Shown here: positions 1 through 26,158 of the stretch, piece after piece
How the letters are laid out: each line of letters opens with the position of its first letter
Numbering within the stretch: position 1 is the first letter of the stretch
From: Promethearchaeota archaeon
GTDB taxonomy: Archaea > Asgardarchaeota > Lokiarchaeia > Sigyniarchaeales > SOKP01
DNA: 26,158 nt
Direction of reading: 5' to 3'
Assembly (NCBI GenBank): GCA_048938445.1
Contig: JBHLME010000059.1
Coordinates: 1-26,158 of the forward strand
Made by a program: the position numbers and the translations under genes
The notes under the pieces: generated by a model
Seen by the model: the letters and a program-made list of their open reading frames with translations, nothing else
What the model was told of the DNA's origin: nothing
Database searches by the model: none

Positions 1-1
1 C

Positions 2-643
2 TTAAATCTATTTGAAGAAAGAGAAAAAAAAAATATTCTTGATCCTTTTGTTGGTAATGGAACTATCCCCTTGTTTGGAATCATTCAAGACTTTCAAACA
101 TATGGTTCTGATATTGATAAAAAGAAAGTAATAAATACAACGCGAAATATTAACTGGTTATTAGAAGTTTTAGAAGAAGATGTTCCATTTTTATTAAATG
201 AACGATTTATTACGGCAGATATAAAAAATCTATCAAATAAATTTAAGAAAGCGTTTTTTGATGGAATTTGTACTGAGCCATCTCTAGGTCCATTTTATAA
301 GAATAAACCATATTATATTCAAGTTAAAGAATTAATAGAAAATGAGTTAGAACCCTTATACATTAATACATTTAGAGAAGCAAATGTTTTATTAAAAAAA
401 GGATGTAGATTAGTACTAGTAGCTCCAGTATTTAGTACTATAGATGGAGGTGATTTACAAATTAATATAGAAAAAATTGGTAGAAATAATAATTTCATAT
501 TAGTTCCAATGTTAGATACCAATAGAATTATAAATAAATCCAATCAAAAACTTCAATTTCGAGAAAAGCACGTAAAATCATTATTGGATGCCAAGAAAGG
601 ACAAATTTTGAAGAGAAAAATATATGTATTTGAAAAAAAATAA
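2..643 (+). CDS. Class I SAM-dependent methyltransferase, Trm11/Trm14-like RNA methylase; 5'-truncated by the window edge
   Basis: The frame is open from base 2 (LNLFEEREKKNILDPFVGNGTIPLFG...). It shows motif I DPFVGNGT, the acidic GSDID, and the motif-IV-like DGICTEPSLG (cf. TDPPYG). The ORF-track start at 71 falls after motif I, so it is not the real start. Confidence 0.75.
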   Translation, partial: LNLFEEREKKNILDPFVGNGTIPLFGIIQDFQTYGSDIDKKKVINTTRNINWLLEVLEEDVPFLLNERFITADIKNLSNKFKKAFFDGICTEPSLGPFYKNKPYYIQVKELIENELEPLYINTFREANVLLKKGCRLVLVAPVFSTIDGGDLQINIEKIGRNNNFILVPMLDTNRIINKSNQKLQFREKHVKSLLDAKKGQILKRKIYVFEKK

Positions 644-650
644 TAAAATA

Positions 651-1334
651 ATGAAGAATTATAGAGATATTCTAAATAAAATCGAAAATTCCTTAGAAGG
701 AAATGCACACTTGGATGATTTAGCAAAAAAAAATAATGATCCATTTAAAATACTAATATCAACAATATTATCAGCAAGAACTAGAGATGCTTGTACCATC
801 GAAGCAACCGAAACATTATTTAATGAATATAATACTCCCGAATTAATTGCTAATGCTGATATAGAACATCTCGAAATCTTAATTAAAAAGTCGGGCTTCT
901 ATAAGGTCAAGGCTGCCCGTATAAAGGACGTATCTAAATTACTGTTAGAAAAATATGAAGGAAAAGTACCTCAAAATTTTGATGATCTTATAGAATTACC
1001 AGGTGTAGGAGCAAAAACAGCTAATTGTGTACTTGTTTATGCATTTAAAATTCCTGCAATTCCGGTTGATACCCATGTTCATCGCATACCAAATCGTTTA
1101 GGATGGATTCAAACAAAAGCACCAGAACAAACTGAAAAAAAATTAAAAGAAATGCTACCCGAAGATCAATGGATAAGAGTTAATAGAATTTTTGTAAAAT
1201 TTGGGCAACAAACATGTTTACCTACTAATCCCAGATGTGATTCATGCCCTATATCGGAAACATGTCCTAAAATTTTTACAATAGAAAGAAAGAGGAAAAA
1301 AAACCTTAAAGTGCTCAAAGTTAAACTCGAATAA
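651..1334 (+). CDS. nth: Endonuclease III (HhH-GPD DNA glycosylase/AP lyase with 4Fe-4S cluster)
   Basis: Motifs: DPFKILISTILSART, HhH LPGVGAKTA with catalytic Lys, PVDTHVHR with catalytic Asp, and C-X6-C-X2-C-X5-C (CLPTNPRCDSCPISETC). ATG 651 is preferred over 624 because it does not overlap the upstream gene. Confidence 0.95.
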   Translation: MKNYRDILNKIENSLEGNAHLDDLAKKNNDPFKILISTILSARTRDACTIEATETLFNEYNTPELIANADIEHLEILIKKSGFYKVKAARIKDVSKLLLEKYEGKVPQNFDDLIELPGVGAKTANCVLVYAFKIPAIPVDTHVHRIPNRLGWIQTKAPEQTEKKLKEMLPEDQWIRVNRIFVKFGQQTCLPTNPRCDSCPISETCPKIFTIERKRKKNLKVLKVKLE

Positions 1335-1358
1335 AATAATTAATGTCTTTTATCGAAA

Positions 1359-2024
1359 TTAATGAGTTTCTTCTTCTACTACTTCCTCTACTACTTCTTC
1401 TTCCAGTTCTTCCTCCTCCTCAATAATACTTAATTTATCCTTACGCTTAATCAAAAAATAACTAAAACCAATTCCTCCTAATAAACCGAAAAAATGGGCA
1501 AATATATTAATAGCAGGTTCAAAACCAATTATAATAAAAAGAACAATATATATTAGAGCAAGAATTAATACAATTCTTTCATTGCTCCTTGCAGCTAAAA
1601 CAAAGGCAGCTCCTATTAATCCAAATATCGCTCCGGAAGCACCTAAACTAATAGTATTAGGGGGATAAAGAACCAATGAAAAGAGATTTCCGATTAAACC
1701 AGAAATTAAATATATTAGAATAAATTCATATTTTTCAAAATTTTTTTCGATGAGTGAACCATATAGAAATAACATTATCATGTTAATAATTAAATGAAAC
1801 ATTGTTTGATGAATGAATAAACTAGTGATAATTCTCCAAATTTCAAACCTTTCTATAACACCGCTATTATCTAGAGCAAATAATCGTAATATCGAGTTTT
1901 TTTCATAAAGAGAGCCTGTATTTTGTGAAAAAAGATACATCATGATAAATGCAAAAATATTTAGAATTATCAATATTTGGGTTATTCTTGCATTTTTAAT
2001 TCCTTCATCATCTAATGTTTTCAT
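1359..2024 (-). CDS. Rhomboid family intramembrane serine protease
   Basis: WR motif (WRIITSLFIH), HLIINM, catalytic GASGAIFG and catalytic His in AHFFGLLGG. About six hydrophobic helices and an acidic C-terminal tail. Confidence 0.93.
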   Translation of the reverse strand: MKTLDDEGIKNARITQILIILNIFAFIMMYLFSQNTGSLYEKNSILRLFALDNSGVIERFEIWRIITSLFIHQTMFHLIINMIMLFLYGSLIEKNFEKYEFILIYLISGLIGNLFSLVLYPPNTISLGASGAIFGLIGAAFVLAARSNERIVLILALIYIVLFIIIGFEPAINIFAHFFGLLGGIGFSYFLIKRKDKLSIIEEEEELEEEVVEEVVEEETH

Positions 2025-2170
2025 TAATTTTATTTATGATTTTAATGAAAATAAATGTATATTCTTTTACATTTTTGTTAAAAAAGTATAAGAAGATGAA
2101 TTTATATTTATATTAGTAAAGTAACATGCGTTAATCTAAGAACCAATAAAAAATATGGAACTTGTCAAAA

Positions 2171-3316
2171 ATGGAAAATAATTCAATGTTTGAAGCAAAA
2201 ATACAATTGTTATTTAGTTTGATAGGAAATGGGTATTTAAAGGACAAGCGTTTATTTAAAGCGTTTCTTTATGAGAACATCGAAAATTTTATTCCAGAGG
2301 AATTTATATTTCATGCTGGTTTTTTTAATGATAGGCCTAGTCTTTTTTATCATCAGAATGTCGATAATTATAGAACAATAAGCGCACCTCACATGATAAG
2401 TATCATGCTTCAAGGGCTATTAATAAACGAACCAAATGAGGATTTGCTCATCCTAGGAGCCAAGAGTGGTTTTATAGCAGCTCTAGCACATAAATTAGCA
2501 CCGGAGGGAACAATAACAATTATAGAAGCTAATTCTGAAATTGCACAGATTACTCTTGATAATCTAAAAAACCAACATTATGACAAAAGAATTAAAGTAC
2601 TTGTTAGAAATCCCTTAGAAGGTGTTCCAGAGTTAAGTCCATGGAAAAAAATTTTAGTAACTGGTGCTATTGCACAAGAGAGAATTTATCCATTATTAAA
2701 ACAGCTTGATCCAAATGAAGGAGTTCTCTTTGCACCTATTGGTGAAGAGATGATACAAACCTATACACAAATATTACGAATAAATGATGATTTCTTTGGA
2801 AAAAAACAATTGAATGTCCAATTTTCACCATTAATGACTCAAGTAGAATTAGATGAATTAGAATTAATTACCGATTTTGATGTGTACTCAGAAGATAAAG
2901 CCAATGAATCTAAAAAACCTGAAACATCACCTATTGAAATAAAATACACTTCAAGTATATTAGATGAAGTTGATTTAATACCTAAAACTCAGTTAAAAGC
3001 AACGGAATTATTTATAAAACCAATTGATATTACATCAATTTTTTTAAAATATATTGATAAATTATTAGAATCCGTCAAAAATGTAAATGATCCTAAGATT
3101 CAAACAAACAACATAGAAAATATTGAGACTTTAATTCAAATTTTTGAGAAATTTAAAGATAAAGTCAATATTAACATAAAAAAAATCAGAAGTTCATTTA
3201 ACCAAATAAATTCACATTTCAAGAATAATAATGGTGAGAATTTGCATAAAATATTCAATTTAATTGATGAATTTCAAAAAATTATTAGAATTGAAATTGA
3301 AAAATTCAAAAATTGA
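2171..3316 (+). CDS. Protein-L-isoaspartate O-methyltransferase (Pcm)-like protein with a C-terminal extension
   Basis: TISAPHM, LLILGAKSGFIAA (cf. VLEIGTGSGY), KILVTGA, LKQLDPNEGVLFAPIG and VQFSPL follow Pcm motif order. About 150 extra C-terminal residues. Alternative TTG start at 2162. Confidence 0.75.
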   Translation: MENNSMFEAKIQLLFSLIGNGYLKDKRLFKAFLYENIENFIPEEFIFHAGFFNDRPSLFYHQNVDNYRTISAPHMISIMLQGLLINEPNEDLLILGAKSGFIAALAHKLAPEGTITIIEANSEIAQITLDNLKNQHYDKRIKVLVRNPLEGVPELSPWKKILVTGAIAQERIYPLLKQLDPNEGVLFAPIGEEMIQTYTQILRINDDFFGKKQLNVQFSPLMTQVELDELELITDFDVYSEDKANESKKPETSPIEIKYTSSILDEVDLIPKTQLKATELFIKPIDITSIFLKYIDKLLESVKNVNDPKIQTNNIENIETLIQIFEKFKDKVNINIKKIRSSFNQINSHFKNNNGENLHKIFNLIDEFQKIIRIEIEKFKN

Positions 3317-3533
3317 TTTTTTTAATAATCTCACTTTTTTTCAAATTATAGTTTTAGCACTCTAATTATTTCGCTCGTATTATCAAATTAAAGTTTTATA
3401 TATTTGAACTTTGAAGAAACTCAAGATTTAATATAAAACAATAAAAAATATTAAAGAATTGATAAAAAAATATCAAAAAATTTTTAATTTTTCTATAATT
3501 ATTAGATTATATAAATTGATATTACTCTAACAC

Positions 3534-4784
3534 ATGCCAGAATTAATTACATTTAGAAATTTTCACTATAAAGAAGCAAAAGAAAAAGGACCAGAAAGGC
3601 TAGCAGAATTAGTAGCGCCTCCTTATGATGTTATTTCAGAAAAAGAAAAAGAAGAACTAAAGAATAAAGATCCTAATAATATTTGTCATGTCATTCTTCC
3701 AGATTCTTACGAGCTTGCTGGAAAAAAATTAAATCAAATGATAGAAAATGGAATCCTAGTTCATGGTGAAAGGAGATGTTTATGTATTTACGGAATCGAT
3801 TATAAGAGACCCGATACCGGAGAAAAAATAAGCCGTTATGGTTTTGTAGGGCTTTTAAAATTAGTTGACATCTTTCCGCCATCAATTCGTCAAGGAGTAA
3901 TACCTCATGAAATGACTTTTAGAAAATATACTGAAGATAGATTTAATCTCATTAAACATACTGATTGCAATTTCTCTCCGATTTTCATGATTTATAATGG
4001 AAAAGGAGTAGCAGGAGAATTATTTAAGAAATATGTTAATACTGAACCATTTCTTCAAACTCGTGATCGAGATGGATTCCTTCATAAAATATGGGAAGTT
4101 TATGATGAAGAAGATATCAAGAAATACCAAGAAATTATAAAAAGTCATCCCGTTATTATAGCAGATGGCCATCATCGATTCCAGACTTGTTTATGGCATA
4201 GTAAAAATGAAGGATGCAAATACATCATGGCATTATTTATAGATTTTAATGATCCAGGTCTCATTATATATACATCACATCGGCAAATTCATAGATTATT
4301 TGCAAACAGTATTGAAGAGATTAAAAAGAAAGTATTAAACCATTTTGAAACAAGAGATATTGAAAATGTTGAAGAAATGAAGAAAATTATGCAAGAAAAT
4401 AGAGAAGAGCATGTATTTGGATGTTACTTTCTAAATAGATATATTTTTTTTAAACTAAAAGAACATGTAAAACCTGAAGAATTAGTTCCAAATAATAATT
4501 CAAAAGAATGGAAAAATCTCAATCTCCCTATTTTGCATTATATCCTTTTTAAAGATTTAGGAATTGAAAAGGAGGACATAACCTTTGTGAAAGGAGTAAA
4601 AAATGGATTAGAAAATGTTGATAAGGGTGAAGTTAAGGCATTATTCATTGTTAATCCTACTACATTGGAAGAGGTTCATAAAATTACAGAATTAGGAGAA
4701 ATTATGCCTCAAAAAAGCACTTATTTTTATCCAAAACCTTTATCTGGTTTGATAATTCATAAACATACTAATAAAATTGAATGA
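3534..4784 (+). CDS. DUF1015 family protein
   Basis: Family-typical motifs PPYDVIS, PHE-T, FSPIF, IADGHHR and MPQKSTYFYPK. Confidence 0.9.
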   Translation: MPELITFRNFHYKEAKEKGPERLAELVAPPYDVISEKEKEELKNKDPNNICHVILPDSYELAGKKLNQMIENGILVHGERRCLCIYGIDYKRPDTGEKISRYGFVGLLKLVDIFPPSIRQGVIPHEMTFRKYTEDRFNLIKHTDCNFSPIFMIYNGKGVAGELFKKYVNTEPFLQTRDRDGFLHKIWEVYDEEDIKKYQEIIKSHPVIIADGHHRFQTCLWHSKNEGCKYIMALFIDFNDPGLIIYTSHRQIHRLFANSIEEIKKKVLNHFETRDIENVEEMKKIMQENREEHVFGCYFLNRYIFFKLKEHVKPEELVPNNNSKEWKNLNLPILHYILFKDLGIEKEDITFVKGVKNGLENVDKGEVKALFIVNPTTLEEVHKITELGEIMPQKSTYFYPKPLSGLIIHKHTNKIE

Positions 4785-4936
4785 TATTTTATATCTAATA
4801 CTTATTTTTTTAGTTATTTTACTGTTCAATAAAATTTTGATTTATACAAAATCTTAATAATATCAAATTTTACTATATGTTTAATTGAAAATTAATCATT
4901 TAAATTATATTTATAATCATGAGGAATTAAGTTATC

Positions 4937-5662
4937 ATGGGAGAAGAAACAACAAATCAAGAATTAACAAACCTCAAACAGAAGTTAGATATAGCTAATT
5001 CTGATTTACAAAAAGCACAACAAGAACTCACTTCTACTAAAGCAGAACTTGGATCTGTTAATTTAGATATTGGAACTATGAAGGAAGAATTAGAAATTTC
5101 CAAGAACGAATTAAATACGACCAAAACAGAATTAAAAAACACTAAGAATGAATTGAATTCAAAAACTAGTGAAATAGAAAACATTAAGAACGAAATTGGT
5201 CCTTTAAAAGCAGAGATAGAACAATTAAAAGGTGAAATTACTTCAAAAACACAAGAAATAAATCATTTAAAGAGTGCATCAGAAGATTCTCAAAACACTA
5301 TAAATAATTTGAAAAATGAGATAGAATCCTTGAATGCTAGTATATCTGAATCAAACAACAAATTGGGAGAATTAAACGATATAATCTCACAAAAAGATGA
5401 AGAAATAAACAGTCTAAAGCAAGCACTCGAAGAAAAAGAGGGTAAAATTGAAGCACTCAACAATGAAATATACGCGTTAAAGCCTGAAGAACGAGCAGGA
5501 GATTATTCGAGTGAAGAACGAAAAATATGCCCTAAATGTGGTGCAGTTGGTCAAGATATAAGAGTGGTTGATGATAAAACAAAAGTACTAAGCTATATTA
5601 ACAACATCAAACTTTATGCTAAAAAAAATTTATGCAAAAAGTGTGGCCATGAATGGGTATAA
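4937..5662 (+). CDS. Long coiled-coil protein with a C-terminal C4 zinc ribbon
   Basis: About 180 aa of heptads (ELTSTKA ELGSVNL ... EINHLKS), then CPKCG...CKKCGHEW. SD-like GAGGA near 4921. Confidence 0.8.
   Translation: MGEETTNQELTNLKQKLDIANSDLQKAQQELTSTKAELGSVNLDIGTMKEELEISKNELNTTKTELKNTKNELNSKTSEIENIKNEIGPLKAEIEQLKGEITSKTQEINHLKSASEDSQNTINNLKNEIESLNASISESNNKLGELNDIISQKDEEINSLKQALEEKEGKIEALNNEIYALKPEERAGDYSSEERKICPKCGAVGQDIRVVDDKTKVLSYINNIKLYAKKNLCKKCGHEWV
5024..5275 (+). repeat. Degenerate 21-bp tandem repeat (12 units) encoding coiled-coil heptads
   Basis: GAA/GAG/GAT codons recur every 21 nt, e.g. gaattaaatacgaccaaaaca gaattaaaaaacactaagaat gaattgaattcaaaaactagt gaaatagaaaacattaagaac. 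Confidence 0.65.
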
Positions 5663-5788
5663 ATTATTTCTTTAATATCTAATTTTTTCTTTATTTAACT
5701 ACCTTACATTATTAACGGACAATAATTTTAACTTGTCAATTAAGATTATTTAAAATATAAAAGAAAAAAAGAAATAGATTAAAAAAAA

Positions 5789-7924
5789 TTACTCAATATG
5801 CATTCCTGATTCCATTTTTTGCAATTTTACTTTGAATTCATCTTGCATGGAACCTACAATTATTTTATTCTGATCTTCCAAGTTATTCAACTCTCGAATA
5901 AAGGCACTATACTGGTGTCTAAATGGTCCTGGTGGCAATTCATCCATAAAAGAATTTAAGAAATCTGCGAAATCGGATACTTTTGGAGCAGAATCAAGTT
6001 TTTTAAAGATATTTTTAAAAATCTCAAGTCCTTCCGAAGCCTTTTTGTAAGATAACTCTGCTTCTGGAGCAGCTTCTTTTGCACCCGCAGAAGTTGGGGC
6101 TGTTTTTGCTACCGAACCACCCCGACCTAGAACTATGACTTGAGGTTCTGATCGTGGATAATCTCCTGAACCCGTGCATTGATAATTGATGATGCAAGTC
6201 TCATTGCCTTTTAATAAGTCCATTTTAATTTGCAATTGATTTTCACCTCTCTCTTCAATGGATTCATATGTTGTACCTGCAGGAGGATGAAATTCGCTTA
6301 GAGAAAATCCTGCAGGAATTATGTCTTTAACCAAGAGATTTTCTAACTCGACATCACCCTTATTTTGTACCCTGACTGTAATTGCAAATTCACCTTCATT
6401 TATACCAGGTTTGATGCTTTTAAGAGTTTTAAGTTTCCTTGCAACATATTTTATTCCTATAATTGGTTCTTCTGCTGGTTTTATTAATAATTCAGCTCCC
6501 TTAACAGGCACGTTTAACATGACTTGTACAGGTGTATTATAGGTTATGTCAGGAGATGGATTCTTTGCTTGTAAAGGATAACTCATTACTAAAGTAGAAT
6601 TTTCGGGTAATTGGTTTTTTAAATCCTTTAATGAAATAGTGATCCTGTGAGCAGTATCAGGACTCACGTCATCAGGATTTATTGAGATTTTATCTACAAA
6701 TTCTTCCCTATTTTGAATTTGAATTGAGCCATCTGGATTTTTCACTGTTAATGTAATTTGCTTCAAATCAGGAGGGATAAAATCTTTTGGAATATCATCT
6801 TCTATGAATACTGTTTCAATTGCTCCAGTTCCCGTATTAGGAATTGAATTTTCAATAGTCATATCTGTATTTGCATACGCATTGACTTCTGGAGGATTGA
6901 TTGCTTTATGGATTTCAGCAGCTAATACATCATAAATTGTTGATTCCTTATTTATCTCTCCTATGACACGCGTAATAACACCGAATAAAGCAGTAAAGGT
7001 GATTTCAGAACTCAATTCTGGAACATTTGGAGTGTTCAATCCAAAATCATGATCCCAAGAGCCTTGAGGTCCAATTTCTATACTTGGAGTTTGAGAAACA
7101 ACTGTTTCAGAACCAGTAGGAATTTTATGGTCAACGTTAACATCTTCTAACATGACTTTAAATTCTGAATCATTTATGAACTCAACGTTACAATCCCATG
7201 TACCGGGAGTAGCACCCTCATCTCTAGAAACACCACTCATTGAATCTGTAATACTTCTGACTTTAGGGCTCATCATTGTTAGAATTTTATTTGGAGCAAC
7301 ATAAGTAACTTTTAAAGCACCTAAAGATTGCTTTGTTTTTTCTTCCATATTAACCGTGCATATTACTTGAAGTTCTGCAGTTTGATTTCCATCTATAGAG
7401 CCTATATCCCAGATTAGAACTCTTTTTCCATCTGCTTCAGATAATTCAGCTTTTCCCATACTTGGAGGATGAATCTCCACCTCTTTTAACATTGCTGGCA
7501 TTTCACGTTTCGATTTAATTTCTGTAATTGGCGTGCCAATCGTATTTGTATACGTGAGAGTTAATTTACATTTATTTGAATATTTATGAAGGAAATTATT
7601 GTTTATACTTGTCGCTGTTGTTCTATCCGTGTCAAAAATTTCAACTACTTTCAATAGTGGCTCTTGTAGATTTTGAATTTCATAATCTTGTTTATGATCC
7701 TGTCCCGGATTTAAAGCTCCAACATTTAATACCTTTTCAGATAAGTTTGTATTCAGAATCTCGGTCAAATCATTAGTACAATTCCATAATCTACTATTCT
7801 GGCTTGTATTTCTCGTTAACACGGTGCCATCTCCTTTAATTGATTTAATCTCTGATTTTTCGCCAAGTTCTATGTATTCCCGATCAGTAATATCAACTAC
7901 AATTAAATTTTGTAAGTCTGACAT
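5789..7924 (-). CDS. Cytoplasmic multi-beta-sandwich protein: putative N-terminal mu-homology (adaptin-like) domain, DUF11-like Ig domains, C-terminal helical domain
   Basis: No signal peptide or TM helix. DUF11-like motifs NTGTGAIETVFIEDDIPKDF and VQNKGDVELENLLVKDIIPAGF. The first ~230 aa follow the mu-adaptin/delta-COP strand pattern. The CDS is certain; the domain call is inferred. Confidence 0.55.
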   Translation of the reverse strand: MSDLQNLIVVDITDREYIELGEKSEIKSIKGDGTVLTRNTSQNSRLWNCTNDLTEILNTNLSEKVLNVGALNPGQDHKQDYEIQNLQEPLLKVVEIFDTDRTTATSINNNFLHKYSNKCKLTLTYTNTIGTPITEIKSKREMPAMLKEVEIHPPSMGKAELSEADGKRVLIWDIGSIDGNQTAELQVICTVNMEEKTKQSLGALKVTYVAPNKILTMMSPKVRSITDSMSGVSRDEGATPGTWDCNVEFINDSEFKVMLEDVNVDHKIPTGSETVVSQTPSIEIGPQGSWDHDFGLNTPNVPELSSEITFTALFGVITRVIGEINKESTIYDVLAAEIHKAINPPEVNAYANTDMTIENSIPNTGTGAIETVFIEDDIPKDFIPPDLKQITLTVKNPDGSIQIQNREEFVDKISINPDDVSPDTAHRITISLKDLKNQLPENSTLVMSYPLQAKNPSPDITYNTPVQVMLNVPVKGAELLIKPAEEPIIGIKYVARKLKTLKSIKPGINEGEFAITVRVQNKGDVELENLLVKDIIPAGFSLSEFHPPAGTTYESIEERGENQLQIKMDLLKGNETCIINYQCTGSGDYPRSEPQVIVLGRGGSVAKTAPTSAGAKEAAPEAELSYKKASEGLEIFKNIFKKLDSAPKVSDFADFLNSFMDELPPGPFRHQYSAFIRELNNLEDQNKIIVGSMQDEFKVKLQKMESGMHIE

Positions 7925-7955
7925 AATATTTCATCTAATTTTAAAATTGTAAAAT

Positions 7956-7984
7956 AAAGTTTTATAAATCCATTATAAAACTTT
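7956..7984. promoter_or_regulatory. Perfect 12-bp inverted repeat, either paired BRE/TATA-like elements or an operator in a divergent intergenic region
   Basis: AAAGTTTTATAA-atcca-TTATAAAACTTT. Each arm resembles an archaeal purine-rich BRE plus TATA box. Confidence 0.55.
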
Positions 7985-8141
7985 CCATATATAAGTTTTT
8001 TTACAACAAAGGATTTTAATAAAGACTGTTTTTATTAAAATTTCTAATGAAAATTTCATGCATTTATAAAAAATGAAACCAAAATATGTAGTGATTATTC
8101 TTACGTATATTAATTTTAATAATGAATGAGAGCAACTAATA

Positions 8142-10130
8142 ATGAAAAAAGAAACAAAATATAATCCTAATGACGTGAAACTCCTTTTAAAACCTCTAGG
8201 TCACCTACAAATTTTTTATCCTTTTGTAAAAAACTCAACTGGTTTAATAGATCGCCTTTTAAAGCTTACTTTTAATAATTTTCGAAGATTCATCAAGCCT
8301 ATAACACAATTATTTGGTTTTAATCCCGAGAATGAAGTGATACGTTTAAAAGAGCATCTTCTTGAAGTTGAGGATGGAGGAAAATTAGCCACAGATGTTT
8401 ATCTACCAAAGCAAATATATGAAAAAAGGGGGAAAGGACCAACTATCTTGATTCGCTTGCCATATTGGAAAGACCTTTGCTGCATAATGGGTTACTTGTT
8501 TGCATCAAAAGGATATGTTACTATTGTTCAAGATGTCAGAGGTTCTGCCCATTCCATAAAATATGGCACTAATTCGATTTTTTCAAGTGAAAGAATGGAT
8601 GGTTTAGCAACTTTACGATGGATTTCTAATAGATTCTGGTATAATAAGAAAGTTGGAATGTGGGGATTATCATATCTTGGCCTCACGCAATTAGCAGTTT
8701 CATGGGATAATGATGGCTTAGTCACTTGCTTGAATCCTGCTCAATGCAGTTATACTAACATATTTTGGCATCCTAAAGGGCTTTATCCCATTGGAAAATC
8801 TGGTTCTATTTATTTATTGATGAAGATGATATCACAATATGAAAACATGCCTGCCTTTAGTTATAATAAATATGATAAGAGCGGGCATGCTAATTTATTA
8901 TATTTTGATCCAAAAACTGCTTTATATAATGAAAAAATGGGAATTAGAAGCAAGAACTTGTCATACTTAGCAGAAATAGGTAAGGTAAAGTACATGATTA
9001 AAGCTATGAGCAGTTTATATAATTTAAAATTAATAATGAGCAAGCAAAGTGAAGATGGCTCTTTTCAAAAACTTGTTGATCGTGTATTTTATGAAAGAGA
9101 CATGAAACATGATCATGAATTAGCACCGTATGCTTTTGGTTTTAATTATAAACCTGAAACTCCCATGTTAATGCTCCAAAGTTGGTATGACATGTTTGTT
9201 GAAGAATTCATGAGAGATTTAAAATTAATCCAGCAGAACGCTCCTGAATTTGTTAAAAATAACTTGAAACTGATAATAGGACCTTGGGCACATGGAAACA
9301 TGGCTAAATTAATAAGTTTGAAAGAAGATTTCATTTTTTTACGGAAAATTTTCCCATTCTGGTGGTTTGAACACTGGTTAAAGAATGATAGTTCAAAAGA
9401 ATTAAAAATTCCTCCCATCCAACTTTTCGTGTTAAATAAAAAAATCTGGCGGAATTTTAATCAATGGCCACCTAAATGTGAGGAGTTAAGGTTCTATTTA
9501 CATTCTAATGGTAAAGCTAATTCAAGATTAGGAGACGGAGTTCTTTCTGAAAAAAAACCTTTAAATGAATCTCCCGATAATTATGAATTCGATCCATTAA
9601 ATCCCTTGGTAATGATTGGGGGGCGGAATCTTTTCTTGAAAAGTGGTCCTCGAAATCATTTGAGAAATGAGAATAGAAATGATATTCTTACATATACAAC
9701 GGAAAAATTGAAAGAAGGAATAGAAATCATTGGTGAAATCAAAGTTAAATTTTATGCATCATCTTCAGCTAAAGATACGGATTTCATGGTAAAGTTATTA
9801 GATGTGTCGCCAAGTGGTAGAAAAGTAATTAATGTCGTGGATTCTGGCGTGAGAGCAAGATATAGAGAAGGGAATTTAAATGAGCCAAGCCTCATAGAAC
9901 CTGGAAAAATATATGAATATGAAATTTTAATTGGTTCCACTGCAATCTATTTTCCCAAAAAACACAGAATACGGTTGGAGATCTCATCGAGCTATTTCCC
10001 TAGATATGATATAAATTCGAATCTTGGGGGAGAAAAAAATGAAAAGGGATATACAATTGCCAAGCAAGTCATTTATCATGATGATAAGCACCCTTCTTGC
10101 TTGATTTTACCTAAATATAATTTAAATTAA
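8142..10130 (+). CDS. CocE/NonD family alpha/beta hydrolase (peptidase S15-like)
   Basis: DGGKLATDVYLP, RLPY (oxyanion Tyr), QDVRG, nucleophile GLSYLG, WYD (acid), GPWAHG (His), and C-terminal jelly-roll motifs DTDFMVKL and HRIRLEISSSYFPRY. Confidence 0.93.
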   Translation: MKKETKYNPNDVKLLLKPLGHLQIFYPFVKNSTGLIDRLLKLTFNNFRRFIKPITQLFGFNPENEVIRLKEHLLEVEDGGKLATDVYLPKQIYEKRGKGPTILIRLPYWKDLCCIMGYLFASKGYVTIVQDVRGSAHSIKYGTNSIFSSERMDGLATLRWISNRFWYNKKVGMWGLSYLGLTQLAVSWDNDGLVTCLNPAQCSYTNIFWHPKGLYPIGKSGSIYLLMKMISQYENMPAFSYNKYDKSGHANLLYFDPKTALYNEKMGIRSKNLSYLAEIGKVKYMIKAMSSLYNLKLIMSKQSEDGSFQKLVDRVFYERDMKHDHELAPYAFGFNYKPETPMLMLQSWYDMFVEEFMRDLKLIQQNAPEFVKNNLKLIIGPWAHGNMAKLISLKEDFIFLRKIFPFWWFEHWLKNDSSKELKIPPIQLFVLNKKIWRNFNQWPPKCEELRFYLHSNGKANSRLGDGVLSEKKPLNESPDNYEFDPLNPLVMIGGRNLFLKSGPRNHLRNENRNDILTYTTEKLKEGIEIIGEIKVKFYASSSAKDTDFMVKLLDVSPSGRKVINVVDSGVRARYREGNLNEPSLIEPGKIYEYEILIGSTAIYFPKKHRIRLEISSSYFPRYDINSNLGGEKNEKGYTIAKQVIYHDDKHPSCLILPKYNLN

Positions 10131-10192
10131 ACCCAATTTTTTCATTACTTTTTATAAATAAATAGTATATTATTATTTTGTTTTGATTAAAA

Positions 10193-10205
10193 AAAGTTTT
10201 TAATA
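10193..10205 (+). promoter_or_regulatory. Putative BRE/TATA promoter for a leaderless transcript
   Basis: AAAGTTTTTAATA ends about 25 nt before ATG 10231, the usual archaeal spacing. A similar motif occurs at 3390 and 7956. Confidence 0.4.
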
Positions 10206-10230
10206 TTATTTTTATACAAGATATTTAGTA

Positions 10231-11049
10231 ATGAATAGTGAAGATTTCTGGAAAACAGTAAAACAATATAATGTTTTAATGAAAGAAGCTATTGATGGGC
10301 CAAATTGTATAGATGAAAATATTTGTCATGGGGATTGTTGTTCAATAAAAATAGATGTGCCTAAAATTTTAGCTATTGAATATATCAAGAGAAATAATGC
10401 AACACCTAATGATTTTATTAGGAGCAATGTCTTTAGCTTTCATTTGCGTTTCGATGAAAAAACAGGCAAGTGTTTTTTATTTGATCAAAAAATCAATGGA
10501 TGTTCTGTCCATAATTCGGGAATAAAGCCACCACAATGCTGGATTTATCCTACAAATTTTTCAAATCCAGAGAATAGAGATATAAAATGTAAAAAAATCT
10601 CTGGATGGAAGATAATTGATGATAAAAAAGCTAAGACTGCAGAAAAATTATTAAGAGAATATATTGATTTTAGCATGAATGAAGCTATTGGTGAATTAAA
10701 TAAGATAAGTGAACGAATTAATGAAAATAATTTAAAAATGCAAATAATTGATATCGCTCCAAGTAAGATAGGAGGTTTTAAAGACACATGGGACCAGATT
10801 AAAATATTACCTGCCGATGGATACTCCTTACAAATGAAAAAGTTTTGCAATAAGTATAATGAACAATGTGAAATCCTTCAAGATAATTTCATAGAATGCA
10901 AGAAGACATGTGATATAATTGCGTCAAAATTGATTGATTTCCTTAATAAATATTTAATTAAATATGTAAAAGAGAATGAACTGGATATAGATGGAGATTA
11001 TCCACTGTTTAAATTATTTAGTTTCACCAATGAGTCTATTCAATTTTAA
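10231..11049 (+). CDS. YkgJ-family cysteine-cluster (Fe-S/Zn) protein
   Basis: CIDENICHGDCC...CFLFD...CSVH...KPPQCWIYP pattern, plus extra C-terminal cysteines. Confidence 0.8.
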   Translation: MNSEDFWKTVKQYNVLMKEAIDGPNCIDENICHGDCCSIKIDVPKILAIEYIKRNNATPNDFIRSNVFSFHLRFDEKTGKCFLFDQKINGCSVHNSGIKPPQCWIYPTNFSNPENRDIKCKKISGWKIIDDKKAKTAEKLLREYIDFSMNEAIGELNKISERINENNLKMQIIDIAPSKIGGFKDTWDQIKILPADGYSLQMKKFCNKYNEQCEILQDNFIECKKTCDIIASKLIDFLNKYLIKYVKENELDIDGDYPLFKLFSFTNESIQF

Positions 11050-11218
11050 ATTATTATTAAAGGTTGTTAATTGTTTTATCTTCTCTAAATTATAAGTATG
11101 AAATAAAACCATATTATTAGGATATTACATATATTCAAGTAATACATGAGCTATGATTTAGATAATATTTATATAGTGAAAAAAGAGTATATTTTACAAA
11201 TAAGATAATCGTGTTTTC

Positions 11219-11590
11219 ATGTCGCTATATGATAAAGATTTAAAAGACCTAACTAAGATGGTGTTCTCTCAAAAATATGAAGTTCTTGACAGTCCTAAAA
11301 AGGTTAAAGGCAAGTCGGGAAAATACTGGTACTTCGATGCATTTGTAAAGAATGAGGAATCATTATTTGGAATATTCATTCGGGATTGGAAGAGAGAAAT
11401 ATCAATAACACAATTAAGGCAATTACATAAAGCTTGCATTGATTCCGAAGAAGTTGACGGAGGTATAATGATTTGTAATATAGTAACTGATTTTTCTCGA
11501 GATTATTCAGAGCAATTTGGCATCCAACTCTTATCACGTGGTTATCTTATCTCAAAACTACGGTCAAAAAATTTTAGCACGTCTTTTTAA
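11219..11590 (+). CDS. Small Mrr_cat-like PD-(D/E)XK restriction-endonuclease-fold protein, probably inactive
   Basis: KVKGKSGKYWYFDAFV...IFIRDWKREIS...GGIMI...FS...GIQLLS matches the Mrr_cat layout, but the ExK position reads FIR. Confidence 0.6.
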   Translation: MSLYDKDLKDLTKMVFSQKYEVLDSPKKVKGKSGKYWYFDAFVKNEESLFGIFIRDWKREISITQLRQLHKACIDSEEVDGGIMICNIVTDFSRDYSEQFGIQLLSRGYLISKLRSKNFSTSF

Positions 11591-11619
11591 TGACTGTCGT
11601 ACCTTTCTATTTTTACCAT

Positions 11620-12714
11620 TTAAAACGGTACTCCTAAGATAATGAGACAAATAATTGCTACTAAACCACATATGAGTGGATTTAAATAATTATCACATAA
11701 TTGTATTTTCTTACTGGTAACAAGATCAATTAGAGTTACTACAATAGATAAAACAATTCCAAGAATTATTAATATATCTATTGACCAAATTGAAGGATCC
11801 GAAAAATGAAAAACATTAGAAAAGAGACCCCCAAATAGGACACTCAGGAAGGTGAATAGAAAGCCCCCTATATAACCTTCAATAGATTTATGGCTTCCTT
11901 TTGGAAAGTAATGTATGAATTTCTTTTTTGTAGCAAATATTCCAAAAATAGAAGCCATACCATCACCTATTGATGTAATCAATGCGATTATTAGAAAAAA
12001 TGGAAATTCCAATAATAAAAACGGAGCAAAACCAAATACCATTATAGAAGTACTTGCAAATGTATCTAACTCGTCAGGTGTTAATCCTTTAGAAAATAAT
12101 TCTCCTGCAAGCGGAGGCATGTAAGAAAAATCAAATAATCGTATGAGATCCCCTAATAAAAACGTAAGTGCAAAATCCATTCCAAGGATGACAATGAAAA
12201 ACAATGCATAATTTTGCCATTTATCTGAAAATATTGGAATGAATTGTAAAATTGCAAATATCACGATGAGTCCACCAATTACCCCAAATGGTAATATATG
12301 AGTTATTTTTCTTTTTAACACTAATTTATATTCCCTTTCCAACCTTTCACAGAACACATCATAATTATTCACATCTTCTAGCAGTTCTGGATGTTTTATT
12401 GTTCGATATTTCGCTGAGAGCCCCCATACGCAAATTCCCAGCATTACTACAACAATTCCAATTATACCTAAAATTGATAACTCATCCCTAAGTGTAGGGT
12501 AAACGATTCCAGGCAAATTACCTCCAAATTTTAAAGTAAAAAGGGGATAATAAAGACCTAAGGAGATAAGTAAAAGACATGTAACAATTTCATTAATTTT
12601 TTTATATATATCTTTATTTTCTTTTTTCCACGTTCTCACTATGTGGATCATCATCACAATACTCAAAATAAAGCACATTATCATTACTGGTAAATCTAAC
12701 AATGAAATAGTCAT
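11620..12714 (-). CDS. CTP-dependent polyprenol/phytol/dolichol or diacylglycerol kinase family (SEC59/DGK1/VTE5-like) membrane protein
   Basis: RKITHI, GDGMASIFG, KSIEG and the terminal DN motif, with many TM helices. Confidence 0.85.
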   Translation of the reverse strand: MTISLLDLPVMIMCFILSIVMMIHIVRTWKKENKDIYKKINEIVTCLLLISLGLYYPLFTLKFGGNLPGIVYPTLRDELSILGIIGIVVVMLGICVWGLSAKYRTIKHPELLEDVNNYDVFCERLEREYKLVLKRKITHILPFGVIGGLIVIFAILQFIPIFSDKWQNYALFFIVILGMDFALTFLLGDLIRLFDFSYMPPLAGELFSKGLTPDELDTFASTSIMVFGFAPFLLLEFPFFLIIALITSIGDGMASIFGIFATKKKFIHYFPKGSHKSIEGYIGGFLFTFLSVLFGGLFSNVFHFSDPSIWSIDILIILGIVLSIVVTLIDLVTSKKIQLCDNYLNPLICGLVAIICLIILGVPF

Positions 12715-12864
12715 GATATCATAGTAAATTTTTTTTATTATATTAAGTTACCTTATATTTCCATTGATAATAAGCAAATAATAATATTGAATGAAGATTC
12801 AATAATCTTTAACATACGTTATATGTATTAAAATTAGTAGTAAAATTTGAACAAGAATGAAAAA

Positions 12865-15714
12865 TCATTTAGCCTCAGGTAAGATAATGATAAAATTAGA
12901 GTCCTTTACCATGAATTCTCCATTTAAGCTCGATATAATTTGATCTACGAATGTTAAACCCAATAACATTCCTCGAGATTGTTTAACCATACCTTCTCTT
13001 TCTTTTTGAACTTGATGCGTGTCAATAGTTTTATCAGAAAATTCAATTCTCAAATATTCATCATTATTTTTATGCTCTCGAGAAATTAAAATGTATATTT
13101 CAATTGTGGGATTTATATTATACTCGATCACATTGATTAGAACATTATCAAAAACATCTAACAAAATTTCATTTGCCCTGATATAGAATTTCTTATTTGG
13201 GGGGAAAATTTTTATATCAATATCTTTATCTTGAAAACCAGACTGTATGCTTTTTATGGCTTTATCCAACAATAAATTAACTTCTATTCTTTCTAAAGAA
13301 AGTTGTGCATCTTCAATTAATGCTAGCTTTCTAACATTAGAGACTAACTTAGAGCCACTGATACTATGATCTCGGATAAGATCTAGAATGTCAGTTGCTT
13401 CTTTTTTCTTTTTAGTTTTTTCATCCAGTTTAAATGATTGTATTGATGATTGAATTCTCTTGAATATATTTTTTACGTCCTGAGCAAATAATTCCTTGTA
13501 AAAATTCGCCCTATCATAGAGTCTATGATATTGTTGTTGACTCTCCCTTAATGCATTTTCAGCTTCCTTTTGTTTGGTAACGTCTTGAATTATTATTTGA
13601 ATGTATTTTTCTTCAGATATTTGAACTTGAGAAGATTGGATATTTGCCCAAATCGATGTCCCATCCTTTTTATTTAACATTGCATCTAGTATTGTATATG
13701 TTTCTCCTCCACTTTTTTTCGCATCCTTTAAACCCTCAATGAGCATTAATAAATACTTTGGATGGATTAAGGCAAGTTGATCAAATCTGCTATAAATGAG
13801 TTCTTCCCTTCTATAACCTAATAATTGTTCTATAGCAGGATTACAATCCACTACTAATCCCTTTGAATTGACCAATATTATTGAAAAAGGAGAATTACTA
13901 AATAGATGGCGATATTTATTTTCTGAATTCTTGAGTTTTATCTCTGCTAGTTTCCTCTCAGTAACATCTCTCATTATACATTGAATTAAATTTTGACCTC
14001 CCATTTGAATTTCACTTGCATTAATTTCAACAGGAGTTCCTTTACCTCTAGGATTTTTAATTTTTAACTCCAGTGGAGGTGCATATTCCAATTCAAGTTG
14101 ATGATATAATTTTTGAGTGAAATCATTTTTTTCTCCTTCGAGTTGAAGTTGAGAAACATGCATTCCAATAATATCTTCAGGAGGTCTCTGTATGATTTTT
14201 TCTGCTTGATTATTAGCATCAACTATAATACCAGATTTGCGATCAATGATAAGAATCGCATCTCGAGCAGTCATAAATAATGATTGATAACGCATTTCAG
14301 CGATTCTTAAAGCTTTTACAGTCGGTTCAACAACCTTCAATTTTTTTAAAATTTCTTCATGGATTGCTTCAAGTTGGTTATGAACACTTTCATCATCCTT
14401 ATATTTCGTAAGTATTTCTGTAAATTTCTCAAAAATAAAACTATTGAATTGATCAATAATTGCTCTCGGAAATTTTTCATGAAAAAAGATTACTAGTGAA
14501 AGAGGTAAAAACCCCCCCCGTACTGATTCATCTTCTACAACATCAAAATATATAGCTGCTTTTGCTCTTAGGTGAGTAAAAGGTAAAATAACTGAAATTC
14601 TTTTAAATTCTTTACCTCCAAAAACAAATTGGGAAATTGAAAAACATCTAATTGCTAAAACATCGGGTTCTTCAAAAGCATCTTTAGGATAGACAGCAAT
14701 GATATTTGGTCCCGTGCTTTCATCCCATCGAGAGAGGATTATCCCTAATTCTGTTTTAGGAGGAGGATATAATCTCTCCCCTAATCTTTCAGAAAACCAG
14801 AAAAAAGCTTTATCAACATTTTTATTAGTTAAGGCACTCGTTAAAAAACATTTAAGTGGTCTATTAGATAATTTTTCAACTTCCATCTCATTTTTTAAAT
14901 CGTTAATATCAAGTTCAATAAGGTCCATCTTATTAAAAAGTACAAGTAAAGGCAAACCCTCCATTTCTGGCATTTCTACGATATTATGCAAAATCTTACG
15001 CGCATCATAATATTGCTTTTTATCATATATATCTAATACAAATACTAAACCATCTTGGTTTTTTAAATAAGGGGTCCATAAATCCCTATATTTTACCTGA
15101 CCTGGTGTGTCGTAAGCATACATTGAGATGTTGTTAATCACGATTTTAGATATGTCAATATAGGTTGTAGGAAGTGTTCTATTTGACATTTCTTTTCTTA
15201 TGCTATTCATTATAGTTGTTTTTCCTGCTTGAGAAAGTCCAAATACAAGTATTTTTGCATCCTTACGTTCATACATCACGCTTTCCTTTGGTATCGTTTT
15301 ATAAAAAGAGTCAAATAAATTCTTGACTTCCTGTAGTTTATCTTCAGCATCAGCATATTCAAGACGATCAACAAGAAATGCTTTGTAGGAATCCTCAATT
15401 GCTTGAAATTCACTAACAAATCCTTCTAAAAGTTCTTTAGACATCTCAAGATTAATATCACTATCCATGTCAACAACAATTGAAATGAGAAGCGTTTCGA
15501 CTTTTCCCCTCCCTCTTTCGCTTGGAATGTTAAAAATATAATTGGCACTTTTAAAATCACCGAATACATGCATGAAATATCCTTCCGAATACAAGTCCAT
15601 CAATGAAGGAATTTGATCAAATTCTTCTTTATTTGAGGTTTCTGGGGCCATCATAAAGATTAAAGGACCAAATTTAGCATTAAAATGCGAGAGGAGCAGT
15701 ACTTTCATTTTCAA
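12865..15714 (-). CDS. Multidomain signalling protein: longin/uDENN-like, Arf-like small GTPase, longin/uDENN-like, PAS, PAS, degenerate HisKA/HATPase
   Basis: GTPase motifs: G1 GLSQAGKTT (aa 159-167), G2 PT, G3 DTPGQ, RDLWTPY, G4 NKMD, G5 TSA. Two F/W-x4-GP-x-I-x4-P domains. Two PAS/PAC units ending RDVTERK and QDVTKQK. HK-like tail with a degenerate H-box and G-boxes. Start is TTG 15714 or ATG 15708. Confidence 0.85.
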   Translation of the reverse strand: MKMKVLLLSHFNAKFGPLIFMMAPETSNKEEFDQIPSLMDLYSEGYFMHVFGDFKSANYIFNIPSERGRGKVETLLISIVVDMDSDINLEMSKELLEGFVSEFQAIEDSYKAFLVDRLEYADAEDKLQEVKNLFDSFYKTIPKESVMYERKDAKILVFGLSQAGKTTIMNSIRKEMSNRTLPTTYIDISKIVINNISMYAYDTPGQVKYRDLWTPYLKNQDGLVFVLDIYDKKQYYDARKILHNIVEMPEMEGLPLLVLFNKMDLIELDINDLKNEMEVEKLSNRPLKCFLTSALTNKNVDKAFFWFSERLGERLYPPPKTELGIILSRWDESTGPNIIAVYPKDAFEEPDVLAIRCFSISQFVFGGKEFKRISVILPFTHLRAKAAIYFDVVEDESVRGGFLPLSLVIFFHEKFPRAIIDQFNSFIFEKFTEILTKYKDDESVHNQLEAIHEEILKKLKVVEPTVKALRIAEMRYQSLFMTARDAILIIDRKSGIIVDANNQAEKIIQRPPEDIIGMHVSQLQLEGEKNDFTQKLYHQLELEYAPPLELKIKNPRGKGTPVEINASEIQMGGQNLIQCIMRDVTERKLAEIKLKNSENKYRHLFSNSPFSIILVNSKGLVVDCNPAIEQLLGYRREELIYSRFDQLALIHPKYLLMLIEGLKDAKKSGGETYTILDAMLNKKDGTSIWANIQSSQVQISEEKYIQIIIQDVTKQKEAENALRESQQQYHRLYDRANFYKELFAQDVKNIFKRIQSSIQSFKLDEKTKKKKEATDILDLIRDHSISGSKLVSNVRKLALIEDAQLSLERIEVNLLLDKAIKSIQSGFQDKDIDIKIFPPNKKFYIRANEILLDVFDNVLINVIEYNINPTIEIYILISREHKNNDEYLRIEFSDKTIDTHQVQKEREGMVKQSRGMLLGLTFVDQIISSLNGEFMVKDSNFIIILPEAK

Positions 15715-15764
15715 TAATCACTTGAAATAAAAATAAGGAAAAAGCTATTTAAATTTATGTTAAC

Positions 15765-16334
15765 TTATTTTTTCACATATTCACGGCCAATATTCCAAGC
15801 TTTCCCAATTTCTTCTCCTACATTCCAATAACTTTTTTGACCAGTAGCGTATATAAGAGGTTTAATTTTACCAATATCAAGAATTCCATTTGTTAAATAT
15901 TTTTTATCAGAATAAGCTTGTATAACTTGTCCAATGAATATCTCATGCTCTTCTTCTAATTCTATTGTTTTTATAACTTTACACTCCATATTTACTGCTG
16001 CTTCTTGTATCATTGGCGCCGTCTCAAGTTCTCCATAAAAAACATCGAATAAGTCAGATTTATCCAAATCTTTACCAGATCTAATTCCAATGAAATCGGT
16101 GACTTCTACTAATTCTTCTGATGGGATGTTAATACTAAATGTTTGGTTTTTTCTAATACCTTTATTAGTATGGTGTTTTTTACTTGTTGAGATCAACAAT
16201 ATTGGAGGTTTATTTTCAACGACACTACACCATGCAACAGTCATAAAATTGGCTTTATCACCTACTTTTGCTCCAATAATTACTACAGGTAAAGGAAACA
16301 GGTACGTTCCTGGTTGAATTTTATTTTTTTTCAT
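15765..16334 (-). CDS. Flavin reductase / flavoredoxin family FMN-binding protein
   Basis: PLPVVIIG, NFMTVAW, PP, FSINIP, G-x-SG-x3-DK, APMIQE...MECKV, HEIFIGQV. Confidence 0.93.
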   Translation of the reverse strand: MKKNKIQPGTYLFPLPVVIIGAKVGDKANFMTVAWCSVVENKPPILLISTSKKHHTNKGIRKNQTFSINIPSEELVEVTDFIGIRSGKDLDKSDLFDVFYGELETAPMIQEAAVNMECKVIKTIELEEEHEIFIGQVIQAYSDKKYLTNGILDIGKIKPLIYATGQKSYWNVGEEIGKAWNIGREYVKK

Positions 16335-16366
16335 ATTAATTTCTCAAATGTTTTGAGAATTAATAT
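16333..16366. promoter_or_regulatory. Inverted repeat (15-bp arms, 1-nt bulge) at the flavin-reductase start; putative operator or RNA hairpin
   Basis: ATATTAAT(T)TCTCAAA-tgt-TTTGAGAATTAATAT. Confidence 0.45.
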
Positions 16367-16424
16367 TGAAAATTCTTATTTTAAATTTACTTCATTTTAA
16401 AAAGAGTGTTAATTATAGTCTTTT

Positions 16425-16688
16425 CTATTCGATTTCATTATTAGAATCTTCTTCGGTGAGATGCAAGTCCTTATATATCATAATTGTTTTAACAAATGTT
16501 AACTCTCCTGATATTAGATCTTTTTCATAAATTTTAAGGGTGCCTTCTTCTTCTTCGGGTAATTTATTTCTAAATATCTCTATTAATTCATCAATATTCG
16601 TCATATTTTTTGGTTCGATTGACAATCTTTTTCTAATCTTTCCCTCGAAAACCCCTTTATGTGTAACGTATCTTTTTTCTTTTCTCAT
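16425..16688 (-). CDS. Small hypothetical protein
   Basis: 87-88 aa ORF filling the gap between co-oriented genes, with genome-typical K/E-rich composition and no recognised motif. Confidence 0.6.
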   Translation of the reverse strand: MRKEKRYVTHKGVFEGKIRKRLSIEPKNMTNIDELIEIFRNKLPEEEEGTLKIYEKDLISGELTFVKTIMIYKDLHLTEEDSNNEIE

Positions 16689-16768
16689 CAATTTTTAGTA
16701 TACTCTAACACGATATAGATTAATGATAAAAAAAAAGGTATTTAATTCTATCTGATTAAATAAATAAA

Positions 16769-17458
16769 TTAAATAATCCCACTGAGTAATACTCCTTGAA
16801 TAATTAAATATTGACCTAATATGTAGGTAATCATTATATAAACCCTAACATGAGGGATCTTTGCTTCACTAAAATTATCATAAGCAATTAAAGCATCCGA
16901 GATAATGAAGAGAATTGAACCGATATACACAAATAAAAAACATGGACAATATAGTGGAAAATTAGTCACTCTTAAGATAGCTGAGATATGCATGAACAAA
17001 ATGACCCCCATATAAACATAAACGGGAATTTTCATATCCCCGAGACCATCTTTAATTTTTGGTAATAGTACAATGATAATAATTATCACCGGTATGATCA
17101 AAAATGGACCTGATATGAGAAATAACATAAAATTGATACCTAAAGAAGATAGAAAGTAAATAATGTAAAACACGTGTCCAATCAAGAATGAAAGCATCCC
17201 AACGAGGAAATATTTCTCTTTTTCTCTAAACATTAAGAATGTATCACCTGCACAACCCCCTATTAACGCTGCGACGATTAACCAATTAAAAATATTTAAT
17301 GAAAGTGCTCCAAAAGTAAAGAACAGCGCTAACAATGGCATTAGTAAGGGTTTAGTTATTAAAATAATTTTTTTATTTTCTTTATAGACAGCCACAACAT
17401 GAATTACTGAATCAATTATGAATAATATTAAAAATATTAAAAACAGATATTCAATCAT
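16769..17458 (-). CDS. YhhN/TMEM86 family lysoplasmalogenase-like membrane protein
   Basis: TKPLLMP, GDTFL, FLIGHVFYI, PVYVYM, LFIISDALIA, TYILGQYLI. Confidence 0.9.
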   Translation of the reverse strand: MIEYLFLIFLILFIIDSVIHVVAVYKENKKIILITKPLLMPLLALFFTFGALSLNIFNWLIVAALIGGCAGDTFLMFREKEKYFLVGMLSFLIGHVFYIIYFLSSLGINFMLFLISGPFLIIPVIIIIIVLLPKIKDGLGDMKIPVYVYMGVILFMHISAILRVTNFPLYCPCFLFVYIGSILFIISDALIAYDNFSEAKIPHVRVYIMITYILGQYLIIQGVLLSGII

Positions 17459-17539
17459 TTTATTTTCACCATATTTAAAAAAAGATATTTTATATTATTT
17501 CAATTAATTTTCATCTTTTAAAAATATTGATTATATAAA

Positions 17540-18262
17540 TTAGAAGGCAATTCTCATGGGCAAACCAGTAGAATCACGTTCAAATTTTTCAGGAATGATT
17601 TGTAAGTCCGATCTTCCTTTGGATGCTCTTATTGCAAGAATCCAAGCATCCATAATGTCATCAACAGACATCTCTTTACGCTTGAATTGATTTAAACCAA
17701 CATCCAAGGGTGATTTTTTATATTTGCAATGATAATTTAAAATAGCTAATCTCTCCTTGATTCCTTCTCTTGTTTTTTTATAATATTTCATTGGACTATC
17801 ATTATTTAGGTAAGAATAGCTTAATTCTGGACCTGCTTCAACAAATACTTCACGTGCTTTTTCATCTTTTTGTAATAAAATATCAACTTCACGAATTTTT
17901 GAACATATATTCCATGATTGTTTCGATAATCCTTTTCCTGTCATTTTTTTATTAATTTTGTTTGCTTCTTCATAAGTGGAAGCATATAACGCTTTCCTAC
18001 AAGGTGTTGGGAATATTGATGAGGAACGCTTTCCAGTTAGATATCTCCGTGCTGCTGAATCATTTAATCTAGGAGTATTTCCTACATCTATCAAACCTAT
18101 AGGAATGTCAATTAAAATTAACTTAGAATTAGAATGAGCTTTCCATAGATCTTCGATTGAAATAAAGAGTTCTACTTCCCATTCATATTGATCTCCTGCT
18201 TGAATGCTTATCCATCCTGCTGAAAAACCATCCACCCCCAGATTTGGAAATTCTTTCTTCAT
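17540..18262 (-). CDS. DUF429 family protein (predicted RNase H-like nuclease)
   Basis: GVDGFSAGW, IDIPIGL, D-x2-AR-x2-L-x2-RSSSIFPTP, E-x2-PEL, DDIMDA, and terminal GLPMRI. Confidence 0.88.
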   Translation of the reverse strand: MKKEFPNLGVDGFSAGWISIQAGDQYEWEVELFISIEDLWKAHSNSKLILIDIPIGLIDVGNTPRLNDSAARRYLTGKRSSSIFPTPCRKALYASTYEEANKINKKMTGKGLSKQSWNICSKIREVDILLQKDEKAREVFVEAGPELSYSYLNNDSPMKYYKKTREGIKERLAILNYHCKYKKSPLDVGLNQFKRKEMSVDDIMDAWILAIRASKGRSDLQIIPEKFERDSTGLPMRIAF

Positions 18263-18379
18263 TTTAAATAATTGTTTCTTTAAATTCTCATTTAATAAAA
18301 TTATAATTAATAATTGGATCCTTTTTTATATTTCAAGGTATAAAATTAAGTAATTTAAAATTAAGGTTATTTTTCAAAA

Positions 18380-18599
18380 ATGAATGATATTTCAGACCAA
18401 GGAAAAATTAAAATTCTTACGAAAGAAATAAAGGAGTTGTCTTTTTAACGTGGTAAAAACTGGTGTGTTTGAATTGCATTCAATGGGAGATCCAGAATTT
18501 GTAAAGAATATGGAATTAATCACAAACACCATACTTTTAGAATATTCCTTTGGGGGTATCAAGTGTCTTGAAGTATGTCCATTAAATAAAACTTCCTAA
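18380..18599 (+). pseudogene. Possible decayed gene remnant resembling a 4Fe-4S protein C-terminus
   Basis: A more coding-like patch within AT-rich intergenic DNA. One frame reads MNDISDQGKIKILTKEIKELSF*RGKNWCV*IAFNGRSRICKEYG..., and a shifted frame ends GGIKCLEVCPLNKTS*. Confidence 0.25.
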
Positions 18600-18631
18600 A
18601 AATGAATAATCCACTAATAATTAGGATTTTA

Positions 18632-18655
18632 AGTAGTATATCCTTTTATACTACT
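18632..18655. promoter_or_regulatory. 9-bp perfect inverted repeat upstream of the beta-CASP gene; putative operator
   Basis: AGTAGTATA-tccttt-TATACTACT, ending 52 nt before ATG 18708 and just upstream of a TTATAAAA box. Confidence 0.45.
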
Positions 18656-18707
18656 ATTAATACTATTATAAAAACAAGGATTCAATTTGCATTTGAGTTA
18701 ATATATC

Positions 18708-20294
18708 ATGGAACTCGAGATATTTGGTGGAATAAAGGAAATAGGAGGAAATAAACTATTCATTAATGTAGGAGAAAGTAAATTTCTTTTTGATTTTGGA
18801 CTTTCTTTTAATGATAATAATCAATATTTTACAGGATTCTTAAATCCTCGAAATTATAATGGAATCGTGGATTATTTATATCTAGGGCTGATTCCCGCAA
18901 TTAATAAAATCTACAGAAATGATTATCTTTCTCCATTTTCAGAAATTCTTAAGAAAGATCCTTATAATATTTCAGTTGTAGAGGAAAATAAAATAGATGC
19001 TTTTTTTTTGACCCATGCTCACATGGATCATTATAAATTTATAGGTTTTTTAAAGCAAAACACACCAATTTACATGAATTGGATTACTCATGCTATTATA
19101 AATAATCTTTCAGAAAATTCTTTAGATCCATTAGTCTCAGAAATTTTAAAATATCATGAATATCATAAAATTGTTCCTAAATTACGACAGAAGAAGGGAG
19201 AAGAAATAGAATATAAAAGAGCTACGAAAAATGATTATAAAGATAAAGAGACAAACAGAAAAATACATGTTATGAATGAGAAAAAACCATATATTTTTAA
19301 GACATCTGAAGGAGAAGTTATTATCACTCAATATTATGTCGATCATTCTGTTCCTGGTGCCTGCTCTTATATTATCAAGCACGATGGAAGATCTATAGTA
19401 TATACAGGCGATTTCAGAAGGCATGGATTTCATGGTGAATGGGTTGATGATTTTATTAAAATTGTTTGTGAGGAAAATCCTATAGCAATCATTACTGAAG
19501 GAACAAGGGTACCAAATAAAGTAATTTTTAGAGATGGTTCATATAAAGGAGATGATCAATCTGAGGAGGATGTTAGAATTAGATCAAGAGACATGATAAG
19601 AAAGCATCCTGGATTGATATTGGTCAATTTTCCTTCAAGAAATTTAGATAGAATTTTATTATATTATGACTTAGCAAAAAGGTTTAATAGAATTTTTGCA
19701 ATTACGCCACGTATTTTCTCATATATTGATGAATTTCGTGAAAAATTGGATGACATGGATGAAAAGATAGTAAAAAAATTTTATGATTCATATGGTTTTC
19801 CAGAATATAATGATGAGAATTTTGTAATCTATTTGCGAAGAAAAGGATGGGGAAATTTTGAATCAGCGGATTATAGGGATAAAAATGAGAAAGCAATCTT
19901 TAAAGAAAATAGTTACATAACATATAAAGATGTTCAAAAGGAACCAGAACGATATCTCCTATATCTTGACTTTTACATGTTAAATGAGTTAATCGACCTC
20001 GATCAGGAAAAGGATACTATGATGTATATTAATTCAACCACTGATCCCTTTAATGAAGAAATGGAATTACAAGAAGAAGTACTTAATCAATGGTTGGAAC
20101 GATTTGGAATTTTAAAAACTGAAACAATTCATTCTTCAGGCCATTGCAATGTAGATGATCTAATTGATGCATTAGAAAAGATTAATGCAGATAATATCAT
20201 TCCAATCCACACTGAAAATCCGGATACTTTTAAAGAATTTGGATTATCAGGAAAAATAATTTTGCCTGAAAAGGGAAACAAATATCTTTTTTAA
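18708..20294 (+). CDS. MBL-fold beta-CASP metallo-nuclease, RNase J-like
   Basis: GGIKEIGGNK, DFG (motif I), THAHMDH (II), DHSVPGA (III), YTGDFR (IV), EGT, HSSGH (B), IPIHTE (C). Confidence 0.9.
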   Translation: MELEIFGGIKEIGGNKLFINVGESKFLFDFGLSFNDNNQYFTGFLNPRNYNGIVDYLYLGLIPAINKIYRNDYLSPFSEILKKDPYNISVVEENKIDAFFLTHAHMDHYKFIGFLKQNTPIYMNWITHAIINNLSENSLDPLVSEILKYHEYHKIVPKLRQKKGEEIEYKRATKNDYKDKETNRKIHVMNEKKPYIFKTSEGEVIITQYYVDHSVPGACSYIIKHDGRSIVYTGDFRRHGFHGEWVDDFIKIVCEENPIAIITEGTRVPNKVIFRDGSYKGDDQSEEDVRIRSRDMIRKHPGLILVNFPSRNLDRILLYYDLAKRFNRIFAITPRIFSYIDEFREKLDDMDEKIVKKFYDSYGFPEYNDENFVIYLRRKGWGNFESADYRDKNEKAIFKENSYITYKDVQKEPERYLLYLDFYMLNELIDLDQEKDTMMYINSTTDPFNEEMELQEEVLNQWLERFGILKTETIHSSGHCNVDDLIDALEKINADNIIPIHTENPDTFKEFGLSGKIILPEKGNKYLF

Positions 20295-20338
20295 TATATA
20301 TAGTTAAAAAGAATTATTAAATGAAAAATTTGTAAAAA

Positions 20339-21733
20339 ATGACAGGAAAAAATTATTGTTCTGAAGATTTTCCAAGTATGAATGGTTTATTAAAGGAATT
20401 TAAACCACATGATAGTGCTATATACTCTCTTGCTGTCACACCGGATAAGAAATATGTAATTACAGGTTCACTCGATTGTACCACTAAAATATGGGAATTA
20501 GAAACGGGAGAATCTTTTCAAACTTTAGAAGGCCATGATAAAGAGGTAACAGCAGTATATATCTCATCCGATGGAGGTAGATTAGCAACATGTTCTGAAG
20601 ATCATACCATAAAACTATGGAAATTGGATACGGGGAATTTAATTAGGAACTTTGCAGGTCATCAGAGTGCTGTATTAGGTGTTCTTATATCACCAAATGA
20701 TAAATATGTAATAAGCATCTCTGAAGATAAAACCGCTAAAATCTGGGATTGGAACTCTAAGAAAATAATAAGAAATTTAAAGGACCTTAATATTAGTAGT
20801 AATTCGATTGCAATCACACCTGATGGAGATTATATTGCAATTGGTGTTGGAAAGACCATAAAATTATGGCAATGGGGTTCAGGTGACCCTACATTATCAC
20901 TTGAGGGGCATAAATTTACCGTGAGCTCGCTAGCTATTGGTCCAAATGGAAAATATTTAGTGTCTGGTTCACTTGACAAGACCATTAAAATTTGGGATTT
21001 AAAGAAAGGTACACTAATAAAAACGTTAGAAGGACATAATGGAGGGATAAATTCTGTAGCTATTTCCTATGATAGGGAATATATTGCATCTGGTTCGGGG
21101 GATAAATCTATAATGGTTTGGGGTTTAAATAATAACAAAAAGTATGGTCCTTTCATACATGATACTTATGTTCAGAGTGTCACATTCATACCAAATACCT
21201 ATTTGGTTGTAGCAGGAGACTATAATGGTACTGTTAGAGTATGGGATTTCTTAGAAAATTGTATAGATTTTGAGTCAGGTTTACACCCAAAAGAAACTAC
21301 GGTAAAAATTTCAGATGATCTTGGTAAAAAAATCACTATTTTTATAAGTTATGCTACAACTGATTCAGATAGATTTGAAATTCAAACTGTTGCCAATTTA
21401 TTACAAAATTCGTTTGTTGATATTAAAGATGTTTTGTTTTGGGAAGAATACATGGATGATGATATATATGTTTACATGAATGATAATCTTGGGAAAGCAG
21501 ACGTAATATTAATTTTCTGTTCTGAAAATGCTAATAAATCTGATGCTGTTAGAACTGAATGGATGGCAGCTCATAAAATGAAGAAAAAATTAATTCCTGT
21601 TTTTGAGGATGAAAATGATATACCACCATTACTTACTACAAAACTTGGTATTCATTTTCGACCTGATGATATCAAAGGATTTGTCCAAGAATTACATGAT
21701 TTAATTAGTAAGAAAACTAAAAACCTCAAATAA
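20339..21733 (+). CDS. Seven-bladed WD40 propeller fused to a C-terminal TIR domain
   Basis: Seven GH...WD-type repeats (e.g. LEGHKFTVSSLAIGPNGKYLVSGSLDKTIKIWD). TIR motifs IFISYA, FCSENANKSDAVRTEW (Glu407), LIPVF and IPPLL. Confidence 0.93.
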   Translation: MTGKNYCSEDFPSMNGLLKEFKPHDSAIYSLAVTPDKKYVITGSLDCTTKIWELETGESFQTLEGHDKEVTAVYISSDGGRLATCSEDHTIKLWKLDTGNLIRNFAGHQSAVLGVLISPNDKYVISISEDKTAKIWDWNSKKIIRNLKDLNISSNSIAITPDGDYIAIGVGKTIKLWQWGSGDPTLSLEGHKFTVSSLAIGPNGKYLVSGSLDKTIKIWDLKKGTLIKTLEGHNGGINSVAISYDREYIASGSGDKSIMVWGLNNNKKYGPFIHDTYVQSVTFIPNTYLVVAGDYNGTVRVWDFLENCIDFESGLHPKETTVKISDDLGKKITIFISYATTDSDRFEIQTVANLLQNSFVDIKDVLFWEEYMDDDIYVYMNDNLGKADVILIFCSENANKSDAVRTEWMAAHKMKKKLIPVFEDENDIPPLLTTKLGIHFRPDDIKGFVQELHDLISKKTKNLK

Positions 21734-21940
21734 TACAATTTTTATTATTTTTTGGGAGTTTAAGTTAATTCTATTGTTTAAAATTACAAATTATTAATTC
21801 TTTAAGGTCTAATTATTTTAAATGGGACACCATTCTTTTTATTAAAAAGAAAATTAAGAAATGCTATCATATTAGAAGGTTTTTTTTATTTTATAGCATC
21901 AAGTTAATTAAATATAAAATATAGGATTGATGATTCTTAA

Positions 21941-23683
21941 ATGATAATTAAAATCAACTCATTAGAAAGCACTATTGAAATTTTTTATGATAAATACATT
22001 CATCTTCATGGATTTGTAAAACTTGAGGCAGAGAGTGATGAAAATGCTTACATTATCATTATTCAAATTTTAAATGAACAAACTATCTCTGACTATGTTT
22101 TAACTCGTCAAAAATTAAAGAATGTACAAATGACAGAATATATCACAGCGGAATTAGAAACAGAATTGCAATATGTCATTCAAGGACGTCCAATAATTTG
22201 TACTAAAATAGAAAAAGAAACTCAGAAAGAGACTCATGACACCATGAATGTTTTTTTCCTTATAGAAGATTTAATGGAAAACGAAATCTTGAAACCTCAT
22301 TCAATGAAAATCTCAGATGTTCAATCCGATAAACATAAATTTTTAGAGCAAATCTTTACACCTGAAGGAATTTTCATGGGGACACTCGCATCTGAGAAGA
22401 GCGTGAATGTTTACTTCCCATTTAAATATTTAATGTATCATTTTTTTATTGCTGGAGCAACTGGGATGGGAAAATCTAATTTAAATCAAGTAATAATTGA
22501 TGGTTTACTTCAACATAATGCTAATGTGATTTTAAATGGATCAGGTAATAAGATATCTATGCTAGCTATAGATATGCATGATGAGTATGCATTAGGTTGT
22601 AGAGAATATGGTGTATATCATATTAGTAAAACAACGCAATATGATAAAGAGTTAATTGGTAAATGGTTTTATCTCTATCCTAATAATGGTATCGCTCCTA
22701 TTGAAGTTCAAAGTATGGCTCAACCATGTCTAATAAGCTATCAAGAAATCAAACCAGAGGATCTTTTAGCCACGGGGACCTTTAATGATTTACAAGTTGG
22801 CGCAATATATTCTGCATATAATGGCGATAAGGAAAAATATATTGATAATTTATTATCTGGTGGTTATGATATTTTAAAAATATATGATGAAAAAACAATT
22901 GCTGCTATAAGGAGACGTTTACTTTGGTTAGAGTATTCTGAGATGTTCCAATCAAATGCTACAAGTAAATTAGCAAAAATAGTAAAAAAACTAGAGAAGG
23001 GTGGTTTAATCCTTTTTAACGTTTCAATGATCTCTGATTTAGAAATGTTTCTCTTTAATAGTATCTTAGCAAGAACTTTATTTGATATTCGTAAAGCATT
23101 GAAGTCCTCATCAGATTTAACTACATTCAAGAAAAAATTAAGTAATGTACTGCCCACTGCTTTTTATGAGGAATATAAGAAAAATATTTCCTCGATTTAT
23201 GTTAAATCAGGAGAAACGATTAAGGATCCTGCTGATATGCCAGTTATTATTTTTACAATTGAAGAAGCCCCGAGCATTTTAAGACCGGAAATGATGAGAT
23301 TCAGTAACGTGTTTAAAGATATTTCTCGTCAAGGGCGTAAGTTTAACTTAGCGTTGGAAATAATTTCACAACAATATTCCCCAATTGATGATACAATCAT
23401 TTCAAACATGAACACGGTAATAAACCTACCTTTGAGATCTGAGAAAGAAAAAGCAGTTGCTGCTAGAGTTCTAGGGGGAGGAATTCAATATAGTGATTTA
23501 GAATCTTTAACAGGTACTAGAGGGATTGCGTTAATATCAGGAATTTGGCTTACTAACTTCCAAAAACTTCATATCCCCTTATATGACAAATACTTCAAGG
23601 AAATATCTAAAAAAATCTTTGAAGATTTTGCATTAAAAATTAAAAATCAGAGGTCCAGTCCACCTCCTACAGGGTTACCTTAG
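21941..23683 (+). CDS. herA: HerA-like (FtsK/HerA superfamily, DUF87) ATPase/translocase
   Basis: HFFIAGATGMGKSN (Walker A), IDMHDEY, IEEAP (Walker B), RQGRKF (Arg finger), ISQQ...IDDTIISNMNT. Adjacent to nurA and mre11. Confidence 0.88.
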   Translation: MIIKINSLESTIEIFYDKYIHLHGFVKLEAESDENAYIIIIQILNEQTISDYVLTRQKLKNVQMTEYITAELETELQYVIQGRPIICTKIEKETQKETHDTMNVFFLIEDLMENEILKPHSMKISDVQSDKHKFLEQIFTPEGIFMGTLASEKSVNVYFPFKYLMYHFFIAGATGMGKSNLNQVIIDGLLQHNANVILNGSGNKISMLAIDMHDEYALGCREYGVYHISKTTQYDKELIGKWFYLYPNNGIAPIEVQSMAQPCLISYQEIKPEDLLATGTFNDLQVGAIYSAYNGDKEKYIDNLLSGGYDILKIYDEKTIAAIRRRLLWLEYSEMFQSNATSKLAKIVKKLEKGGLILFNVSMISDLEMFLFNSILARTLFDIRKALKSSSDLTTFKKKLSNVLPTAFYEEYKKNISSIYVKSGETIKDPADMPVIIFTIEEAPSILRPEMMRFSNVFKDISRQGRKFNLALEIISQQYSPIDDTIISNMNTVINLPLRSEKEKAVAARVLGGGIQYSDLESLTGTRGIALISGIWLTNFQKLHIPLYDKYFKEISKKIFEDFALKIKNQRSSPPPTGLP

Positions 23684-23711
23684 GAGAATAGCTAACTTAG
23701 AGGGGATAAAT

Positions 23712-24911
23712 ATCTCTTTTGATTTTGAATTAATTTCTTTAGAGGAATCGTTTCAAAAAAGACCAGAACATTCCATAGAGCAAGAAATCAAGCAATTTAA
23801 AGAATATATTCAAAGTAGAAAAGTATCTTGGACTCAAGAAGAAAAAATCGAATTAGAAACAGATAAATTCGATGATGAGGAAACTTTAGAAAATACAAAT
23901 GTCCATTTTAGTGAAATGACGCATCACATCTTTTCGCGTGAATTAAAAGACCTACTTCAACATGATTTTAAAATTATTGGTTTTGATGAGAGTTCAAATA
24001 CTTTTTCTGGAACTTATGCGAGATTAGCTTCTTTCAAATTTGGAGAAGGTCAATTAACCTTTAAAAACGGTAAATACCAAAAAGAATTAATCATGTACAA
24101 ACCAATTACAGCATATATAGAAGATAATGAACATAAACTAATTATTTATAGATATGTAATTCAAAATTTTGTAGATACTATTAAAAATTCATTTTATAAA
24201 GGAAATTTAAAGAATGAAATTGATAAGCTAGACAAATGGTTTGAAAATACATATAAAAAAAAAATTGATGACCATATTAATGCTCATAACTTTTATTATC
24301 CATCAATGGGTCATGTTATTGATAGGATAAGAACCGCAGACGAGATTTTAAAATCTCTAATACGAATCAGAGACGAGAGCAATTGGGGGAATAATAAAAA
24401 GGTTATTTTTCTTGGAGATGGAATTCAAATGTTTAGGCAACATATCTTTCCCCCTCAAGCATTCATAAATTTCTTCTATAAATTCATTAAAATTTATAAT
24501 ATTAAATATTATAGCTTTTCAAAAACATGCCGACTGAGAGATGCTCAGGGAAACTTCATTCTTCCTATATGGTCAGAAATTTTAGATAAACAACGTTTCT
24601 TAGTTGAATTACCGGATCTTTCACAATATACAAAAAGTAAGGCATTCATTACTAGATTGCAGGAAGATTCTGCAACATTGAGATTTGATGTTCCTGATTT
24701 TTATTCTATTAACGAAGCAATAAAAATATTACGTAATTTGATTCCCTATTCACCGCGTGGTTATCCCTTGTGTCTCGAAGATGCTCATAATGCAAGTACA
24801 TTATTACCATCAGAATATAATAAATTAGAAGGTAACTTTTTAGAGTTACAATATGATGAAAAAACAAAAAAATACACTCAAGAGTGGAGGCATAAAGTTT
24901 TACCTCCCTAA
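23712..24911 (+). CDS. nurA: NurA-like 5'-3' nuclease (RNase H-like fold); start uncertain, first ATG at 23916 but the frame is open from 23637
   Basis: IIGFDESS (first acidic), IFLGDG (second acidic), SFSKT, LRFD, and the diagnostic GYPLCLEDAHNAS. Upstream in-frame coding-like sequence (ISFDFELISLEESFQKRPEHSIEQEIKQFKEYIQ...) follows a GAGGGG SD-like element at 23700-23705. Confidence 0.8.
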   Translation: MSFDFELISLEESFQKRPEHSIEQEIKQFKEYIQSRKVSWTQEEKIELETDKFDDEETLENTNVHFSEMTHHIFSRELKDLLQHDFKIIGFDESSNTFSGTYARLASFKFGEGQLTFKNGKYQKELIMYKPITAYIEDNEHKLIIYRYVIQNFVDTIKNSFYKGNLKNEIDKLDKWFENTYKKKIDDHINAHNFYYPSMGHVIDRIRTADEILKSLIRIRDESNWGNNKKVIFLGDGIQMFRQHIFPPQAFINFFYKFIKIYNIKYYSFSKTCRLRDAQGNFILPIWSEILDKQRFLVELPDLSQYTKSKAFITRLQEDSATLRFDVPDFYSINEAIKILRNLIPYSPRGYPLCLEDAHNASTLLPSEYNKLEGNFLELQYDEKTKKYTQEWRHKVLPP

Positions 24912-24944
24912 ATAAAAATAAAAATAGAATTATTGGTAGATAAT

Positions 24945-26158
24945 ATGGTCAAATTAATTCACATGTCAGATACTCATCTTGGATATCGTGCTAGAAAAGG
25001 TGCAATTAATCAATGGGCAATTGAAAATTATTCTAAACCTTATGAACAAGAGATTTATGATTTGTTTATAAAACTCTTTGATGATATTGCTAACATGAAA
25101 GATTTAGATTTTGTTATACATTGTGGAGACATGTTTCATGTTCCTTCAAAATTAAATGCACACCCTCCACCAGAACCAGCAAGAATGGCTTTAAAAAGTG
25201 CATTAGACAACTTTTTTAATAAAACATCTAACAAGATTCCTTTAATTTATATTGAAGGCAATCATGGAATTTTTCGAGGATATGACTATACTCCATTCGA
25301 ATCTCATATTAGTAGAGAAGAATATCCAAATCTTCATTATTATAAAGAGCGTGATTTATTAAACGCAATAAAGTCAGATCAACCATTATTTTTAGAATTT
25401 AAAGAGAAAAGGGTAAGATTTTATTTGTTTCCTTATTTTGAATTTAAAAGTATTGAAAGTTATAAGCACGCTTACGATAAATGGATTGAAAAACAAAAAC
25501 CTCCAAAAAATGATAATTTCATTAATATCGCATTAGCTCATGGCTCAGAAATAGATAATACTCTTCATAAGGAATTAAAATACGATGATTTTGGATACGA
25601 TTATATTGCATTAGGTCATGAACATGGATTGATTCGAAAATCAAAAAAAAGCTATTACTCTGGTTGCCTTCTACCATTAAACTTTAAGGAAATTCATGAA
25701 AACCAAGGATATTTAATTGTTGATATTAATGATGAAACAAAAGAATTGAAGGTAAAAGAAGAATATACGGATCAAATGATAGCACGACTATTTGATATTA
25801 TTACAATTAATGTCTCACCTCAAGAAACTTCTGAAGAATTAGAAAGAAAAATAAACCGTGAATTAAAAAAATGTGTTTCTAATGATGGTTTTAACCCAAA
25901 AACTGCTGCAAGGTTAAAGATTAATTTTACAGGTGAAATGACATTTGAAAAAGCATGGCAAATTAATGATATAATGGTCAGAATCCGTAGAGAATGCTTT
26001 TCTCAAACTGAAAAATATAATATAATGCAATTAATATGGACGACGTCAGATTTTTCAGAATTTATTGAAGATGATATAAGTTCAGGAATTATAGAGGATT
26101 ATATATTAGAAAAACCCGATGAAGAATTCAAGCAATTTGTAATTGAAAAATTAAGCGA
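24945..26158 (+). CDS. mre11: Mre11/SbcD-like metallophosphoesterase nuclease; 3'-truncated and absent from the ORF track
   Basis: Hand translation gives MVKLIHMSDTHLGY (I), IHCGDMFH (II), IEGNHG (III), LAHGS (IV), YDYIALGHEH (V) and YYSGCLLPLNFKE...GYLIVD, then a capping-domain-like region. No stop seen before the window end. Confidence 0.92.
   Translation, partial: MVKLIHMSDTHLGYRARKGAINQWAIENYSKPYEQEIYDLFIKLFDDIANMKDLDFVIHCGDMFHVPSKLNAHPPPEPARMALKSALDNFFNKTSNKIPLIYIEGNHGIFRGYDYTPFESHISREEYPNLHYYKERDLLNAIKSDQPLFLEFKEKRVRFYLFPYFEFKSIESYKHAYDKWIEKQKPPKNDNFINIALAHGSEIDNTLHKELKYDDFGYDYIALGHEHGLIRKSKKSYYSGCLLPLNFKEIHENQGYLIVDINDETKELKVKEEYTDQMIARLFDIITINVSPQETSEELERKINRELKKCVSNDGFNPKTAARLKINFTGEMTFEKAWQINDIMVRIRRECFSQTEKYNIMQLIWTTSDFSEFIEDDISSGIIEDYILEKPDEEFKQFVIEKLS

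What the first reader, a model, noticed from the sequence alone, without database searches (positions are those of the whole stretch)
14330..15714. Arf-like GTPase sandwiched between two longin/uDENN-like domains that retain an FLCN/SMCR8-type arginine-finger loop: a possible single-chain GTPase+GAP
Seen: aa ~1-140 (LLLSHFNAKFGPLIFMMAP...SERGRGKVETLLISIV, Arg69) and aa ~323-460 (GIILSRWDESTGPNIIAVYP...EDESVRGGFLPLSLVIF, Arg399) look like paralogous domains. They flank a GTPase with intact G1-G5 and Arf-like features (DTPGQ, RDLWTPY, NKMD). Known: the F-x4-GP-x-I start and D-x2-ARG loop typify uDENN/longin domains of FLCN, SMCR8 and NPRL2. These work as longin heterodimers that donate an arginine finger (FLCN R164 to RagC/D, SMCR8 R147 to ARF1). 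Inference: the two domains form an intramolecular longin pseudo-dimer regulating the enclosed GTPase, a prokaryotic one-gene analogue of the C9orf72-SMCR8/ARF module.
Basis: partly seen in the sequence, partly recalled or inferred. Interest (0 to 1): 0.9.

Follow-up and report, generated by a model that had tools for sequence, protein, structure and literature searches.

The report
Arf GTPase between two GAP-type longins
An Asgard archaeal signalling protein carries an Arf-like GTPase between two longin domains of the type that switch off Arf and Rag GTPases in eukaryotes, which suggests this GTPase–regulator pairing is older than eukaryotes.

Summary
The stated region is only the N-terminal 461 aa of one 949-aa ORF (window 12865-15714, minus strand). 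The ORF continues into two PAS domains and a degenerate histidine-kinase-like end.

Both flanks fold with high confidence as longin domains (pLDDT 91). Their best PDB matches are GATOR1 chains of NPRL2 size, folliculin-complex chains and an Asgard longin dimer. The middle domain is a clear Arf-family GTPase.

The three-part module is conserved in about 100 Asgard proteins, including forms of about 475 aa without PAS domains.
- R399-G400 is nearly invariant (102/104).
- R69 is R in 64/64 homologues that keep the Arf catalytic Gln206, but in only 12/40 that lost it. No other conserved position behaves this way. This points to R69 as the residue tied to hydrolysis.
- The C-flank carries a W-D-x3-G-P motif spaced as in C9orf72.

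Not shown: the longin pseudo-dimer, the reach of either arginine, and any GAP activity. No model coordinates were available.

HMM-level membership of the Folliculin and NPR2 families fails.

Published work already describes Asgard GP/Arg longins and longin–GTPase fusions, so this is a new variant of a known kind, not a new kind.

The parts
12865..15714 (-). Whole ORF, 949 aa from TTG (probable start ATG at 15708, giving 947 aa): longin - Arf-like GTPase - longin - PAS - PAS - HK-like
   Evidence: (P0002 947 aa)
15274..15714 (-). N-terminal longin domain (aa 1-147). It holds G16-P17 at the start of strand 2 and R69 in the beta4-beta5 loop, and has no WD motif (F11-N12 instead).
   Evidence: AF2 pLDDT 91.2; Foldseek top hits are GATOR1 chains of NPRL2 size, E 2.6e-6; no Pfam hit
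15508..15510 (-). Codon of Arg69, the candidate cis arginine finger
   Evidence: R in 64/64 homologues with Gln206 and in 12/40 without it. Largest entropy gain (0 to 2.0 bits) among positions that are well conserved (entropy under 0.3 bits) in the Gln-bearing group, over aa 1-470.
14767..15273 (-). Arf-family GTPase domain (aa 148-316): P-loop FGLSQAGKT, DTPGQ with catalytic Gln206 (15097-15099), NKMD, TSA. It has no N-terminal amphipathic helix.
   Evidence: Pfam Arf E=9e-35; motif conservation
14305..14766 (-). C-terminal longin domain (aa 317-470), with W330-D331-x3-G335-P336 (14707-14727) and R399-G400-G401. It ends in a long helix (about aa 441-469) that leads into PAS1.
   Evidence: AF2 pLDDT 91.0; Foldseek; ESM Atlas structure hits; motif conserved in 121 representatives
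14518..14520 (-). Codon of Arg399, the near-invariant Arg of the R-G-G loop
   Evidence: 102/104 in the family; 109/122 domains in the wider set; 38/40 retained without Gln206
13957..14292 (-). PAS domain 1 (aa 475-586)
   Evidence: Pfam PAS_9/PAS; TIGR00229
13549..13920 (-). PAS domain 2 (aa 599-722)
12868..13548 (-). Histidine-kinase-like C-terminus (aa 723-949). The HATPase_c-like part is aa 851-947, below the Pfam cutoff. The expected H-box position is Gln745, and no DxGxG G1 box is present.

Best explanation
The gene encodes an Asgard-archaeal signalling protein. Its N-terminal 470 aa form a self-contained GTPase switch: an Arf-family G domain held between two longin domains of the FLCN/SMCR8/NPRL2 structural type.

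Proposed mechanism (inferred, by analogy with C9orf72-SMCR8:ARF1):
- The two longins pair within the chain into a bowl on which the G domain sits.
- The N-longin plays the SMCR8/NPRL2-like catalytic role. Its Arg69, in the beta4-beta5 loop next to the GP loop, complements Gln206 to speed GTP hydrolysis in cis.
- The C-longin plays the C9orf72-like holding role through its W-D-x3-G-P loop.
- The invariant R399-G-G loop has a second role that is not yet defined.
- The long last helix of the C-longin runs into two PAS domains and a degenerate kinase-like dimerisation module. Either a PAS-sensed signal gates the built-in GAP, or the nucleotide state is passed to the PAS/HK-like part.

Shown: the domain folds, their order, the motif positions, the conservation, and the R69-Gln206 co-variation.
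Inferred: the pseudo-dimer, the finger geometry, GAP activity, and the direction of signalling.
For: 1. Fold. AF2 models of aa 1-147 and aa 317-470 have pLDDT 91 and pTM 0.88, with longin topology.

2. Structural neighbours. The top Foldseek PDB hits for both flanks are GATOR1 chains of 362-370 modelled residues (9v0j_A, 9o5a_H, 9o5d_D, 7t3b_B; E 2.6e-6 to 4.5e-4; TMq 0.49-0.60). Further hits are SEA-complex 8adl_S, folliculin-complex chains (6nzd_H, 8dhb_J, 6ulg), Lst4 longin 4zy8, DENND1B 3tw8_C and the Lokiarchaeota longin dimer 8yqg (TMq 0.57-0.61). The Atlas structure search of the C-flank lists SMCR8 (TM 0.72), NPRL2 (0.70), Avl9 (0.73), and Asgard clusters with Folliculin or NPR2 Pfam labels on 23% and 19% of members.

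3. Motif placement. GP lies at the start of strand 2 and the Arg lies in the beta4-beta5 loop in both flanks. PMC12290439 section 2.4 describes the GAP-longin GP motif as sitting at that spot beside the arginine finger.

4. Co-variation.
- R69 is R in 64/64 sequences with Gln206, and in 12/40 without it (K17, N6, L3, T1, P1).
- Of the 34 positions invariant in the Gln206 group, R69 is the only one (apart from Gln206, which defines the groups) that collapses. The next lowest is T166 at 33/40; most others are 36/40 or more.
- R69 shows the largest entropy gain, 0 to 2.0 bits, among the conserved positions.
- On three trees all 5 minimum changes at position 69 fall in non-Gln clades. These clades hold 27-28% of tree length in the two trees where this was measured.

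5. C-flank motif. W330-D331 to G335-P336 has the same W-to-G spacing (+5) as C9orf72 W33-D34 to G38-P39. W33/D34 are needed for ARF1 GAP activity.

6. Module unity. Forms with only longin-Arf-longin exist, at 473-483 aa (P0116-P0118). The inter-domain linkers are short, about 8-12 aa.

7. Precedent. An engineered ARF1-SMCR8 fusion was catalytically active.
Against: - No atomic coordinates were available. Neither the pseudo-dimer nor the distance from either arginine to the nucleotide was measured.
- Sequence-level membership fails. Pfam Folliculin matched 1/42 N-flanks (E 0.1) and 1/49 C-flanks (E 0.17). NPR2 matched none. Profile searches of PDB sequences found nothing (best E 0.28 and 0.82).
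- The phylogenetically paired test of Gln206 against R69 is not significant: 6 independent pairs, about 1.2 concordant, 0 discordant, p 0.5-1. My branch-length argument (0.27^5 to 0.28^5, about 0.0015) is post hoc and rough.
- R399 is more conserved than R69 and does not track Gln206 (38/40), which the R69-finger model does not explain.
- The GP motif is loose within the family. N-flank: GP 43, PP 26, RP 13 of 104. C-flank: GP only 9/104.
- Longin platforms act more often as GEFs than as GAPs (statements in PMC12290439 section 2.4 and PMC10933270).
- An ungated cis GAP would hold the GTPase GDP-bound, as the ARF1-SMCR8 fusion was. The model therefore needs a gate that has not been shown.
Confidence: 0.45

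Rival explanations
1. The longin pair is a nucleotide-state platform without GAP chemistry. It would act as an exchange factor, or as an effector-like sensor that binds the switch regions, as the TRAPP core, Mon1-Ccz1 and DENN longins do. It would pass the GTPase state to the PAS/HK-like part. The conserved arginines would be structural or binding residues.
For: Two papers state that longin and roadblock platforms act mainly as GEFs (PMC10933270 introduction; PMC12290439 section 2.4). DENND1B, TRAPP sedlin/synbindin and Sec22/Ykt6 longins also appear among the Foldseek hits. R399-G-G stays invariant in the 40 homologues that lack the catalytic Gln (38/40), and in longins fused to TPR, REC or zinc ribbons with no GTPase in the chain.
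Against: The best structural matches are the GAP-type longins, not the GEF-type ones. R69 loses constraint exactly where the hydrolytic Gln is lost. That is expected for a catalytic partner and not for a binding platform.
Confidence: 0.25
2. The longin pair is a GAP that acts in trans, across a homodimer or on other ArfR/Rag-like GTPases of the cell. R399 would be the finger. The embedded G domain would be a regulatory or targeting subunit.
For: R399-G400 is the most conserved feature (102/104; 109 and 106 of 122 domains in the wider set), and it occurs in stand-alone longins that must work in trans (A4 invariant columns). The HK-like end and the long helix suggest a homodimer. In 8/60 loci another Arf-like GTPase gene lies nearby, and in 8/60 a Rab-like one.
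Against: No neighbour is conserved beyond 8/60 loci. The short linkers and the forms of about 475 aa that hold only the module argue that the three domains work as one unit. The R69-Gln206 coupling is within the chain.
Confidence: 0.15
3. The flanks are mainly assembly domains, like the C-terminal roadblock domains that dimerise Rag GTPases. The protein would be a Rag-like GTPase whose longins only build the dimer or scaffold.
For: Tran et al. class Asgard Arf-annotated GTPases fused to longin or RB domains as Rag-like, and model dimers through these domains (PMC10933270). Some homologues give weak Gtr1_RagA Pfam hits. The Asgard longin 8yqg is a dimer by its entry title. G-domain plus longin proteins of about 341-348 aa are common.
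Against: This does not explain the invariant loop motifs (WD-x3-G, R-G-G) or the conditional conservation of R69. Pfam scores Arf far above Gtr1_RagA for this protein.
Confidence: 0.15

Closest known systems
C9orf72-SMCR8(-WDR41) ARF GAP complex (eukaryotes)
   Same: An Arf-family GTPase with two longin domains. One longin has GP plus Arg (SMCR8 R147). The other has WD plus GP at the same W-to-G spacing (C9orf72 W33-D34/G38-P39). The ESM Atlas structure search of the C-flank lists SMCR8 at TM 0.72. An engineered ARF1-SMCR8 fusion works.
   Different: Here all three parts lie in one chain, in the order longin-G-longin. There are no DENN domains and no WDR41 partner has been shown. The C-flank carries both WD and an Arg. 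Pfam Folliculin/SMCR8 HMMs do not match. PAS and HK-like domains follow. No GAP activity or geometry has been shown.
GATOR1 (NPRL2-NPRL3) and FLCN-FNIP2 Rag GAPs
   Same: These give the best PDB structural matches for both flanks. They are longin heterodimers with an arginine finger.
   Different: Their substrates are Rag GTPases, not Arf. They are multi-subunit lysosomal complexes. The identity of the matched chains as NPRL2 or FLCN rests on chain length and my recall, not on a call.
Asgard 'FLCN/SMCR8-type' GP-motif longins (PMC12290439, Traffic 2025)
   Same: Same kind of domain. The C-flank family includes stand-alone proteins of 143-180 aa with invariant W, G and R-G. That paper reports GP plus an Arg finger in Asgard longins and asks whether ArfR or Rag GTPases are the partners.
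   Different: Here the longins are fused on both sides of an ArfR-type GTPase, which names a partner. The passages I read mention no such fusion. Their sequence set (Data S1) could not be opened.
Asgard GTPase-longin/roadblock fusions (PMC10933270; PMC11914678)
   Same: [quoted passage not shown] Zhu et al. note longin domains at the N-termini of AArfs.
   Different: In the passages read, neither paper describes two GAP-type longins, the Arg/GP/WD motifs, the PAS/HK-like tail or the R69-Gln206 coupling. Their figures and supplements were not visible to me and may show this architecture.
MglA-MglB (bacterial Ras-like GTPase with a roadblock-dimer GAP/GEF)
   Same: A prokaryotic small GTPase regulated by a dimer of the roadblock/longin superfold.
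   Different: These are separate polypeptides. The fold is roadblock, not longin. That MglB supplies no arginine finger is my recall, not tested here.

Membership tests
Longin-domain fold | Five-stranded sheet with beta-beta-alpha-beta-beta-beta-alpha-alpha order, no N-terminal helix and an extra C-terminal helix | tested here: met
   AF2 secondary structure of both flanks. Foldseek hits to solved longins: 8yqg, 4zy8, 1ifq, 2vx8, 3kyq. The topology definition comes from PMC10933270.
FLCN/SMCR8/NPRL2-type GAP longins | GP motif at the loop before, or the start of, strand 2 | tested here: met
   This protein has G16-P17 and G335-P336 at the start of strand 2. Across the family it is looser. N-flank: P17 85/85 ungapped, G16 43/104. 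C-flank: G335 103/104, P336 9/104. In the wider C-flank set P is present in 96/122.
FLCN/SMCR8/NPRL2-type GAP longins | [quoted passage not shown] | tested here: inconclusive
   R69 and R399 lie in the beta4-beta5 loops and are conserved. No residue-level superposition on the solved GAPs was possible, because the tools give no coordinates or alignments.
FLCN/SMCR8/NPRL2-type GAP longins | Match to the family HMMs (Pfam PF11704 Folliculin, PF06218 NPR2) | tested here: not met
   Folliculin matched 1/42 (E 0.1) and 1/49 (E 0.17). NPR2 matched none, even with hits up to E = 10 reported.
FLCN/SMCR8/NPRL2-type GAP longins | Longin followed by a DENN domain, and heterodimerisation of two longins | tested here: not met
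   No DENN domain is present. A GTPase follows the N-longin and PAS domains follow the C-longin. Pairing of the two longins was not established.
FLCN/SMCR8/NPRL2-type GAP longins | GAP activity that depends on the arginine | not testable with these tools
   This needs biochemistry.
Arf family / Asgard ArfR GTPases | Arf-type G domain (Pfam Arf; G1-G5; DxxGQ with catalytic Gln; the W..Y motif after switch II) | tested here: met
   Pfam Arf 120 bits, E 9e-35. The motifs DTPGQ, RDLWTPYL, NKMD and TSA are present.
Arf family / Asgard ArfR GTPases | N-terminal amphipathic helix for membrane binding | tested here: not met
   The G domain starts at about aa 148, directly after a longin domain and a short linker of about 8-12 aa.
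Sensor histidine kinase | HisKA/DHp with a phospho-acceptor His, and a HATPase_c domain with N, G1 and G2 boxes | tested here: not met
   No HisKA hit at E<=1. HATPase_c scores 20.9-23.8 bits, under the 26.4 cutoff. The aligned H-box position is Gln745; among 95 homologues it is H in 26 and N in 49. No DxGxG box is present (FSDKTID instead). His730, conserved in at least 90% of 95 homologues, lies 15 residues upstream and its role is unknown.

The most novel reading that the evidence does not exclude
The longin-ArfR-longin module is a single-chain, ancestral-style version of the eukaryotic longin-GAP:GTPase pairs (C9orf72-SMCR8:ARF, GATOR1/FLCN:Rag). Arg69 of the N-longin is a cis arginine finger for the Arf-type Gln. 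The C-longin holds the GTPase through its WD-GP loop. PAS domains gate hydrolysis. If so, the longin-GAP/Arf-family partnership predates eukaryotes and first served signal transduction, not membrane traffic. It would also answer the partner question raised in PMC12290439.
Probability: 0.3. Interest if true: 0.8.

Novelty: new variant of a known kind. Interest (0 to 1): 0.62.

Why it matters
Eukaryotic longin GAP complexes control nutrient signalling and lysosome biology, and they are disease genes: FLCN in Birt-Hogg-Dube syndrome, C9orf72 in ALS/FTD and GATOR1 in epilepsy (my knowledge). Their origin and their original partners are an open question. PMC12290439 asks which Asgard GTPases the GP/Arg longins act on. 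Zhu et al. found no convincing Asgard Arf GAP.

A natural fusion that places an Arf-type GTPase between two such longins names a partner. In it, one arginine is conserved only while the catalytic Gln is present. The module of about 470 aa is small and has no predicted membrane anchor. It offers a tractable system for testing longin-GAP chemistry without large eukaryotic complexes. It also shows small-GTPase switches wired directly to PAS, REC and kinase-like domains in the closest archaeal relatives of eukaryotes.

Tried and rejected
- Pairwise BLASTP of the two flanks gave no signal (E=12).
- HMM profiles of each flank against all PDB sequences gave nothing significant (best E 0.28 and 0.82).
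- Pfam on every member of both flank alignments, with hits up to E = 10 reported, gave only noise.
- Complex prediction with the N-longin, G domain, C-longin and GTP, with the G domain as partner, returned no verdict (score 0.00, mark 0.32; controls not run). This is neither support nor evidence against binding.
- The ESM Atlas feature searches scored 0.75-0.85, below the 0.9 level, so they are leads only. No Atlas structure search was possible for the N-flank.
- The search for a conserved operon partner found nothing. The most frequent neighbours occur in 8/60 loci, and no response regulator lies beside the gene in the window.
- The search for stand-alone N-flank-type longins found 14 short proteins. 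Five carry source names marked 'partial' and several others lie on contigs under 1.5 kb, so they may be fragments. Only P0241 (150 aa, on a 63-kb contig) looks complete.
- Weak Foldseek hits of both flanks to LOV/PAS-kinase chains (TMq 0.28-0.36; rmsd 5-31 A, mostly above 14 A) were rejected as matches to the long helix.
- The treekit independent-pairs test of Gln206 against R69 was not significant.
- The review PMC10050129 is not held.
- Data S1 of PMC12290439 could not be read.
Full report
**1. What is at the site**

The finding's coordinates (14330-15714) cover aa 1-461 of a single minus-strand ORF, 12865..15714. It has 949 codons counted from a TTG. The real start is probably the ATG at codon 3. 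The database copy of the protein has 947 aa (P0002), and an AT-rich TATA-like stretch lies in the 50-nt gap after the upstream flavin-reductase gene.

Pfam and NCBIfam give the following.
- An Arf-family GTPase at aa 147-310 (PF00025, E=9e-35, 120 bits; Ras scores only 57 bits).
- Two PAS domains, at aa 475-586 and aa 599-722.
- A weak HATPase_c match at aa 851-947 (20.9 bits, below the 26.4 cutoff).
- Nothing for aa 1-146 or aa 316-470.

All quoted peptides, and the codons of R69, R399, Q206, GP16-17 and WDESTGP330-336, were verified.

**2. Whose gene it is**

A search with aa 1-470 found 106 proteins with E<=0.001. Where a source names them, the names are Asgard lineages: Promethearchaeota, Lokiarchaeota, Hod-, Hermod-, Thor-, Heimdall- and Odinarchaeota. 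Almost all share the layout X-Arf-X-PAS-PAS(-GAF/HK).

A scan of one genome per species returned 60 loci. Of these, 53 are titled as Asgard MAGs and 7 as 'uncultured archaeon'. Several genomes hold two copies.

The window has about 29% G+C, and its closest locus is 84% identical in the C-flank (L001).

No neighbouring gene is conserved. The commonest neighbours, another Arf-like GTPase and a Rab-like GTPase, each occur in 8/60 loci. In the window the neighbours are a flavin reductase, a YhhN protein, DUF429 and an unannotated membrane protein. No response regulator is adjacent.

**3. The flanks are longin domains of the GAP type, by structure**

I modelled aa 1-147 and aa 317-470 separately, each with a 103-row alignment (A2, A1).
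- Both models are confident: pLDDT 91.2 and 91.0, pTM 0.88.
- Both have the order beta1-beta2-alpha-beta3-beta4-beta5-alpha-alpha(-alpha). This is the longin topology as defined in PMC10933270.

Foldseek against the PDB gave 10 matches (N-flank) and 7 matches (C-flank) at E<=0.001.
- The list is led by GATOR1 chains of 362-370 modelled residues: 9v0j_A, 9o5a_H, 9o5d_D and 7t3b_B (E 2.6e-6 to 4.5e-4; TMq 0.49-0.60).
- It also includes SEA-complex 8adl_S, folliculin-complex chains (6nzd_H, 8dhb_J, 6ulg_L/N), the Lst4 longin, DENND1A/B, and the dimeric longin of a Lokiarchaeota roadblock-longin protein (8yqg; TMq 0.57-0.61).
- That the GATOR1 chains are NPRL2 is my inference from their length and from recall. 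No call names the chains.

The ESM Atlas structure search of the C-flank independently lists several clusters.
- Eukaryotic SMCR8 (TM 0.72), NPRL2 (0.70) and Avl9 (0.73).
- Asgard clusters in which 23% of members carry Pfam Folliculin, or 19% carry NPR2.

Weak LOV/PAS-kinase hits (TMq about 0.3, mostly large rmsd) are matches to the long terminal helix, and I discount them.

At the sequence level, membership is not supported.
- Profile searches of PDB sequences found nothing.
- Pfam Folliculin appears once in 42 N-flanks (E 0.1) and once in 49 C-flanks (E 0.17). NPR2 never appears.

**4. Are the two flanks paralogues?**

- BLASTP says no (E=12).
- Profile-profile comparison says weakly yes: E 5e-4 and E 8.6e-5 at 60% probability over 99 columns. 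Controls against the G domain gave E 0.049 and 0.18.
- Both alignments place G16-P17 on G335-P336 and R69 on R399.

Together with the identical topology, I accept common descent as likely but not proven.

**5. Motifs and their conservation**

In the models the GP dipeptide starts strand 2 and each Arg lies in the beta4-beta5 loop. PMC12290439 (section 2.4, read whole) describes the GP motif of C9orf72, SMCR8, FLCN and NPRL2 at exactly this place, next to the arginine finger. It reports the motif as absent from non-GAP longins.

In a 104-sequence family alignment the counts are as follows. The alignment is P0001 plus 103 hits; I left out the self-copy P0002 and the partial hits P0106 and P0107.

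| Position | Count |
|---|---|
| R399 | 102/104 |
| G400 | 102/104 |
| G401 | 96/104 |
| W330-D331 | 99/104 |
| G335 | 103/104 |
| P336 | 9/104 (V/I/L in 81) |
| P17 | 85/85 ungapped |
| G16 | 43/104 (P 26, R 13, gaps 19) |
| R69 | 76/104 |

A full HMMER scan of 1.84 billion representatives with the C-flank found 129 proteins. Across 122 domains in the 121 new representatives, the motif W-D-E-x2-G-P...R-G-G holds.

| Residue | Count of 122 |
|---|---|
| W | 114 |
| D | 99 |
| E | 101 |
| G | 116 |
| P | 96 |
| R | 109 |
| G | 106 |
| G | 98 |

The W-to-G spacing (+5) equals that of C9orf72 W33-D34...G38-P39. W33/D34 are required for ARF1 GAP activity (PMC8213707, passages).

The N-flank has F11-N12 at the WD position.

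The inferred mapping is therefore this.
- The N-flank resembles the finger-bearing subunit (SMCR8/FLCN/NPRL2).
- The C-flank resembles the holding subunit (C9orf72), but it also keeps an Arg.

**6. The most informative result: R69 tracks the catalytic glutamine**

The Arf catalytic Gln206 is present in 64/104 homologues. In the other 40 it is replaced by K (31), H (4), Y (4) or P (1).
- R69 is Arg in 64/64 Gln-bearing sequences.
- R69 is Arg in only 12/40 of the others (K 17, N 6, L 3, T 1, P 1).

Control over other positions:
- Of the 34 positions invariant in the Gln group, and apart from Gln206 itself, R69 is the only one that collapses. The next lowest is T166 at 33/40. R399 and G400 are at 38/40, and most others are at 36/40 or more.
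- R69 has the largest entropy gain among positions that are well conserved (entropy under 0.3 bits) in the Gln group over aa 1-470: 0 to 2.0 bits.

Trees:
- I built three trees with the two trait columns removed: FastTree, IQ-TREE LG+G4, and IQ-TREE PMSF.
- Each needs 6 changes of the Gln state and 5 of the R69 state.
- In the two trees examined in detail, all 5 R69 changes fall inside non-Gln clades, which hold 27-28% of tree length. My rough post hoc estimate is 0.27^5 to 0.28^5, about 0.0015.
- The stricter independent-pairs test has too few events: 6 pairs, about 1.2 concordant, 0 discordant, not significant.

I read this as relaxed constraint on R69 once hydrolysis is given up. That is what one expects of a residue that works with Gln206. 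R399, in contrast, is constrained regardless.

**7. Architecture and likely mechanism**

The module exists alone (P0116-P0118, 473-483 aa, longin-Arf-longin) and as Arf-longin (P0112, 348 aa; Atlas clusters of 341 and 347 aa).

I scanned the 121 representatives with Pfam. The first 60 were scanned at E<=1e-5 and the other 61 at E<=1e-8.

| Feature in the protein | Count of 121 |
|---|---|
| Arf domain | 20 |
| TPR/SNAP-like repeats after an N-terminal longin | 26 |
| Receiver (REC) domain | 5 |
| Zinc ribbon | 3 |

Of the five with a receiver domain, two are REC-Arf-x-longin and three are REC-longin. Several representatives are stand-alone proteins of 143-180 aa.

So this longin type is repeatedly wired to Arf-like GTPases and to two-component-style domains.

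In the window's protein the linkers are short, about 8-12 aa. The last helix of the C-longin (about aa 441-469) runs into PAS1.

The C-terminal kinase-like part looks degenerate.
- There is no HisKA hit.
- Gln745 sits at the aligned H-box position. Among 95 homologues of at least 800 aa, H occupies it in 26 and N in 49.
- There is no DxGxG box.
- His730, conserved in at least 90% of these homologues, lies 15 residues upstream.

My best reading (confidence 0.45) is a single-chain GTPase with a built-in longin GAP.
- R69 is the cis finger.
- The WD-G(P) loop of the C-longin holds the switch regions.
- The PAS/HK-like half provides gating and dimerisation.

Gating is needed because an ungated cis GAP would keep the GTPase GDP-bound. 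The engineered, catalytically active ARF1-SMCR8 fusion was GDP-bound as purified (PMC8213707).

The following remain inferences, because no tool here returns coordinates:
- the pseudo-dimer;
- the finger geometry;
- the GAP activity;
- the direction of signalling.

**8. Rivals**

- (a) A longin platform acting as a GEF or a nucleotide-state sensor without GAP chemistry (confidence 0.25). Longins are more often GEFs. R399 is conserved without the Gln and without any fused GTPase.
- (b) A GAP acting in trans, with R399 as the finger, across a dimer or on other GTPases (0.15).
- (c) Pure assembly domains, as in the Rag C-terminal roadblock domains (0.15).

The R69-Gln206 coupling argues against (a) and (c) as complete explanations. 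Rival (b) can coexist with the main model.

**9. Comparison with what is in print**

- PMC12290439 (passages, section 2.4 whole) already reports GP motifs and arginine fingers in Asgard 'FLCN/SMCR8-type' longins. It asks whether ArfR or Rag GTPases are their partners.
- PMC11914678 (passages) notes longin domains at the N-termini of Asgard Arfs. Its structure search found no convincing Asgard Arf GAP.
- The ArfR preprint 10.1101/2024.02.28.582541 (passages) does not discuss PAS, kinase or GAP-longin fusions in its main text.

I found no paper describing longin-ArfR-longin with GAP-type motifs, its PAS/HK-like tail, or the R69-Gln coupling.
- One search found 15 papers holding all four terms and listed 13. 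I read passages of five of them.
- Searches found 0 papers.
- One search found 0 papers.

Figures and supplements of these papers were not visible to me and may show the same architecture. These include Fig. 1f and Supplementary Fig. 6 of Tran et al., Dataset D8 of Zhu et al., Data S1 of the Traffic paper, and the journal version of the ArfR paper.

**10. Verdict**

- Novelty is a new variant of a known kind.

The value lies in a natural fusion that names an Arf-type partner for Asgard GAP-like longins, and in a specific, testable candidate finger (R69).

Noticed in passing
window 12868-13548 (-), aa 723-949: The histidine-kinase-like end looks catalytically degenerate. There is no HisKA hit, and HATPase_c scores below the Pfam cutoff. 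Gln745 sits at the aligned H-box position; among 95 homologues it is H in 26 and N in 49. No DxGxG box is present. His730, conserved in at least 90% of the 95 homologues, lies 15 residues upstream and its role is unknown.
   Followed up: partly
homologues of window 15097-15099 (Gln206 codon), e.g. L016, L018, L020: About a third of the family (31/104) has Lys in place of the Arf catalytic Gln (motif D-I-P-G-K-Y/F-K). H, Y or P replaces it in 9 more. These may be hydrolysis-deficient or mechanistically different GTPases. In these sequences the N-flank GP also tends to be PP, and F11 tends to be R.
   Followed up: partly
proteins P0175, P0210, P0193, P0206, P0225, P0141-P0163 and others (one search hits): The C-flank-type longin (WD-x3-GP...RGG) also occurs in other layouts: receiver-Arf-x-longin, receiver-longin, longin followed by about 500 aa of TPR/SNAP-like repeats (26/121), and longin plus a zinc ribbon.
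   Followed up: partly
window 20339-21733 (+): A WD40 beta-propeller protein of 464 aa lies 4.6 kb from the gene on the other strand. WDR41, the third subunit of the C9orf72-SMCR8 complex, is also a WD40 protein. WD40 genes are common, though, and no link was tested.
   Followed up: no
window 21941-26156 (+): A HerA-like (DUF87) gene, a NurA-like gene and a calcineurin-like phosphoesterase (Mre11-like) gene lie in a row. This is an archaeal DNA-end-resection cluster. The last ORF runs off the window.
   Followed up: no
window 14699-15010 (+): A 103-aa ORF lies antisense inside the GTPase/longin coding region. It is most likely spurious.
   Followed up: no
loci L004, L015 and others (8/60 each): In 8/60 related loci another Arf-like GTPase with a C-terminal extension (about 314 aa) lies nearby, mostly just upstream on the same strand. 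In 8/60 a Rab-like GTPase lies nearby.
   Followed up: no
window 15708-15714 (-): The ORF tool starts the gene at a TTG. The ATG two codons later is the likelier start: the database copy has 947 aa, and a TATA-like stretch lies about 25-35 nt upstream of it.
   Followed up: yes
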